Below are positions 1 through 64,000 of a stretch of DNA of 64,000 nucleotides, in pieces (within the stretch, counting starts at the first letter, position 1; every line of letters starts with the position of its first letter). The DNA comes from a virus. The position numbers and the translations under genes were made by a program. The notes under the pieces were generated by a model. It did not search any database. It saw only the letters and a list, made by a program, of their open reading frames with translations, and was not told the DNA's origin. The stretch spans positions 22,505-86,504 of IMG/VR virus record IMGVR_UViG_3300050138_000176; one strand, given 5' to 3'.

Positions 1-350
1 TGATCGTCGAGGACAACGCGGACGAGGCGTTCGTGCTGGCCGAGATGTTGAAAGGCTACCCGTGCGACGTGGAGACCGTCCGGGACGCCGGCTCCTTCTA
101 CCAGTTTATCGCTGACAACAGGAAGCCGATAGACCTCACCTTCCTGGACATCCGCCTCAACAACGCGGACGGCCTCGACCTGATTAAGACCGCCAACAAG
201 GCTGGCACCATACTTAAATTCATCGTGCTCACCGGCTATCCAAGTGAAGAAATGAGCCTGCGGGCGCGGGAGCTTGGAGCCGTGGCGGTGTTCATCAAAC
301 CGCCAACCACCGAGCAAATGGACGCGCTGTTCGGCCAAATCAGCAAATGA
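1..350 (+). CDS. CheY-like response regulator receiver protein (5' end outside window)
   Basis: Frame open from position 3 (IVEDNADE); acidic pocket, FLDIRL...DGLDL phosphoacceptor, LTGY and FIKP receiver motifs. Confidence 0.85.
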   Translation, partial: IVEDNADEAFVLAEMLKGYPCDVETVRDAGSFYQFIADNRKPIDLTFLDIRLNNADGLDLIKTANKAGTILKFIVLTGYPSEEMSLRARELGAVAVFIKPPTTEQMDALFGQISK

Positions 351-667
351 ATATGGAAGACTATCAATACAAGAACATCGTCGAACAGCTTGCCGAGATT
401 AACGGACGCCTCAAGGTGGTCGAGGACGCGCTGCGCGGCGACCCGATGAAGGGCGTGGACGGCGTCATGGGCAACCAGCGCAAGATGCTGGTGGACTTGT
501 ACGGGACTCCAGAAACAAGGGTGAACGCCATCGTCACCAGGCTGTCCGCCGTCGAGGACAAGGACAACCGCCGCATGTGGTTCATCAGCGGCTGGGCCGC
601 CGGGGCCGGCGTTGTGGCATCGCTGGTATTTGGTGCGGTCAAAGCATTCTTCTTCAAGGAGAAATGA
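347..667 (+). CDS. Small protein with C-terminal transmembrane helix (holin-like position)
   Basis: Coiled N-terminus, hydrophobic C-terminus, ATGA coupling. Confidence 0.55.
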   Translation: MNMEDYQYKNIVEQLAEINGRLKVVEDALRGDPMKGVDGVMGNQRKMLVDLYGTPETRVNAIVTRLSAVEDKDNRRMWFISGWAAGAGVVASLVFGAVKAFFFKEK

Positions 668-1134
668 ATACCAATTCCATCACCGAGCAGCCGGCAGGCG
701 TATTCCCGGCGACCTGGCTCGCGCTGGCTCCGTTCCTGCTCGTGCTGGCGCTGCTGGTCGCCGCCGTGTTCGTGCTGCCCATCATGCAGAAGCGGGTGCT
801 CGGCCTGGACCCGACATTCGTGAAGATGGTCGCCGGGACGTGCCTGGCCGCATTTATTTTTTCGCAGGCATGGTTTTCGCAAATGGATAGCTTCAAGTAT
901 GTGAACCCGTACGCGCTCTACTGGCTCAAGTACGGGTTCGGAATCGCGGCGGCCATGCTGTTGACATTGGACAAGTTCTTATCAAAAGACTACGCGGAGC
1001 ACGAGCAGAAGGCAAAGGACGCGGCCAGCCACAAGGTCACGGAGACCGAGACGGACATTCATTCAAAGTCGGTGCTGAGAGATCCACCACAACAACTGCC
1101 GGACACCACGGCGCAACCAAAAGACAAACCATGA
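664..1134 (+). CDS. Multi-pass membrane protein
   Basis: ATG at 664 overlaps previous stop; three hydrophobic segments. Confidence 0.55.
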   Translation: MNTNSITEQPAGVFPATWLALAPFLLVLALLVAAVFVLPIMQKRVLGLDPTFVKMVAGTCLAAFIFSQAWFSQMDSFKYVNPYALYWLKYGFGIAAAMLLTLDKFLSKDYAEHEQKAKDAASHKVTETETDIHSKSVLRDPPQQLPDTTAQPKDKP

Positions 1135-1373
1135 AACTAATTGCAGACATATCAGTCGGAAGCGGCAGCGGCCTGATCCATTCGCTGCTCGCGGTGCTCA
1201 TTGTGGGCATCTGCATCGGAATCGTTTACGCCGTGGGTCGATGGTTCATTCTGAAGCTCACCCAGTCCGCGCTGGTGATGACCGTCTGGAACGGGTTCTT
1301 CATCCTGGTCGGCGCAATCATTGTCATAAATTTTTTGATGTCTCTCACCGGACATCCATTCATCCAGTGGTAA
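1131..1373 (+). CDS. Small two-TM membrane protein
   Basis: Two hydrophobic helices; translational coupling. Confidence 0.55.
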   Translation: MKLIADISVGSGSGLIHSLLAVLIVGICIGIVYAVGRWFILKLTQSALVMTVWNGFFILVGAIIVINFLMSLTGHPFIQW

Positions 1374-1376
1374 GGC

Positions 1377-1405
1377 TTGACCCATGGCGGCGGTCGCCGT
1401 AACCT
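1377..1405 (+). promoter_or_regulatory. Putative sigma70-type promoter
   Basis: TTGACC-N17-TAACCT upstream of ORF 1417. Confidence 0.45.
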
Positions 1406-1416
1406 GACTGCCTATT

Positions 1417-2037
1417 ATGGATAATAAAACTACAAATCAACCAATCAAGATCAAGATGTCGGCGCTGCTCGACGGGCAGCGGTATCTCATGCAAGGCGGC
1501 CAGCAGGTGCTGTTCGTGCCATTCAACGAAGCCCTGCGCGCCCTGGCGAACGACCCGGTGCAGGAGTTCAAAACCAAGTACCGGGCCGGGCGGACGCTGG
1601 ACCAGTGCGAGCGGCTGCTCAAGGACTTCGCCAAGACACGGGACGCGCTGATCGAGCAGCACGGCGTCAAGCAGTCCGTGGTGTTCGGCAGGCGCAAGGC
1701 TGAACTGGAGGCCATGATCGACCCTGCCGGACCGGGAGTGACCATCAAGGCGGTTGACCCCATAGCCAATGAACTCAAGCAACTCACGCAGCACCTGGAG
1801 GCCATCGCCAAGAACCCGGCGCTGGACGCCTACACAATCGACCCGCAGGACGTGGAGGCCAACGCGGCGTTCCGCAAGGACATGGACGAGGCTGCTGCGT
1901 CTGAGATCGAGCTGACGCACCTGGCAGGCCCGTTGAAGCTGGTCGAGTCCAAGACCGTGAAAGGCGAGGAGGTCGCCTGCGCGCTGACCGGCGAGCAACT
2001 GGCGCTGCTGGCCGACCTGATCGAGCCGCCGCAGTAA
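1417..2037 (+). CDS. Hypothetical protein (possible tail assembly chaperone by position)
   Basis: 206 aa ORF just upstream of the tape-measure-like gene. Confidence 0.5.
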   Translation: MDNKTTNQPIKIKMSALLDGQRYLMQGGQQVLFVPFNEALRALANDPVQEFKTKYRAGRTLDQCERLLKDFAKTRDALIEQHGVKQSVVFGRRKAELEAMIDPAGPGVTIKAVDPIANELKQLTQHLEAIAKNPALDAYTIDPQDVEANAAFRKDMDEAAASEIELTHLAGPLKLVESKTVKGEEVACALTGEQLALLADLIEPPQ

Positions 2038-2041
2038 CGCT

Positions 2042-4048
2042 ATGCCAGACCAGGAGTCACAATGGCGGATGGTGCTGAAGTTCGTGACCGAGGCCGCTGG
2101 CCTCAAGGACGCGACTCGTGGCCAGGCTGAACTGACGAAGCAGACCAACGCGCTGACCCAGGCCACCGAACGCTACAACGTGGTCGCGGCGAAGCAGCAG
2201 CGGATCAATAGCGACCTGGCGACAACCGCGTTCCAGAACAAGAAGGCTCCTGACCCGTTCAAGTTCACCGCGCAGGACGCAGCCGAAGGGCAGAAGCGTT
2301 ACGACGCGATGCTGAAGCGGGCCGAAGGTCGCAGGATGGTGTACGAGGGCCGGGCCGCGCAGCAGAAGCGCGTCGATCAGCTCTCGTGGCAGTCCAAAGA
2401 CTCCGACTTCCTGGACCCGTTCACGGCGAACGCCGGCAAGGCGGCGGCGGCCACGGAGAAGGTGGGCGCGGCGGCGGCGAAGGCCACCGGCCACGTCAGC
2501 GGCCTGTCGCGGGTCGTGAACCGGCTGGGGTCGGCGTTTGGTCTAAGCGGCATTGGTGGCGTTGCGATGGGAGGATTCGTGGCTGGTGCTTCGATTCTGG
2601 TTGGCATCCTGATAAAGATGGTTTCGGTGGCCAACGAGTTAGCCACGCAGATCAGGGACGTGCCGATTGGAAACTTGGTAAAGCAGTGGGAGAAAATAAA
2701 GGAGGATACCTACGAAGCTGGGCAGGCCACCGACGCCTACTTCCGTTCCTTGCAGCGCATTCTGGCGCGTCCCGAAACCGAGGCCAGTAAAGCCGCCGCC
2801 CGGCTTGCCATGATTAAGGAAGTCGCGGACTACGAGGAGAAGACCGCCGACCACTCACACCAGATGAACCTGTTGCGGATACAGGAGGCCGAATCGCAGA
2901 ACCTGATAAGTCACCAAGAAGCACTGCGGCGCAAGTTCCAAGAGGATGAAGCCTACGAGCTAAAGAAGCTGGCGCTCGAACTCAAGAGCCTGCAAACCGA
3001 ACTTGATTCCAAGAAGGAACTCCTCGAAGCGCAGACCGGCCAAGCGATGGATCTTGGCGATCAAATTAAAAAAGCGTCAGATACCGCTACAGCCGCCGGG
3101 GCGAAGGCGTCGTTGAAGCGCGCCACCTACGATCGTGACTTGAAGCACAAGGAGGCATTGGAGAAGCAGGTGGCTGACTACGACGCACAAATAGCCGACG
3201 CGACCGCGAGCATCAACGCCACCGACAAGTTTACGGGGGCGACCTACGGTTCTAAAGCGTCGCAGGCCGCGTCACTGCACCAATATGTCAAGTTGTGGGG
3301 AACGCACGGCGTTCCGGGAGCGCAAGACGTGCCGGGTCTGGAGGATAACAGGAGCAAGGCCAGCGACGAGCTAGGTGCATTCAGGAGCGGACTGGATAAG
3401 GAATTAAAAGCCGCCCAAGACGCTGAGAAAGCGGATACTCTGGCAAAGGAGGCCGCGCAGGAACTCAAGACACAGTTCGACGCGCTGACAACTTCCATTG
3501 CCGCGTTGCGGATAGAGATACCGAACTTAACCAACCTGACTGGACGCAAGGCTGCGGACATTACCGCTGAGGAGCGAGACGCGCATAGGAAAATGGTTCA
3601 GGAGCGGGTTGCCTCAGTGGCGGCTAAAGAAGCAGCGAAAGACATCGCGCCAGGTGGTGCTGGTTCGATACTTATGTGGGGAACTGACAAGGCGAAATGG
3701 GATAGAACCGCGCCTCAGAATCGCGGTGGAATGAACCCGCCACAGCCGTACTTCAACCCGTCCCTCGTGGACCCGGTTTCCGGTATGCCCTACCCTGCCG
3801 GTCAGAAGCTCAATCAGGATCAATGGAACGTGCGGCAGTACGGCAACCGGGCGCCTGGCGGTGCTGGCAACGACTACTCCCAGATTCCTGGTGAATTGCA
3901 GCCGTTGGCAGAGAGCATTAGTAAGGAAACCGCCAACCTGAATAAAGGGATTTTTACAGGATTCTCCAGCGTTCACGACGAGCTAATTGATATCAATCGC
4001 AAAATAGCCGAGTTCAACGAGCGCATGAAGGACATGCGGAATAACTGA
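2042..4048 (+). CDS. Tape-measure-like protein
   Basis: 668 aa Ala/Lys/Glu-rich helical protein with one Gly-rich hydrophobic segment; tail context. Confidence 0.55.
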   Translation: MPDQESQWRMVLKFVTEAAGLKDATRGQAELTKQTNALTQATERYNVVAAKQQRINSDLATTAFQNKKAPDPFKFTAQDAAEGQKRYDAMLKRAEGRRMVYEGRAAQQKRVDQLSWQSKDSDFLDPFTANAGKAAAATEKVGAAAAKATGHVSGLSRVVNRLGSAFGLSGIGGVAMGGFVAGASILVGILIKMVSVANELATQIRDVPIGNLVKQWEKIKEDTYEAGQATDAYFRSLQRILARPETEASKAAARLAMIKEVADYEEKTADHSHQMNLLRIQEAESQNLISHQEALRRKFQEDEAYELKKLALELKSLQTELDSKKELLEAQTGQAMDLGDQIKKASDTATAAGAKASLKRATYDRDLKHKEALEKQVADYDAQIADATASINATDKFTGATYGSKASQAASLHQYVKLWGTHGVPGAQDVPGLEDNRSKASDELGAFRSGLDKELKAAQDAEKADTLAKEAAQELKTQFDALTTSIAALRIEIPNLTNLTGRKAADITAEERDAHRKMVQERVASVAAKEAAKDIAPGGAGSILMWGTDKAKWDRTAPQNRGGMNPPQPYFNPSLVDPVSGMPYPAGQKLNQDQWNVRQYGNRAPGGAGNDYSQIPGELQPLAESISKETANLNKGIFTGFSSVHDELIDINRKIAEFNERMKDMRNN

Positions 4049-4052
4049 CACC

Positions 4053-6173
4053 ATGCCCACCATCGGCACAAACCTCTGGACGCTGACCTACGACCCGACC
4101 GGCGCCAACGTGGAGCAGGCGCTGGCCGACTGGGGCATAACCGGCATGCGGATCGAGTACGTGTCGCAGGCGATGGACACCGTGGCGTTCCGGCTCGCCG
4201 GCTCCAATGTGGACGACCCTCTGGTGTTCGCGTTCCTGAAGGAGTGTGTCATCAAGAGCGGCCGCACCAGCACCGACGGCGTGGTGTTCAGCGGCGGCAG
4301 GTCCCGGTTCCGCGGCCTGGTGCTTGAGCCGAAGCGGGCAGCTCAGGGAGGCGACGAGTCCATGACCTACAAGCTCGGCGGCCCGTGGTGGTACTTCGAG
4401 AATCTGACCGCCGAGGTGGATTTCAAGATCATCACCGCCATCGCTCCAGGCGGCGCCATCACCTACGCGACCTTCCGCAGCACCCATTTCCTGCTGAATT
4501 GGAATGCGCAGAACCTGCGGCAGACCACCGGACAAATAATTGAGGAGATGGTGAAACTCAGCATCACCACCGGCGCGCCGATGCAGATTCTGCCGGACGA
4601 GACCCGCACTGTGATCAACCTGCCAGGAGAGAACGATGGAACGGCGCTGTGCAGCGCAGGGATACGAAGCGACCTCTACGTGCCGCTGGATGAGGTGAAC
4701 ACAATCTCGGTCGCGGAATGTATCCGTAAAATGTTCCGCTGGACTCCGGACTTGGTTTCATGGTTCGACTACACGACCGACCCATACCCGACGTTCCGCT
4801 GCTGCCGCCACACGGACATGGCGCAGGTTAACATCGACCTATTGGATGGTGGTGACGTGGCCGGAGTGTCCATCACCAGCGCCACGCTGACGCCGCGCTA
4901 CGACCTCCAGCGGCCGTTCGTGAAATTCATCTTCGAGACCACCAACGAGCTGAACGGTCAGAGCACATTCCTGCTCAGTTACCAGACCTACCCGCCCAGC
5001 CCGGACACCACCGGCATCGGCGCGTTCCGTGGCCTGGAGATGACGGTGGCGTTGCAGGGCGCCAACGTGCATACCACCGATGCCACATTGACAAGCCAGG
5101 TGCTGCCGGTTTTCGGTGTAAGTTCATCCGCCGACCTGGCCTACATCAAAGGCAAGTGCAACTGGTTTGCGGATAAGACTGTCGCAGCGCTCACCGTGAA
5201 CAGCGTCTCGTTCCAGCAGGCCGACCCGAACGCGGCTCCAGTGGCGTTCTCTCCCACTTACAATTACGAGATCGTGCAGGGCGGCATCACGCCGTGGATG
5301 AGCCAGGGCGGCGTCCCGGCCCTGTGGGATTCGCAGATAGCGATATTCAACGTGGACTACACGCTGTCGAACGGCGAGTTCACGAAGGGCCACAGCATCC
5401 AGGTGGAGATACGGACGACCAACCTGAACACGAACGGCATCCGCAAGAAGTTCACCGAGGTCAGCGGCACGCCGTTCTCCGAGGCCGTTCCTTCCAACCT
5501 GGCGCAGGAGTTCTACAACGCGGTCAACGTGCTCCAATGGGACGGCGAGCTGAAGTGCAAGCAGGACGAGGCGGACTGGCTCGACCTGGACGGCGCACCG
5601 GTCGGCATCGGGTGCGCGCTCAACATCGACGACAGCGCGCAGTTTGCCGGCATGGCCGCCACGATCCAGCAGGTGCGCGTGGATGTGGACACCGGCAAGA
5701 CTACGGTGAAGATCGGCCCGAACCGGATGCTGACGGTGAACGACATTGTGGACTTGATGCGGGTCGTGCGGCGGCGGCTGGTGCTGCTGCCTCTGTCCAC
5801 GATGACCGGCGGCACGCTCGGCGGCGGCACGTCGCTGGCCCTGGCGGACGCCTACCCGGCCGGCAAGGGGGCGGCGGGCGCCGGCTACAAGCCGGTGGCC
5901 GTGGCCTCGGACAACGGCGGCGCAACGAACAACTACGTGGCGATGAACACGAACCCGCTGGCGTCCGGTCCGGGAGCCGGGTCATGGGGTCTGCTAGTGC
6001 AGCAGGCTGGTGACAATCTTATCAATGTGAGTTACCCGGACGCCATCATAAACGGCGTCAAGCGGCCGGTTGCGCTGCGGCTCTACGACGTATGCACCTA
6101 CGACCCGGCCACTGGAGCGCCGACCGTGCAGCAATGCGTGCTGCTCGGCTCTGTGCCGTTCCCAAAGACGTGA
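4053..6173 (+). CDS. Putative tail/baseplate hub protein
   Basis: 706 aa Thr/Gly/Val-rich; follows tape measure. Confidence 0.5.
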   Translation: MPTIGTNLWTLTYDPTGANVEQALADWGITGMRIEYVSQAMDTVAFRLAGSNVDDPLVFAFLKECVIKSGRTSTDGVVFSGGRSRFRGLVLEPKRAAQGGDESMTYKLGGPWWYFENLTAEVDFKIITAIAPGGAITYATFRSTHFLLNWNAQNLRQTTGQIIEEMVKLSITTGAPMQILPDETRTVINLPGENDGTALCSAGIRSDLYVPLDEVNTISVAECIRKMFRWTPDLVSWFDYTTDPYPTFRCCRHTDMAQVNIDLLDGGDVAGVSITSATLTPRYDLQRPFVKFIFETTNELNGQSTFLLSYQTYPPSPDTTGIGAFRGLEMTVALQGANVHTTDATLTSQVLPVFGVSSSADLAYIKGKCNWFADKTVAALTVNSVSFQQADPNAAPVAFSPTYNYEIVQGGITPWMSQGGVPALWDSQIAIFNVDYTLSNGEFTKGHSIQVEIRTTNLNTNGIRKKFTEVSGTPFSEAVPSNLAQEFYNAVNVLQWDGELKCKQDEADWLDLDGAPVGIGCALNIDDSAQFAGMAATIQQVRVDVDTGKTTVKIGPNRMLTVNDIVDLMRVVRRRLVLLPLSTMTGGTLGGGTSLALADAYPAGKGAAGAGYKPVAVASDNGGATNNYVAMNTNPLASGPGAGSWGLLVQQAGDNLINVSYPDAIINGVKRPVALRLYDVCTYDPATGAPTVQQCVLLGSVPFPKT

Positions 6174-6396
6174 ACACCATAGCCAAACTCGTTATTCTGT
6201 TCTGCTGCTTTGCCGGACTGGTTCTGGTTGAGAAGTGGCGCGGCGACCGATTGCAGACAGACTGGGACTACAACCGACGCTCTTTGTGGTTCGAGTTCCA
6301 TCATGGCGGCGGGGAAACTATAATTGGCGCTGGTTGGGAAAAGCATTACCCAGTCAACGGTGGATATGATGACGGGTTTTGGAAGCCTTTCTACCT

Positions 6397-6780
6397 ATGC
6401 GAATCTTGGCATACATCGTCGTATTGATTCCTATTTATCTGACCGGCTGCGCCACCGCTCCAGTCACGCCAGTTCTGCCTCCTGTCACCTCGTCGCCGGC
6501 GCGGCCACCGCTGCCGACCATGCCGCCGGGCATGACAGGACATGCGCAACCAGAGGCCGCTCCACAGTCCGTGCCAGTTCAACAGAAGGCGCATACAACC
6601 GTCGTCGCCGCCGACTGGCCGCCGGTGCCGGGCACCGGGTTCTTTCAGAGCTCGACCGACCTGGTTCATTGGACCACGTTCTACTCGTTCCAAGTGCCTG
6701 ACGGCGGCGGCACGGTGACGGCTACCAACCTGTCTCCGGCATCCGTCATGTTCTACCGGGTCGGGAGGTCGGTTCCGTGA
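6397..6780 (+). CDS. Lipoprotein with Pro-rich linker and STDLxxW...FYRV C-terminal domain
   Basis: Signal ending in lipobox LTGC; QSSTDLVHWT...FYRV. Confidence 0.6.
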   Translation: MRILAYIVVLIPIYLTGCATAPVTPVLPPVTSSPARPPLPTMPPGMTGHAQPEAAPQSVPVQQKAHTTVVAADWPPVPGTGFFQSSTDLVHWTTFYSFQVPDGGGTVTATNLSPASVMFYRVGRSVP

Positions 6781-8063
6781 GCGCGTCGGTAGCCTCGCTG
6801 TGCTGCTGCACGGACAACCTGCTGCCGGACTACATCAACGTGCAGGCCGTGGCCGGGTGCCAGTGCTTCGGGCCGCTGCCGTCGGTCCAGGACACGGTGA
6901 CAGTCGGCCTGATCACGTTTCCTGAGAACACCCATTCCATCGACCCAGGGCAGGCCACGCGCCGCTACCTGACCAAGACGATGTCGGTCGTCGGGGTGGT
7001 CGGCGTGTCATTGGAAGGCGGCAATGTGAACGGGAGCTATGATTGCACGATCACCGTGGACCGCGTGAACGGGACGGTGTCCATCGGCGAGAACTTCGGC
7101 ACGGACGCCTCGGCGGCGCTGACCATCCTTGGCCGTTTCCTATCTTTCGTCGCCACGATGGACGCGAGCGGCGGCCGCGGCAACGGCTACAGCTCCGCGC
7201 AGTTCACGCCGGAGACCATAACGGTGTCTGGCTACCACGACCCGTACGGCACGTTCTCCGGCACGCTGGCGGTCAGCGACGAGTACACGCATGAGATGCA
7301 GCAGCAGGACGTGACCAACCTGCTCGCGCTGGTGCCATGGACGCCGGAGCATCCACTGGCTCAAGCGATCCAGAAGTGGCTGTTCCGCTACTTCACGACC
7401 AACTACGCAATCGCGCCCGACCCGGCCATCGCGCTGCTGGTGCTGGAGGGCCAGTTGCACAAGGAGGACTTTGAGAACATCTACATCAGTTACGGACCGC
7501 AAACTGTGTCCGCCGACTTCCTCGACCAGTTCGGCGACATATCTTCCATCGGGCCGCAGTTCTTCAACCCGGTGTTCCCGACATTCCGAAACGGATCAGG
7601 CATCATCCCGGCACCGTTCTCCGCAGGAGGCGATGGAGGCATCTATATATTCGGCGTCGCCGGTCTGGTGTATGGAGTGTCAACACCGCAGTCGGGCGGA
7701 CTGATAACCAATACACAAAACCCGCCGCTGCGCACCGATGGAAGGTTCCTGTTCGGCGACTACTTCAGCCCGGCGACGCGAGGCAACAAGCTGCGGTTCA
7801 CGGACGCCGGGAGCGGCACGGCGGCGGACGGCGGCGTGACTGGCGCGTATCTGGTGTCGCAGAAGACCATGGTGCTGACCACCGGCCTCTACACGCAGTT
7901 CACTGCGTCGCAGGAGTTCGACTTCACGACCGGGCCTGCCGCGCCGGTGACGGCCGACAGTGCGGTGTCGGTTCCAGTGCCGACCGCGTATGAGGCCGTG
8001 CCGCTCCAGTACGTGAATCAGAGCGGTTGGATTAACGAGTTAATGTCCTTATTTAAACAATGA
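6777..8063 (+). CDS. Putative virion/tail protein
   Basis: 428 aa Gly/Thr-rich with Cys-rich N-terminus. Confidence 0.45.
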   Translation: MSASVASLCCCTDNLLPDYINVQAVAGCQCFGPLPSVQDTVTVGLITFPENTHSIDPGQATRRYLTKTMSVVGVVGVSLEGGNVNGSYDCTITVDRVNGTVSIGENFGTDASAALTILGRFLSFVATMDASGGRGNGYSSAQFTPETITVSGYHDPYGTFSGTLAVSDEYTHEMQQQDVTNLLALVPWTPEHPLAQAIQKWLFRYFTTNYAIAPDPAIALLVLEGQLHKEDFENIYISYGPQTVSADFLDQFGDISSIGPQFFNPVFPTFRNGSGIIPAPFSAGGDGGIYIFGVAGLVYGVSTPQSGGLITNTQNPPLRTDGRFLFGDYFSPATRGNKLRFTDAGSGTAADGGVTGAYLVSQKTMVLTTGLYTQFTASQEFDFTTGPAAPVTADSAVSVPVPTAYEAVPLQYVNQSGWINELMSLFKQ

Positions 8064-8347
8064 AGCGCTTCACCGAGACCGAGTTCGCGCCGCCGACCGT
8101 TCCGGCCATGCTGCTGTCCTTCACGGCGGCCGTGGCGCGCTTCGTGGCCGCCGGGCTGCCGGTCGCCAGCGAGGCCCAGTTCCGGGAGCGGCTGGCCGTG
8201 TGCCAGGGCGACGGCGACAAGGCCCGGTGCAGGCACTGGAACGGCAGCCGGTGCCTGGCGTGCGGATGCATAAAGATAAAACTTCACTTGGCTACAGAAC
8301 GGTGTCCGCTTGGAAAGTGGTTGACACCCGACCTGAAACGCGGTTAA
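8060..8347 (+). CDS. Small Cys-rich phage protein
   Basis: RLAVC...CLACGC...CPLGKW pattern. Confidence 0.55.
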   Translation: MKRFTETEFAPPTVPAMLLSFTAAVARFVAAGLPVASEAQFRERLAVCQGDGDKARCRHWNGSRCLACGCIKIKLHLATERCPLGKWLTPDLKRG

Positions 8348-8977
8348 ATTGCGCCATGAATAATGATATTGGTAATGTATCAGTTTGGTTTAAACCCTCC
8401 TTTGGCATCCTCTCATTTCGTGACGGCTGGGATCACTACCTGTTGATTTGCGCCTGCTTGTTTAGCTTCTTCGGGTGCGGGCGTATCCTTTGGGAAGAAT
8501 ACCGATTTAACTTCCACCGCAAGAAGCGCGGCGGTAAGAAAGGCCAAAAGCCAGGTGAGCCACACAATCGTTCATAGCGGTTTCAGATGTTTCTGTTCAT
8601 TCGGGTGTTCGTGCTTGTTACACGAACACCCATTTTCTCATAAAATATGACCCTTACTTTCAAAAAAACATCATTCCAAGTCCGGTGGCTGGCTTTTAAA
8701 ATGTCGCACAATTTCCGGGTGTTCTTTGCCAGACCGCTGGTGGTGCAATTCCCCGCCAAATGCGACTCTGAAATCAGAGCAATAATTGCCGAACTGGTTG
8801 GCCCGTCAAGCAGCATCCTTGGCGACGATCTGCTTCAAAAGCCTTGACGGTGGACTAGCGTTTACCATGCCACCGATGACGAAACGCTTTTTATTTCAAA
8901 CTGATACACCACCAATAAAATACTTGAACCGCAGGCGGCTACCGGGTTACAGTCCCGGTGAACGGTAAAGACATCTT

Positions 8978-10291
8978 ATGAAATTCACGATCAACCTCCT
9001 TTTAATCCTTGTCATCATCATTGCACTCTCAGTCCGCGCCTGGTCGCAGGTGCCTGAGCACGCATCGATGCCGGGCACGAACAGCCCGGCCACCAACATT
9101 GTCGCCGCGCCCGTGACCGACACCGGGGCCGCCGTCACGGACGCCGCCGGGCCGCTCGCGCCGCTGATAAAATCAATGGAGCACAATGGCGGCTGGCAGA
9201 AGTCCGTGGCGCAATGGTTCATGTGGCTGTCCGGGATAATGGTTATCGCCCGCGTGTCCTTCAAGGGATTCGGCGTCAAGATGCAGGCCGCGTTGACCGC
9301 AAGGATTATCGGCGACATAAGCAGGCCCGGCAGCGACCATGACATCTACACGCAGAAGTCGCTGTCCGCACCGGCCTACCGTTGGACCGTGTTCTGGATC
9401 GACATGCTGCTGTCCATCAAGCTGCCGACGCTGGACACCTATCTGGACGCGCTGGCTTCCAAGTATCCGCTGACGCCACCTCCCGCCGCCGTGGCAACCG
9501 GAACGGTGCTGACTCCAGAAACCACGCGGACAGGATGGATGCGAGTTCCAGACGGCACGACGCTGGCTCCCGGCCCAGGCGGCACACTCGTCGCGCATCC
9601 TGCCGCCGATCCTATTCTACAAACGCAACCACAACCACCCATCCAAGCCAATCCCGCACCCATGAAAACCATTGTATCAATCGCCTGCATCGCCGCGCTG
9701 CTGCTAGGCGCGGCCGGCTGCAAGTCCGTCACCACCGTTCAATCCGTCACCACAACCAACGAGGTCGGCGGCGTGTTATCCACCAACGTCACGCTCACAA
9801 CCAATGTGACCAGCGAGTTCGACCTGGAAACCACGACCAACACCATCAACATCGCATTGCCGCCGCTGGTCACGCTGGCGCTGACATCTGAGCCGCAAGC
9901 CCGGCCATACGTTCAAGTCGCTGTGACCGTTCTGGATGGCGCGATCATCAATGGGACGCTGACGCCTGCACAGCTTGACCAGTTGCTCGCGATTGCCGGC
10001 GTCAAGACGCTGACACCACAGGCCCAGGCGGTGCTGAACGCGGCCTCGGCGCTCTACACGGCGGCATACTCCAAGGTGGTTGCGCAGAAGCTGGACGCCA
10101 CGGCGAACCTGCTGCCGGTGCTCCAGTCCATTGACGCCGCGCTGAAGGCCGGTCTGGCAATGGTGCCAGGGCCGACGACCATGCGCGGCATAGACAAGGC
10201 CACCGGCACCAGCTACGCGCTCACCGGCTCACTTGGCACGTTCGAGGTCGGAGGCGACCCGGCTGGCTTCTATCTTCCTGACGCCAAGTGA
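8978..10291 (+). CDS. Membrane protein with in-frame internal lipoprotein (start 9662)
   Basis: N-terminal signal, TM segments, then MKTIVSIACIAALLLGAAGC lipobox in frame. Confidence 0.55.
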   Translation: MKFTINLLLILVIIIALSVRAWSQVPEHASMPGTNSPATNIVAAPVTDTGAAVTDAAGPLAPLIKSMEHNGGWQKSVAQWFMWLSGIMVIARVSFKGFGVKMQAALTARIIGDISRPGSDHDIYTQKSLSAPAYRWTVFWIDMLLSIKLPTLDTYLDALASKYPLTPPPAAVATGTVLTPETTRTGWMRVPDGTTLAPGPGGTLVAHPAADPILQTQPQPPIQANPAPMKTIVSIACIAALLLGAAGCKSVTTVQSVTTTNEVGGVLSTNVTLTTNVTSEFDLETTTNTINIALPPLVTLALTSEPQARPYVQVAVTVLDGAIINGTLTPAQLDQLLAIAGVKTLTPQAQAVLNAASALYTAAYSKVVAQKLDATANLLPVLQSIDAALKAGLAMVPGPTTMRGIDKATGTSYALTGSLGTFEVGGDPAGFYLPDAK

Positions 10292-10899
10292 GACGCCTGC
10301 TCGCCATCGCGCTGCTCGCCGCCTGCCTCCGGTCGCAGGCGCAGGTCAACTCCCTGCCGCCGGAGAACCCGCAGCCAGCATCGGTGGCTACCAACGCGCT
10401 CACGCTCGGTCTGTCATCCATCATCCCGACCAACGCGGTGAAGCTCGGCGGTGACGTGGTGCTGGCCGTCTCCGACTCCGTCCCGTACTTCATGGCTGGC
10501 ACGGAGCGGGTCGGCGTGGCCGCGCTCTACTCGAATCACAAGACCGGGTTCCTGGTGGATTTGATTCACCCGGTGGTCAGCGTGAATACGAACGGCCAGG
10601 TCAGCATCGGGTTCGCCGCCGCCTATCTTGATCACACGTTCTACGATGCCTCAGTCGGGCTGAACCTTGGCATGACTGCGCACGTCCCGGTGCTTGGCGC
10701 GGTCTATCTGTTCGGTGAGAGCGGCCCTGGCTTTCAATTCAAAGACAGCCACGCGGTCGCCCAGTCGTTCATTGGCGTCTCGAAATCCTTCACACTATTC
10801 CACAAGCTGCCGCTGTCCATCAAAGGCGGTCTTGGCAACATCTCCGACCGGCCCGGCCCGGCGTTCGTGCTCGGACTGGACGCGCAGATGAAATTCTAA
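10288..10899 (+). CDS. Secreted protein, probable small outer-membrane beta-barrel
   Basis: Signal peptide, alternating hydrophobic strands, terminal Phe (LDAQMKF). Confidence 0.5.
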   Translation: MRRLLAIALLAACLRSQAQVNSLPPENPQPASVATNALTLGLSSIIPTNAVKLGGDVVLAVSDSVPYFMAGTERVGVAALYSNHKTGFLVDLIHPVVSVNTNGQVSIGFAAAYLDHTFYDASVGLNLGMTAHVPVLGAVYLFGESGPGFQFKDSHAVAQSFIGVSKSFTLFHKLPLSIKGGLGNISDRPGPAFVLGLDAQMKF

Positions 10900-10906
10900 A
10901 TAAATT

Positions 10907-11245
10907 ATGTCACCGATTCAAATAGCGACAGTGTGCCACGAAGCCAATAGAGCCTACTGCACCTGGATAGGAGATGCCTCGCAGAAAACATGGCAGGAAG
11001 CGGAGCAATGGCAGCGCGACAGCGCGGTGCGCGGTGTTGAGTTCGCGCAGGCAAATCCAACAGCGCCTGCCAGTGCGCAGCACGACGCTTGGCTTGCAGA
11101 TAAGTTCAAAGACGGATGGAAATATGGACCGGTGAAGGACGCATCAATCAAACAACATCCTTGTTGCGTGCCTTACGACCAACTGCCGTCGGAACAGCGT
11201 GCGAAGGATGTGTTATTCAAAGCAATAGTGAACGCACTGACATGA
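10907..11245 (+). CDS. RyR-domain phage protein
   Basis: HDAW...GWKYGPVKD...HPCCVPYDQLP...KD motif. Confidence 0.8.
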   Translation: MSPIQIATVCHEANRAYCTWIGDASQKTWQEAEQWQRDSAVRGVEFAQANPTAPASAQHDAWLADKFKDGWKYGPVKDASIKQHPCCVPYDQLPSEQRAKDVLFKAIVNALT

Positions 11246-11742
11246 GTCCCGGCTTCCTCGAACCGATCCCGTTCTTCGCTCCCGACAAGGCGCACGGCTA
11301 CGACGGCCAGAACTGGCTGCTGGCTCCCAGGATGCCGCTGGTCTATGTGCGGCCTGACGGCACGATCCTGGTCATGGTGCCGGGCGCGGCCACCGACGGC
11401 CCGTCGATCCCGGATGCCGTGCGAAATATCTTGAAGCCGTATGGCAAGCTCTGGCTCTGTGGAGTAATTCATGATGGTATCTACCGATCCTGCGTCGTGC
11501 GGCTGGTCAACGGGGTGCTGGAGGTCGTGCTCTACAATCAGGCCGACGGCGACGCTTTGATCTACGAGGCGATGCGGCTGCACGGCGTCCCGGCTGCCGA
11601 GGAGTTGGTCGTCTATGGCGCGCTCCGCATGTTCGGCTCATTCGCCTGGTCCGGTGACCTGGCCGCCACGATCCCGCATATTGATACAAAAGACCTGTTG
11701 AACATCCTTCAAGTTCAGTTCGGGCTATCGGTGGCCGCGTGA
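11242..11742 (+). CDS. DUF1353-like phage protein
   Basis: ATDGPSIP...VIHDGIY...GD motif; ATG 11242 overlaps previous stop. Confidence 0.7.
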   Translation: MSPGFLEPIPFFAPDKAHGYDGQNWLLAPRMPLVYVRPDGTILVMVPGAATDGPSIPDAVRNILKPYGKLWLCGVIHDGIYRSCVVRLVNGVLEVVLYNQADGDALIYEAMRLHGVPAAEELVVYGALRMFGSFAWSGDLAATIPHIDTKDLLNILQVQFGLSVAA

Positions 11743-11883
11743 AACCCTTGCAAACATTGAGCGGAATCGGTGATAAAATAGTTTAAAATATCCATTGACA
11801 TCCCGCCGCAATAGGATATCTTGGATACATAAGAAGGCGCTGGCAACGTGCCGGGGCCAAGACGGTAAATGACTACGACTATG
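11742..11883 (+). repeat. Early promoter/leader cassette, copy 1 (copy 2 at 40023-40162)
   Basis: Direct repeat; TTGACA-N16-TATCTT; last 50 nt identical in both copies. Confidence 0.9.
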
Positions 11884-12303
11884 AAAAATAAATATCGCTT
11901 CCGCAGCAGCACCCTGAGCCGCCACGCGGTTCCTTCACTGATCAAACACCTCTCCAAGATCGGTCTGCCTCGCTACGTGCGCGGCATCTACGCCGGGAAG
12001 AATCCGTGGTACTCAATCGCGATCCGTGGCGACAATGGCACCATCGTCCTGCGCGGCTGCTCGTGGGGCTACCACGGCGAAGGCCCGCACGCCACCGTCG
12101 CCGTCCTTCGCATGTTGGGAATCAACGAGCCGGAAGCCAAGCTGGTCGCCTTCAACACTCCGAACACCGACATGCCGCAGAGCGGGACGAAGCAGGCATT
12201 TCGGCTGACGCTGTGCTGCCCGGTCGGCGGTTGTAAAGTGGAGACTGATGAACAGAAAGAGTCACGCATCGCCGCCGCGTTCGGCATTAAGGAGGCTGCT
12301 TGA
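11881..12303 (+). CDS. Hypothetical early protein
   Basis: ORF directly after the cassette; WGYHGEGP motif. Confidence 0.6.
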   Translation: MKNKYRFRSSTLSRHAVPSLIKHLSKIGLPRYVRGIYAGKNPWYSIAIRGDNGTIVLRGCSWGYHGEGPHATVAVLRMLGINEPEAKLVAFNTPNTDMPQSGTKQAFRLTLCCPVGGCKVETDEQKESRIAAAFGIKEAA

Positions 12304-12539
12304 CCACCAAAGACGAGATCAAGGCCGGACTCCAGACCATCATGGCCGTCGCCGACTCCATCCGGGAGCTTGGCGAGGTGCCCAGCGGCACGCTCTACGC
12401 GGTGCTGATGGGCAAGCTGTCACTGGAGGGATTTAACAAGGTGCTCGGCATCCTCAAGAACGCCGGGCTGGTCACGGAGACCGAAGGCCACCTGCTGCGG
12501 TGGACCGGGCCGGCGAAGGAAGTGAAGGCGAATCCATGA
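12300..12539 (+). CDS. Small hypothetical protein (possible winged helix)
   Basis: Coupled ORF with GGAGG RBS. Confidence 0.55.
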   Translation: MTTKDEIKAGLQTIMAVADSIRELGEVPSGTLYAVLMGKLSLEGFNKVLGILKNAGLVTETEGHLLRWTGPAKEVKANP

Positions 12540-12961
12540 GAGCGAAGGACGTCGCCAAGATGGTGCAAGTGGCGCTGGACAAGCAGGAGCAGGTTCTGTC
12601 CTCGCTCTGCACCTCGGACAATCCTCAGGTCAAGGCGACCGCCGCCGAGACCCTGGGCCGGTGCCGCGCCTACGCTGCGGTGCTGGAAGCGATCCGGGCG
12701 CCGAGGCCGCGGGCCGCATTCTCGCTATTTGTGGATGGCGGCAATGTGCTGCCGGAGGGATTGCAATGAAAGCGAAACGCTTTGTGTCCGTAGAATCTTT
12801 CGGAGATGCATGGGTGGTTAAATATATCCTGCGGGCACCAGGGCAGCGTTACTGGGCCGCACAGTTTGACAAGCGGATGCGGTCGCGGGCGGAAGTGGAG
12901 AAGTGGGTTCAGAATAATCCGAAGCTGGAACTGGTCAGGCCGGGCGGTTTAATAAAATCAG

Positions 12962-12990
12962 TTGACACCGCCGCCGGTTCGTAATAATCT
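12962..12990 (+). promoter_or_regulatory. Putative sigma70-type promoter
   Basis: TTGACA-N17-TAATCT, followed by a hairpin and the GACAACGACTA motif. Confidence 0.7.
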
Positions 12991-13073
12991 CCCGGACGTA
13001 AGCCTCTGGTGGCGGGAACAAAACCACCGGAGCAAAAAATGACAACGACTAAGAAATAGAATAGGAATCCAAT

Positions 13074-13733
13074 ATGGCAAAGAACCTGTATCATACTCAC
13101 CTCAAGGAAATGGGCAACCCGGTGCGCGTCACCGTGACCAGCGACCCGTTGAAATCCAAATATCCCAAGGAAGGCGTCCCGAACAAGTTCGTCGGCATGA
13201 AGATCGCCGGCGTGGACTACAGCTATACCTGCGAATCCGACCAGTGCGTCCAGGCGTTGACCGGCCTCAAAGGCAAAGAGGTCATGCTGTCCGTGGAAGG
13301 CAGCCGTGGCGACGCGACGATCACCGTGGTCGGGCAGCCGGGCACCAGCGTCGCCCAGCCGCAGCAACGGCAGCAGGCGCCGCCACAACACGACGAGCCG
13401 ATGTCCAGCAACCAGCGCAAGGTGGCCGGTCTGCCGCCGAGCCAGAACCAGCCTCCGCCGCAGGAGAAGGAGAATCCGGTCAACCGGGCGCGGCATCACA
13501 TCGCCAGGAACCGGAGCCTGAACGTGATCGGCCTCAAGGCGGCGCTGTCGCTGATCCATGAGGCCGAGGAGTGGCACCGGAAGACCTACCCGGCGGACCA
13601 GAACTGGTCAATGCACCCGCAGATGCAGGCCAGCGTGTACGCGTCCATGCTCTACGGGACCAGCGCCAGCGGGGTGACGGATGATCTGCCGTACGACCTG
13701 TCGTTCTCGCCGAAGGAAGGAGGTGCCAAGTGA
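13074..13733 (+). CDS. Hypothetical protein (beta-rich N-terminus, Gln/Pro linker, DDLPY near C-terminus; possible ssDNA-binding)
   Basis: ORF composition and recombination context. Confidence 0.45.
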   Translation: MAKNLYHTHLKEMGNPVRVTVTSDPLKSKYPKEGVPNKFVGMKIAGVDYSYTCESDQCVQALTGLKGKEVMLSVEGSRGDATITVVGQPGTSVAQPQQRQQAPPQHDEPMSSNQRKVAGLPPSQNQPPPQEKENPVNRARHHIARNRSLNVIGLKAALSLIHEAEEWHRKTYPADQNWSMHPQMQASVYASMLYGTSASGVTDDLPYDLSFSPKEGGAK

Positions 13734-14065
13734 TTGACGATATTACCGATGGTGAATGGACGGCTGTAGCCAGCATCGGCCAGTTCATGGGATCGGATGG
13801 CCCAAGGTGGGAAATGGATGGTGCCAAGATCGCAGTGGTGTCCACTGACTGCCCGTACCACATAATTGCGGATTTCTCATGCAACCACACATGCCGACTG
13901 GATATGGAATGCGAAGCGAACGCCATGCTGTGCGCCGCCGCGCCGGACTTGCTGGCGGCCTGCATTGGGTTTGTAAACCATGTCGATGACAGACAGCAAG
14001 GAGTACCGCCATTTTACTATGAAATGAAAGCCGCCGTCGCCAAAGCCACAGGAGGTGCCAAATGA
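13730..14065 (+). CDS. Hypothetical phage protein (ANAxLxAAAPDLL family)
   Basis: EANAMLCAAAPDLL motif. Confidence 0.6.
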   Translation: MIDDITDGEWTAVASIGQFMGSDGPRWEMDGAKIAVVSTDCPYHIIADFSCNHTCRLDMECEANAMLCAAAPDLLAACIGFVNHVDDRQQGVPPFYYEMKAAVAKATGGAK

Positions 14066-16278
14066 AGTTATCCAACATTTCCGCCGTCGCGTTTAAAGGC
14101 CGCACATTCTCCTACCCGCTCACCGGCGTCACTCATTTCCATGGCAGGAACCGTGTCGGCAAGACCGCCGTGTTCGATGCCGCGGTGGTCGCGCTGTGCG
14201 GCAAGCTGCCGGGCGTCGGGGTCAACGGGAAGCAGTTGCACGAAGCGCTGGCGTCCGGGGATACAATGTCCGTGAAAGCAACCACGGCAGACGATGGCTG
14301 TATCGGTCGCGCATACATAGCCAAGACTGACAAGGAAGGCAATATCACCGTCAAGGCTTCCTGCGCCACGGTTCGGTTGCCCGAAGACTGGGTCGCGCCG
14401 ACCGTCATGTTCGCGCCGTCCGAGTTCCTGGAACTTAGCGACCGGGAGCGGACCAACTACCTGTTCCGGGTGCTGCCGCCGCCGCCGATGGACGAGTTCG
14501 GCCCGGTGGCGCTCAAGGCCAAACTCAAGAACTTCAAGGCGGAGCCGCACACCGAGGCGCACGAGCAGACCATAGATAAACTGTGTCAGCATATTGACGG
14601 AAGCTACAATGAATCACAAGGTGACGGCTTCCTGATGCAAGACTGGCTTTCAAGCCTATCAGGTGAAGTCCGCGAGAATGCCAACCTCGCCACGCAACAG
14701 GCGAAGCGGATGCAGGCCACGGCGGCCGGCGTCGTGGAGCTGAAGAAGGCCGGCGTGCCGCAAGGCCAGGCCGAAGGCGACAAGGCCAGGGCGCAGCGGG
14801 CGCTGGACGCCGCCAACGAGGCACGGACCAAGGTGGCCGAGCAGTGGCAGGCGGCGAACCGGGAACTGAAAGCGGCCACGGCGACCGCGCAGAGCTACGT
14901 GGCGCCGGATCCGGGAGCCAAAGCGCAGGCACATGAGGACGTGGCGAATTGGAAGACGGCGTTGGAACAGCCATTGCCTTTGGCGCTGGAGCCGGTGCCG
15001 GGACTGGCGGACGCGACACGGAAACTTGAGGACGCGCAGGCTGAAGTGATCCGGCTGGCGAAGGAAGCCGCCGAGTTCCACGATGACGCGCCGGGCGTAG
15101 AGTCCACATCACGGCGCACGTTTCAGCAGGCAACCGATGCGCTTTCCAAAGCAAACTACGAGGCGCAAGTGGCGCGGAATAATGTAGAAACCATCAAAGG
15201 CGACCGCGCCAAGTTTGACGCAGCTACCTGCTGCCCGACCTGCCGGGCCGACGGCACCGGATGGAAACAGCGCGTGTTGGACGAACTGGACGCCAAACTC
15301 AAAAGCCTGACGGCCATCATGGACGGCGCGCTGGTGGTCGTCACGAAGGCCAAGAAGTCGCACGAGGTAGCCGCCAACAAGCTGCAATGCGTTCTGGAGC
15401 GGTTAGGGAAAAAGGCGATCAACACATCCTCTACCGCCGCAGCCAAGCTCGCTGAAGCCAACGCGGTAACGTGTATCGAACGACTAAAGCAACAACGGCA
15501 GAACGAATTAGTGCTCTTACGGTCGCATCAGCAATCGGAGAGGGATAAATCCATCTCAAGGCTAAAGACAATCACCGATGCCGAGGCCAAGGCCGAACCG
15601 GCCCGGCTGGCCCGCGAGTCGCTGCCGCAGTTGCAGGCTACTCTGGCGGAGATCGAAGACAATGCGAAACCATTCTGCAAGGAACGAATCGCAGAACTCC
15701 AGACGGCGGTCACGGCGGCCGACACCGTGCTGCGCCAGTGCATCGCCGAGGCGGCGACCGCGAAACAGGTCAAGGCGGCCGGCGAAGCCTACGACAAGGC
15801 GCTGGCCGAGGCGACCGTGACCAAGCACCTGTCGGAGCTGCTCAACGAGACCTTGGCCGCGTGCGTTGAGAAGTCCGTGGCACCGCTGCTGGACGCCGCG
15901 AATGAATTATTTAAAGGCGTGTTGGACGATCCGTTGGTATGGTACGAAGGCGTGATCGGGATGCATGAAAAGGGCGGTCATTTTTATAGCTGGCGTACCT
16001 TCAGCGGATCCGAACGTGCGATTGCCTTCGCGGCCATCGGCTGCGCCCTGGCGGCGGCGTCCGGCTACCGGCTGGCTATCATCGACGAGTTGAGTCGTCT
16101 TGATGATACAACGAAGGCACGGCTGTTGGAGCGGCTGTGCGGGCTGGTGACGGTAGGCAAGCTCGACCAGGCGATAGTCGTGGACGTGCGGCCCGCGCCG
16201 GAGCTGGGCGGTTACTTCTCGACTAATCCAGCCACTCCAACCAATCCAATCTTCACCAGCATCGAGGTGCTGCCATGA
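14062..16278 (+). CDS. SbcC/Rad50-like ABC ATPase
   Basis: Walker A GRNRVGKT, coiled coil, CPTC zinc hook, FSGSE signature, IIDE Walker B. Confidence 0.85.
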   Translation: MKLSNISAVAFKGRTFSYPLTGVTHFHGRNRVGKTAVFDAAVVALCGKLPGVGVNGKQLHEALASGDTMSVKATTADDGCIGRAYIAKTDKEGNITVKASCATVRLPEDWVAPTVMFAPSEFLELSDRERTNYLFRVLPPPPMDEFGPVALKAKLKNFKAEPHTEAHEQTIDKLCQHIDGSYNESQGDGFLMQDWLSSLSGEVRENANLATQQAKRMQATAAGVVELKKAGVPQGQAEGDKARAQRALDAANEARTKVAEQWQAANRELKAATATAQSYVAPDPGAKAQAHEDVANWKTALEQPLPLALEPVPGLADATRKLEDAQAEVIRLAKEAAEFHDDAPGVESTSRRTFQQATDALSKANYEAQVARNNVETIKGDRAKFDAATCCPTCRADGTGWKQRVLDELDAKLKSLTAIMDGALVVVTKAKKSHEVAANKLQCVLERLGKKAINTSSTAAAKLAEANAVTCIERLKQQRQNELVLLRSHQQSERDKSISRLKTITDAEAKAEPARLARESLPQLQATLAEIEDNAKPFCKERIAELQTAVTAADTVLRQCIAEAATAKQVKAAGEAYDKALAEATVTKHLSELLNETLAACVEKSVAPLLDAANELFKGVLDDPLVWYEGVIGMHEKGGHFYSWRTFSGSERAIAFAAIGCALAAASGYRLAIIDELSRLDDTTKARLLERLCGLVTVGKLDQAIVVDVRPAPELGGYFSTNPATPTNPIFTSIEVLP

Positions 16279-16512
16279 ACTGCCCGTTCTGTAGCAGGCG
16301 CATCGACGCGATGACCGGGTTCCAGGAAGCTGACAAGTTCCAAAAGCACCTCGGCAGGTGCCGGAAGAACCCGAACAACGTGACGCTCCGCGACGGCCAC
16401 CGGAGCGCGACGACACCGGTGCGGCACCAGACGCTCAAAGACGCACTGGAACTGCGGGCGGCGAGCAGACAATAACTTTCAACATCAACAACAAACCAAA
16501 AAGGATAAATAA

Positions 16513-17187
16513 ATGAAGCAGGAAACGAAACGTACCAAGCACGTATTCTCACCCGACGAAAAAGCCGACCTCAACGTCAAGTTCCGTCAGGCGTGGAAGC
16601 AAGTCACAGTGATAGAAGCGGAGTTCGACTCCGTGAAGTCCTCGTACAAGGCCCGGACCGCTGAAGCCGAGGCCGTGGCCGCAAACCTAGACGCGCTGCT
16701 GGACGCCGGGTTCCAGTTGCAGGAGACCGAGTGCGTGGTCGTCTATCGCCCGGACAAGCGCGAGAAGGACTACTACGCGGCCGCCAGCCTGGTTGATGGC
16801 GCGGTGCCGAAGGACGCAGTTCCGTTGCTCACCGAGAAGATGGATGATGCGGACATGCAGGCCGAGTTGTTCGAGGCCGAGGCGGCGTTTGAACTCAAAG
16901 ACACCATCGCGCTGTTCCAGCCGACGGACAAGGATGCCGGGGTGCTGGTGGTGGGAAGATTCAAGGATCGCTGGTACGGCGCCCTGCGGGCCAAGGTTGG
17001 AACGAAGGAGATTAAGGAACGGCTTGACGGGGAAGCCAAAGGCTTCAAGAAGCGGGCCGACTGCGTGTCGGCGAGCGGCAAGCGGTTCCTGGAGTTCGTG
17101 AAGGCCAACATCGGGAAGGACGCATCGAACGGCTTTGCCGCATTCATCGACTCCATGAATCAGGCCCACAAGGAACGCGAGGAGTGA
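16513..17187 (+). CDS. Hypothetical protein
   Basis: 224 aa ORF with RBS. Confidence 0.6.
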   Translation: MKQETKRTKHVFSPDEKADLNVKFRQAWKQVTVIEAEFDSVKSSYKARTAEAEAVAANLDALLDAGFQLQETECVVVYRPDKREKDYYAAASLVDGAVPKDAVPLLTEKMDDADMQAELFEAEAAFELKDTIALFQPTDKDAGVLVVGRFKDRWYGALRAKVGTKEIKERLDGEAKGFKKRADCVSASGKRFLEFVKANIGKDASNGFAAFIDSMNQAHKEREE

Positions 17188-17630
17188 TGAAACCTATCAC
17201 GCAGGCAATTATTGGAGTAGGCGCGATGACCTTCAGCATGGTATTATTGATTGTTACCATCTTCAACCAACGCGACCAACTGGCCGTCGCACACGACCAG
17301 CTAACCCAAGTCTGGACCAACACGGTCAGCTACCGCACCGGCTACGCGGACGGCTGGGTCGCGCTCTACATCGACACGAGCACCATCGAGCAGTTCCAGC
17401 GCATGGAGGACGCGAAGTTCGACGGCAAGCACCTGGTTTCTGGTAAGGAACTGGACGACCTATGGGCCGCGCTGCGGCAGCAGGCCGCCGGGTCGCAGGC
17501 CAGGTGGGATGCGCTGTTGCCGGACGCCAAGACCAACTACCAACCGGTCGTGCTCGGCCCGTACTGGCGGCGGGAGGCCAGGCCGCCGACCGGGCCGCCG
17601 GCGGCGGTCACGGTGACGACGAACAAGTAA
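17184..17630 (+). CDS. Membrane-anchored hypothetical protein
   Basis: N-terminal TM helix. Confidence 0.5.
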   Translation: MMKPITQAIIGVGAMTFSMVLLIVTIFNQRDQLAVAHDQLTQVWTNTVSYRTGYADGWVALYIDTSTIEQFQRMEDAKFDGKHLVSGKELDDLWAALRQQAAGSQARWDALLPDAKTNYQPVVLGPYWRREARPPTGPPAAVTVTTNK

Positions 17631-17960
17631 TCATTATGCACTATAAAAATGGACGGATAGTATCTGTAGGCGACTGGGTGGTTGGAATCAGCCACAACAG
17701 CGATAATAAAGTAGTGTGCGGCGTGGTGCTGGACATCAAAGGCAACTGCAACATCAAAATCCATCGGTGGCGCACCGAGCATTACACAGAGGAAGGCAAT
17801 CCGCGAACCGACCCGGTGGAAACCACGCGAGGCGTAAATGACTTTGGCGACTGCGCCAAGTTCATCCGAGTCGATGATGGTTTGAAGATGGTATCGGCTG
17901 TGGAGGGCCACGGCAAATGGGACGGGCCATACAATAGAATGGAATTATTCCAACACTAAA

Positions 17961-18593
17961 GTGAACCACGACCTCTACTCAATCCTCGGCCTGCCACGCG
18001 ACGCCACAGATGCCGACATCAAGAAGCAGTATCGGCGGCTTGCTGTCCTATACCACCCGGACGCCGTTCCTCACGCCACAGATTATGAGAAGGAGGAATC
18101 CGCCGCCAAGTTCCGGGAGGTGCAGGAATCCTACGACACGCTCGGCGACCCGGAAGCCAGGGCGCGCTATGACAAGGACGGCACGACCGGCGACGGCAGC
18201 CGGCTCCAGAAGGAAGCCTTGTCGAACGTGTGCGGCCTGGTGCTGGCGGTCGCGGAGACCGGCGGCGAGGGCTGCGACATCGTGGCGGCGGTCCGGCAGC
18301 AGGTCGCCAACGCGAAGACCATGGCGTTGAACGCGGCGGACACCGCAAGGAAAAAGGCCGCGCTGTTCCGGCGGCAGGCGGCCAGGATCACGCGCAAGGC
18401 TGGCGGCGAGAACGTGCTGTCCACGGCCATTGAAAATCAGGCGGACAAGATGGACGCGGCGGCCAGGGACTTCGAGGCCAGCGTGGCGATGCAGGACGCC
18501 ATGATGGGGCTGCTGGCGGACTACGAGTGCGCGGCTTCAACGCAAAATAAATATGTTGCGATTGGCGGACTCACTTACACATGGACGCGATGA
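17961..18593 (+). CDS. DnaJ (J-domain) protein
   Basis: DLYSILGL...IKKQYRRLA..YHPD...YDTLGD J-domain. Confidence 0.9.
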   Translation: MNHDLYSILGLPRDATDADIKKQYRRLAVLYHPDAVPHATDYEKEESAAKFREVQESYDTLGDPEARARYDKDGTTGDGSRLQKEALSNVCGLVLAVAETGGEGCDIVAAVRQQVANAKTMALNAADTARKKAALFRRQAARITRKAGGENVLSTAIENQADKMDAAARDFEASVAMQDAMMGLLADYECAASTQNKYVAIGGLTYTWTR

Positions 18594-18731
18594 CACCATG
18601 GCAGAAAATAAATCAGGTCTTTGAAGATGCCGAAAAGCTAAGGAAGCTGGAAGCGATATATATGGAGAGGGGTGATGTCACCTATGAACAGGCGCGGCAA
18701 TGGGCGCTTGAAAAGTGGAAAAATAAATCGG

Positions 18732-18781
18732 TTGACTCGGCGGCGGGTTCGGTGCAGGATAACAACATGACAACGACTATG
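18732..18781 (+). promoter_or_regulatory. Putative promoter and leader motif of the Cas7-like gene
   Basis: TTGACT-N17-CAGGAT, then ATGACAACGACTATG. Confidence 0.55.
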
Positions 18782-18795
18782 ACTAATAAATAACA

Positions 18796-19377
18796 ATGAA
18801 AATCCAAATTACATTCAGCGAAGAAGTGTTAGGGACGGCGTCTCAGAACCCGGAAATACACAGGGAGTTTATCGCAAGCAAATCTCCAGACGCAGCAACG
18901 GTGGAAGATGAAGTGGCGGCAATTGGAGCGGATGCTGTCGCCGATAAAATGATGACCGTATTCCCGCGTGACGGTGGAAAGCCGTTTGTTTACGACTACC
19001 AAATCAAAGGCTTCTTCAAGGATGCCTGCGCATCTCTGGCGCGGGTACCCGGCACTCAAAGCAATAAACTAAAAGCGTATAAAAAGGTGATCGATGGAAC
19101 CATCTTTATCTTTCCACGAAAAATCCATTTCGGCGGTGAGGTTAAGCTTGGAAATTGCCAAAGACCTCTGCGGGCCGAAACAGCTCAGGGGCCGCGTGTC
19201 GCGCTGGCAAACAGCGAGACATTGCCATCTGGTGCGACATTGGAATGCGAGATACGGTGCCTAGATGAAGGCATGGAGAAAGTGGTTAAGGAATGGTTGA
19301 ACTACGGAGCGTTGCGAGGTCTGGGACAGTGGCGGAATTCAGGCAAAGGCAGGTTCTCATGGAAGTTAATGGAATAA
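18796..19377 (+). CDS. Stand-alone Cas7/RAMP (Csm3-like) protein
   Basis: N-terminal beta strand, P.VYDYQIKGFFK motif, SETLPSG strand, C-terminal G-rich loop GLGQWRNSGKGRF. Confidence 0.75.
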   Translation: MKIQITFSEEVLGTASQNPEIHREFIASKSPDAATVEDEVAAIGADAVADKMMTVFPRDGGKPFVYDYQIKGFFKDACASLARVPGTQSNKLKAYKKVIDGTIFIFPRKIHFGGEVKLGNCQRPLRAETAQGPRVALANSETLPSGATLECEIRCLDEGMEKVVKEWLNYGALRGLGQWRNSGKGRFSWKLME

Positions 19378-19668
19378 GCAACGGCGTGGCAACACCGAGC
19401 ACAGCAATGATTAGTACAGCAAAGGCTACGCAAGGCCGCTCACCGTATAGCAATGGCACTGCACGGCGGATCAAGGCGCAGTAAAGCATAGGCATGGCAA
19501 CGCCGGGAACAGCGACGGCAGGGCAGGGTGTTGCAGAGCGCGGCCACGGCAAGGCGAGGCAAGGTGCAATAACGCATAGCAAAGGCATTGCGAGGCGCTG
19601 CCGCGAGTAGCAAAGGCTTGGCTCAGTGAGTCAACGCCAAGCATAGCAAAGGCAAAGCATAATAAGAT
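19377..19668 (+). ncRNA. Pentamer-periodic (NGY+NN) array in 8 modules; candidate guide-RNA array
   Basis: AGCAAAGGC-like boundaries at 19377, 19418, 19449, 19485, 19511, 19542, 19578, 19609, 19645 (spacings 41,31,36,26,31,36,31,36, all 5n+1); 36 of 44 internal pentamers begin NGY. Confidence 0.8.
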
Positions 19669-21399
19669 ATGACATCCGAAACCAAACTCGATCAGTGGCA
19701 GGAAGCAGCGGCGGCCAGCACCAGCGACATAATCTACGTGTGCGCCTGTCCTGGAAGTGGGAAAACTGCAACCACCGTAGAGCGTGTGCGAAGGATGCTG
19801 GCGCGTGGTGTCGCACCGGAAACCATCTGCTGCGTTACGTTCACTTGTGCGGGTGCTCTCGAAATGCAGAAGCGGCTCGGTGTCCGGCTCGGTCACTGCG
19901 GCACGCTTCACTCCCTCGCGCTCAAAATGCTGACCAAGCACCACAAACTTGCCGGGCTGCCGGCCCGCGTCACCGTTACCGACGAGCAGGAGGCGGCGGC
20001 GTCGCTGGCCGAGATCGTGACCATGCTGCGCTTTGATGGAAAGATTAGCGACAAGAAGCTGGCTGAGGCGGTCAAGTCGCAGCGGCACGCGATGGCGTTC
20101 GCCGGTGCCATCGAATCCTCGTCGCTGACCAAGGAAGGCGTGGTCGCCAAGGAATTCTTCCGACGGCAGCAGGAGGCTGGAGAATTGGACTACGACTCGG
20201 TGCTGGTCTATTTCCTGCGGCTGCTCAAGACTGGAGTGGAGCCGTGGCCGTTCAAGCACCTGCTCGTGGATGAGGCTCAGGACAACGCGGCGATTGACTG
20301 GGATATCTATGACCTGATGCCGGTCAAGACACGGTGGGCGGTGGGTGACATCGACCAATCCATCTATTCCTTCCGTGGAGCCAAGCCAGTAAGATTCCTG
20401 TCAAGAATAGGCGAGGCACAAAACAGCATCGCGTTCGGTCAAGCATTCCAACTGCCTACAAACTACAGATCGGGACGCGCCATCGTGACCGCCTCGCAAC
20501 GCCTCATTGCGCACAACACGGCCCGCGTTGCAATGACCGCGCAGCCGCGACCGGACGCCGGTGACGGCATGGTGCAGAGCAAGGAGTTCAATGCGCCGGT
20601 CGATGAACTATCGTGGGTCGCCAACGAGTTGTCCAAGCTGGCACCCGGCGACACGGCGGCGGTTCTGTGGCGCACGAATCGTCTCGCTGACCAGTGCCGA
20701 CAGCACTTCCAGAGCCTCGGCGTCAAGCTGGCGCAGCCGCTGGCGAGGGAGCCGAAGGAGGCCAGGGCGGCGCGGGCCGTTCTTAATTTCCTAGCCTCGC
20801 CTTGGAGTGATACGGCGGCGTTGCGGGCCGCGAAGGCGGTCGGACTGGACGCTTCAACGGTGCATTCGCAGTGCGACTTCCAAGGCCAGTCACCGTGCGT
20901 TCTGCTCAACGGCGGCATGGGTGCTTTTGACCGTGACGACGGAAACCCGGTCGCGTTTACAGTGGACGAATTCAAGGAGGCGCTCCGTGCCGTCCAAGTC
21001 CTGTCTGCTACCGGCACCGACGGCATCCGCGACGCGCTGCACAAGCTCGCGGCCTCGCTGCCGGAGCCGTTCACGCTCACCGACCTGATCTCGGCAGCGA
21101 ACAGCCGCGACGAGCCGGTCGCGGAGCAGGAAGGGATAATAATTTCTACCGCGCATTCTGCAAAAGGACGGGAATGGGATATTGTGATAATTTGTGGCAT
21201 GGAACAGGAAACATGGCCTGGCCGCAACGCCGCAGAAGATTTGGAAAGCGAACGGCGCTTGGCGTACGTGGCCACGACAAGGGCACGGAGCAGATTGGTT
21301 GTTACATGGTGCAAGCAGCGTCCCGCACCTGGACGCGCTTGGTTGATGCAGGATATGACACCGTCGCAATTTATTTCAGAACTTGGCTTGACCAAGTAA
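19669..21399 (+). CDS. UvrD/Rep-family SF1 helicase
   Basis: ACPGSGKT, VTFT, LVDEAQD, VGDIDQSIYSFRGA, NYRS, STAHSAKGREWD, ERRLAYVATTRAR. Confidence 0.95.
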   Translation: MTSETKLDQWQEAAAASTSDIIYVCACPGSGKTATTVERVRRMLARGVAPETICCVTFTCAGALEMQKRLGVRLGHCGTLHSLALKMLTKHHKLAGLPARVTVTDEQEAAASLAEIVTMLRFDGKISDKKLAEAVKSQRHAMAFAGAIESSSLTKEGVVAKEFFRRQQEAGELDYDSVLVYFLRLLKTGVEPWPFKHLLVDEAQDNAAIDWDIYDLMPVKTRWAVGDIDQSIYSFRGAKPVRFLSRIGEAQNSIAFGQAFQLPTNYRSGRAIVTASQRLIAHNTARVAMTAQPRPDAGDGMVQSKEFNAPVDELSWVANELSKLAPGDTAAVLWRTNRLADQCRQHFQSLGVKLAQPLAREPKEARAARAVLNFLASPWSDTAALRAAKAVGLDASTVHSQCDFQGQSPCVLLNGGMGAFDRDDGNPVAFTVDEFKEALRAVQVLSATGTDGIRDALHKLAASLPEPFTLTDLISAANSRDEPVAEQEGIIISTAHSAKGREWDIVIICGMEQETWPGRNAAEDLESERRLAYVATTRARSRLVVTWCKQRPAPGRAWLMQDMTPSQFISELGLTK

Positions 21400-21420
21400 C
21401 GCTTATGGGTTTTACTTATT

Positions 21421-21527
21421 GCCAGCGGATTAAGTCCCGTTTATGCAAACAAAACATCTTTGCTCCCGACGCCTTTTGGCGGCGACTCCCCGTCAGCCGC
21501 GGCTTAACTCTTGGCGGCGGGAGCTTT
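21421..21527 (+). promoter_or_regulatory. Structured leader with alternative pairings (attenuator-like)
   Basis: 21421-37 pairs with 21501-15, or 21462-73 pairs with 21513-24 (followed by TTT). Confidence 0.5.
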
Positions 21528-21536
21528 AGGATTAGC

Positions 21537-22046
21537 ATGGAAAACATTAACATAACCATTCAAAGACCACTCAATGCCAGAACCAAAAGCCATCCATTGT
21601 TCCAGACATATAAGAGTTGGAGGTCTATGCGAGACCGGTGTAACAATCCACGCATACCAGACTGGAAGCGTTATGGCGCAAGGGGGATTAAGGTTTGTGA
21701 GCATTGGTCTGTATTTCAAAACTTCCTAAACGACATGGGGATCAGGCCGGATGACACTTCCATCGACCGTATAAATAATGACGGAAACTACGAACCAGGA
21801 AACTGCCGGTGGGCATCAAGACAGGAGCAGGGAAATAATCGGCGAACCAACCGAATTGTGGAATACGGTGGGAAAAGGCTAACCATTTCTCAGTGGGCTG
21901 AATTAATTAAGATAGACTATGAGGCCCTGAGATATAGGCTAGACGCCGGCTGGTCAATTAAGGAAGCTTTGGAAACCCCATCCAGAAACGAGAGAACGAC
22001 CGATATTCACACGGTCATGGAACGCGAGCCGCAACTAGACTTATGA
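21537..22046 (+). CDS. HNH-type homing endonuclease
   Basis: WRSMRDRC...YGARGIKVC...SIDRINNDGNYEPGNCRWA; lower GC than flanks. Confidence 0.85.
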   Translation: MENINITIQRPLNARTKSHPLFQTYKSWRSMRDRCNNPRIPDWKRYGARGIKVCEHWSVFQNFLNDMGIRPDDTSIDRINNDGNYEPGNCRWASRQEQGNNRRTNRIVEYGGKRLTISQWAELIKIDYEALRYRLDAGWSIKEALETPSRNERTTDIHTVMEREPQLDL

Positions 22047-22206
22047 CCACTTTCCCCGCCGCGTCAGACCAATCCGAAGGCAGCGCAGTCATAATATGCC
22101 AGCCGGCTACAACCGGTCTCGCATTGAGTATCTGTGCGAATGTTCTTATTATTACGGGTCGGCCACGGGCCGCGAGCCGGCACCAGCGCGGCGGGGATTC
22201 TAATTT

Positions 22207-22635
22207 ATGAAAATCATAACCAAACACAGCGGCGCGGACTGGCTGCGGCTGCAAGGCATCAAGAACATCTCGCCGCTTGGCGAACAAGTAGCGGATCTGG
22301 TCGGCCACCTATTCAAAGGCATCTACCATATCAGCGACGAGGCGATGAAAGCGAACTGGGACAACCCGCAACACGTCAAGATATCAATAGCCTGCGAACT
22401 GGCGACCTGGGACTACAACAACCTGACCGAACTCGTGGTTCTGGCGCACGACGCCTGCCTCCGCGTCTCGGTGCGCCCGTACGGGCCGCGCAACCTGCTG
22501 CTCCTGTTTCACCAGCGGCAGCGGGAAGGCGGGTTCAGCGAGCGTCACCCGACGCTGGAGTCCCACGCGGCCATGCTGCGGGAGCACTACACGGTTGAAC
22601 CTGCCGAAGTCACCACTTTACCATTAAAGGAGTAA
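22207..22635 (+). CDS. Hypothetical phage protein
   Basis: LATWDYNNLTELVVLAHD motif. Confidence 0.6.
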   Translation: MKIITKHSGADWLRLQGIKNISPLGEQVADLVGHLFKGIYHISDEAMKANWDNPQHVKISIACELATWDYNNLTELVVLAHDACLRVSVRPYGPRNLLLLFHQRQREGGFSERHPTLESHAAMLREHYTVEPAEVTTLPLKE

Positions 22636-22638
22636 AAC

Positions 22639-23511
22639 ATGCCCAAGTCACCCAAGCCAAAGACCCGTCGCCGCGCCACAGTAGCCGCCGTTGCGCCGCC
22701 ACAGCCCGTTCCTGCGCGTAACCGCCGCAAGCCGCGTGTTGACGCCGCCCTGAACCGGGACGCGGTAGCCGAGGCTTGGCTGCTGGCCACACAGGAGGCC
22801 CACCCGATGCCAGTTTTCACGGCGTCACACCGCCAGCTAATTCGTGACGGCACCAAGACCCAGACTCGGCGTGTGGCAAGGCCGCAGCCGCCGCGCCACA
22901 ACCCGGAGCCGCCGCTGTTGCCGGAGCTGGCTACCTTGTGGCCGCCGCAACGGAGCGGACTGGCCTGTCCGTACGGGCGCAAGACCGGGCTGCATTACCT
23001 GCGGGAGCCATTGAAGAAGGTGGTCATCACGGACAAGTTCGGCAAGCGGCGGTCGGTTGCGGCCTACAGCGACGACGGCGAACTGGTGCTGGCTGGCGGG
23101 ATCGCCACGGTCAAGTGGACATGGAAGAACAAGTCGTTGCCAGCTATGTTCATGCCACGCTATGCCGCGAGAGTTTTTTGCACAGTAACCGGTCGCCGTG
23201 GCGAGTGGCTGCATGAAATAACCGATAAAGATGCAAAGGCAGAAGGCGTGCCACAAGGAGGCTACATAACGCACACATACGCGAACTACGAAGATATTCA
23301 GGAACAGCAGCCGGACGGCAGCATCCTGGTGACGCGTCGGGTTCTGCCGCCCAAACCGTTCAGTTACCGTGACAGCTACGCTACAATCTGGAACTCCATC
23401 AACGCGAAGCCACGCGGCAAGCGGCCAGGGTGGCCGTGGCAGGCGAATCCGTTTGTTTGGGTAATATCATGGACACTGGCGCGGCCACCGGCTACCGTAA
23501 CCAAGCCATGA
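22639..23511 (+). CDS. ASCH/PUA-like phage protein
   Basis: IRDGTKTQTRR...FMPRYAAR...ANPFVWVISW. Confidence 0.7.
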   Translation: MPKSPKPKTRRRATVAAVAPPQPVPARNRRKPRVDAALNRDAVAEAWLLATQEAHPMPVFTASHRQLIRDGTKTQTRRVARPQPPRHNPEPPLLPELATLWPPQRSGLACPYGRKTGLHYLREPLKKVVITDKFGKRRSVAAYSDDGELVLAGGIATVKWTWKNKSLPAMFMPRYAARVFCTVTGRRGEWLHEITDKDAKAEGVPQGGYITHTYANYEDIQEQQPDGSILVTRRVLPPKPFSYRDSYATIWNSINAKPRGKRPGWPWQANPFVWVISWTLARPPATVTKP

Positions 23512-23531
23512 GGAGAAAAATAAGAAATGGT

Positions 23532-23560
23532 TTGACGCGGTGTGTCTTATTCGCTAATGT
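23532..23560 (+). promoter_or_regulatory. Putative promoter for the HNH/MTase pair
   Basis: TTGACG-N17-TAATGT. Confidence 0.55.
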
Positions 23561-23569
23561 AAGTCGTAA

Positions 23570-24034
23570 ATGAACAACGAACACCCAAACGGAAACAAAC
23601 TTTTAGGAATGACCTTTGATAGATTGAAGGTTATTAAACGGATAGGAACAACCAAAGATCACCATGTGCTTTGGGAATGCCTTTGCAGATGCGGAACAAT
23701 TACCACGGCAGGAACAAACTCACTAAAGTCCAAACGAAAAAGATCATGCGGCTGTCTAAGATCGGAAGCGGCCAAGCGCCGAATAAAGAAAGATGGAGTC
23801 TGGAACGATGGCAAGAGTTACGCCATTCAAAACGGGGCCAGGTGCTACAAGACCAAACATGCGTGGTCAAAAGCGGTTATCCGACACTATGGCAATAAAT
23901 GTCAACTATGTGGATGGAATAAGGCTCGTTGTGATACGCATCATAAACACCCAAAAGCAAAAGGTGGACTCCACACGATAGCGAACGGTATGGTTTTGTG
24001 TCCTAATTGCCATAGAGTGGAGGAAGCAAAATGA
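23570..24034 (+). CDS. HNH endonuclease
   Basis: WECLCRCG...SCGC; CQLCG...HH...N..VLCPNCH. Confidence 0.85.
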   Translation: MNNEHPNGNKLLGMTFDRLKVIKRIGTTKDHHVLWECLCRCGTITTAGTNSLKSKRKRSCGCLRSEAAKRRIKKDGVWNDGKSYAIQNGARCYKTKHAWSKAVIRHYGNKCQLCGWNKARCDTHHKHPKAKGGLHTIANGMVLCPNCHRVEEAK

Positions 24035-25569
24035 GGTTTCTATCTTTGTTCAGCGGCATAGAAGCAGCGAGTGTAGCCTTCCTGCCGCTCGGTTGGGAAT
24101 GCGTGGCCGTAGCAGAAATTGAAAAGTTTCCGTGCGCCGTGCTCAAGCACCATTATCCAGGAGTTAAGAACTTGGGCGATGTTACAAAGATAACCAAGGA
24201 ACAAATCGAAGCACTGGGGCACATTGACGTGTGCATCTTTGGTTTTCCATGCACAGACTTATCGGTGGCCGGTCAACGAAAAGGATTAAAACATGCAGAT
24301 GGAACTCTTACAAGAAGCGGACTGTTCTTCCCGGCGGCACGAATCGCGGACTGGAGCCGGGCCAGATGGACAGTCGCAGAAAATGTCCCTGGCCTGTTCA
24401 GCATCGATGAAGGACGCGCCTTTGCTACAGTGGTTGGAGAGCTGGCTGGGAACCGCGTTGACGTTCCAAGAGACGGCTGGCGAAATTCCGGTTGTGTGCT
24501 TGGGCCAAAAGGACTTATCGAGTTCACCGTCCTGGACGCGCAATTTTTTGGCCTTGCGCAGCGCCGGCAGCGTGTGTTCATTGTCAGAGATACTGGAAAC
24601 TGGGCTGATAGACCGCCGCTTTTATTTGAGTCCAAAAGCCTGCTCTGGAATTATCCGCCGCGCCGGTCGCCGGGGCAAGGAGCTGTCGGCGGCGTTGCGC
24701 CGAGCATTGGAGCAAGTGGCCGGGGCACAGCCAGGGCCGGGGAGTCCAGAGGACAAGACTGCGTGATCCCCATCAACATGCAGGCTGCCGCGAAGAACGG
24801 CGCCAAGTCGCCGAACGCGCTCGTTGTCGGGCAGCCTGGCGACCCGGCGCACACGGTGAACGCGAGTGACCAACATGCGGTCGCGGTGCCGGAAGCTAAT
24901 GTTGTCGCGCACTCGCTGACCGGTGAAGGCTTCGATGCCAGTGAGGACGGCACAGGTCGCGGCACGCCGCTAATACCGGAGATTGCTGGCACCATGATGT
25001 CGTGCAATGACAGCGGCGGATTTAGTAACAGCGCGGATCATGCGGCGGCAGGCTACATGGTGCCGGAACTGTCGCCGTCACTGCCCGCTGGCGGCAACAA
25101 AACAGGCGGCGACCGGCCACCAGGAACCGACGTGGACACATCCACCTCATTGATACCAGAAATAGTCAGTCAAGCCATGTCAGCCAAGTGGAGCAAGGGG
25201 AGCAGCGGGCCGGCCGGCGACGAGGTCTGCAACCTGGTGCCGGTTTCCGGTGACGCGCCAGTTCAAGTGCAATGGGCCAGCGGCGGCGGCAAGACGGAGA
25301 ATCCAACCATGCAGGCGTTGCGGTCTGGCGCGGAACACAGTTACCAATTTTTAAGAACGGGGATGGCGGTAAGAAGATTATTGCCGGTGGAATGTGAGCG
25401 CCTGATGGGCTTCCCTGACAGATATACAGAGATACCTTGGAACGGTAAACCAGCATCGGAGTGTCCTGACGGAAATCGATATAAAAGTTTGGGTAACAGC
25501 ATGGCGGTCCCAATTATTTCGTGGCTGGGGCAGCGAATCCAAATGGTGATTAACCTGCCTAAAAAATGA
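24031..25569 (+). CDS. C5-cytosine DNA methyltransferase with long variable region
   Basis: LFSGIE, GFPCTD, ENVPG, QRRQRVF, ERLMGFP, YKSLGNS. Confidence 0.95.
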   Translation: MRFLSLFSGIEAASVAFLPLGWECVAVAEIEKFPCAVLKHHYPGVKNLGDVTKITKEQIEALGHIDVCIFGFPCTDLSVAGQRKGLKHADGTLTRSGLFFPAARIADWSRARWTVAENVPGLFSIDEGRAFATVVGELAGNRVDVPRDGWRNSGCVLGPKGLIEFTVLDAQFFGLAQRRQRVFIVRDTGNWADRPPLLFESKSLLWNYPPRRSPGQGAVGGVAPSIGASGRGTARAGESRGQDCVIPINMQAAAKNGAKSPNALVVGQPGDPAHTVNASDQHAVAVPEANVVAHSLTGEGFDASEDGTGRGTPLIPEIAGTMMSCNDSGGFSNSADHAAAGYMVPELSPSLPAGGNKTGGDRPPGTDVDTSTSLIPEIVSQAMSAKWSKGSSGPAGDEVCNLVPVSGDAPVQVQWASGGGKTENPTMQALRSGAEHSYQFLRTGMAVRRLLPVECERLMGFPDRYTEIPWNGKPASECPDGNRYKSLGNSMAVPIISWLGQRIQMVINLPKK

Positions 25570-25597
25570 AACCGCCTCCCATCACTGGAAGGCGGCG
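25561..25597 (-). terminator. Probable intrinsic terminator for the minus-strand pair
   Basis: CCGCCTCCCA-tcac-TGGAAGGCGG stem next to an A-run on the + strand. Confidence 0.5.
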
Positions 25598-25616
25598 TGC
25601 TGAACCGGGGCAGGTG

Positions 25617-25937
25617 CTAGGCAGCAGGAGCCGCCGGCGTGTTGGCCGTCACGGCGGCAGCCAATGCTGCGTCGCTGGCGTCCAGCTTGGCCGTCAGGGC
25701 CGCGAGGGCCACCGGGTCGGTGCCAGCGGCTTTAATGGCCGCAGACAGACCTTGGATCAGCGTGATCGCGGATTCTTCCACGGTGGTTGCGTTCGCGACC
25801 GATGCGGTCAATGCGTCGAGTTCTTGGGACATGATGATTTCCTTTCTTTCCAGACGGCACAAGATGGATATAATCTCCCGGTGCCGCTGCTCCTGCCGCG
25901 CCTCGCTGGCGCGGAGGAATTGTTCAATGTCGTTCAC
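25617..25937 (-). CDS. Small Ala-rich coiled-coil protein
   Basis: Minus-strand ORF filling a gap with no convincing + strand gene. Confidence 0.65.
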   Translation of the reverse strand: MNDIEQFLRASEARQEQRHREIISILCRLERKEIIMSQELDALTASVANATTVEESAITLIQGLSAAIKAAGTDPVALAALTAKLDASDAALAAAVTANTPAAPAA

Positions 25938-25997
25938 GAAGCGAATTTAAAGGTGCCGCCGTCGCAGGTCAAGCCCGGACGGCGGCGCCGTGATGGA

Positions 25998-26474
25998 TTA
26001 GGCTTCAAGCCGGCGGAGTTCCGCCTTGTCTTCCTTGTTGGTCAGCTTGGCCTGTGCAACCGCGTCGGCTTCATTGGCCTTCGTCTTGGCTTCAGGCGAC
26101 AGCGCGGCGTAGGCGCCGGGCTGGCGGCTCGCGTCGTAGCGTTCGGCCACGGTGCGGGTGTCGGCCACCGGGCGGTTGCCGTACGCGCCGAGCGTCGTGT
26201 TGACCCGCTTGCCGTGCTCATCGAAGTCCAGGTCATGCGGCGTGTTGGCGGTGAGCGCCGAGGCGACACGCGACTTGGAGGCGCGAAGGCTGGTGAACAG
26301 GTCGTTCAGGTCCGCCTGCGTGGCCGGGTCGATGCGGCCGGACACGATGTTGTCCACTTCATTCTTGACCGCCGCGATGTAGGAGTCCACGGAGGCGCCG
26401 AGGTCGCGTTTGCACGAGGCGTCGGCCAGGATTTGATTTACCGTCTTTGGGGTGTTCATTGCTTTATCTTTCAT
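25998..26474 (-). CDS. Hypothetical protein
   Basis: Minus-strand ORF with AT-rich start context; hairpin downstream at about 25952-25991. Confidence 0.6.
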   Translation of the reverse strand: MKDKAMNTPKTVNQILADASCKRDLGASVDSYIAAVKNEVDNIVSGRIDPATQADLNDLFTSLRASKSRVASALTANTPHDLDFDEHGKRVNTTLGAYGNRPVADTRTVAERYDASRQPGAYAALSPEAKTKANEADAVAQAKLTNKEDKAELRRLEA

Positions 26475-26589
26475 TTGTTTGTTTTGCCTCCCGGCACAAC
26501 GACACGGCGTCATGCAGGGTCGGGCAGTGACTTTACAATGGATAACTTACCGTGTTCGGCGCAGTCGCGCTATAAGGTGAAAGCCTAAC

Positions 26590-27245
26590 ATGAAGCCCTA
26601 CTACGATGACGGCAAAGGAATCCAGATTTACAATGGCGACTGCCGGGATATCCTGCCGCATGTGACCGGGGATTGCTTCCTGACTGACCCGTTCTACGGC
26701 GTAAACGAGTCTGGTGGAAACGCCAACAGAGGCAAGGCCATGTATGCAGGAAACCATTTCCAAGACACGCCAGAGGAAGTGCAAACGATTGTAATTCCAG
26801 TGATAAAGCTGCTGGACTCACGCGGCATTCCCGGAGCGGTGACGCCTGGCAACAGATGTTTAACGCTATACCCCCCCCTCGTGATGTTGGATGTTTCTTC
26901 CAACCATCTGCGGTCGGTGTCGGGCCATGGGGATTTGTCACCGTGAACACAATCCTTTTCTACGGCAAGGAACCGCGTGCTGGCAAAGGAAGCAAGCCAA
27001 CCGGCATCATGGTCACAGAGACCGCGCCTCGCGTCGGCCACCCGTGCGCCAAGCCGCCGATGGCTTGGAACTGGCTTCTGGATCGCGTATCGCTTGTCGG
27101 GTGGACTGTGATCGACCCGTTCCTCGGCAGCGGCAGCACGGCGCGGTCGTGCAAAGACCTTGGAAGAAAATGTATAGGAATTGAAATCGAGGAATCCTAT
27201 TGTGAAATAGCTGCGTACCGCCTCCAGCAGGAGGTCTTGCTGTGA
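26590..27245 (+). pseudogene. N6A/N4C DNA methyltransferase split by a frameshift in a C8 tract (26871-26878)
   Basis: First frame has GDC and TDPFY; second has HPCAKP and DPFLGSGS; C9 would join them (LYPPPRDVG). Confidence 0.8.
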
Positions 27246-28462
27246 CCTCCGCCGCGCCGCTGCTTCCGCCGCCAGTCACCGGCTACGTGCTCCGCGACTA
27301 CCAGCGGCGGGCCTCGGACGCCGGTGTCAGGCACCTGGAATCAGGCACGGAAGGCGGCGGCATCTTGGTTGAACCAACCGGTTGCGGCAAAAGTTTAATT
27401 ATCGCCGACATGGTAGCCAAGTTGCAGGAACCGACCATCGTGTTCCAGCCGAGCGCGGAGATACTGGAGCAGAACGTCGCCAAGTTCCAAAGCTACGGCT
27501 ACAGCCCGACCATCTACTCAGCATCGGCAGGCCGCAAGGAACTGGGCGAGGTTACATTCGCAACCATCGGCAGCGTGTTCAAGAAGCCGGAACTTTTCAG
27601 CCACATTAAAAATGTTATCGTTGACGAGTGCCACCTGACCGATGCCAAAAACGACACCGGCATGTTCACCACGTTCCTGAACTCGATGCCTGGCACCCGG
27701 CTGCTGGGCCTCACCGCGACCCCGTACCGGCTCGCCACAGATGGCTACGGCGGCGCACAACTCAAGTTCCTGACCCGGACACGGCCAAGGATATTTGACA
27801 CCGTGGTTGACGTAACGCAGAACGGAGACCTGTTCCGGGCCGGGCACCTGGCGCGGATCGAGTACAAGGAAGTGGCGACCGGGTTTGATGCCGGACAACT
27901 GCGGCTGAACTCGACCGGGGCCGACTACACCGATGAATCCGTTCAGCGGCATTTCAAGACCCTTCATTTCAGCGACAAGATCGTGCGCTGCGTGACCCGG
28001 CTGCACGAGCTAGGAAGGAAAGGCACTGTGGTGTTCACCCGGTTTGTCGAGGAAGCAACTTATGTGGCGTCCAAGATACCGGGCGCGGCGGTCGTGAGTT
28101 CCGGGACCAAGCGGCAGGAACGGCGGCGGATACTGGAGGCATTTAAGGCGGGAAAGATTACTGTTTTGGCAAATGTTGGAATCGTTTCAATAGGCTTCGA
28201 CTATCCGGCACTGGCTAACGTGGTGCTGGCCGCCCCTACGATGTCCCTGGCCGCCTACTATCAGCGTGTCGGGCGCGTCGTGCGGCCGCACCCGGACAAG
28301 GACTGCGCTTTCGTCGTGGACATGGTTGGATTGGTGAAACGGTTCGGCAAAGTAGAGGACTTGGTCGTCGAGGACGGCGGTAACGGCAAGTGGCACGTCC
28401 GCACCGGAAAGCGGCACCTGACGAATGTGTACTTTGACAAGCAGGAATGGAGGCCGCAATGA
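27242..28462 (+). CDS. SF2 DEAD/DEAH helicase (RadD/UvsW-like)
   Basis: LRDYQ, PTGCGKS, VDECH, TATP, GFD, QRVGR. Confidence 0.92.
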   Translation: MTSAAPLLPPPVTGYVLRDYQRRASDAGVRHLESGTEGGGILVEPTGCGKSLIIADMVAKLQEPTIVFQPSAEILEQNVAKFQSYGYSPTIYSASAGRKELGEVTFATIGSVFKKPELFSHIKNVIVDECHLTDAKNDTGMFTTFLNSMPGTRLLGLTATPYRLATDGYGGAQLKFLTRTRPRIFDTVVDVTQNGDLFRAGHLARIEYKEVATGFDAGQLRLNSTGADYTDESVQRHFKTLHFSDKIVRCVTRLHELGRKGTVVFTRFVEEATYVASKIPGAAVVSSGTKRQERRRILEAFKAGKITVLANVGIVSIGFDYPALANVVLAAPTMSLAAYYQRVGRVVRPHPDKDCAFVVDMVGLVKRFGKVEDLVVEDGGNGKWHVRTGKRHLTNVYFDKQEWRPQ

Positions 28463-29154
28463 AGCGCACTGTCACGCTCCACGAAGCCACGCACATCTAC
28501 ACGGACGACCTCGGTCGCCGCTACCAGAGCGTCGGCTCCCTGGTCAAGAGGTTTGTGCCGCCGTTCGACCCGGATGGAACCATCGTGGAACGGTACGCGG
28601 CCAAGCACGGGCGCACCGTGGCGTCCGTGGCTGCTGACTGGAAGGAGGAAGGCCGTGTTGCCAATGCGTTCGGCCACTGCGTCCATCGAGCCATCCAGAT
28701 GTGGGCGCAGACCGGGATCGAGAACGGTCAGGCGACCGCAGAAGTTCAATCGCTGGTCAAGGTGCTGCCGCACAAATGGACATATTTCTCCGAACGAATC
28801 CTATTCAACGAGAACGCTCTGCTCGCCGGCACCGCCGACCTGCTGGACTGGGACGCCGGCCGCCGCACCGTGGACATCTTCGACTTCAAAACGAACAAGA
28901 AGCTCGTGAAGATCAACGACTGGGATCGTTACCTGCTGCCGCCGCTCGACCAGATGCCGGATAACAACTGGTCGCACTATTGCCTCCAGCTCAATCTCTA
29001 CCGCTGGCTCCTGGAGCGGCGCGGCGTCACCGTGCCGAGCATGACCCTGCTGTGGCTGAACCGGGCCACAAGCCGCTGGGAACCGCACCTGGTGCCGCGA
29101 CTGGAGCCGGAGACCGAGATGATGATTGCAACGCTGCGTAAAAATAATGCTTGA
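28459..29154 (+). CDS. PD-(D/E)XK exonuclease
   Basis: G..VH, SE, AGTADL, DFKTN, YCLQLNLY. Confidence 0.8.
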   Translation: MKRTVTLHEATHIYTDDLGRRYQSVGSLVKRFVPPFDPDGTIVERYAAKHGRTVASVAADWKEEGRVANAFGHCVHRAIQMWAQTGIENGQATAEVQSLVKVLPHKWTYFSERILFNENALLAGTADLLDWDAGRRTVDIFDFKTNKKLVKINDWDRYLLPPLDQMPDNNWSHYCLQLNLYRWLLERRGVTVPSMTLLWLNRATSRWEPHLVPRLEPETEMMIATLRKNNA

Positions 29155-29360
29155 ACCGGCGGCCGGCAGCCGGTAGCTTGGCGGCGTGGCTGATGCCATA
29201 GCCGAATGGAAAGCGGCTTGTCGAATTGTAAATTGTATGTTAAATTGTAACAATGACGCCCGTGCGGGCGGCTCGGAACTGGTCGGCAGAGTCGGCGCTT
29301 ACATACCGCTTACTTTCCTTTCCAACTCCGGGACCGAGCCTCTCGCACGGGCGTTTTTAT
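29151..29360 (+). promoter_or_regulatory. Promoter plus structured terminator/antiterminator leader
   Basis: TTGAAC-N17-TAGCTT; 21 bp stem 29256-76/29334-54 plus U-tract; TGGAAA/TTTCCA complementary elements. Confidence 0.6.
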
Positions 29361-29372
29361 TAAGGAGATAGA

Positions 29373-29927
29373 ATGATAAATAAAAACATCATGGAAATTG
29401 CCAAATCACCAGTATGTTCAATTCTTATTGCAACCATGCATGATAACGGATGGTCATTAACCGACACACTCGACGCCTTGCAACATTGCCACAATAACGT
29501 GGACGAATGTGCTATCGCTGCGTTCCAATTAAACGAGAATAAGCCAGGTCTGTGGCGCGGTCTTCATTTTCCATTATTCGTGCAAAAGCATATATCCATT
29601 CCAGAAGTGGTCGCGCAGGCAGTAAGACAAGACACAAAATATCTTACCATTGAACCAACTGCTAAAACGGCCAAACCCAGCCGTGAAGGGTTCATCTACC
29701 TCATGGCAAACTACCGCAATGGATACACTAAAATTGGCTGGTCGCTAAACCCAGTTGTGCGCGAAGCTACACTGCAAGCGGAGGACCCAGACATGATTCT
29801 ATTTCGCCAGTGGCGAGGCACAAAGGAGGATGAAAGAGACTTGCATGGATATTTTGGTGATAAACATAAACGAGGAGAATGGTTCTCTCTCGATTTTAAT
29901 GACTTACAACGATTGGAGGCCGCATGA
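29373..29927 (+). CDS. T5orf172/GIY-YIG-like domain protein
   Basis: GFIYLM...TKIGWS...R...LQ...ERDLH...RGEWF. Confidence 0.8.
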   Translation: MINKNIMEIAKSPVCSILIATMHDNGWSLTDTLDALQHCHNNVDECAIAAFQLNENKPGLWRGLHFPLFVQKHISIPEVVAQAVRQDTKYLTIEPTAKTAKPSREGFIYLMANYRNGYTKIGWSLNPVVREATLQAEDPDMILFRQWRGTKEDERDLHGYFGDKHKRGEWFSLDFNDLQRLEAA

Positions 29928-30721
29928 GCGAGCAAACCATCTACGTCCAGAAGGAAAAGACAGACCCGTTCGCCAGGGTTCCGAAGGAGATGCTGGACTG
30001 CAAAGAGATATCTTGGAAGGCGAAAGGCATCTTGAGCTACCTCCTAAGCAAGCCGAAAGACTGGAAGCTGCGCGTGTCGGATATCTGCAACCACGGGCCG
30101 GAAGGGTCAGCCGCCGTGCGGGCCGCGCTGGCGGAATTGCGCTCCATCGGCTACGCTGACCTGGAGCGAAAGCTAGAAAAAGGCAAGGTGGTGGAGTGGG
30201 TCTGGAAAGTGTGTGACAGCCCTATTTTCATTGATGAGCAGCCAGATGGTGATTTCCCACATCTGGCTAATTCAGATGTGGCTGAACCAGATCTGGAAAA
30301 TCGCGACCATACTAAGACTAATAATACTAAGAAAGAGGTTACAAAGAAAGAAGGGAGCTGCGCTGCGCCTCCAGAGGTTGAGTATTGGAATGGAAAAGGT
30401 GTGCTGCCAAAGATTATCAAATGGGATGGATCGCGCTTCAAGAAGTTGCTATCCAGACGCAAGGATTCATTCTTCATGGAGAATTGGCAGGCCGCGATTG
30501 ATAGAATATGCCAATCGAAATTTTGCCTTGGACAAGTTAAGAGCGATAGGGATTGGGTGGCAGATTTTGATTGGTTCCTTAAATATGAATCATTCGTGAA
30601 AATTATGGAAGGCAGGTATGATGATAAGAAATCAAAACTCGACAACCATGGCCTCAATCTCGACTGGGGAAAGCCGATGCGCGACCCGGACCCGGCAGAG
30701 CGCAAGGAGGAATCGCAATGA
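29924..30721 (+). CDS. Phage replication initiator (lambda O-like)
   Basis: ISWKAKGILSYLLS wHTH, internal iterons, DFDWFL..IMEG.Y C-terminus; upstream of loader. Confidence 0.8.
   Translation: MSEQTIYVQKEKTDPFARVPKEMLDCKEISWKAKGILSYLLSKPKDWKLRVSDICNHGPEGSAAVRAALAELRSIGYADLERKLEKGKVVEWVWKVCDSPIFIDEQPDGDFPHLANSDVAEPDLENRDHTKTNNTKKEVTKKEGSCAAPPEVEYWNGKGVLPKIIKWDGSRFKKLLSRRKDSFFMENWQAAIDRICQSKFCLGQVKSDRDWVADFDWFLKYESFVKIMEGRYDDKKSKLDNHGLNLDWGKPMRDPDPAERKEESQ
30242..30352. other. Putative replication origin: four iterons at 15 bp spacing plus A-rich tract
   Basis: CCAGATGG 30242, CCACATCTGG 30257, TCAGATGTGG 30272, CCAGATCTGG 30287. Confidence 0.65.
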
Positions 30722-31389
30722 GTTCCGAGGTCTGCAAGGTATGCCAGTTCCGCTTCGAGGCGCCGGAGCCAGTGGAGTTCGCCGGGCGCAAGTTCGGGAT
30801 GACAACCTGCCCGTCATGCCGGCAGGCGTCAATCGATGAGACGGCGGCCAAGGATGCCGCAGTCAAGCGGCAGCGGGCGGTGGAGGCGTGGGGCCGGCAA
30901 TGCCCTGCCCTGTTCCAGGCAACCGACCCGGCGCGGCTCAATCAGAAGATGCTGGCGAAAGTCATGGCGTGGCAGTTCGGTCCGAAAGGATTGCTGGTGT
31001 CCGGGCCGAGTGACCGTGGCAAGACGCGGGCCATGTTCCTGCTGCTGCGGCGGCTGGCCGTGGACGAGTTGCGCGATGTCGTGGTGTTTCACGACAATGA
31101 GTTCGCACACCAGTGCGCCAGGGCGTTCGGCGACCAGACCGGCGAGGCGTGGGTGGAGAAGATATGCAAGGCGTCGGTGGTGTTCTTTGACGACATTGGG
31201 AAGTTCAAGCTGACCGAGCGCGTGGAGTCCGAGCTGTTCGGGATCGTGGCGTCGCGCACGGCGTGGATGCGACCGACGCTGTGGACGACGAATTTCAAAG
31301 GCGAGGAGCTTGCTTCCAAGCTGTCGCCGGATCGCGGTGTGCCGCTGGTGCGAAGGCTCAAGGAATTCTGCGAAGGAATAGAAGTATGA
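30718..31389 (+). CDS. DnaC/IstB-like ATPase (helicase loader)
   Basis: CxxC pairs, GPSDRGKT, FFDDIG, TTN. Confidence 0.85.
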   Translation: MSSEVCKVCQFRFEAPEPVEFAGRKFGMTTCPSCRQASIDETAAKDAAVKRQRAVEAWGRQCPALFQATDPARLNQKMLAKVMAWQFGPKGLLVSGPSDRGKTRAMFLLLRRLAVDELRDVVVFHDNEFAHQCARAFGDQTGEAWVEKICKASVVFFDDIGKFKLTERVESELFGIVASRTAWMRPTLWTTNFKGEELASKLSPDRGVPLVRRLKEFCEGIEV

Positions 31390-31931
31390 GCTGCCAGCCC
31401 ATCCACCTGGTCGCCAAGCCGCAGGTCGGCTCGTTCTACCTGGTGCCGTGCTACCTGCGCGCTGACCACGGCATCAATGCGTGGTGGCCGGTCGCCGGGC
31501 CGAGGCATGAGGATGCGGATATTGGATTCCGTGAGGAGCACTACCATCTCGACGCGAGGTTCATGTCTTCGGCAATGTGGGAGGCGATGTCAGTCCATAG
31601 TGAACCTGTGATAAATGGGGAGCGATTCCGATTGTCACGAGTGACGATCAATGTGACGCCGGACATGATACAGCACCGCTGCATGAGGATGAACCGGCAG
31701 ATGCCGGACTTCCCGGCAAGAATGACCGATGGTAAAATATCAGGTATCTGCACCACTCTGGAAAAGCAGTTCACCGACGTGCGCATGAAGTGCATGACCT
31801 GTCCGCACCGTGGCATGCCGCTGACCGGGCTGCCGGTACGCCCTGACGGCACCGTGGTCTGCAACGGGCACGGCCTCAAGTGGCACCTGGCTACCGGCGT
31901 CATGGTGTCGCGCAAGGGGGACAGGGAGTGA
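31386..31931 (+). CDS. Protein with C-terminal Rieske [2Fe-2S]-like motif
   Basis: CPHRGMPL...VVCNGHGLKW...TG. Confidence 0.65.
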   Translation: MSCQPIHLVAKPQVGSFYLVPCYLRADHGINAWWPVAGPRHEDADIGFREEHYHLDARFMSSAMWEAMSVHSEPVINGERFRLSRVTINVTPDMIQHRCMRMNRQMPDFPARMTDGKISGICTTLEKQFTDVRMKCMTCPHRGMPLTGLPVRPDGTVVCNGHGLKWHLATGVMVSRKGDRE

Positions 31932-32959
31932 GCGTCGAAATTATCCAAGGCGACTGCCGCGAGACGCTGAAGCTGCTGCCTGAATGCTCGGTGCAGTGTT
32001 GCGTGACGTCGCCGCCGTATTTTGGTTTGCGTCGATATCTAAAGCCTGGACACCCGGATGCTGTGAAGGAGATAGGACAGGAGGCTACGCCGGAACTTTA
32101 CGTGGCCGCGCTGGTGGACGTGTTCCGGGAAGTGCGGCGGGTGCTGAAGGATGATGGCACGCTCTGGCTTAACATCGGAGATTCTTATGCCGCCGGTAAG
32201 ACTGGAAGAAGCGATGATGGAAGCGGTGATCCAACGAGCACTCTTGGACCGAAACGGGACGGCAATCCTGGCAATAGCGGGATGGGTCCGGTATCGCAAC
32301 GTAAAGCACCGCCGGGCTACAAACCGAAAGACCTGATCGGCATCCCGTGGCTGGTCGCCTTCGCGCTGCGGGCAGACGGCTGGTGGCTGCGGCAGGACAT
32401 CATTTGGGCCAAGCCGAATCCGATGCCGGAGAGCGTGACCGACCGTTGCACCAAGGCGCATGAATATATTTTCCTGCTCACAAAATCGCCAACATACTTT
32501 TACGATGCTGCCGCCATCTGTGAGCCTAGCAGTGGGTGGAATGGTTCATCGTTTACAGATGACAGAGATGTAAAAACAAAGCGCGGACTTGGATTAGGAC
32601 CAAGAAACATAGATGGCAATATGAGTGCCAACGGCGTCGGAAGAACAACTGAAGGTTTAAATCTAAAAACCGCAGAGGAAAAAACAGGACCAACTCGCAA
32701 CAAGCGCAGCGTCTGGACCGTCGCGACAAATCCATACTCCGAAGCGCACTTCGCCACGTTCCCGCCTGACTTGATCAAGCCGTGCGTGCTGGCCGGCAGC
32801 AGGCCCGGCGACACGGTAGGCGACCCGTTCGGTGGAAGCGGCACCACGGCGCTCGTCGCGACCGAGCTGGGGCGTAACGCGGTCATCTGCGAGCTGAACG
32901 AGGAATACATACCGATGGCTAAAGACAGAACCAACGTGACCGGAGGACTCGCGTTGTGA
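31928..32959 (+). CDS. N4C/N6A DNA methyltransferase (beta class)
   Basis: GDC, TSPPY, IIWAKPNPMPES, HFATFP, DPFGGSGTT. Confidence 0.93.
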   Translation: MSVEIIQGDCRETLKLLPECSVQCCVTSPPYFGLRRYLKPGHPDAVKEIGQEATPELYVAALVDVFREVRRVLKDDGTLWLNIGDSYAAGKTGRSDDGSGDPTSTLGPKRDGNPGNSGMGPVSQRKAPPGYKPKDLIGIPWLVAFALRADGWWLRQDIIWAKPNPMPESVTDRCTKAHEYIFLLTKSPTYFYDAAAICEPSSGWNGSSFTDDRDVKTKRGLGLGPRNIDGNMSANGVGRTTEGLNLKTAEEKTGPTRNKRSVWTVATNPYSEAHFATFPPDLIKPCVLAGSRPGDTVGDPFGGSGTTALVATELGRNAVICELNEEYIPMAKDRTNVTGGLAL

Positions 32960-34416
32960 GCGACCGGATGCCGTGGGAGCCGCAGCCTCCCGCACCGCCG
33001 CCGCGACCGGCAGCAGCACCGGCCACGAACGGCCACGCGGACCTGAAGCAGGAACGGCGGCAGCGCGCCGGGTTCAGCGACGCCACGGAGAAGGTTGATA
33101 AACTTCCGCCGCACAGTCCTGAGAGCGAGCAGGGCGTGCTCGGCTGCATCCTATTGTCACCACAATCCTGCGTCGCGGAAGCCGTGGCCGGCGGACTGAC
33201 ACCGGACTCGTTTTATGATCTGAGACACCAGACCGTGTTCGATACCATCGTCAAGATGACCGACGACCGGGAGGCCGTGGACATCATCACGCTGTCACAG
33301 AAGTTAAAGGATAATCAAAGACTGGCCGAGGTTGGCGGTGTGGCCTACCTGAACTCGCTGCCGGACACCGTGCCGAGCGCGGCCAACCTGAGCTATTACC
33401 TGGACATTGTGCTGGAGAAGGAGGTCCTTCGCAGGATAGTCCACACATGCACCGAGGCGGCAGTTCGCGTCCGGGACCATGAAGGCGAGGTTGATAATTT
33501 ACTGGACGAAGTGGAGCGCGACATCCTGGCGATCCGCCGCAGCGCAGCCATCCCGGACACCAAGTCGCTGATCAGGAGCTCGCTCGACCGGATAGAGCTG
33601 ATGCACGAGCAACGCGGCACAGTAGGAGGAATCGCAACAGGATTCACCGACGTGGACAAGCTGACCGACGGCCTGCACGGCAGTGAGATGATCGTTCTGG
33701 CCGGCGAGACCAAGGGCGGCAAGACCTCATTCGCCCTGAACGTGGTGGATCACGCGGCGGTCGCGCTGGCGCTGCCGGTTGGGATATTCAGCCTGGAGAT
33801 GTCCGCCGAATCTCTCGTCACCCGGATGCTGTTCACCCGGTCAAGGATCAACGCGAGAAGCGTCCGCGACCAGGGCATGACTGAGCGCGACTTCCCGGCG
33901 CTGACCTCGGCGGCGGCCCGGCTGAACGCGGCCAAGCTGTTCATCGACGACACCGGCGGCCTCACGGTGAGCCAGCTCCGGGCAAGGGCGCGGCGCTGGG
34001 TCCAGCAGCACGGCGTCAAGCTGCTGGTCGTGGACTACCTGCAACTGTTGTCCGCTCCCGAGGTGTCGAAGCGCGGCAGCCGGGAGCAGGAGGTCGCGGC
34101 GATCAGCAAAGGATTGAAAGGTATGGCGAAGGAGCTTGGCGTCCCGGTGCTCGTGCTGATCCAGTTGAACGCGCTCGGCAAGGCCAGGGAATCGCTCGCC
34201 ATCGAACAGGATCTGGACGCCTTGTGGGTGCTCAAGCGGCAGGAGGATGATGAAAAGAAGAACGTGAACCGCGAGGCATGGCAGGTGAACCTTGAGGTTG
34301 AGCTGTGCCGCAACGGGCCGACCGGCTACGCTCCGCTCACGTTCCTGGCCGGGATAACCAAGTTCGAGAGCTGTGCTAAAGTGAGCGACGACGAACCGCC
34401 GCAAGAATCACGTTGA
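32956..34416 (+). CDS. dnaB: Replicative DNA helicase
   Basis: PPHSPESEQ, GGKTS, FSLEM, VDYLQL, RNGPTG. Confidence 0.95.
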   Translation: MSDRMPWEPQPPAPPPRPAAAPATNGHADLKQERRQRAGFSDATEKVDKLPPHSPESEQGVLGCILLSPQSCVAEAVAGGLTPDSFYDLRHQTVFDTIVKMTDDREAVDIITLSQKLKDNQRLAEVGGVAYLNSLPDTVPSAANLSYYLDIVLEKEVLRRIVHTCTEAAVRVRDHEGEVDNLLDEVERDILAIRRSAAIPDTKSLIRSSLDRIELMHEQRGTVGGIATGFTDVDKLTDGLHGSEMIVLAGETKGGKTSFALNVVDHAAVALALPVGIFSLEMSAESLVTRMLFTRSRINARSVRDQGMTERDFPALTSAAARLNAAKLFIDDTGGLTVSQLRARARRWVQQHGVKLLVVDYLQLLSAPEVSKRGSREQEVAAISKGLKGMAKELGVPVLVLIQLNALGKARESLAIEQDLDALWVLKRQEDDEKKNVNREAWQVNLEVELCRNGPTGYAPLTFLAGITKFESCAKVSDDEPPQESR

Positions 34417-34474
34417 CAACCGGCCAGTAACCGGCTATTCATTTTGACAGACGGTAAAAACGACAACGACTATG
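34413..34474 (+). promoter_or_regulatory. Putative ssb promoter and leader motif
   Basis: TTGACA-N17-TATTCA; GACGGTAAAAACGACAACGACTATG. Confidence 0.55.
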
Positions 34475-34924
34475 AACTGGAATAAAGTAGAACTGGCCGG
34501 GCACACAACGCGGGACATTGAACTGCGATACCTGCCGAAAGGCACCTGCGTCGGCGACTTCTCGCTGGCGGTCAACCGCAGGTGGAAGGATGACTCTGGC
34601 GAGCAAAAAGAGGAGGTATCCTTTATCAACTGCGTGGCCTTCGGCAAGACCGCCGAGACGCTGGCGCAGTATGTGAAGAAGGGACACCCGCTATTCATTG
34701 CGGGCCGTCTCCGTCAGGAAACGTGGCAGGACAAGACCACCGGCCAGAACCGGCAGGCGATCAAAGTAATCGTCGGCGAGTTTCAATTCTTGGCGAAGGC
34801 AACCGGCAACGGCACTGCCGCGCCCCGCGCCACGGCTCCCGCCGCAGGCCAGGGCGCCGAGGAGCCGCAGCCGGACGCGGATGCCGGCGGCTACCAGCCG
34901 GGAGATGACGGCGTACCTTTTTGA
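34472..34924 (+). CDS. ssb: Single-stranded DNA-binding protein
   Basis: NKVELAG..TRD.ELRY, LAVNR, DDGVPF acidic tail. Confidence 0.95.
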   Translation: MNWNKVELAGHTTRDIELRYLPKGTCVGDFSLAVNRRWKDDSGEQKEEVSFINCVAFGKTAETLAQYVKKGHPLFIAGRLRQETWQDKTTGQNRQAIKVIVGEFQFLAKATGNGTAAPRATAPAAGQGAEEPQPDADAGGYQPGDDGVPF

Positions 34925-34925
34925 T

Positions 34926-36032
34926 ATGGCTATCAAGACTAAGATTTCCTGGGCCGACTCGACGATCAACTGGTGGAGCGGTTGCACCATGGTCTCGCTG
35001 CCGGCCACCGGCCTCAAGGAGTCCGGCTGTCTCCATTGCTATGCCAAGGAGCGCGACGACCGGCAGATGCAGGAGCCGGTGAGCCACTGGGGCAAGGGAG
35101 CGAAGCGGCTCAAGCACACCGGCGCGGTGAAGCAGGCGCTGGCGCTGAACCGGAAGCCGTGGATCTGCGACCATTGCGGAAATGCCTTTAGCGGAGTTGG
35201 TGATCCGGTTCTTGCTGGCGGAAACCATTGCTGCGGAAGTGAAAAAGGAGTCAAGCCGTCCGCGCACCGCCGCCGCATCTTCTCACTCAGCCTCGGTGAC
35301 ATCTTTGACCTGGAAGTGCCGATTGAATGGCTGGCCGAGGCTCTGGATACGATCCGGCAGTGTGACCAGTGCATCTGGATTCTCTGTACCAAGAGGCTGG
35401 AACTGTTCTTTGAGCGCACCGGCGCGGCCATGGATTATGATTTTAACCACGGCAAGCGCACGCTCTGCGGCTGGCTGCGCGACTGGCGCAACGCAACTTT
35501 GATTCCAAAGAACATCATCCTTCTAACATCGGTCGAGAACCAGGAAGCCGCCGACCTGCGCATCCCGCAACTGCTGCGGATACCGGCGGCGTGCCACGGG
35601 TTGAGCGTGGAACCCATGTTAGGCCCAGTCCACTTGACGCCATATATCGGCGGCGAGACTCACCAGTGCCAGTGCAAGGGCCGAAAAGGTGTAAACAGCC
35701 TTGGATTCCACGAGACGGAATACACGCTCCAGAGCAGCGGGCGCGACTGGTTCTGTGTCCATTGCAATACCAAGGCGGTGACACGACCTGCCTGTCGATG
35801 GATAATTCTAGGCGGAGAGAGCGGGCCGTCTGCCAGGCCGTGTGATCCACGATGGATTAAGGACTGCTTGAAGCAGGGACTGGACGCTGGCATCTCCGTG
35901 TTCGTGAAGCAGCTCGGAAGCAATTCGCTTGTGAAGCACAATGACGAACAAACTATCCGCGACAAGAAAGGCGGCGACCCTGCGGAGTGGCCTGAATCGC
36001 TACGGATACAGCAATGGCCGAAAGGATTTTAA
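34926..36032 (+). CDS. Gp37/Gp68 (DUF5131)-like phage protein
   Basis: TKISWAD..NWWSGC, GCLHCYA, LSVEPMLG, WIILGGESG, FVKQLG. Confidence 0.85.
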   Translation: MAIKTKISWADSTINWWSGCTMVSLPATGLKESGCLHCYAKERDDRQMQEPVSHWGKGAKRLKHTGAVKQALALNRKPWICDHCGNAFSGVGDPVLAGGNHCCGSEKGVKPSAHRRRIFSLSLGDIFDLEVPIEWLAEALDTIRQCDQCIWILCTKRLELFFERTGAAMDYDFNHGKRTLCGWLRDWRNATLIPKNIILLTSVENQEAADLRIPQLLRIPAACHGLSVEPMLGPVHLTPYIGGETHQCQCKGRKGVNSLGFHETEYTLQSSGRDWFCVHCNTKAVTRPACRWIILGGESGPSARPCDPRWIKDCLKQGLDAGISVFVKQLGSNSLVKHNDEQTIRDKKGGDPAEWPESLRIQQWPKGF

Positions 36033-36035
36033 TAA

Positions 36036-36716
36036 ATGAACACACAGGAAACATCAACGTCCTACGCGCCGGACTTCGTAAAGACCTTCATCCAGCTGGT
36101 CGCGGCTTTGTGCGCCAAGCCAAAAGACCTCCGGGTGGAAGTCATTGACGGACATGTTCTGATTGTGAACATCAACCCGCACGCATCCGACTTTGGGTCG
36201 TTGTGCGGCAAGAGGGGGTCAACCATCCGGGCGTTGAAAGTCGTTGGCGGCATGATGGCCGACCGGAAAAGCATCCAAGCAACCTTTGCCCTGAATGAAG
36301 GCGGCGGCGGCTGGGACAACCGCAGGCAAACGATAGTCAAACCAGATTCAAAGGAATGGACATCGGAAGACCTGGACATGCTGGCCAGCCTGGTCTGCAA
36401 GGAGCTGTTCGACGGCCCGGTGCAGGTGGAATGGAGAAGATTTGGCCCGTCCGATGTGAAAATGACTCTTATCGCTGACGTGCCGCCGTCAAGCATTCTG
36501 GAAGACGCGATAAACAAATACGTGACGGTGCGCGTGGACCTGGACGGCATGGAGGATGAATCCGACCTGGCAGAAAAGAATGAAGCGGTTTCCAACCCTA
36601 AACGGTGGTTTGAGAAGCAGATTGGCCGCGTGTTCCATGTCGCCGGCAAGCAGCAGGGTGTCAGGATTGCATTTGAGTTGCGGGACATCAATGAGAGGAG
36701 GAGTCCATTACAATGA
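36036..36716 (+). CDS. KH-domain RNA-binding protein (KhpA-like)
   Basis: HASDFGSLCGKRGSTIRAL with GxxG loop. Confidence 0.7.
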   Translation: MNTQETSTSYAPDFVKTFIQLVAALCAKPKDLRVEVIDGHVLIVNINPHASDFGSLCGKRGSTIRALKVVGGMMADRKSIQATFALNEGGGGWDNRRQTIVKPDSKEWTSEDLDMLASLVCKELFDGPVQVEWRRFGPSDVKMTLIADVPPSSILEDAINKYVTVRVDLDGMEDESDLAEKNEAVSNPKRWFEKQIGRVFHVAGKQQGVRIAFELRDINERRSPLQ

Positions 36717-37195
36717 AGGCATTGTCTCTCTGGCAACCATGGTCCACATTTATGGCGGACGGTAAAAAACTTATCGAAACCCGCGGATGGGAGACTTCCT
36801 ACCGTGGAGAACTCGTCATCTGCTCCGCGAAACGGAAACCGTCACTTGCCGAGTGCGGCGACCAGGCCACGTACGATGCCGCGCTCAAGCTGCCGTTCGG
36901 ATTCGCGCTGTGCGTTGTTGACCTTTACGATATAGTGCCAACCAGGAACTTCATCAATGGAGCGCACCGCGCCCTGCTGCCGCTGCGGGTGCTCACGCCA
37001 CAAGAAGCAGAACTTGGCGACTACACGCCAGGCCGGTTCGGATGGATGACAAGGAGGCTGTTCAAGTTCCAGAAGCCGGTGCCGGTCGTCGGCAGGCAAT
37101 CACTGTTTGACCTGTCACCGGACGAGGAGCGTCTGGTGCGGGAGCAGTGCGGATATATTGTCACCACATCGAAAGCGCAGGAGGAATTGCTATGA
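36713..37195 (+). CDS. ASCH-domain protein
   Basis: KALSLWQPW...GKKLIETRGW.TSYRG. Confidence 0.85.
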   Translation: MKALSLWQPWSTFMADGKKLIETRGWETSYRGELVICSAKRKPSLAECGDQATYDAALKLPFGFALCVVDLYDIVPTRNFINGAHRALLPLRVLTPQEAELGDYTPGRFGWMTRRLFKFQKPVPVVGRQSLFDLSPDEERLVREQCGYIVTTSKAQEELL

Positions 37196-37599
37196 GCCTC
37201 CGCGTCACCCGGCTGCCGGGCCACGCCACCATGTTCTCGGTGGAAGGCGAGTCGTTCGGCTGCTCCCGGACCAGCTACTGTGATTATGTCAATAGCAGCC
37301 AGACACCAACCATCGCCGGTCGCAACTGTCCGAAGTGCGGCCTGGGCGTGCTGGAGCGAAGGAATCATCAAGTTGATTTGGCGATTAATCAATGCGGATG
37401 TGAGGACTTTAAAACACGAAAGTCAATAGCGCAGAGCCTTTTGACGGATGAAGAAATCGCATCCATGACTCAAGATAAAAAAGATACTACAATCAGATGC
37501 AAACATCTGCGCGCCGCCCGCGCCTTCCTGTGCGGTGACGGCGACGCGCTGGACGCCCTGCTCCAGGCCGTGCCGCAGCAACGGGAGGACGGGCCGTAA
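37192..37599 (+). CDS. Zn-finger (SWIM-like) protein
   Basis: CPKC, CGCEDF...CKH. Confidence 0.5.
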   Translation: MSLRVTRLPGHATMFSVEGESFGCSRTSYCDYVNSSQTPTIAGRNCPKCGLGVLERRNHQVDLAINQCGCEDFKTRKSIAQSLLTDEEIASMTQDKKDTTIRCKHLRAARAFLCGDGDALDALLQAVPQQREDGP

Positions 37600-38108
37600 T
37601 GAGTATCACACGCGAAACCATTTTCAGCCCCGATAAACTTTACAGATACACGTTGTGGCGCGAGTTCGGCGGCGAGCTACTATGGGAAGGCGTCAACCAC
37701 CAGAAGCAAGGCTTCGTTCAATGGATCGGGCTTAATCCTTCCGTCGCAGACGACGTGGTTAATGATAACACCATTCGCCGCTGCATGGCCTTCACCAAGA
37801 AGTTCGGCTACGGGGCCATGTGCATGACCAACCTGTTCGCGTGGCGGGCCACCGACCCGGCGGACATGAGGCGGCAGAAAGACCCGGTCGGCCCGGACAA
37901 TAATATGTGGCTTGTATCCTTGGCTGGTGAGGCGTCGCTAATCATTTGCGCCTGGGGCAACCACGGCGCGCACATGGGCCGGGCGCAATTCGTGCTCAAC
38001 ATCCTAAAGAACGGTCCGCCACTCTATCGGCTCGGCGAACCGAACGCCGACGGCAGCCCCAGGCACCCGCTCTACCTGAAGGAGACGTTGACACCAGCAC
38101 CGCTATGA
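37599..38108 (+). CDS. DUF1643-like protein
   Basis: YRYTLWR, GLNPS.AD, NLFAWRAT.P, AWG, PRHPLY. Confidence 0.85.
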   Translation: MSITRETIFSPDKLYRYTLWREFGGELLWEGVNHQKQGFVQWIGLNPSVADDVVNDNTIRRCMAFTKKFGYGAMCMTNLFAWRATDPADMRRQKDPVGPDNNMWLVSLAGEASLIICAWGNHGAHMGRAQFVLNILKNGPPLYRLGEPNADGSPRHPLYLKETLTPAPL

Positions 38109-38334
38109 TTTATCAGGCAACAGGCTTCCGTTACTGGTGGCGGCGTTACCTCGGCTGGTTCCCGGTCCAATGGTGCATGGTGTGCGGGCGTCCGTACTGG
38201 GGAGGCTGGCCGTGGCCGTTCCGGTGGCCGGCAGCGTGGCACTGGATGCCGTGGTGGAAAGATTACTGCTCGCAACAGTGCTGTGATATTGATGAACTGG
38301 AAATTGATTCGGACAACCTTAAACTGGAATATAA

Positions 38335-38607
38335 ATGATACCACTCACCATTAAAATCTGCGACAAGACACAGAAGGAGCCAGCGTTCCCGGAGCAGGCC
38401 AAGAAGTGGAAAGGTGAACTGACCGACCTCCATGCTTCCGTGCTGGAGGCTGGAACAGTCCAAGGCAATACCACGATCTACCTGAGCGGAAGAACCAAGG
38501 ACGGCGGCTGGTATGGTATGCAACTCACGGCAAACCTGCTGCGGACGCTGGTGGCGACCATAGACGGCGCGGAGGCCCGGTGGCGTGTGGAGTCGAGAAG
38601 GAATTAA
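38335..38607 (+). CDS. Hypothetical protein
   Basis: 90 aa ORF in operon. Confidence 0.5.
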   Translation: MIPLTIKICDKTQKEPAFPEQAKKWKGELTDLHASVLEAGTVQGNTTIYLSGRTKDGGWYGMQLTANLLRTLVATIDGAEARWRVESRRN

Positions 38608-39198
38608 ATGTCACTCCACGGCTACAAACGCAAGACTGCCGCCGCGATATGGGTCAAGGCATTTCCCGACCAGGTCTCTCCGCCGCTGGCTCGTGCCGCG
38701 AACCAGGCGGCAGGCAGGCGCGTATTCAAAACGGATGGCAATCGTCCGGCATGGCACAAGGCGCTGCCGAAATACATGGCGAAGCAGATGGGTAGAGATC
38801 TCGACGCTGCGGTTAAAAACACAATAGCGCACGCAATTAAGAACTGGCCGAAGCCGATCCGCCGCCGTGCCAGACGGCACCAGGCCACGGACGCCGAGTA
38901 CCGGCGCGAGGCGGCGGCGTTTGTGGCGGCGGCAGTGGTGCGTGGCGAGACATGTCCGGTCGTGATCACGATACCAGCTCTGCGGAATGGAATGAAATAT
39001 GGGCATCCTATTTCGGCGCGTCTGAACGAGATACACCACACCAGAGGCAGGGCAGGGAGCCTGCTGCGCGATCAGCGTTTTTGGTTAGCTGTCAGTAAAC
39101 AGGGTCATCGATTTATCCATTCAAACATTGAGGAGTCACGGCGGCGCGGCTGGATCTGCGCTGCCGGACTCTGGAACACACCACCAAAGGAAACATGA
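38608..39198 (+). CDS. Degenerate HNH-like protein
   Basis: EIHHTRGR...WLAVS..GHRFIH. Confidence 0.55.
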   Translation: MSLHGYKRKTAAAIWVKAFPDQVSPPLARAANQAAGRRVFKTDGNRPAWHKALPKYMAKQMGRDLDAAVKNTIAHAIKNWPKPIRRRARRHQATDAEYRREAAAFVAAAVVRGETCPVVITIPALRNGMKYGHPISARLNEIHHTRGRAGSLLRDQRFWLAVSKQGHRFIHSNIEESRRRGWICAAGLWNTPPKET

Positions 39199-39545
39199 AC
39201 GACCTATTGAAAACATTGATCGAAAAACTATCACCAGAAGGCGCGGAACGAGTGGCTCTAATCATGGCGGATCGGCTCGGCGGCAACATGCAAATCGCGC
39301 TGCCGCGACTGGAGGCCATGACTGCCACGCTCTGCTCCACCGACGACAGCGCGGGCCAAGCCTGCAAGGAAGCCTGCGACCGGCTGCTGGCCGCCATTGC
39401 TGGCGCATCCAAGTGGAGCGGAGTGCCGACGCCTGAAGAAACCTACGGAAGTAATATCGGCTGGGCTACCGGCGACGCCATTAAAACGATTCACGCGCTC
39501 ACCGCCAAGTTAATCGACATCGCCGCTCCGAAAGTGCAATTCTAA
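39195..39545 (+). CDS. Hypothetical protein
   Basis: Coupled ORF. Confidence 0.5.
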   Translation: MNDLLKTLIEKLSPEGAERVALIMADRLGGNMQIALPRLEAMTATLCSTDDSAGQACKEACDRLLAAIAGASKWSGVPTPEETYGSNIGWATGDAIKTIHALTAKLIDIAAPKVQF

Positions 39546-39546
39546 C

Positions 39547-40023
39547 ATGACCAAGCTGGACACCATGCGGCGGGAGCTGCGCGAGCGTGTCGAGCGTGCG
39601 CTGCGCGGCGAGTCCTCGCTGCCGGTCAAGCGCCAGTTGCCGCCGCTGGTCACGGCGGCCAGCGTGCTCGCGGAAATCGGCGACAGGAAACGGTTGCGCC
39701 AGTCCAGCAAGCCGCTCTGCAACAAGCTGGAGGCATCGTGGGGCGAGCACCTGAAGCGGACGCTGCCGCCGGAATCGCTTCCGACGTTGCGGCCACAGGC
39801 GATCCAGTTTCGCCTGTGTAACGGTTCTCAGTATCGACCAGACTGGACTGCGCTGGTGGCCGGGAAGCCGATTGCTTGGGAGTGTAAAGGCGGATCGAAA
39901 ATGCACGGAGCGTCAAAGGGGGTCCAAACTGTGAAGCTGGCGGCGTCGCTGTGGCCGGAGTGGACATGGATTTTCGTGTGGCGGGAGCGCGGTGAATGGT
40001 TCACGCAGGCCGTGTTATCATAA
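39547..40023 (+). CDS. PD-(D/E)XK endonuclease (resolvase-like)
   Basis: YRPDW...WECKG. Confidence 0.65.
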   Translation: MTKLDTMRRELRERVERALRGESSLPVKRQLPPLVTAASVLAEIGDRKRLRQSSKPLCNKLEASWGEHLKRTLPPESLPTLRPQAIQFRLCNGSQYRPDWTALVAGKPIAWECKGGSKMHGASKGVQTVKLAASLWPEWTWIFVWRERGEWFTQAVLS

Positions 40024-40162
40024 AACCCTTGCAAACATTGAACGTAATCGGTGATAAAATACTTTAAGATATCCGTTGACATCATTCCCGTAAATGGTAT
40101 CTTGTCTCCATAAAGGCGCTGGCAACGTGCCGGGGCCAAGACGGTAAATGACTACGACTATG
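40023..40162 (+). repeat. Early promoter/leader cassette, copy 2
   Basis: Direct repeat of 11742-11883; TTGACA-N16-TATCTT. Confidence 0.9.
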
Positions 40163-40570
40163 ACAACGAAACAAATCGACAAGCAGTTTCTGAAACTCAT
40201 GCGGCCAGACATCGATGCCGCGCTCAAGGCGGTCGCCGAAAAGTACGGTGTCCAAATCGCGACAGGCAACGCTTCGTTCTCAGCCAACGAAGCCACCTAC
40301 AAACTCAAGGTCAATGTGATCGGCGAAGGCGGCAAGGTGCTGACGCAGGAAGTGGAACGGCTGGCGCAGTACGGCGAGATGATCGGCCTGCCCGGCGTCA
40401 AGCATGGCGACAAGTTCACCCACAAGGGAAGCGGCTACACGATCTACGGACTCAAAGCCGATATTTCTGGCAAGCATCCGGTAATTGTCGATGGTGCTGC
40501 CGGTCGCCGGTACGCGTTCCCTGTATCCATTATTCAAACCGCCTTAAACACCCAACATAAACCGGCATGA
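40160..40570 (+). CDS. Hypothetical early protein
   Basis: ORF directly after the cassette. Confidence 0.6.
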   Translation: MTTKQIDKQFLKLMRPDIDAALKAVAEKYGVQIATGNASFSANEATYKLKVNVIGEGGKVLTQEVERLAQYGEMIGLPGVKHGDKFTHKGSGYTIYGLKADISGKHPVIVDGAAGRRYAFPVSIIQTALNTQHKPA

Positions 40571-40881
40571 CCACCACCCAAAAGCTACAGTGCCGCACCC
40601 TGCTGCGGGCCACCGAGCACATCATAGGAAATGACCGGTACGAAGCCTGTATGGAGGGTGAGTTTGAAAGCGGCAAGTTCAGCAGCCACGGGCCGCAGGC
40701 CAACGCCAAGGAAGTCCGGTCCATGCTGGACACGGTCGGCGTCACGGCGGCGGAAGCCGTGGCCATGCTCACCGAGATTGACCTGAGCCACCGGATACTG
40801 CCGGAGTGCGGGCCGGGCCGCTACCGGGACGCCGCGTGCTGGATCGAACAGGCGCTGACGCCGGAACTGGAGGCTGCATGA
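40567..40881 (+). CDS. Hypothetical protein
   Basis: Coupled ORF. Confidence 0.5.
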   Translation: MTTTQKLQCRTLLRATEHIIGNDRYEACMEGEFESGKFSSHGPQANAKEVRSMLDTVGVTAAEAVAMLTEIDLSHRILPECGPGRYRDAACWIEQALTPELEAA

Positions 40882-41093
40882 ACCCAATAATTTCGGCAGG
40901 CCATAAAGGCCGGCGAGCCACCGCGCCGGAATACAAGACCGGCGATGCACGGGCCGTCCTGCCGACTCGGTCGTCACAGGTTCAATCGCCGGGCGGTGGC
41001 GCAATTCAAATGACCGAACAGGAGAAGGCAGAATTGAACGCTGCCTTCGAGCGGGCGCTGAACCCGAAGCGGATCGTGACGCGGGACTACGGG

Positions 41094-42316
41094 CTTAATA
41101 ATAATACTTGATGTTCTAAACAAATCAGCTATTTTATTTAAAATGTTACGCGCATATAAATATCGCCTATATCCAAATGTTGAACAAAAGGTGTTATTAT
41201 CTAAACACTTTGGCTGCGTGCGATGGGTTTGGAATTGGGCACTGGCGGAGCGCACAAAGGTTTATGAGGCAACCAAGAAAATGGTATCCAAATACGAGCT
41301 ATGCAAGCGGTTGCCGGTAATGAAGAAGCAGGAGGCGACTGAGTGGCTTGGTGAAGTAAACGCGCAAAGTTTGCAGGGGGCGCTTCATAATCTGGACGAG
41401 GCTTACACCAAATTCTTCAGGGAAAAGAAAGGATTTCCAAAATTCAAATCCAAGCATAACTACCAGAGTTTCCAATGCCCGCAAGGAAGCGATGTAGATT
41501 TCAAGGCTGGTAGCATAAGCATTGTAAAATTACCAAGCATCAGGGCCAAGACCAGCCGTGAATTCAAAGGAAAAATAAAAACAGTCAGCATCAGCATGAC
41601 GCCAACCGGGAAGTATTTTGCCAGCGTATTGGTGGACGATGGCAAGCCGGAGCCGGAGCAAAAGAAACGGATCAATTCATCTAAGACTGTTGGTGTGGAT
41701 GTTGGAATCACCCACTTTGCCACACTGTCAACCGGGGAGAAAGTGGAGAACCCGAAGTACCTGACAAGGGCGTTGCGGAAGCTCCGCCGTGCGCAACGCA
41801 GGCAGGCTCGACGGGTTAAGGGTAGCAAGAATCGGCAGAAGGCACGGCATCAAGTCGCTCTAATCCATGAGCGTGTAACCAACCGTCGCAATGATTTTCA
41901 GCACAAGTTATCAACACGTCTTATCCGCGAGAACCAAGCGGTCTGTTTAGAGACGTTGAACATTGCTGGAATGCAGAAGAATACACGACGGGCACGGGCC
42001 ATAAGCGATGCGGCATGGGGTCAGTTCGTGACCATGCTCGAGTACAAGGCCCGGTGGCAAGGAAAGACCGTGCTGCGGATCGGGCAATTTGAGCCGTCCA
42101 GCAAGTTGTGTTCATGCGGTGTTATCAATCAGGAACTAAAGTTGTCCGACCGCACTTGGAAGTGCGGCAGTTGTGGGATAAAACACGACCGCGACATCCT
42201 TGCCGCGAACAACATCAAGCGGATGGCCTTGCATCCGGGGAACTTTTTAGCGCAGGGTATGCGCGAATTTACGCCTGTGGAGACTGGCAGTAGCCGGTCG
42301 TTGAAGCAGGAATTGG
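41094..42316 (+). mobile_element. Non-autonomous tnpB-only element (IS200/IS605/IS607 superfamily)
   Basis: AT-rich left end, tnpB, omega-RNA-like 3' end (GAATTTACGCCTGTGGAG...GAAGCAGGAA); GGC at both junctions; no tnpA; ends inferred. Confidence 0.6.
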
Positions 42317-42321
42317 CATGA
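41143..42321 (+). CDS. tnpB: TnpB RNA-guided endonuclease
   Basis: AYKYRLYP HTH, GVDVG (RuvC-I), LETL (RuvC-II), Zn ribbon, HDRDILAANNI (RuvC-III). Confidence 0.95.
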   Translation: MLRAYKYRLYPNVEQKVLLSKHFGCVRWVWNWALAERTKVYEATKKMVSKYELCKRLPVMKKQEATEWLGEVNAQSLQGALHNLDEAYTKFFREKKGFPKFKSKHNYQSFQCPQGSDVDFKAGSISIVKLPSIRAKTSREFKGKIKTVSISMTPTGKYFASVLVDDGKPEPEQKKRINSSKTVGVDVGITHFATLSTGEKVENPKYLTRALRKLRRAQRRQARRVKGSKNRQKARHQVALIHERVTNRRNDFQHKLSTRLIRENQAVCLETLNIAGMQKNTRRARAISDAAWGQFVTMLEYKARWQGKTVLRIGQFEPSSKLCSCGVINQELKLSDRTWKCGSCGIKHDRDILAANNIKRMALHPGNFLAQGMREFTPVETGSSRSLKQELA

Positions 42322-42572
42322 GGCCAAATACCAAGGCGTCTGGTGGCTGCTACTTCCAACGCAGGCCAGACATGAAACGGAAACCGCGCAGCGACGGCGA
42401 CGACTTTAACATCCAACTCTGGTAACGCTATGAAACCCATCAAACTAACCGACCCAGTTCCCGGCGACCGCGCCCGGCTCCGTGGCGTCCTGCGGCTGGT
42501 CCTGGCGACTGCCGCCGTGCTGTCCCTGGCCCTGCTCTGGTCGCTGGTATGGGCCGCCACGAGGAGCGTCCG

Positions 42573-43568
42573 ATGAAAGTGCCGCTATTGGAGGCTGCGC
42601 ACGACAAGCTGTCAAAGCACATGCCGACCGCACTCGCTGCGTTCGGTCCGCGCCGCTACGTGCCGCCGAACGGCTACACGAACCCGCGCTACTACGCGGC
42701 GATGCAGTGCGCGATCAACCAAGCGAGAAAGGAAGGATTCAAGGACAAGGCGATGGTGAACTACGCGGCGGTCGGCTATCGACTTGCCGAGTTTGGAGTG
42801 CCGACCTACTTCGTGAAGCACGGGTTCGCCGCCGCGATACTGGCGACAGATCCGCCGCATGGCATGACCGTGGCCGACGTGGTCTGGCCTATGCCAGCGA
42901 TCCTGTTCGTTCTGCCGGACAGCTTGGCATGCGCGTTCTTCGGCAGGCCGGTTCCGTTCATCGCACTGTCCATGCTTCAACAGGGCGACCAGCGGCCACC
43001 CACCTGCCTCGCTGCCGAGCGGCTGCCGACGCTTATGGTGAAAGGTGACGGCGCGGTGCTGCACGGTGTCCAGATATTCAACGGCGGCCCGGTGGACTAC
43101 ACGATGGCCTGCTCCCGGCCAAGGCTGCTCACGGAACTGTGCAAGGATGATAAGATACATATTCCGGCAGAGGAAGGCTCGTTGCTGGCCGAGGCCAACA
43201 AGCCGGAGAACCAGATACCACGCGACGAAGATGTGGGAACGATTAACCGGATGACCACGCTGGCGTTCGGCCTCGTGCTCGCCATGATGGCGCGACCGGA
43301 ACTGGCGGACCCAGACCAAGGCGTCGAGCGGTCGGCCAAAGTTAGGAACGGAGTCACCGTGCAGGACGCGCTCTGGCACCCGAACTTTGTCGGTCGCAAT
43401 TACAAGGTCCACCGGAGCGAACCCCAGGGCGGCTCGCACCTGTCGCCGAAGATGCACTGGCGGCGCGGCCACTACAGGCACCAGCACCACGGCAAAGGTA
43501 ACGAATTGGTGAAGCTGGTGCTGATAGACGCCGTGCTGGTCAACGCGGAAACGGAGGCCGCGTCGTGA
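42573..43568 (+). CDS. Phage protein with SPxxHWRRGH motif
   Basis: SPKMHWRRGHYRHQ near C-terminus. Confidence 0.65.
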   Translation: MKVPLLEAAHDKLSKHMPTALAAFGPRRYVPPNGYTNPRYYAAMQCAINQARKEGFKDKAMVNYAAVGYRLAEFGVPTYFVKHGFAAAILATDPPHGMTVADVVWPMPAILFVLPDSLACAFFGRPVPFIALSMLQQGDQRPPTCLAAERLPTLMVKGDGAVLHGVQIFNGGPVDYTMACSRPRLLTELCKDDKIHIPAEEGSLLAEANKPENQIPRDEDVGTINRMTTLAFGLVLAMMARPELADPDQGVERSAKVRNGVTVQDALWHPNFVGRNYKVHRSEPQGGSHLSPKMHWRRGHYRHQHHGKGNELVKLVLIDAVLVNAETEAAS

Positions 43569-43963
43569 CCGCCACCGAACCGAAGCTGGACGTGGACAAG
43601 CATCTCATGGAGAAATCCATCGCGCAGCTTCTGTTCAAGGCTGGACCGTGCCGCGCCGTGGCCGTAGCCATTGCCAAAGCATTTCTGGACTCGCCGGGAG
43701 ATTCCGTTTGGAGTGATGAAGTTCAGTTACCGGAACTGGCGGCAGATGACAAGAATGTGATCGGCACCGCATGGAAGAACTTGGCGCGGCTCGGACTGGT
43801 TCAGCGGCAGGAGGGTGTCGGCGACCATAGACGCAGTACCCGGGAGGCCAGCCGCGGGAGAACTGTGTGGCGCTACAGGATAATGGACGCCGCATCGTTG
43901 CGCACGTTCCTTGCCCGCAACGGCGGCAGCAACGGCGTCCAGTCGCAGCCGGAACTATTATGA
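43565..43963 (+). CDS. Hypothetical winged-helix-like protein
   Basis: Coupled ORF; LARLGLV...VWRY. Confidence 0.5.
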   Translation: MTATEPKLDVDKHLMEKSIAQLLFKAGPCRAVAVAIAKAFLDSPGDSVWSDEVQLPELAADDKNVIGTAWKNLARLGLVQRQEGVGDHRRSTREASRGRTVWRYRIMDAASLRTFLARNGGSNGVQSQPELL

Positions 43964-44228
43964 AATGGACTGCTAAAAAACCAGATAGAAACGGATGGTG
44001 GTGGATGAGAACGGTTTGCGGATCAATAGCAACGGACAGGCCGGTCGAAGTAATGCAAATGAGATACACGGTTGAACGCGCCGGCAGGTTCTTTTACCGA
44101 AACTACCCGTATCTTTCCATCTATTACAACGAACAGTGGAGAGACATAAAAACCGTTGGCAATGATGCAAGGACGCGCTGGTCAGACGCCCCAATTCGAG
44201 CACCGCTCAAAGAAAGCGATTAAAGATG

Positions 44229-44282
44229 TTGACATCCGGCATCCACCGGCCAATATATCACCAGTTAAATGACAACGACTAA
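44229..44282 (+). promoter_or_regulatory. Putative promoter and leader motif
   Basis: TTGACA-N16-CAATAT; TAAATGACAACGACTAA. Confidence 0.55.
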
Positions 44283-44379
44283 TAACAGATAACAAAAACA
44301 CCTTCCCTCCGTGCCCGGTCGCCGCACGGAGCGGACACGGTAACAGGCGGCCACAAACAACAACACAAAGATAACAAGT

Positions 44380-44877
44380 ATGGCAAAAATCAAAAAGACA
44401 ACGGCAGGCAAACCAAAAGCCCGTGGCGGCCTCGCGGCGGCAGCGGCGGCGCGGCTGGCATCTGGTGACGGCAGCGTCACGGAAGGCAAGGCGCAGATCA
44501 AGGCCCGAAAAAAGGCGGAGAAGGCCCAGGCCAAAGCCGACAAAAAGACGGCAAAAGCTGCTGCCAAGGCCGCGAAGTCCAACGGCAGCAACGGTGACAA
44601 GCCGCCCGGTGAAGGTCGCATGAACAAAATCATGGGGCATTCCGTGTGTTCCATCCTGCATCTGCTCGGTAAAAAGAAGGTGTCAACGGCGCGTTCGACC
44701 GCCATTCTCGCGGCCAACGGTATCACCGGTATGCCGCCGAAAAGCCTGTATGTCCACCTCAACCTCGGCAAGAACGGCGTCCGTGCGGCGGCGGCATTGA
44801 CGGATGAACAATACGAAGAACTGCTGGCAAGTGCGCCGGAACCGGTGACGGAATCGCCCGTCGCTAAAGCGGCTTAA
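44380..44877 (+). CDS. Lys/Ala-rich histone-H1-like basic protein
   Basis: KKAEKAQAKADKKTAKAAAKAAK tract. Confidence 0.6.
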   Translation: MAKIKKTTAGKPKARGGLAAAAAARLASGDGSVTEGKAQIKARKKAEKAQAKADKKTAKAAAKAAKSNGSNGDKPPGEGRMNKIMGHSVCSILHLLGKKKVSTARSTAILAANGITGMPPKSLYVHLNLGKNGVRAAAALTDEQYEELLASAPEPVTESPVAKAA

Positions 44878-44930
44878 TCACGCGACCGCACGCTCCGTCG
44901 CGCACTAAGGCTGCGCGACGGAGAGACGCC

Positions 44931-45569
44931 ATGAAGTATTACTATGACGACGGCAAAGGCATCCGCATCATCCTTGGTGATTGCCGGGAATTGCTGCCGC
45001 AATTGGACAAGGTTGATCTATGCTTGGTCGATCCGCCGTACGGGGCCGCAATGACTGGCGGAACTTGGGGAAAGAAAATGGATTCGACATACAAAAAATG
45101 GGATGCCATTCCGTTTGATGACACGGACATCCTGAGATCGGCGGCGGCAACCTGCATAATATGGGGCGGAAACTATTTCAGTCTGCCGCCGTCAAGGGGC
45201 TGGCTTATATGGAGGAAGCCTTACATGCCGACGATGGCAGACGCAGAAATGGCGTGGACAAACATAGATATGAACACGCGGGTCTTTGAGTCCATCCGGG
45301 CTGATGGAGGAAAGCAGTTTCATCCAACGGCCAAACCGCTCAAGTTGATGACGTGGTGCCTGACATTTACGCCCGATGCCAGAACAGTTATTGATCCGCT
45401 GATGGGCGGCGGCACCACGCTGCGGGCCTGCAAAGACTTGGGGCTTTCCTGCACTGGAATCGACATCAACGAATCTTATTGTGAGGCGGCGGCGCGGCGT
45501 CTGGAGCAGGAGTGCCTGACGCTGTCACCGGTACAAACGGAAACAAACATCGAACTATTTGCAACATGA
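44931..45569 (+). CDS. N6A DNA methyltransferase (paralog of 26590)
   Basis: GDC, VDPPYG, HPTAKP, DPLMGGGTT. Confidence 0.9.
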   Translation: MKYYYDDGKGIRIILGDCRELLPQLDKVDLCLVDPPYGAAMTGGTWGKKMDSTYKKWDAIPFDDTDILRSAAATCIIWGGNYFSLPPSRGWLIWRKPYMPTMADAEMAWTNIDMNTRVFESIRADGGKQFHPTAKPLKLMTWCLTFTPDARTVIDPLMGGGTTLRACKDLGLSCTGIDINESYCEAAARRLEQECLTLSPVQTETNIELFAT

Positions 45570-45777
45570 AAACAATGTCAATCGGCGACCACCAGGTGAA
45601 CGAACTCCCCAGCGGCGACGTGGAGATTGTAATAACCGAGCGCGGCAAGGTTCTGGACGGCAGCGGGAACCCAATGGGCCGGTGCGGTGCGCCGGCAATC
45701 TCAACTACCATTACGATCCCAAAGCGTGACCGGCAGCGGCTCGCCGACCTGCTGCTGGGCCAGGAGGAGCTGCCGCT

Positions 45778-46380
45778 GTGACTGGAACGCTCCATCAAAG
45801 TCAGTTGCTGCCACAGGATAACAAATTCCATGTCGGCAACAGCTCTGATGGCAAGCACTACTGGCTGACACCGGAGAAGTTGTACTCCGATCTTGATGCA
45901 GAGTTTCATTTCAACTTTGACCCGTGCCCGCACCCGGTTCCGAAAGGCTTTGACGGCCTGACGTGCGAGTGGGGAACCAGCAACTACGTGAATCCTCCAT
46001 TCGGATCCATTATGCACAACGGCAAAAAGAAAGGCCCGACCGCATGGATGCGAAAGGCCATTGAACAACAGGGCAAAGGAAGGTTATCGGTCGTCGTTTA
46101 CCCGGTGGACAAATGGGTGCTGATGATGCTGGCTGCAACCGGGGCACCGAACATTCGCAATCTTGGCGACGTGAAATGGTGCGCTACTGAGGACGGTTCG
46201 GAAGGCAAAGGCACGGGACGCCACATTGCCGCGTTCATTTTATATCCAAAAATAGTCGTTGAAAAGATAACGGAAACTGGTATCGTTGAAACAGTAAGCG
46301 GCGGCACACCTCTGCCGCAGCGGCACACCTCTGCCGCAGCGGTAAACGACTACGACTATGAACGACAACCAGAACTTTAA
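45778..46380 (+). CDS. Phage Dam-like N6-adenine methyltransferase
   Basis: WLTP, FDPCP, DGL..EW, YVNPPF. Confidence 0.8.
   Translation: MTGTLHQSQLLPQDNKFHVGNSSDGKHYWLTPEKLYSDLDAEFHFNFDPCPHPVPKGFDGLTCEWGTSNYVNPPFGSIMHNGKKKGPTAWMRKAIEQQGKGRLSVVVYPVDKWVLMMLAATGAPNIRNLGDVKWCATEDGSEGKGTGRHIAAFILYPKIVVEKITETGIVETVSGGTPLPQRHTSAAAVNDYDYERQPEL
46301..46342 (+). repeat. Exact 19 bp tandem duplication, each copy a hairpin
   Basis: GCGGCACACCTCTGCCGCA twice, then GCGG. Confidence 0.9.
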
Positions 46381-46669
46381 AGTCACCGACCGCCTCCGCG
46401 CCCGCGACATGGCCGCGTACCGGCTGCTGTGCTCCGAGGTCGCCGCCGCTCAATATGATGGCAAGCCACACGCGCATCTCACCAAGAGCCTGATAGAAAT
46501 AAATGACAGATACGGCGGTAAACCGCCGCAACCGCTCCCGGCACCGCCACTGGCCCAGTGGCCCGGCGCCGGGTGGCGGGAGCTGGCGCAGGAGCGGGCG
46601 GAGGCGGGTGACGAGTTCGTTTGGGACACCGTGAAGCAGGCGTACCGTGGCCGCAGGAAGATAGCATGA
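46358..46669 (+). CDS. Hypothetical protein
   Basis: ATG lies within the GACTACGACTATG motif. Confidence 0.55.
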   Translation: MNDNQNFKVTDRLRARDMAAYRLLCSEVAAAQYDGKPHAHLTKSLIEINDRYGGKPPQPLPAPPLAQWPGAGWRELAQERAEAGDEFVWDTVKQAYRGRRKIA

Positions 46670-46753
46670 ATCTAACTTGCCCAAAATGCAACCGTGTCCT
46701 GCCGCCGATGCGCTGCTGATTCTTGACTACGCAATCACTATAACCCCAATACC

Positions 46754-47071
46754 ATGAAACTCACACTAATCCTCCTAACCTGCCTCGCGCTTTCGGGGTG
46801 TTCAAAACAGCCAAAACAAGTGCAGCGTATTTATCAAACAAACTACGTGAAATCACAAATTGTTTTTTACACAGGAAGTCCACCGCCTAAACTTTATCAG
46901 GTGGTCAGCAATGGAGACGCCTACGCCTTGCTAAAGCCAGACGGCACACTCACAGACCAAGACGAGACGAAAGATAAATTGATCGAACGCATGGAGTATC
47001 TGAACTGCTCCACAATTCCGGGCTACTGGACAAACAAATGGACAATCTGCGAACCACCCACAAACCACTGA
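46754..47071 (+). CDS. Lipoprotein (AT-rich gene)
   Basis: Signal ending in lipobox LSGC. Confidence 0.65.
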   Translation: MKLTLILLTCLALSGCSKQPKQVQRIYQTNYVKSQIVFYTGSPPPKLYQVVSNGDAYALLKPDGTLTDQDETKDKLIERMEYLNCSTIPGYWTNKWTICEPPTNH

Positions 47072-47074
47072 TAT

Positions 47075-47911
47075 ATGAGCACTTTTAAAAGTATAAATGA
47101 GATTCAAGAGATGATTGACGGCGGACAACTTCGAGGAATAGACCAACAACTGTTAAATCACATTAAACAACTCACCGTCGATGTCGAGAAGTTGAAGGAG
47201 GCGAAAGGAATGTTCCCACCCGAAAGCGAACAAGCCATCAAATGGAACGCTTGGATGCTCGATTTAATCGCAAGAGGCAAAACAGTCGCGTCAAAGGTTT
47301 CCAACGAACATGCCCAAGTCATTCTTGACCTTGTTCGTGAACTGGACAACGAGCGTTGTGTGATGACTCACAAGGCTAATCTTTTCGCGGTTAAACATGA
47401 CAGCAAACAGCTACGCGACCAGTTGCAGAGGTTGCATGATGAAACACACGCCTATCTCGGAATAGACCGTTTCAGAATTGAGCAGAATCCAGTTCGTAAA
47501 CAACTCCACTCTTCTCGCAACCTACTGGCGGGAGTGGAGAAGGGGGAGGCTAACTCCGTGCCGCTGAACAAACTAGCAGATTATTATGCAATGGAAGCCC
47601 AACTCCAAGCTTCCAAACATTTGAGCGAGAGCAGGAGAAAAATATTGAACCATTTGCATACTTATTTACAGACAGAACTACCAGTCTGGCTCTCATCAGA
47701 GCTACTGCACCAAGTATATGTTCTTGCACAAGAATCTACCCCTCAACCACCAGATGCAGAGAGTTCACTGTCCAATTCTTTGCAAGACCGCGTGGCGAAG
47801 GCTTTGGTGTTGTTGAATTCACACTGTGACCACCACTCTGGCGACTGTCCTTGTGGAGCGTGTGCAAGCAAAACTATCCTCTCCGGCGACGAGAAAGAAG
47901 GTGTGGTGTGA
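47075..47911 (+). CDS. Coiled-coil hypothetical protein (AT-rich gene)
   Basis: 278 aa ORF; low GC relative to genome. Confidence 0.6.
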   Translation: MSTFKSINEIQEMIDGGQLRGIDQQLLNHIKQLTVDVEKLKEAKGMFPPESEQAIKWNAWMLDLIARGKTVASKVSNEHAQVILDLVRELDNERCVMTHKANLFAVKHDSKQLRDQLQRLHDETHAYLGIDRFRIEQNPVRKQLHSSRNLLAGVEKGEANSVPLNKLADYYAMEAQLQASKHLSESRRKILNHLHTYLQTELPVWLSSELLHQVYVLAQESTPQPPDAESSLSNSLQDRVAKALVLLNSHCDHHSGDCPCGACASKTILSGDEKEGVV

Positions 47912-47951
47912 GTGATGATTTATTCTGCGCGATTTGCCGCCGGAAAATCAT

Positions 47952-48004
47952 TTGACATCTACTCCGTGATAACCTACCTTCCATCCAGTTATGACAGCGA
48001 CTAC
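47952..48004 (+). promoter_or_regulatory. Putative promoter and degenerate leader motif
   Basis: TTGACA-N17-TACCTT; GTTATGACAGCGACTAC. Confidence 0.55.
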
Positions 48005-48719
48005 GAAACAGGAGCCAGCAACCAACCGGTGCCAGCAACGGCCACCGGAACGCACGGTCATCATCCAGTGGCAGGACGCGGTGCGACTGCCGCTGTTCCG
48101 GGCGCAACTGGAGGCCGCAAGAAACGAAGTCAAGCCAGGGTGCGAACCGTTCACCTCACGCCTGATCAAGTGAACGGGCAGCAAGATGGCATGGCGTTCG
48201 CGGAGCCGAAGGTGCCGAGCCTGACCAATCCGCAGTCCGCCGGCAACGAACTGTGGCGCAAGAAGCCAGAGAAGGAAGTTCCGCACGGACTGCCGCCGGA
48301 TCAGGCCGCGTGGCTGCCGGTGGCCCGCAAGGTAAACACGGTAGGCTACAAGGACATGGAAGACTGCCTGCGCCAGAGTCTGATAATCGGCCTCCGTAGC
48401 ATCGATCACCACGAGTGTCGCCGGGCTGTGGCGCGGCTGACACCGGCGCCGAAGAAGGTAAAGAAGGAGGAGGAATCAGAATGAGCGCCCGCCACGCCGG
48501 ATACACGGTCGGCTACTTCTTCCACGGCACGGAGCCGGCCACCATGCCGCCGAAGCCGCTCCCGTACCGGTTCCCGGCCACGCCGCCGCTCGGCGAGATG
48601 AGCCTGAAAGACCTTGTGGAATCAAATAACTGGTTCCTGAAAGAATGGCACGGCGGCAACCCGGCGCTGTGCCGGCGCCTGGCCGCGAGCCGGGCGGAAT
48701 TGAGACGGAGGAATCGCCT

Positions 48720-49658
48720 GTGAAGAACCCGCACCGCAACAGTGACGCCGAAGTTGACCGGCTGGTGAACGATAACATGCTGCTGGCACATTTCTTTCAT
48801 CAGAAGCACCGGGCCGTCCACTGGGACGACGCGCAACTGTTGTCCGCGTGCATGGACGGGCTGCTACAGGCCGCACAGGAATGGGACCCGGCCAACGGCG
48901 TGCCGTTCGGCAGCTTCGCCGGCCTGCGGATCAAGTGGAAGACCCTGCGACTAATAGCCAACAACACGAGGCGATCCGTGAAACGCGGCACGGGCTGCGG
49001 CATGGTTCATCTGCATCTGGAATCGCCGGTTGGCGAAAACGATAAGACCGTCGCCGACTTCATCGCGGATACCAGGCCCGGCCCGGACACCCTTGCAATA
49101 CAGGAATGTGAAAAGGATAAGGCTTACGCTCTCCTCGCCGCGCTGCCGGAACGGATGCGGGGCATCGTCGCCATGCGGTTCGGGCTGTCCGGCCACGACC
49201 CGATGACGCTGGACGAGGTCGGCGCGGAACTGGGCCTGACGCGGGAGCGGGTTCGCCAGTTGCAGGCCCAGGCGCTGGACTGGATGCGGACCGGCCGCAA
49301 GCACACCAAGCACACCAAGCAGCAGGTCGGGCACAGCGGCAGCAACCAGCAGCGGCTGATACCCGGCGGCAGAAGCGACCAGGCCATCAAGAAACGGCGG
49401 CATCACAAGGCGGCCCGCTACAGCCGCAGCCACCAGGTCAAGGCGCGTAAAGCCGAAGTGAAACAACTCCTGCTCAAAGGATTCAGCACGGCAAAGATAG
49501 CCGGCCAGATCCGCACCAGCAGCGCGACCATAGCCGCCGTGCGCAAGGAACTCATTGATCAAGGCACCATAACCACAATCAAGTGCGGCTGCGGGCAGCC
49601 GGTTGGCCACCGGGGCCGCTGCCGGCACCTGCGGCAGGCATGGAGGAACGCGGCGTGA
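48720..49658 (+). CDS. Sigma70-family sigma factor with C-terminal extension
   Basis: Region 2 GLLQAAQEWDPANG.PFGSFA; region 4 MRFGL...MTLDEVG..LGLTRERVRQLQ; extra HTH and CGCG tail. Confidence 0.85.
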   Translation: MKNPHRNSDAEVDRLVNDNMLLAHFFHQKHRAVHWDDAQLLSACMDGLLQAAQEWDPANGVPFGSFAGLRIKWKTLRLIANNTRRSVKRGTGCGMVHLHLESPVGENDKTVADFIADTRPGPDTLAIQECEKDKAYALLAALPERMRGIVAMRFGLSGHDPMTLDEVGAELGLTRERVRQLQAQALDWMRTGRKHTKHTKQQVGHSGSNQQRLIPGGRSDQAIKKRRHHKAARYSRSHQVKARKAEVKQLLLKGFSTAKIAGQIRTSSATIAAVRKELIDQGTITTIKCGCGQPVGHRGRCRHLRQAWRNAA

Positions 49659-49964
49659 AGCAAGATATGATAAATATAATAAAAAGCATTCAAACAACCC
49701 CACAGGCATGTGTGGCGGCGGTGGTAAGCATCTGCATTGCTGCCGTAGTGATATATTACCTATCAAAAGTATTAGGAGAATGACACAACCTATGGCAATG
49801 GGACTATCCAAAGCACAGATGTATCCGCCACCGTTCGCCGATCCCGGCCAGCGCGAGTGGCTGAAGCAGGCGATCAAGAAACGGAAGCAGGAACGGCGCG
49901 GCCACCGCCACACGGACGCCGTGGCCACGAACGGCTGCAAGGTGACGACGGATACAATCAAACC

Positions 49965-50240
49965 ATGAAGACGATCTGGAAATACCCGCTGCAATGCACC
50001 GACCACCAGGAGGTGATGATGCCAGAAGGATCCAAGATACTTTGCGTCCAGACACAGGCCGGAAGACCGTGCTTGTGGGCGCTGGTTGACGCCGACCCGC
50101 TCACAACCAAGCATCGTCGAAGGATACTTGTATCCGGAACCGGCCACCACCTGCCGGAACCGTTCCATGGCCACTACATCGGCACGTTTCAGCTTGAAGG
50201 CGACGGCGCACTGGTATTCCATGTATTCGATATAATATAA
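49965..50240 (+). CDS. Small conserved phage protein
   Basis: TIWKYPL...GTGH...YIGTFQ...LVFHVF. Confidence 0.65.
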   Translation: MKTIWKYPLQCTDHQEVMMPEGSKILCVQTQAGRPCLWALVDADPLTTKHRRRILVSGTGHHLPEPFHGHYIGTFQLEGDGALVFHVFDII

Positions 50241-50888
50241 TGAACGCTCACAAAGATAACCCGCCACGCCGCTGCTGCTGGTGCTCGCAACCGCTGCCCG
50301 CCACCGTGACCGGCCACTGGTGCTCGGATGCCTGCAACATGATGGCCGCCTTGTGCGCCGAAGCCCTGGCCCAGGAATGGCCCGAAACAAACAGGCTTGA
50401 CCTGCCGCCGCGGCTGGGCGTAACGTAACATCCTTATGACGACCGCTTCCACCACCGATACCTGGTTCGCATGGCACCCCGTGAGATTAGGCGCACACGG
50501 CACAGGCCGCATCGTGTGGCTGCGCCGGGTCTGGAGGAACAGATGCCTGGGCGTGACAATCTACCAAGATAACGAACCAAAGCCGGAGCCGGAAAATCAA
50601 CGCGTCCAAATGGCACCGTATCCATACAATGGATGCGGGATGACAATGGTTGAATATAAAGAAATGAACAGGCGTATTGCCGAACAAGAAGCGGAGCAGG
50701 CCCAGATAGAAATGCGCGACAAGTTCGCACTGGCCGCGCTCGCCGAAGGCCCGGACGCCATGTCACCAGCCGACGCGGCGCAAGTGGCAGCAACCGCCTA
50801 CTCAATCGCCGACGCCATGCTGCTGGAACGGGAACGGCGGCTGTGACTCAGGCTACTGTACAGGTTGATTAGTAAAATTAGCAAAGGA

Positions 50889-51365
50889 ATGGCCATCTAC
50901 AAAACAACCGGCACCGGAAAGCGCAACTGGAAGGCTGTCGCACTCGCCTCCCTGGCGCGGATACCGAACGTGTCCGAAGCCTGCCGCCGGGCCAAGGTGG
51001 TTCGCCAGACCTACGAGAATCACTACGCCAAGGACGCCGAGTTCCGCGACAAATGCGAGACCGCGATACAGGCAGGAATCGAGAAGCTGGAAAAGAGCGC
51101 TTTCAAGCGGGCCAACGAAGGCACCAAGTACGGCGTCTGGAAGACCGACAAGGACGGCAACCCGATCAAGGTGGAGACGCGGCGCGAGTTTTCGGACGGC
51201 CTCGCGATGTTCTTCCTGAAGGCGTACAAGCCAGGGCGGTTCAAGGACACCGTGGAGCACACCGGCCCGGACGGCGGCCCGATGTCGCTGTTGATCGTGC
51301 AGTCACCAATCGACCCGGCGTCCGTGACCGGGCCGCCGCCAAAGAAGAAAGAGGAAGGAAAGTGA
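50889..51365 (+). CDS. terS: Terminase small subunit
   Basis: NVSEAC HTH, DAEF, LE..AFKRA..G, FSD.L..F.LKA, EHTGPDGGP. Confidence 0.8.
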   Translation: MAIYKTTGTGKRNWKAVALASLARIPNVSEACRRAKVVRQTYENHYAKDAEFRDKCETAIQAGIEKLEKSAFKRANEGTKYGVWKTDKDGNPIKVETRREFSDGLAMFFLKAYKPGRFKDTVEHTGPDGGPMSLLIVQSPIDPASVTGPPPKKKEEGK

Positions 51366-51606
51366 TATGCATCCGTGCAACACAGTAACGACTGATGAGA
51401 TGACCAAGGCTCTAAAGAAGGCCGGGTGGAAGCGTAGCCACGGAAACATATTCACAGCACCGACCGGACTCTGTTACCGTGGCCCGGCACTTGCCTACTC
51501 AGTATTCAAAGGTGCTACATGGCCGCCTCCGAGGATATGCCGGGCCTGTGAATGTGAAGTAAAAAACAACGGATGTGGATGCAATCCTCCAGACGCATAA
51601 TTCAGT

Positions 51607-51730
51607 TTGACACCCGCGCCGGTTCGCGCCATATTGACGGCGTGAATCAGTGCAGAAATCTTAAACCAACCGAGCGGCTTGCAGGTCTTACCACTTGCGC
51701 TGATTCACACCAGGGCTGCTCGGTTGCTTT
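51607..51730 (+). promoter_or_regulatory. Promoter plus interleaved-stem structured leader
   Basis: TTGACA-N17-CATATT; stems 51642-54/51696-708 and 51667-78/51715-26. Confidence 0.6.
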
Positions 51731-51748
51731 GAGGCTTCAAAGGATAAT

Positions 51749-52546
51749 ATGATTAGTGAACACGCAGCGATAGAAAAGTTAAACGGAGATGAGTCGGCGG
51801 AATTGCTTAAGTGCAAGAAAACGGTGTCATCTGGCTTGCAGGTGTTTTACAAAGTCGGTGATGCTTTAATGTCTATCCTGAACAGTAGGCTCTACCGAGA
51901 AACGCATACATCATTCATTGAATTTTGCAAAGATGAATGGGGCATGTCCGGCAGCCGGGCGCGGCAGCTTTGTGACGCGGCAAAAGTGGTTAAAAATATT
52001 ACAGGACTTGATGTACAAACACTTAACGTGTCAACAACTGTTGACACTCCAAGTTCTGAGGCAGTCACAAGGCCACTAACATCACTGACTGAAGAACAGC
52101 AAAAAAAGGCGTGGAACGAGGCGAAGAAAGCTGCCGCAAAAGAGGGTCGTAAAGCTAACAGCAAGGACACAAAAAAGGCTGCTGATACCTTGGTGCCACC
52201 AAAGCCCAAGCCTCAGCCGCCGCAAAATAAACAACGCGCCCGCGGCGGTCTTGCATCAAACGCAATGAATTCCGAGGCCACCGCCGCGCCGACCGCGTCA
52301 TACGATGCCTACACTTCCTCGCTAACGAAGCCGTCACCGCAACCCGCGCCCGTAACCGCGCCGCTGCCGAACCCGGTGCTGACGCCGGAAACCGCGCCTG
52401 TGGAAACGGGACCGCGCAAACCTGCTGACATCGTGCGGGCCTGCTACGCCCGGCACAAGGCGGCATGGAACCAGGTTCCGCCGCCAGCGCCTTCCGTTAT
52501 CATTGAAACCATAATCAAGGAACTGGAGGCATCGAGTGGCCTTTGA
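51749..52546 (+). CDS. Hypothetical DNA-binding phage protein
   Basis: VGDAL..I..SRLYRETH.SF.EFC...W motif. Confidence 0.6.
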   Translation: MISEHAAIEKLNGDESAELLKCKKTVSSGLQVFYKVGDALMSILNSRLYRETHTSFIEFCKDEWGMSGSRARQLCDAAKVVKNITGLDVQTLNVSTTVDTPSSEAVTRPLTSLTEEQQKKAWNEAKKAAAKEGRKANSKDTKKAADTLVPPKPKPQPPQNKQRARGGLASNAMNSEATAAPTASYDAYTSSLTKPSPQPAPVTAPLPNPVLTPETAPVETGPRKPADIVRACYARHKAAWNQVPPPAPSVIIETIIKELEASSGL

Positions 52547-53744
52547 ACTTGAAACCACGCGGTTCCCGGACGGCGGCGGTCGCATCGTGCATCGGTTGCG
52601 GCGACCGGCCCGGCAGCGGTGCGCGTATTGCCAGATGGATAGCACGAAGCTCTGCGACCATGTGCTTCCCGGCGGCAAGACATGCGACAAGCCGATGTGC
52701 CTGATACACACGGCGGCAGGAGCGCAGCCGGGCACCGACCTGTGCCGGGAACATAGGAAGGAGCCGGTCAAGTGAAATATCGTAATCTTCAGAAGTCTTA
52801 CCGGGCATCAATCAACTGCCACTGCGCGGTTATTCGGCGCGGCAACAAGTCGCGTCGTCGTTACAATTATTGGATGCGTGTCTATAATCGGTGGCAGAGT
52901 AAATCAACCACTACAGAATTACTGGAGGCCGCAACATGAGCGCGACCAGCGTCCGCCTCTGGTTCGTGCGGGAGACCGCTGCGGCCCGGCTCTACAGCAG
53001 AGTGCCGCTCAGGCCGCCGCTCGCACCCGATGTAGCAGATCAAGTATGGATACCGCGCTCCATTGTGGAGCACACCAGCAAGGATGGCGACCAGCACACG
53101 GTCACGCTGCCGGACTGGTTCATTCGCAAGGAATCTTTATGATCGAATCCAACGACTATACCCAGCCCAGCGAGGCCGCCGCACTGGTCGCTGAGGCGCT
53201 GAAGCAGGAGCCGGTCCTGCTGCTGGCGGCCGGCAACGAGCCGGTGCTGAACCAGGAGATCAAACATTGGCAGGTGCGGCTCGTCTGGTCGGCGCGGATC
53301 GACGAGCATGGAAACCAGGTCTGGTTGCAGCCGCAGCTCGGCTACCGGGCGCTGTGCGGCCATGAAAACTTCAAGGCGTTCGGCCAGGAGTTCTGTTTGA
53401 ATTGATTTTATGACATCTCAAGAAGCAAAACTACATTCGGAACGAGTGATACACTACACAGCTTTGGAAGCCTCGCTCAACAAGGCATACGATGCGCTTA
53501 AAGCCTTGTCGAACGATGGTTGGAAGGAAACAGGCCCGTGTGGTCAGGGGCCGTTTACCGGCAACACCCGTGAGTCCCGGCAAGTTATTTCCATGAGCAT
53601 TAAATTCTCAGCAACTCGTGGAGGGGCCGAGCCAGTCAGCCAAGAACTTGAAAACCTAAACATTGAAGCGTGGGACTTTGGAAAGGCCGTTGAATCCATG
53701 TTGAGGAAAAGAATCGAAATAATCAGCAAAGAGATGGACTCGGT

Positions 53745-54260
53745 ATGACCGACATCCAACCAATCCCATTCGAGCAATTCTACCCAACAAGCCACGCGGT
53801 GCGCGACCGCGGTCGGGAGCTGCCGGAGCCGTTCGACACCAGGACAGTGATGCAGGTGTTTGGCGGAATTGAAAAGATGGACGCGACCAACATGCTGAGT
53901 TCCTGGCTGCGGATGGAATGGGCGGTGCGCACGAGCCGTGGCTGGTACCGGCGCGGCCCGCGCTACGGCGCCAGCGCCAGAACCTACTCCTGCCGGCCAT
54001 CATCATCGGCCAAGTTCGTGAATGACCCGGCGAACCAGCCGAAGGTTGATTTCCAGAACAACGAAGCCACGCTGCCGGACTCCCTGGCCGGCATCGCGCT
54101 GCTCACATCGCTCATTGAACCATTCACCAGGCTGGATGTCGCTGCGCGACTGGACGGCGACCGCAACCAGCGCGCCGAACAGTGGTTGGCGGCATGGCAC
54201 CGGCATGGATGGATTGAACGTGCCGGGTTCGGCAGCTACCGGAGAAAGGTAGGAATTTAA
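53745..54260 (+). CDS. Protein with two winged-helix-like repeats
   Basis: Two EPF...W...(G/E)W...G.YRR repeats. Confidence 0.55.
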   Translation: MTDIQPIPFEQFYPTSHAVRDRGRELPEPFDTRTVMQVFGGIEKMDATNMLSSWLRMEWAVRTSRGWYRRGPRYGASARTYSCRPSSSAKFVNDPANQPKVDFQNNEATLPDSLAGIALLTSLIEPFTRLDVAARLDGDRNQRAEQWLAAWHRHGWIERAGFGSYRRKVGI

Positions 54261-55753
54261 TGGGCTACAAGAAAAAGCAACCAGCCGCCGCAACCCGCGT
54301 CCTGACGCTGCCCAGGTTCAGGGGTGGGCCGCTCGCTCTGCTCACCAACCATGATCACGAGGTAATTTGCAGCGGCGGCTCGGACATTGGCAAGAGCTGG
54401 GCGGTCTGCACCAAGGCGTTCATGCTCTGCAACGACCAGCACCGGCCTGGCGTCCATGGCGTGCTCGCAAGAAAATTATTCAATTCAATTCACAACAGTG
54501 GTGCCAGGACGTTCAATACGATAACTGCCGGCATGGGAATTAAACGGCTCGGCGGTGACAAGTTCACCGACAAGTGGATCTTTCCATCAGGCTCAGAATT
54601 GGTGTGCATCGGACTTGATACTCCTGAAAAACTTCTTTCGTCCGAGTGGGACTTCATCGCCGTGATCCAGTCCGAGCAGCTCACCGAGTCCGACTGGGAA
54701 CTGGCCGCCAGCCGCGTGACCGGCCGTGGCGCCGTCGTGGCCTACCCGCAGATATTCGGCGACTGCAACCCAGGCGGCAGCCGCCACTGGATCAGGGACC
54801 GGGCCAAGAAGATTGATCCCAAGACCGGCAGGCCGACGCTGACGCTGCTTCCGAGCACCCACAAGGACAACCCGGCTCTGTATGACGACGCGGGCGCGAT
54901 CACCGAGGAAGGCAAGCAGCGTATCGGCAAGCTGGAGTCCACGCTGTCCGGCGTCCGGCGGCAGCGGTTGCTTGAAGGCATCTGGGCAACGGCGGAAGGC
55001 GCGGTGTTTGACACGTTCAACGCGACCATCACCGGGCAGCCGAGCGACCACGTCCAGGCCAAGGACCCGCGACAGGTCAAGCGCTGGTTCCTGTGCCAGG
55101 ACGAAGGCTACACGAACCCGGCGGCCATCGCGCTGTGCGGAGACGACGCGGATGGCAGGCGGCATGTTTACCGGGAATGGTACGAGCGCGGCAAGATCGA
55201 GTCGGACGCCGTGGCGGTCGCCGCACTCTGGTTCAAGCGCCCGCTGCTGGCCGCCAGTGGCGCGGACGAGGCCGCGCTGAAGGCTGACATAGCGGCGGCG
55301 CATCCGGCGACCGACCAGCCGCAGAGCTGCGAACTGGACGCCGTGGACGACGCTGCCGCATCGCTTATCGCCGCGCTACGTTCGGCAGGCGTCAACGCAA
55401 AAGGCGGCAAGGGCCGCATCATGGATGGTGTTCAACTGATACGCGACCGGCTCAAGGTGCAAGGTGACGGCAGGCCGCGATTGACCATGGACCCGTCCTG
55501 CGTCAATCTCATCAACGAATTTGAATCCCACATAATGAAGCCGCAGAAAGGTGGATTGGATAAAGACGAGCCGCTGGATTGTGATAACCACGCCATCGCA
55601 GCCGCACGCTATTTAGAGGATGTGCTGGCCGTGCCCACCGGCGCGATCACCAGCGCCACGGTGTCGGGTCTGGTGACCGGGCAGCCGTCGCTGGCGGGAA
55701 CCAGCGGCGGGCCGCGTTCGTGGCCGGGAAGCAGGCCGTGGCCGGGAAGGTGA
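54260..55753 (+). CDS. terL: Terminase large subunit
   Basis: GGSDIGKS, DCNPG..HWI, DNPAL, EGIWATAEG, DEGYTNP, DNHAIAAARY. Confidence 0.92.
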   Translation: MGYKKKQPAAATRVLTLPRFRGGPLALLTNHDHEVICSGGSDIGKSWAVCTKAFMLCNDQHRPGVHGVLARKLFNSIHNSGARTFNTITAGMGIKRLGGDKFTDKWIFPSGSELVCIGLDTPEKLLSSEWDFIAVIQSEQLTESDWELAASRVTGRGAVVAYPQIFGDCNPGGSRHWIRDRAKKIDPKTGRPTLTLLPSTHKDNPALYDDAGAITEEGKQRIGKLESTLSGVRRQRLLEGIWATAEGAVFDTFNATITGQPSDHVQAKDPRQVKRWFLCQDEGYTNPAAIALCGDDADGRRHVYREWYERGKIESDAVAVAALWFKRPLLAASGADEAALKADIAAAHPATDQPQSCELDAVDDAAASLIAALRSAGVNAKGGKGRIMDGVQLIRDRLKVQGDGRPRLTMDPSCVNLINEFESHIMKPQKGGLDKDEPLDCDNHAIAAARYLEDVLAVPTGAITSATVSGLVTGQPSLAGTSGGPRSWPGSRPWPGR

Positions 55754-56024
55754 CAACATGGAAGGCTTTACTATCAATCTTAATTCACCGAAAGCACGCG
55801 AGGCGCAGCGCAAGGAGCGGGTGCGTAAATTTATCTATCATTTCAAGCATGGGCATCCAACCATTGTATCAACGGAACGCTACAAGGACGCGGACACCGG
55901 CCTTACGATTTTGAAGATGAAAATGAGCGACGGAACTTTTAGCATTCAGTGCGACGAACCAATGATGACTTGCCACAATAGCTTGAACATATTGGCGGGA
56001 CTGGCAAAGTGAAAGGAATCTACT

Positions 56025-57077
56025 ATGGACAGAATTGTGGAACTACTGAAACGGGAACGGGATCGGCTTATGGTGGAGCATGAGGCCAGGATGACGCTGC
56101 TCGGCGAGCTGATTGAGAAGGCGCAGGCGGACGCCGTGCTGCGCGGAACTGCGGAGCCGCTCGCAGAAACGCGAATGGAAGAACCATGGCCGGCATCTTC
56201 CGCCGAAACCGTCGCCAACGCCGGTGGCCACAAGGGAGGCTCGAAGCCATGTGGACATTTATGGTTCCCGAACGCCGACACTGGAACCAGTGTCTGCGTC
56301 CAGTGCGGTGACAAGGCGAATACCAGAGATATTGAAGGACCATTTACCGGAGTCGCTCCAATGCCACATGAGCATGGTTATAAAGCCAACAGAGAACCAA
56401 AGCAGCCAGCCACAGAAACCGGCAGCCGGAAGCCGAGCGGTGAATTGGGACGCCGGATACTGGCGGCGTTGCCGGAGGAGTTCGGCAGCGACGAACTCTC
56501 CAAAGCAGGAGCCAGAGAGTCGAACGACTACAAGAACCTGATCCAGGGCTGGCTGCGGTTGAGCTGGATCGAGCACGTCAGCCGTGGCCGTTACCGCCGA
56601 CTGCCGATGCTGTCCAACTCCAGGCCGCAGGTCGTGGATGTAATTGATCGCGGGAAACTGAACCAAGAAATCAGTGAAAGCATATCCAATGCAGCCGTAG
56701 CAATTTTCAAGGATGCTGTTGCGCTCAAGGACACCACCACGCTGCCGCAACCGGATGGCAAGCCAGCGCCGGCGGTGATGATACCGTCAACCATCTCCGT
56801 GCCACGCGACCCGGACGTGAAGCTGGCCGTCCAGCAACCGGCGACACAGATACAGGTGCCCCGCGACGCGACGGCGGCCACCGCGCTGTCGCTGGAAGCG
56901 GTTGGAATTGGAAAGGCGTTAACCGAGCCGTTCACCGCACAGGACTTGGCAGTGCGGATACAAGGAGCCGACACGAATCCCAGGGCGCACTCGTGGCTGG
57001 CACAGTGGCTCAGGAAAGGCTGGATCAGCAACTGCGGCAAGGGACTGTACCGGCGGGAAGCGAGGTTTGGCGTATGA
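56025..57077 (+). CDS. Protein with two winged-helix-like repeats (paralog of 53745)
   Basis: LPEEF...GWLRLSWIEHVSRGRYRR and EPF...WLRKGWI...GLYRR. Confidence 0.55.
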   Translation: MDRIVELLKRERDRLMVEHEARMTLLGELIEKAQADAVLRGTAEPLAETRMEEPWPASSAETVANAGGHKGGSKPCGHLWFPNADTGTSVCVQCGDKANTRDIEGPFTGVAPMPHEHGYKANREPKQPATETGSRKPSGELGRRILAALPEEFGSDELSKAGARESNDYKNLIQGWLRLSWIEHVSRGRYRRLPMLSNSRPQVVDVIDRGKLNQEISESISNAAVAIFKDAVALKDTTTLPQPDGKPAPAVMIPSTISVPRDPDVKLAVQQPATQIQVPRDATAATALSLEAVGIGKALTEPFTAQDLAVRIQGADTNPRAHSWLAQWLRKGWISNCGKGLYRREARFGV

Positions 57078-58474
57078 ACGCAGTTGAATTAGAAGCATTG
57101 ATACGTGGCGCATGGCGCGGTGACAAGGCGGCACAGCAAAAGTTATACGATTTCATGTGCGACACTGATCCTCAAATTCCAATTCTCAAAGCGGCCGCTG
57201 AAATATGAAAGAATCGACAAAGATAGTCATTACAATCGCGGCAGTCTGCTTAATTATAGCATCACCGTTCTACACAGCTATATTAAACCTGCCAGTCTGG
57301 AGCATGTTAATAACAGCAGGAATACCGCTCGCAATTATGATGATGGTAGATGATAAAGATACCAAATGAACGAACCAACATCCAACGGCACCTGTGACCC
57401 GCGCTGCGACGGCTGCCGTCACTGGAAGCGGCTTGGCGCAGGCGAACGCTACGGTTACTGCCGCCGTTACCCGCCGCAACTGATGTCAGCGAACGGCCAC
57501 ACAGACTTCCCGCGCACGCACGACGACACGGCCTGCGGCGAGCACGCGCCGCTGCCGCCGGGCGCCGAGCCTGCCGTCAAGGAGAAGAAGGCCGCGCCGG
57601 TGCCCGCATACATGCAGCCCAGGGCCGTCACGCTGCCGGTCACTGAGAACCCGCCAGCACCCGCGCACCGGCCACCGCCGCCTGCCGCGCCGCAGAAAAG
57701 GAGATAAAAAACTATGACAGAAGATAAATTAAGGGAAATAAACCGCATATCAAGCGAACTTGCCAGGGCAGCATGGAGGCTTAAAATGGCAAACGGATTT
57801 AAGCCTGGCACTGACGGAACTGGAAGGCCGACGGGATATGAAGCGTTGCATGTACTTGTTGATGACGAAAACACGGCAGAAATCACAAGGTTACAAACTG
57901 TAGCTTGTGATGCCATATCAGCCGATGTGAGGCCGAAACTAGAGGCTGAGATTGATCGGCTGCGGAAGGAGTTTGACGCGCTGTGACCATCTATTCGCTT
58001 CCTGCGTGGCTGTCCGTCACGCTTGTCCTGTTCGCCATAATGGTGGTCCCTGTCACCATCGGAATATGCGAAGGCTGCCGCCAAGTTCGCCGCCGCCGCC
58101 GAAACCCAGTAACACTCGACCCGCCATGGCCCGGCAACGGCACAGCCGAACTGCTCTACTGCGCGATACTGGAGGCCGCGCTGGATGCCAGGGACGAGAC
58201 CGGCGCGACCCGGCAGCAGGTGCTACTGGCGCTGGAGGCCGTGGCAAAGGAGATTGAATCTAGTTAGGGTAATACCGTATAAGGATGTTTTAAGTTTCTG
58301 GTATGATGGAGGCATGGAAATACCAGAACCTGACCAACTCGAATCGCAACTGGAAGCGCACGAGCAGCGCCTGATGCAGCGGCGCGCCTACGAAATGTCC
58401 GCGCAGGAGATCAGCGACCAGGAGCAGCGCAACGCGAACGCGCAGGCCGATTACCTCCTCCAGCACTTGGACGA

Positions 58475-58663
58475 CTAGCGGCCGCACCGCGCCGCCGCAC
58501 GCAGAGCCAGGACGCGCAACGCCTCCTCGTCAAGCAAGCGGCGAACCGTGTGGCTCAACTCACGCTCGCTAAATGCGCGGCGCCAGAGCAGCTTTTGTGA
58601 CCGGGAGCACCAGACGGTGATGCTCTCATTCTTCTTCTCCCATTCTTTATCCATGTCAGGCAT
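58475..58663 (-). CDS. Small ribbon-helix-helix-like regulator, divergent from portal
   Basis: ESITVWCS strand then helix and LSHTVRRLL helix. Confidence 0.5.
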   Translation of the reverse strand: MPDMDKEWEKKNESITVWCSRSQKLLWRRAFSERELSHTVRRLLDEEALRVLALRAAARCGR

Positions 58664-58747
58664 GACACGGATGTTATAACGACCTTACCAGAACAAAAAG
58701 CAAATTCTGCTATGACTTGAAAAGCCATCGCCGTTAAAACTCGGCGC

Positions 58748-61066
58748 ATGGTGACAGCAACAGCGCCGACACGCACGACCCGCTGGGGAATCCAGCAGGC
58801 CGTCGCCGCCGCGTTCCAGCGCCCGCACTTCGGCGCCCGTGAGATAATTAAAACCACACCTTCCCGGACACTGGCGGCCGCCAAGTCCAGCAAGAACCTC
58901 ACCCAGCCCGCGCCGGACCTGCTGCCGTCGCTGGCCGGAGTTCTCCGCAAGGAAACCATCGGCAACTGGCTGATGCCGTACATGTCCTACATGACGCCGC
59001 AGTTCATCGAGACCACGATCCGCGGCGGCGTGGCCGGGAACCTGAACGCGATGTGGCAGTTGTTCGACCTGATGATTGACACGGACAGCGAGATCCAGTC
59101 CTGCATCAATGAACTGGTCGAGGGCGTGATGTGTAAGACCATGCTGGTCGAAGCGTGGCACGAGGAGGACGAGGAGGAGACGCCGAAAGCCGCCGAGAAA
59201 CGTGCGCTGGTGGTCGCCGCGATGGCCGGCATGAGGCCGGATCCGTTCAGCAACGAGAACGACTTCGCCGGCACGGTCAAGGATTTGCTGTTCGCCCGTT
59301 ACCACGGCCAGGTTGTGCTGGAAATGGACTGGTACGACACGTACGGCAGCGGCAAGCTGTGGCAGCGCGACGTGCCCGGTGTCGGCACCGCGACCCTTCC
59401 TCGCTCAACCTACTGGGTTCACCCGAACTGCTACGGCTGGACGCCAAGCGGCCGTCTCGCGCTCTACACGCCGAAAGGCGGCATGACGGCGAAGGACTTG
59501 ACCAACCTGGCGCGTAAGATGAAGGAGACCGGCCTGGGCTACGGCGCGGTCGCCACGGTGCCGGACTATACGAACCCGCCGAACGCCTTCACCGAATTTC
59601 CGCCGGACAAGTTCATCGTCGGGATTGACAAGGCCAAGACCGGGTCCGCGCTGGCCGCATCCTCGCTCCGGTGCCTGGCCTGGTGGTGGCTGGCGAAGAA
59701 CTTCTGCGGCGATTACCTGCTCAAGAACGCGGAAATGTTCGGGGTGCCGTTCCGCAAGGCGTCGTACGCGCCCGGTGTCAGCGACGCACAGAAGCGGGAG
59801 GTGGCGCAGATGCTCCAGTCGGTTGGCAGCCAGGGCTGGGCCTTGGTTCCAGAAGGCGTCCTGATGGAATTTGAGCGTGCGATGGCAACCGGCGCGCAGT
59901 CGCCGCACGCGTTCCTCTACAACCTGGCGAACTCCAACATCCGCAAGGTGATACTGGGCCAGACCATGACCGGCGGCGCGAACGATTCCATGGGCAAAGG
60001 CGGCGGCAAGGCGTTCGGCGACGTGGAACTGGAGAAGACCACGGACCGGATCACTGCTGCCACTCATTACATTGAGGCCGTGTTTAACAGCCAGGTGATA
60101 CCGGCGATCCTGCGGCAGAATTACAATGAGGATTCCGAATGTCCCAAGTTGCATCTGGTGGACGACGAGGACGCCGGGCTGCCGGCCGCGCAGACCCTGC
60201 AAGTGCTTTCGACTTTGATGGATGTGCCGGACTCGTTCCTGCATCGCAAGTTCAAGATACCGAAAGTGCGTACCGGAGAAGGTGTTGCCGGTGTGGATTC
60301 TGGAACCCTTGGTGCTCAAGCCAAAGCGGAGCAGGCCCAACAACAGCAGGAAATGGACGCGCAACAGGAACAGGCGCAGATGATGGCCGACGCGCAGGCC
60401 CAGCAGGCACAGGACCCGCAGCAGGCACAGGCGGCGCGGAGCCGGGTGCAGGCTGAGTTCCGGGAGATCAGCGCGATCCGCGACCTGAACGAACGCGGTG
60501 TCAGGTTGAAGGCGTGGTTGCATAAAAACTCGCCACGGACACCGTTGCAGGCGGCTGGTTCCTCTGCATCCAAGTTCGGCTGCTTGATGGCGATGGTGCC
60601 AGCGGCGGACGCCGAACAGTTCGCGTCTATTGAGGCAAAGATAGAACCCGGCACACTGGCTGATGAAGGCGTAGAGGATGAAAAACACGTCACGATTTTT
60701 TACGGATTCAACCAAGACTTCGACCCGGCGCGCATGGCACCGCTGCTGTCGATGCTGGGGCCGATCAAGTTCACGCTCGGCAAGCTGACCCGGTTCGAGT
60801 GCCAGGACTACGACGTGCTGAAGTTCGATGTGGAGTCGCCGCAACTGGAAAAGCTGAATGCCGCGCTCGGAGCAGCCTTCGCGCCAGACGTGACGCCGAG
60901 TGAGCATGACTACCACCCGCATCTCACAATTTGTTATTGTAAGAAAGGCAGCAACGTCGCTGCTGACGGCTCGTCGCTGGCCGGGAAATCTTTCACCGTC
61001 AAGAGCCTGCTCTATTCGCTGCCGCAGAAGCAGGGCCGCGTAACCCTCAACCTCGTCAAGAAATGA
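58748..61066 (+). CDS. Mu gp29-like (DUF935) portal fused to a C-terminal 2H phosphoesterase (Acb1-like)
   Basis: G..VLEMDW, AEMFGVP.R, IRKVILGQT.T portal motifs; HVT (60686) and HLT (60920) 2H motifs. Confidence 0.85.
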   Translation: MVTATAPTRTTRWGIQQAVAAAFQRPHFGAREIIKTTPSRTLAAAKSSKNLTQPAPDLLPSLAGVLRKETIGNWLMPYMSYMTPQFIETTIRGGVAGNLNAMWQLFDLMIDTDSEIQSCINELVEGVMCKTMLVEAWHEEDEEETPKAAEKRALVVAAMAGMRPDPFSNENDFAGTVKDLLFARYHGQVVLEMDWYDTYGSGKLWQRDVPGVGTATLPRSTYWVHPNCYGWTPSGRLALYTPKGGMTAKDLTNLARKMKETGLGYGAVATVPDYTNPPNAFTEFPPDKFIVGIDKAKTGSALAASSLRCLAWWWLAKNFCGDYLLKNAEMFGVPFRKASYAPGVSDAQKREVAQMLQSVGSQGWALVPEGVLMEFERAMATGAQSPHAFLYNLANSNIRKVILGQTMTGGANDSMGKGGGKAFGDVELEKTTDRITAATHYIEAVFNSQVIPAILRQNYNEDSECPKLHLVDDEDAGLPAAQTLQVLSTLMDVPDSFLHRKFKIPKVRTGEGVAGVDSGTLGAQAKAEQAQQQQEMDAQQEQAQMMADAQAQQAQDPQQAQAARSRVQAEFREISAIRDLNERGVRLKAWLHKNSPRTPLQAAGSSASKFGCLMAMVPAADAEQFASIEAKIEPGTLADEGVEDEKHVTIFYGFNQDFDPARMAPLLSMLGPIKFTLGKLTRFECQDYDVLKFDVESPQLEKLNAALGAAFAPDVTPSEHDYHPHLTICYCKKGSNVAADGSSLAGKSFTVKSLLYSLPQKQGRVTLNLVKK

Positions 61067-63294
61067 AAATGATATCACCCTACGAACTGTCCGCCACGGA
61101 AGCCGGTCACGCCACAGCCACGGCCAACGAGCATAAGACATCAATTCTCCATTCAAAGGCCGCCGCCGCGCACCGGGCCGCCGAGGTCCAGGCGTACGCG
61201 ATGGGCATGAGGGACGAGCTGGCCGCGCACCGGGTAGCGGTCACAGGGCACCTGGAGGCAGCGCGGCAGTGCGATGCCGGGACTCCGGTAGCGGTCGCCG
61301 GAACGGAAGCGGCGGCAGGCGCGATTGAGGCGGGCACGAGCGAGGGGGTGACGAAGGCGTGGATTGCCAGGCATGGTGCAAAGTCATGGAACGCAAAGGC
61401 AGCCACAACGGCAGCCGGTCACGCTGACGATAAGGCGTTCGGCAGCGGCACGCCGGAAGACCACACGGCAGCCTACAAGGCCCATGATTCGGCTGCCGAG
61501 GCGCACGGCATGGCGGCTAAAGACCGCCGCGAGGCTGGGGCGAATCATATCGCAGACTGGCACTCCAAGATGGAGGATGAGCACGCCGGACTTTCAAAGT
61601 CTCACGCCAACATGGCCGAAGCTGCCGGTAACAGCGGCAGGCCGTCCACCTACCACAAAGGCAATAGTGACCGCCGCGAGATGGTCCACGACGCGCACGC
61701 CGACCTGGTCTCCAAAGGCATGACGCCGACGCACAAGGAAGTCGCGCAGCACATCCACGACAATCATGGCGTCAAGATGGGAGAGGATGAAGTGGCGCAC
61801 CATCTCAAGTCGCACCTGCACGCCGCCGCCGCGACCCGCGTATCCTCCGCGCTGGAAGCCGCCGCCAGTTCCGGCGGCTGGTCGCTGAACGATATCAACT
61901 CAAGAATCAACGAGGCGATGCGGGGTGTCGCGTCACTGTGCCAGGTGCCGGAAGCCGGGGCCGCACCCTGCAATGTTCCATGTGGAACAAGTCCCTGGGT
62001 CTGTGACGTGAAGTGCCCGGCGCACGAGGCCGGTGAAACGTGGAACGCCATTGTGCAAGGCTGTGATGGATTACTTTACGAAGTCGGCTTCACGCTGGGC
62101 GCGGACGGCAGCGTCGCGGTGGCCGGCGAACCGAAGCGGGTCGAGCGCACCACCGACTACGATTATGTCTTCAATGAGCCAGTGGAGGTGGGGGCGGCAG
62201 AGGCGGCGCGGGCACCGGCTGCCGGCCTGGAGGCGGCGGGAACCAGCGAAGGAGTGCAAAAGGCTTGGCTGTCTCGCAAGGCCAACGCCACCGTAAAAAC
62301 AGGACTGGCTTCGGACGCAAGCAGAACCGCCAGAATAACACCTTCAGCTGACAACCATCGTGCCGCAGGGGATGCGCATATCGCAGCCGCATTCGCGCAC
62401 AAAGACCTGGCTCACTTTGCCAGTTCAAACGGTGATGCTGCAACGGGTGACTTCCACGAAGCGCAGGCCAAAGTTCACAAACAAAAGGCAATAGCCCACT
62501 TCGATAAAGCGTTCGACATGGGCGTGTCCGCCTCACGAGCCGATTCCACCGGCCTGGAGGCGGCGGGCACGAGCGAGGGGGCAGCCAAAGCCTGGGAAAC
62601 AAGGCACGGCCATTCCATACCAGACATCACAAGTGACACCTACACGAAGGCTGAGAAGGTGCCGAAATGGAACGTGCCAGTCAGCCCATTACGTGACCGC
62701 GATGTCGGCGGCAAGCAACTCAAGCAACGGCTGCCGCATTACAGCAAGGCAGACCACGAGGACGCGGCCCGCGCACACATGAAAGCGGCGCATGATTCTG
62801 GTGAGGAGTGGGGCAAGACACAGGAGGCCGCGCATCAAAAGACTTTCGGAAAGAAGCCGGAGTTCGGCGATTACAAGGTGTCAGGTGTCGGACGCGAGGA
62901 ATACAGCGCGGAGCACAAGGATAAACTTCAATCGCTCGCCCGCGCTCAAGGCCAGCACACATCCGCCGCACACGCGCACTGGAAATCCGCAGGACACCAC
63001 GGAGTCACCACCGAGGAGTTGAAAGAAAAACTATCCGCCTCACGCGCCACAGAAACAGACCATCTTGAAGCAGGCCGCAGCGAGGACGCGGCCCGCAACG
63101 CCTACCAGTCCGCCGCCGCTGAAGCCGAGCAGGCGACCGGCGCGGTGGCCGCAGCGCACCGCAAGGCGCATCACAAACATTCGATAGCGAGAGAACACGC
63201 CAATTCAATAGGCGACACGGCGGCCGCGATGGCGCACAACGAAAAGGCCAAGCGCCACCTTGAGAAATTGGATCTCTTCAACCAGACCACGTAA
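61063..63294 (+). CDS. His/Ala-rich repeat protein (putative head-associated polyprotein)
   Basis: Three (L/I)EA(A)GTSEGxxKAW repeats; many HxxAAxAH helices. Confidence 0.7.
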   Translation: MKMISPYELSATEAGHATATANEHKTSILHSKAAAAHRAAEVQAYAMGMRDELAAHRVAVTGHLEAARQCDAGTPVAVAGTEAAAGAIEAGTSEGVTKAWIARHGAKSWNAKAATTAAGHADDKAFGSGTPEDHTAAYKAHDSAAEAHGMAAKDRREAGANHIADWHSKMEDEHAGLSKSHANMAEAAGNSGRPSTYHKGNSDRREMVHDAHADLVSKGMTPTHKEVAQHIHDNHGVKMGEDEVAHHLKSHLHAAAATRVSSALEAAASSGGWSLNDINSRINEAMRGVASLCQVPEAGAAPCNVPCGTSPWVCDVKCPAHEAGETWNAIVQGCDGLLYEVGFTLGADGSVAVAGEPKRVERTTDYDYVFNEPVEVGAAEAARAPAAGLEAAGTSEGVQKAWLSRKANATVKTGLASDASRTARITPSADNHRAAGDAHIAAAFAHKDLAHFASSNGDAATGDFHEAQAKVHKQKAIAHFDKAFDMGVSASRADSTGLEAAGTSEGAAKAWETRHGHSIPDITSDTYTKAEKVPKWNVPVSPLRDRDVGGKQLKQRLPHYSKADHEDAARAHMKAAHDSGEEWGKTQEAAHQKTFGKKPEFGDYKVSGVGREEYSAEHKDKLQSLARAQGQHTSAAHAHWKSAGHHGVTTEELKEKLSASRATETDHLEAGRSEDAARNAYQSAAAEAEQATGAVAAAHRKAHHKHSIAREHANSIGDTAAAMAHNEKAKRHLEKLDLFNQTT

Positions 63295-63306
63295 CCGAAT
63301 CAAGAT

Positions 63307-63714
63307 ATGAACATAACCTTCAATCAAACCGTCACGTCGCCCGTTGGCACCGTGGCGATACCGACGGTGTCCGCAGCCGGTGACGAAATCTACGAGGCCG
63401 TGCTGGCAATCGCACCCGCCGCCAGCAACGCGCAGAAGAACATCTCCATTGTGCAGGCCACGATGCAGTTCCTGTTGCTGCTGTTCACGGCGAACGTGGC
63501 GCCGGGAGCCACGAAGCAGATGACGCTCAAGACCAATTCCAGCGGCAGCCCGCAGGAGACGATCACGCTCACCGACGGCATCCCGGTCGTCTATTACGCG
63601 GGCGGTCCGTACGCGAACCCGTTCGCCGGCAACGTGACCACGGTGTTCGCGACCGACACGACGACCAATGCGGTCGGCGGCACGCTGACCGTGAAGGCGT
63701 TGAACAACCAATAA
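63307..63714 (+). CDS. Small beta-rich virion-like protein
   Basis: Thr/Val-rich 135 aa ORF in the head module. Confidence 0.55.
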   Translation: MNITFNQTVTSPVGTVAIPTVSAAGDEIYEAVLAIAPAASNAQKNISIVQATMQFLLLLFTANVAPGATKQMTLKTNSSGSPQETITLTDGIPVVYYAGGPYANPFAGNVTTVFATDTTTNAVGGTLTVKALNNQ

Positions 63715-63718
63715 TGAT

Positions 63719-64000
63719 ATGCCAAAACCAATCCAGTTAGATTGCCGTGCCAGTGGCCGCGAGGCGCAGGGCCGCAGCCCGATCCTGGCGCTGGAGGAAG
63801 GCGTGCTGATGGTCATGCCGGGCGGCATCCATACGATCACGCCGTCACAAGGCGGCAGGCCGGTCACGGTCACGGTCGCCGTGGACGCGAACTCCGCAAC
63901 TCAGCTTGAGAAGCAGCGCAAGGTTCTCACGGCGAAGGGTGCCAAGCCTTTCTTCTCAGTCATGCACCGGACCGAGGTGGCCGCGTTCTGGCCGAGCCGT
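63719..64000 (+). CDS. Mu-like prohead protease (3' end outside window; absent from ORF track)
   Basis: MPKPIQLDCRAS...LMVMPGG...PFFSVMH....AAFWP resembles the Mu gpI protease N-terminus; position after portal. Confidence 0.65.
   Translation, partial: MPKPIQLDCRASGREAQGRSPILALEEGVLMVMPGGIHTITPSQGGRPVTVTVAVDANSATQLEKQRKVLTAKGAKPFFSVMHRTEVAAFWPSR

What the first reader, a model, noticed from the sequence alone, without database searches (positions are those of the whole stretch)
19383..19653. Decodable NN strings of the eight array modules, with related modules
Seen, NN read 5'->3' including the boundary pair: M1 GT-AA-CG-AC-AA-TT-AC-AA; M2 TA-AA-CG-AC-AT-AA; M3 AC-AC-GG-AA-GC-AA-AT; M4 AT-AA-CG-AC-GA; M5 AG-AG-GT-AG-GC-CA; M6 AA-GA-AA-GC-AA-AT-AA; M7 AT-GA-GC-CG-GT-AA; M8 TT-TC-GA-AA-CA-AT-AA. 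M1, M2 and M4 share AA-CG-AC although the intervening triplets differ; M3 and M6 share AA-GC-AA-AT. Inference: NN staying constant while triplets drift suggests the dinucleotides carry selected information. Read without gaps, M2 gives TAAACGAC, which also occurs in this phage's leader motif at 46343; this may be chance.
Basis: partly seen in the sequence, partly recalled or inferred. Interest (0 to 1): 0.75.

Follow-up and report, generated by a model that had tools for sequence, protein, structure and literature searches.

The report
Phage VIPR guide-RNA array, decoded

Summary
All eight NN strings reproduce exactly. An objective parse gives 19378-19661 as G-Y-N-N-N pentamers in eight head-to-tail modules of 8,6,7,5,6,7,6,7 units, each opening with GGC. 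It is the strongest period-5 signal in the window and in the 86.5-kb phage genome.

The upstream 193-aa gene folds as a lone Cas7/Csm3-type RAMP. In 153 of 159 related loci the same kind of array lies beside it on the same strand.

This matches VIPR systems: a Vipr RAMP plus pentamer vrRNAs whose NN pairs read DNA with a 1-nt skip (bioRxiv 10.64898/2026.04.26.720920 and .720927). It resembles the 'YNNNG' repeat and 'staggered array' variants named there.

Its own argument is weak. The AA-CG-AC sharing is nominally significant here (P about 0.01-0.02) but does not generalise. TAAACGAC is chance.

No target enrichment appeared at any spacing in the own genome, in 1.5 Mb of related loci or in IMG/VR.

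This scan has met VIPR-type arrays on other DNA many times.

Verdict: a new member of a known kind.

The parts
18796..19377 (+). vipr-like gene: 193-aa stand-alone RAMP (Cas7/Csm3-like fold) with a C-terminal glycine-rich loop
   Evidence: ORF and translation. No Pfam or PHROG hit. AF2 model pLDDT 82, pTM 0.74. Foldseek top hits are type VII Cas7 and type III Csm3/Cmr4, E about 1e-6, TM about 0.55. Weak collinear hhalign to phiSUSP1 Vipr.
19378..19661 (+). whole pentamer array (candidate vrRNA array); it starts at the first base after the stop codon
   Evidence: Parse score 126 against 18 elsewhere in the genome. In the 52 units of the eight modules, G at unit position 1 in 47 of 52 and a pyrimidine at position 2 in 49 of 52.
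19378..19382 (+). lone leading unit before the first module
19383..19423 (+). M1, 41 nt, 8 units, NN GT-AA-CG-AC-AA-TT-AC-AA
19424..19454 (+). M2, 31 nt, 6 units, NN TA-AA-CG-AC-AT-AA
19455..19490 (+). M3, 36 nt, 7 units, NN AC-AC-GG-AA-GC-AA-AT
19491..19516 (+). M4, 26 nt, 5 units, NN AT-AA-CG-AC-GA
19517..19547 (+). M5, 31 nt, 6 units, NN AG-AG-GT-AG-GC-CA
19548..19583 (+). M6, 36 nt, 7 units, NN AA-GA-AA-GC-AA-AT-AA
19584..19614 (+). M7, 31 nt, 6 units, NN AT-GA-GC-CG-GT-AA
19615..19650 (+). M8, 36 nt, 7 units, NN TT-TC-GA-AA-CA-AT-AA
19651..19661 (+). trailing 2-unit remnant, 7 nt before the helicase start codon
19669..21399 (+). UvrD-type SF1 helicase: a neighbour here, not a conserved partner of the system
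   Evidence: Pfam PF00580 and PF13361. No homologue within the flanks of any of 160 related loci.

Best explanation
This is a VIPR-type locus of a tailed phage. The 193-aa RAMP (Vipr-like) gene and the array directly behind it are transcribed together. Protomers of the protein are expected to polymerise along the RNA, one per pentamer. The exposed dinucleotides would pair with a DNA strand that is read two bases on, one base skipped, so the complex binds and silences a matching gene of a competing mobile element.

This clade differs from the studied type II systems in three ways. Only one G of the GGY scaffold is kept inside modules. The guides are short head-to-tail modules of 5-8 units (26-41 nt), each opening with a canonical GGC and mostly closing with GCAA-type units. 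There is no conserved 3' tail and no conserved accessory gene.

Shown here: the fold, the array anatomy and the gene-array linkage. Inferred from the preprints: RNA binding, the NN code, the 1-nt skip and silencing. Unknown: where the RNA is cut and what it targets.
For: 1. Fold. AF2 model pLDDT 82, pTM 0.74. Foldseek top hits are type VII Cas7 (9j9e, 8yhd) and type III Csm3/Cmr4, E 6e-7 to 1e-5, TM about 0.55. A profile search of PDB sequences hits Csm4 and type VII Cas7 at the C-terminal G-loop (E about 0.02).

2. Link to a validated Vipr. phiSUSP1 Vipr (L081:28474-29061, minus strand) is flanked by GGY-NN repeats. It aligns collinearly with the family profile: 169 columns, 27% identity, E 0.0029. 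The C-terminal 37 residues are 43% identical (E 6e-4). Shared segments include G-x4-A-C in helix 1 and G-x-G-x-W-R in the G-loop.

3. Residue logic. In SUSP1, W178 and R179 read G2 and Y3, while H17 and D177 read G1. In this family the aligned W179 and R180 are invariant, while H17 and D177 align with T14 and Q178. This fits an array that keeps G2 (47 of 52) and Y3 (49 of 52) but not G1.

4. Array. It is the unique period-5 signal of the genome, and all eight modules and the remnant start with GGC.

5. Linkage.
- In 80 of 80 IMG/VR loci the strongest period-5 window lies just 3' of the homologous gene.
- Over 159 loci, 147 have a strong array downstream, 6 have one immediately upstream on the same strand, and 6 have only weak ones.
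- The array starts 0-2 nt after the stop codon in 68 of 81 loci.
- Arrays keep their G/A-rich makeup in genomes of 40-60% GC.

6. Module statistics. Of 1,437 unique internal modules, 448 have 6 units, 281 have 5, 211 have 7 and 91 have 8. The extra base is G in 1,297.

7. Context. The record is a phage: portal, large terminase and DnaB-like helicase. There are no CRISPR-like repeats nearby.

8. Literature. The VIPR papers describe exactly this combination, and name YNNNG-type units and 'staggered' arrays whose vrRNAs abut. No self-targeting was seen here, as in the papers.
Against: - Sequence homology to the validated Vipr is weak (hhalign probability 10.6%). tblastn of this protein against 50,697 phage records did not reach phiSUSP1.
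- No RNA data: no RNA holder was listed. The strand rests on orientation and G-specific scaffold only. The terminator-like hairpins I saw by eye after the arrays of L001 and L003 were not called by the scan tool.
- No natural target, and no advantage of the 1-nt skip:
  - Own genome: 0 perfect hits at skips 0-3, and best partial matches equal shuffles.
  - 1.52 Mb of related loci, 250 modules: 50 perfect hits at skip 1 against 38, 49 and 34 at skips 0, 2 and 3.
  - Positions 3-5 read as triplets: 0-1 hits.
  - IMG/VR, M1: 14 stretches at skip 1 against 21, 20 and 36 at skips 0, 2 and 3, and 24 for an order-reversed control. The 14 are scattered and do not attract M2-M8.
  - vipr genes as targets: real hits do not exceed shuffled hits.
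- Guides of 5-8 units carry only 10-16 informative bases, fewer than the 9-16 units of type II, so unique targeting is doubtful.
- Near-identical modules differ about equally at positions 2-5, so NN is neither hypervariable nor specially conserved at short range.
- No conserved accessory (vap) gene was found.
Confidence: 0.8

Rival explanations
1. It is a VIPR-family ribonucleoprotein but with a different rule or role from type II. For example, another skip length or three paired bases per unit. Or the unprocessed array is coated as one long filament, with modules acting cooperatively. Or it binds in cis to regulate the gene that follows.
For: No enrichment for the 1-nt skip was seen anywhere. 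Modules carry only 10-16 informative bases. The G1 contacts are replaced. The array ends 7 nt before the next start codon here. In several relatives it appears, by eye, to run into the ribosome-binding site of the next gene.
Against: Triplet reading of positions 3-5 gave 0-1 hits, and no other skip stood out. The downstream gene differs between loci, which argues against a dedicated cis-regulatory role. The G2/Y3-reading residues, and hence the geometry, look conserved.
Confidence: 0.14
2. It is an RNA decoy or anti-CRISPR. A phage Cas7 mimic plus a pseudo-crRNA would poison the host's type III or type VII CRISPR complexes.
For: The closest solved folds are Csm3 and type VII Cas7. Phages are known to carry RNA anti-CRISPRs (recalled; also mentioned in the Discussion read).
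Against: The periodicity is 5 nt, not the 6 nt of Cas7 backbones. There is no CRISPR-repeat-like sequence. The family keeps 50-76% identity in phages of very different hosts, which is unlike mimics tied to one host system. It also aligns with Vipr at the residues that read the pentamer.
Confidence: 0.03
3. It is a double-stranded DNA element, such as an origin or a phased protein-binding array for the adjacent helicase. Units of (5n+1)/n = 5.13-5.2 bp would track half a helical turn.
For: The mean unit length of 5.13-5.2 nt doubles to about 10.3-10.4, near the DNA helical repeat (my arithmetic). A helicase gene follows directly.
Against: The array is tied to the RAMP gene, not to a helicase: 0 of 160 loci have a UvrD homologue in the flanks. 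It has a fixed strand relative to the gene, and the best minus-strand scores are low. The scaffold is a strand-specific G, with T only 11%.
Confidence: 0.02
4. It is a chance or compositional pattern in a GC-rich spacer.
For: Tandem Repeats Finder, Rfam and folding see nothing.
Against: The period-5 score lies about 6.8 sd above the window mean (my arithmetic). The parse score is 126 against 18 elsewhere. The same array type stands beside the gene in 153 of 159 loci.
Confidence: 0.01

Closest known systems
VIPR systems with non-canonical (YNNNG-type) units and 'staggered' vrRNA arrays, as named in bioRxiv 10.64898/2026.04.26.720920 (methods on type classification; legend of fig. S18)
   Same: A lone small RAMP gene in a phage. 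Beside it, an array of 5-nt units with a fixed G and pyrimidine and variable dinucleotides. Modules abut so that the end of one marks the start of the next (5n+1 spacing here).
   Different: I could not see the figures or the tables, so I cannot say which of the seven types this clade belongs to, or whether it is in their set of 2,664 proteins. The paper says the staggered type was not among those confirmed by small-RNA sequencing. No accessory gene is conserved here.
Type II VIPR of Escherichia phage phiSUSP1 (KT454805.2) and the Pseudomonas fulva prophage: Vipr, vap1 and GGY-NN vrRNAs
   Same: Protein size (195 against 193 aa). The same order of N-terminal strand, G-x4-A-C helix and C-terminal G-x-G-x-W-R-...-G-R-F loop. 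Pentamer RNA arrays beside the gene. No self-targeting.
   Different: - SUSP1 has 9-16 GGY-NN units per roughly 100-nt vrRNA, with an invariable pseudoknotted 3' tail; here there are 5-8 units, no tail, and only G-Y is fixed.
- SUSP1 has vap1; here there is none.
- The G1-reading H17 and D177 align with T14 and Q178.
- Sequence similarity is marginal (E 0.003, probability 10.6%).
Cas7-family backbone subunits of type III (Csm3, Cmr4) and type VII CRISPR-Cas effectors
   Same: The RRM core, thumb hairpin and glycine-rich loop fold. These are the best structural matches.
   Different: There is no CRISPR array, no other cas genes and no second RRM. RNA periodicity is 5 nt, not 6 nt. The gene is phage-borne and solitary.
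TRAP (MtrB) binding sites: (G/U)AG triplets separated by 2-3 nt (recalled, not from a call)
   Same: A triplet-plus-two-base rhythm in an RNA that is read by a protein oligomer, one subunit per unit.
   Different: The protein here is a RAMP, not a TRAP-type beta-sandwich ring. In TRAP sites the spacers carry no information.

Membership tests
VIPR (Vipr + vrRNA) | Small (about 20 kDa) stand-alone RAMP with RRM core, thumb and glycine-rich loop | tested here: met
   193 aa. AF2 pLDDT 82 with a beta-hairpin at 119-143 and a C-terminal G-loop. Foldseek hits to Cas7/Csm3 at E about 1e-6.
VIPR (Vipr + vrRNA) | Sequence or profile homology to an experimentally validated Vipr (phiSUSP1) | tested here: inconclusive
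   hhalign gives 169 collinear columns, 27% identity, E 0.0029, but probability 10.6%. BLASTP gives 43% identity over 37 C-terminal residues, E 6e-4 for the pair. tblastn against phages did not reach phiSUSP1.
VIPR (Vipr + vrRNA) | Adjacent non-coding array of tandem pentanucleotide units with a fixed scaffold and variable dinucleotides, on the gene's strand | tested here: met
   Conserved next to the gene in 153 of 159 loci.
VIPR (Vipr + vrRNA) | Canonical GGY scaffold in every unit | tested here: not met
   Only the second G (47 of 52) and the pyrimidine (49 of 52) are kept. The position of the first G is near-uniform: 0.03 bits over 81 arrays. A full GGC occurs at each module start. The discovery paper accepts YNNNG-type units as VIPR.
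VIPR (Vipr + vrRNA) | Type II vrRNA architecture: 9-16 units followed by a conserved structured 3' tail | tested here: not met
   Modules have 5-8 units and no tail. The family mode is 6 units. No fold is better than shuffles. It fits the 'staggered' architecture instead.
VIPR (Vipr + vrRNA) | Non-CRISPR, mostly viral context | tested here: met
   Portal, large terminase and DnaB in the window. No CRISPR-like repeats at 17000-23000. Cas genes were not searched over the whole genome.
VIPR (Vipr + vrRNA) | Accessory gene (vap) next to vipr | tested here: not met
   Homologues of this phage's neighbours within the flanks of 160 loci: DnaJ-domain ORF 0, 70-aa ORF 0, UvrD 0, HNH 3. I did not cluster the neighbours of the other loci among themselves.
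VIPR (Vipr + vrRNA) | vrRNA is expressed and bound by Vipr | not testable with these tools
   No RNA holder listed.
VIPR (Vipr + vrRNA) | NN strings match natural targets with a 1-nt skip better than with other spacings or shuffles | tested here: inconclusive
   No enrichment in the own genome, in 1.52 Mb of related loci, in 95 kb of vipr genes or in IMG/VR exact scans. The host and its mobile elements are unknown, and exact scans miss imperfect matches.
CRISPR-Cas type III / VII | CRISPR repeat-spacer array and further cas genes beside the Cas7 | tested here: not met
   No direct repeats of CRISPR type. The neighbours are a DnaJ-domain ORF, UvrD and HNH.

The most novel reading that the evidence does not exclude
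This very large clade is a distinct working mode of VIPR. It has at least 2,033 clusters at 50% identity. Its guides are one-turn mini-guides of about 6 units, strung head to tail. Each is nucleated at a canonical GGC and closed by GCAA-type units, with no tail and no accessory protein. Each guide has too little information for unique sites. Specificity would therefore come from several guides acting on one conserved peptide-coding motif and its variants. M1, M2 and M4 share AA-CG-AC at units 2-4, which reads x-[K/N]-R-T-x as codons. An alternative is that specificity comes from the uncut array acting as a single multi-segment filament.
Probability: 0.2. Interest if true: 0.55.

Novelty: new member of a known kind. 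Interest (0 to 1): 0.3.

Why it matters
VIPR is a newly described way to read DNA with RNA, and is proposed to be older than CRISPR. This locus adds an example from an uncultured 86.5-kb phage. More usefully, it points to a very abundant, highly conserved clade with 2,033 representative clusters. The discovery paper reports 2,664 unique proteins of all types from NCBI NR.

The guides of this clade are much shorter than those studied so far. They keep only G-Y of the scaffold. If the short modules are the working guides, the family bears on how little information a gapped guide needs. The residue swaps at the G1 pocket give a testable link between protein sequence and repeat consensus.

For the scan itself, the result is a calibration.

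Tried and rejected
- Tandem Repeats Finder, Rfam and single-strand folding of either strand gave nothing. The array is not a classical repeat or a structured RNA.
- megablast of the locus against phage records: no match.
- Pfam and PHROGs on the RAMP protein: no family.
- A DNA-level reading (helical phasing, origin next to the helicase) was considered. I dropped it because the helicase is not conserved beside the array and the array is strand-specific.
- A TRAP-like reading was considered before the fold result and dropped.
- Terminator-like hairpins seen by eye after the arrays of L001 and L003 were not called by the scan tool. I do not use them as evidence.
- Target searches all came back at background:
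  - own genome;
  - related loci at four registers and four spacings, where the only excesses were GC-at-codon-period artefacts in the control register of positions 1-2;
  - triplet reading;
  - vipr genes;
  - IMG/VR scans of M1 at four spacings plus one control;
  - a 9-unit gut-phage module;
  - convergence of the other modules on M1-hit contigs.
- The apparent excess of shared NN strings within arrays (z 4.3) vanished when the semi-constant first, penultimate and last units were excluded.
- The look-up of sequencing runs: no RNA holder listed.
- I did not decode the guides into peptide motifs against protein databases. Earlier notes of this scan that did so were later marked as partly fallen.
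They may already contain this clade and its type.

Papers seen:
- 10.64898/2026.04.26.720920: Results, Discussion, part 1 of Methods, Methods sections 26 and 27, and passages.
- 10.64898/2026.04.26.720927: outline and sections 5 and 6.
- 10.64898/2026.10.15.759431: outline, section 17 and Discussion.
- 10.64898/2026.10.21.760802: passages only.

Full report
**What is there.**
The finding lies in a 291-nt non-coding stretch (19378-19668). It sits between a 193-aa ORF (18796-19377, +) and a UvrD-type helicase gene (19669-21399, +). A DnaJ-domain ORF lies upstream and an HNH endonuclease gene downstream. The window belongs to an 86,504-bp single-contig phage genome that encodes a portal protein, a large terminase and a DnaB-like helicase.

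Tandem Repeats Finder, Rfam and folding of either strand see nothing special. Base autocorrelation does. It peaks at lags 5, 10, 15 and 20, and then at 21, 26, 31 and 36.

**Check of the observation.**
I learned a pentamer matrix from 81 arrays and parsed the region by dynamic programming, allowing 1-nt skips.
- The result is a lone unit, then eight modules of one extra G plus 8, 6, 7, 5, 6, 7, 6 and 7 pentamers (41, 31, 36, 26, 31, 36, 31 and 36 nt; 19383-19650), then a 2-unit remnant.
- Of the 52 units, 47 have G at position 1 and 49 have a pyrimidine at position 2. Every module begins GGC.
- The array is by far the strongest period-5 signal of the window: score 0.45 against a mean of -0.01 and sd 0.067.
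- It is also the strongest of the genome: parse score 126 against 18 elsewhere on either strand.

**The gene in front.**
The 193-aa protein has no Pfam or PHROG family but belongs to a very large, highly conserved family.
- 7,747 of 8,000 scored candidates match at E <= 1e-3, and the best 120 are 64-76% identical.
- A profile search finds 2,033 representatives at 50% clustering with E <= 1e-3.
Most of the latter are gut and rumen Clostridia contigs, but Bacteroidota, Coriobacteriia and Megasphaera also occur.
- An AlphaFold model built from 36 sequences (pLDDT 82, pTM 0.74) matches Cas7-family subunits best. The top hits are type VII Cas7 (9j9e, 8yhd) and type III Csm3/Cmr4, with E 6e-7 to 1e-5 and TM about 0.55.

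So it is a solitary RAMP protein.

**The gene and the array belong together.**
- In 80 of 80 IMG/VR loci the top period-5 window lies just 3' of the homologous gene.
- Over 159 loci with a recognisable gene end, 147 have a strong array downstream. Six more have one immediately upstream on the same strand. Six have only weak ones.
- The array starts 0-2 nt after the stop codon in 68 of 81 loci.
- The arrays are 124-875 nt long in that set.
- They differ in sequence even between close relatives, yet keep the same G/A-rich flavour in genomes of 40-60% GC.
- Of 1,437 unique internal modules, 448 have 6 units, 281 have 5, 211 have 7 and 91 have 8. The extra base is G in 1,297.
- In the 81-array set, the last unit is GCAA-type (C 96%, A 75%, A 89%) and the first is GCA-type.
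- None of this phage's neighbouring genes is a conserved partner. UvrD, the DnaJ-domain ORF and the 70-aa ORF have 0 homologues in the flanks of 160 loci, and HNH has 3.

**What it is.**
A literature search led to the 2026 preprints on VIPR systems. They describe phage-encoded lone RAMP proteins (Vipr, about 20 kDa) with vrRNAs made of tandem GGY-NN pentamers. The NN dinucleotides pair with DNA in which every third base is skipped. The systems repress competing satellites and prophages.

The structural paper shows one protomer per unit. G1 is read by H17 and D177, G2 by R138 and W178, and Y3 by a pocket that includes R179. N4 and N5 are exposed for pairing. The discovery paper also names alternative units (NNNGG, YNNNG, NNNNG) and 'staggered' arrays in which one vrRNA ends where the next begins. 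A language-model survey reports 99 period-5 clusters, 21 of them with non-canonical units.

I fetched phiSUSP1 and located its Vipr, whose residue numbers match the paper, together with its GGY-NN arrays. The family profile aligns with it end to end, but weakly: 169 columns, 27% identity, E 0.0029, probability 10.6%. The C-terminal 37 residues are 43% identical.

In that alignment the Trp-Arg that reads G2 and Y3 is invariant in this family (W179, R180). The two G1 readers align with T14 and Q178. This fits the array, which keeps G2 and Y3 but not G1 except at module starts.

- In this array, three modules sharing a 3-NN string has P 0.012-0.018 under NN shuffles. A pair sharing 4 NN has P 0.04-0.05.
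- In the M1/M2/M4 core, all six variable sites lie outside NN (P 0.0055 with family-wide rates; post hoc).
- The effect does not generalise. In 98 dereplicated arrays an apparent excess (125 against 81.7, z 4.3) disappears once the semi-constant first, penultimate and last units are left out. The z-scores fall to 0.1 and 1.7, and control registers are as high.
- Between 192 near-identical module pairs, changes per site at positions 1-5 are 0.019, 0.058, 0.049, 0.065 and 0.082. Only the G is constrained.
- TAAACGAC occurs 3 times against 1.16 expected, and 12 of 100 shuffles reach 3. It is chance, and it uses the ungapped reading that the papers reject.

- Own genome with the array masked: no perfect hit for any module at skips 0-3, and best partial matches equal shuffles. 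This agrees with the papers' finding of no self-targeting.
- Related loci (1.52 Mb, arrays masked, 250 modules of 6-9 units): 50 perfect hits at skip 1 against 38, 49 and 34 at skips 0, 2 and 3.
- Reading three bases per unit: 0-1 hits.
- vipr genes as targets: real hits do not exceed shuffled hits at any skip.
- IMG/VR, exact scans of M1 (16 informative bases): 21, 14, 20 and 36 stretches at skips 0, 1, 2 and 3, and 24 for an order-reversed control. The 14 hits are scattered over unrelated contigs and do not attract the other modules.
- A 9-unit gut-phage module: 4 stretches.

So no target is known and the 1-nt rule is untested for this clade. Power was low, because the guides carry 10-16 informative bases and exact scans miss imperfect matches.

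**Verdict.**
The object is a VIPR-family locus of the variant with G-Y-only units and abutting short modules. The NN strings are most likely guide letters, but this rests on homology to published systems, not on target hits. The class is in print, and this scan has noted VIPR-type arrays in at least 434 genomes. It is therefore a new member of a known kind.

What remains open is whether 26-41-nt modules are the working guides, how so little information gives specificity, and what they aim at.

Noticed in passing
window 24031-25569: Homologues of this C5 methyltransferase-sized ORF occur in 20 of 160 related loci, at a median of about 3 kb downstream of the vipr stop codon and on the same strand. 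No other neighbour recurs as often.
   Followed up: partly
L093, L103, L113, L114, L119, L153: In these six loci the strong pentamer array lies immediately upstream of the vipr homologue, on the same strand, instead of downstream.
   Followed up: partly
L072/L075/L080, L034, L077 (arrays after the vipr gene): An orthologous 9-unit module differs between related gut phages only in the first base of its fourth NN (AC, GC, TC). Read as codons these would be Thr, Ala and Ser. An IMG/VR scan with that base left open gave only 4 stretches.
   Followed up: partly
159 vipr genes of the loci (95.4 kb): At the 1-nt skip, real guides gave fewer perfect hits in vipr genes (30) than order-shuffled guides (54). 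This could mean avoidance of the family's own gene. It rests on a single shuffle, and the hits are not independent.
   Followed up: no
window 46093-46100 (-) and 46343-46350 (+): Two of the three TAAACGAC copies lie 250 nt apart in opposite orientation, in the lowest-GC part of the window (GC 0.506 at 46001-48000).
   Followed up: no
L003 4967-4995: A near-consensus sigma-70-like site (11 of 12 matches) stands shortly after the end of the array. It suggests a separate transcription unit for the next genes in that phage.
   Followed up: no
I listed the ORF but did not test the call.
   Followed up: no
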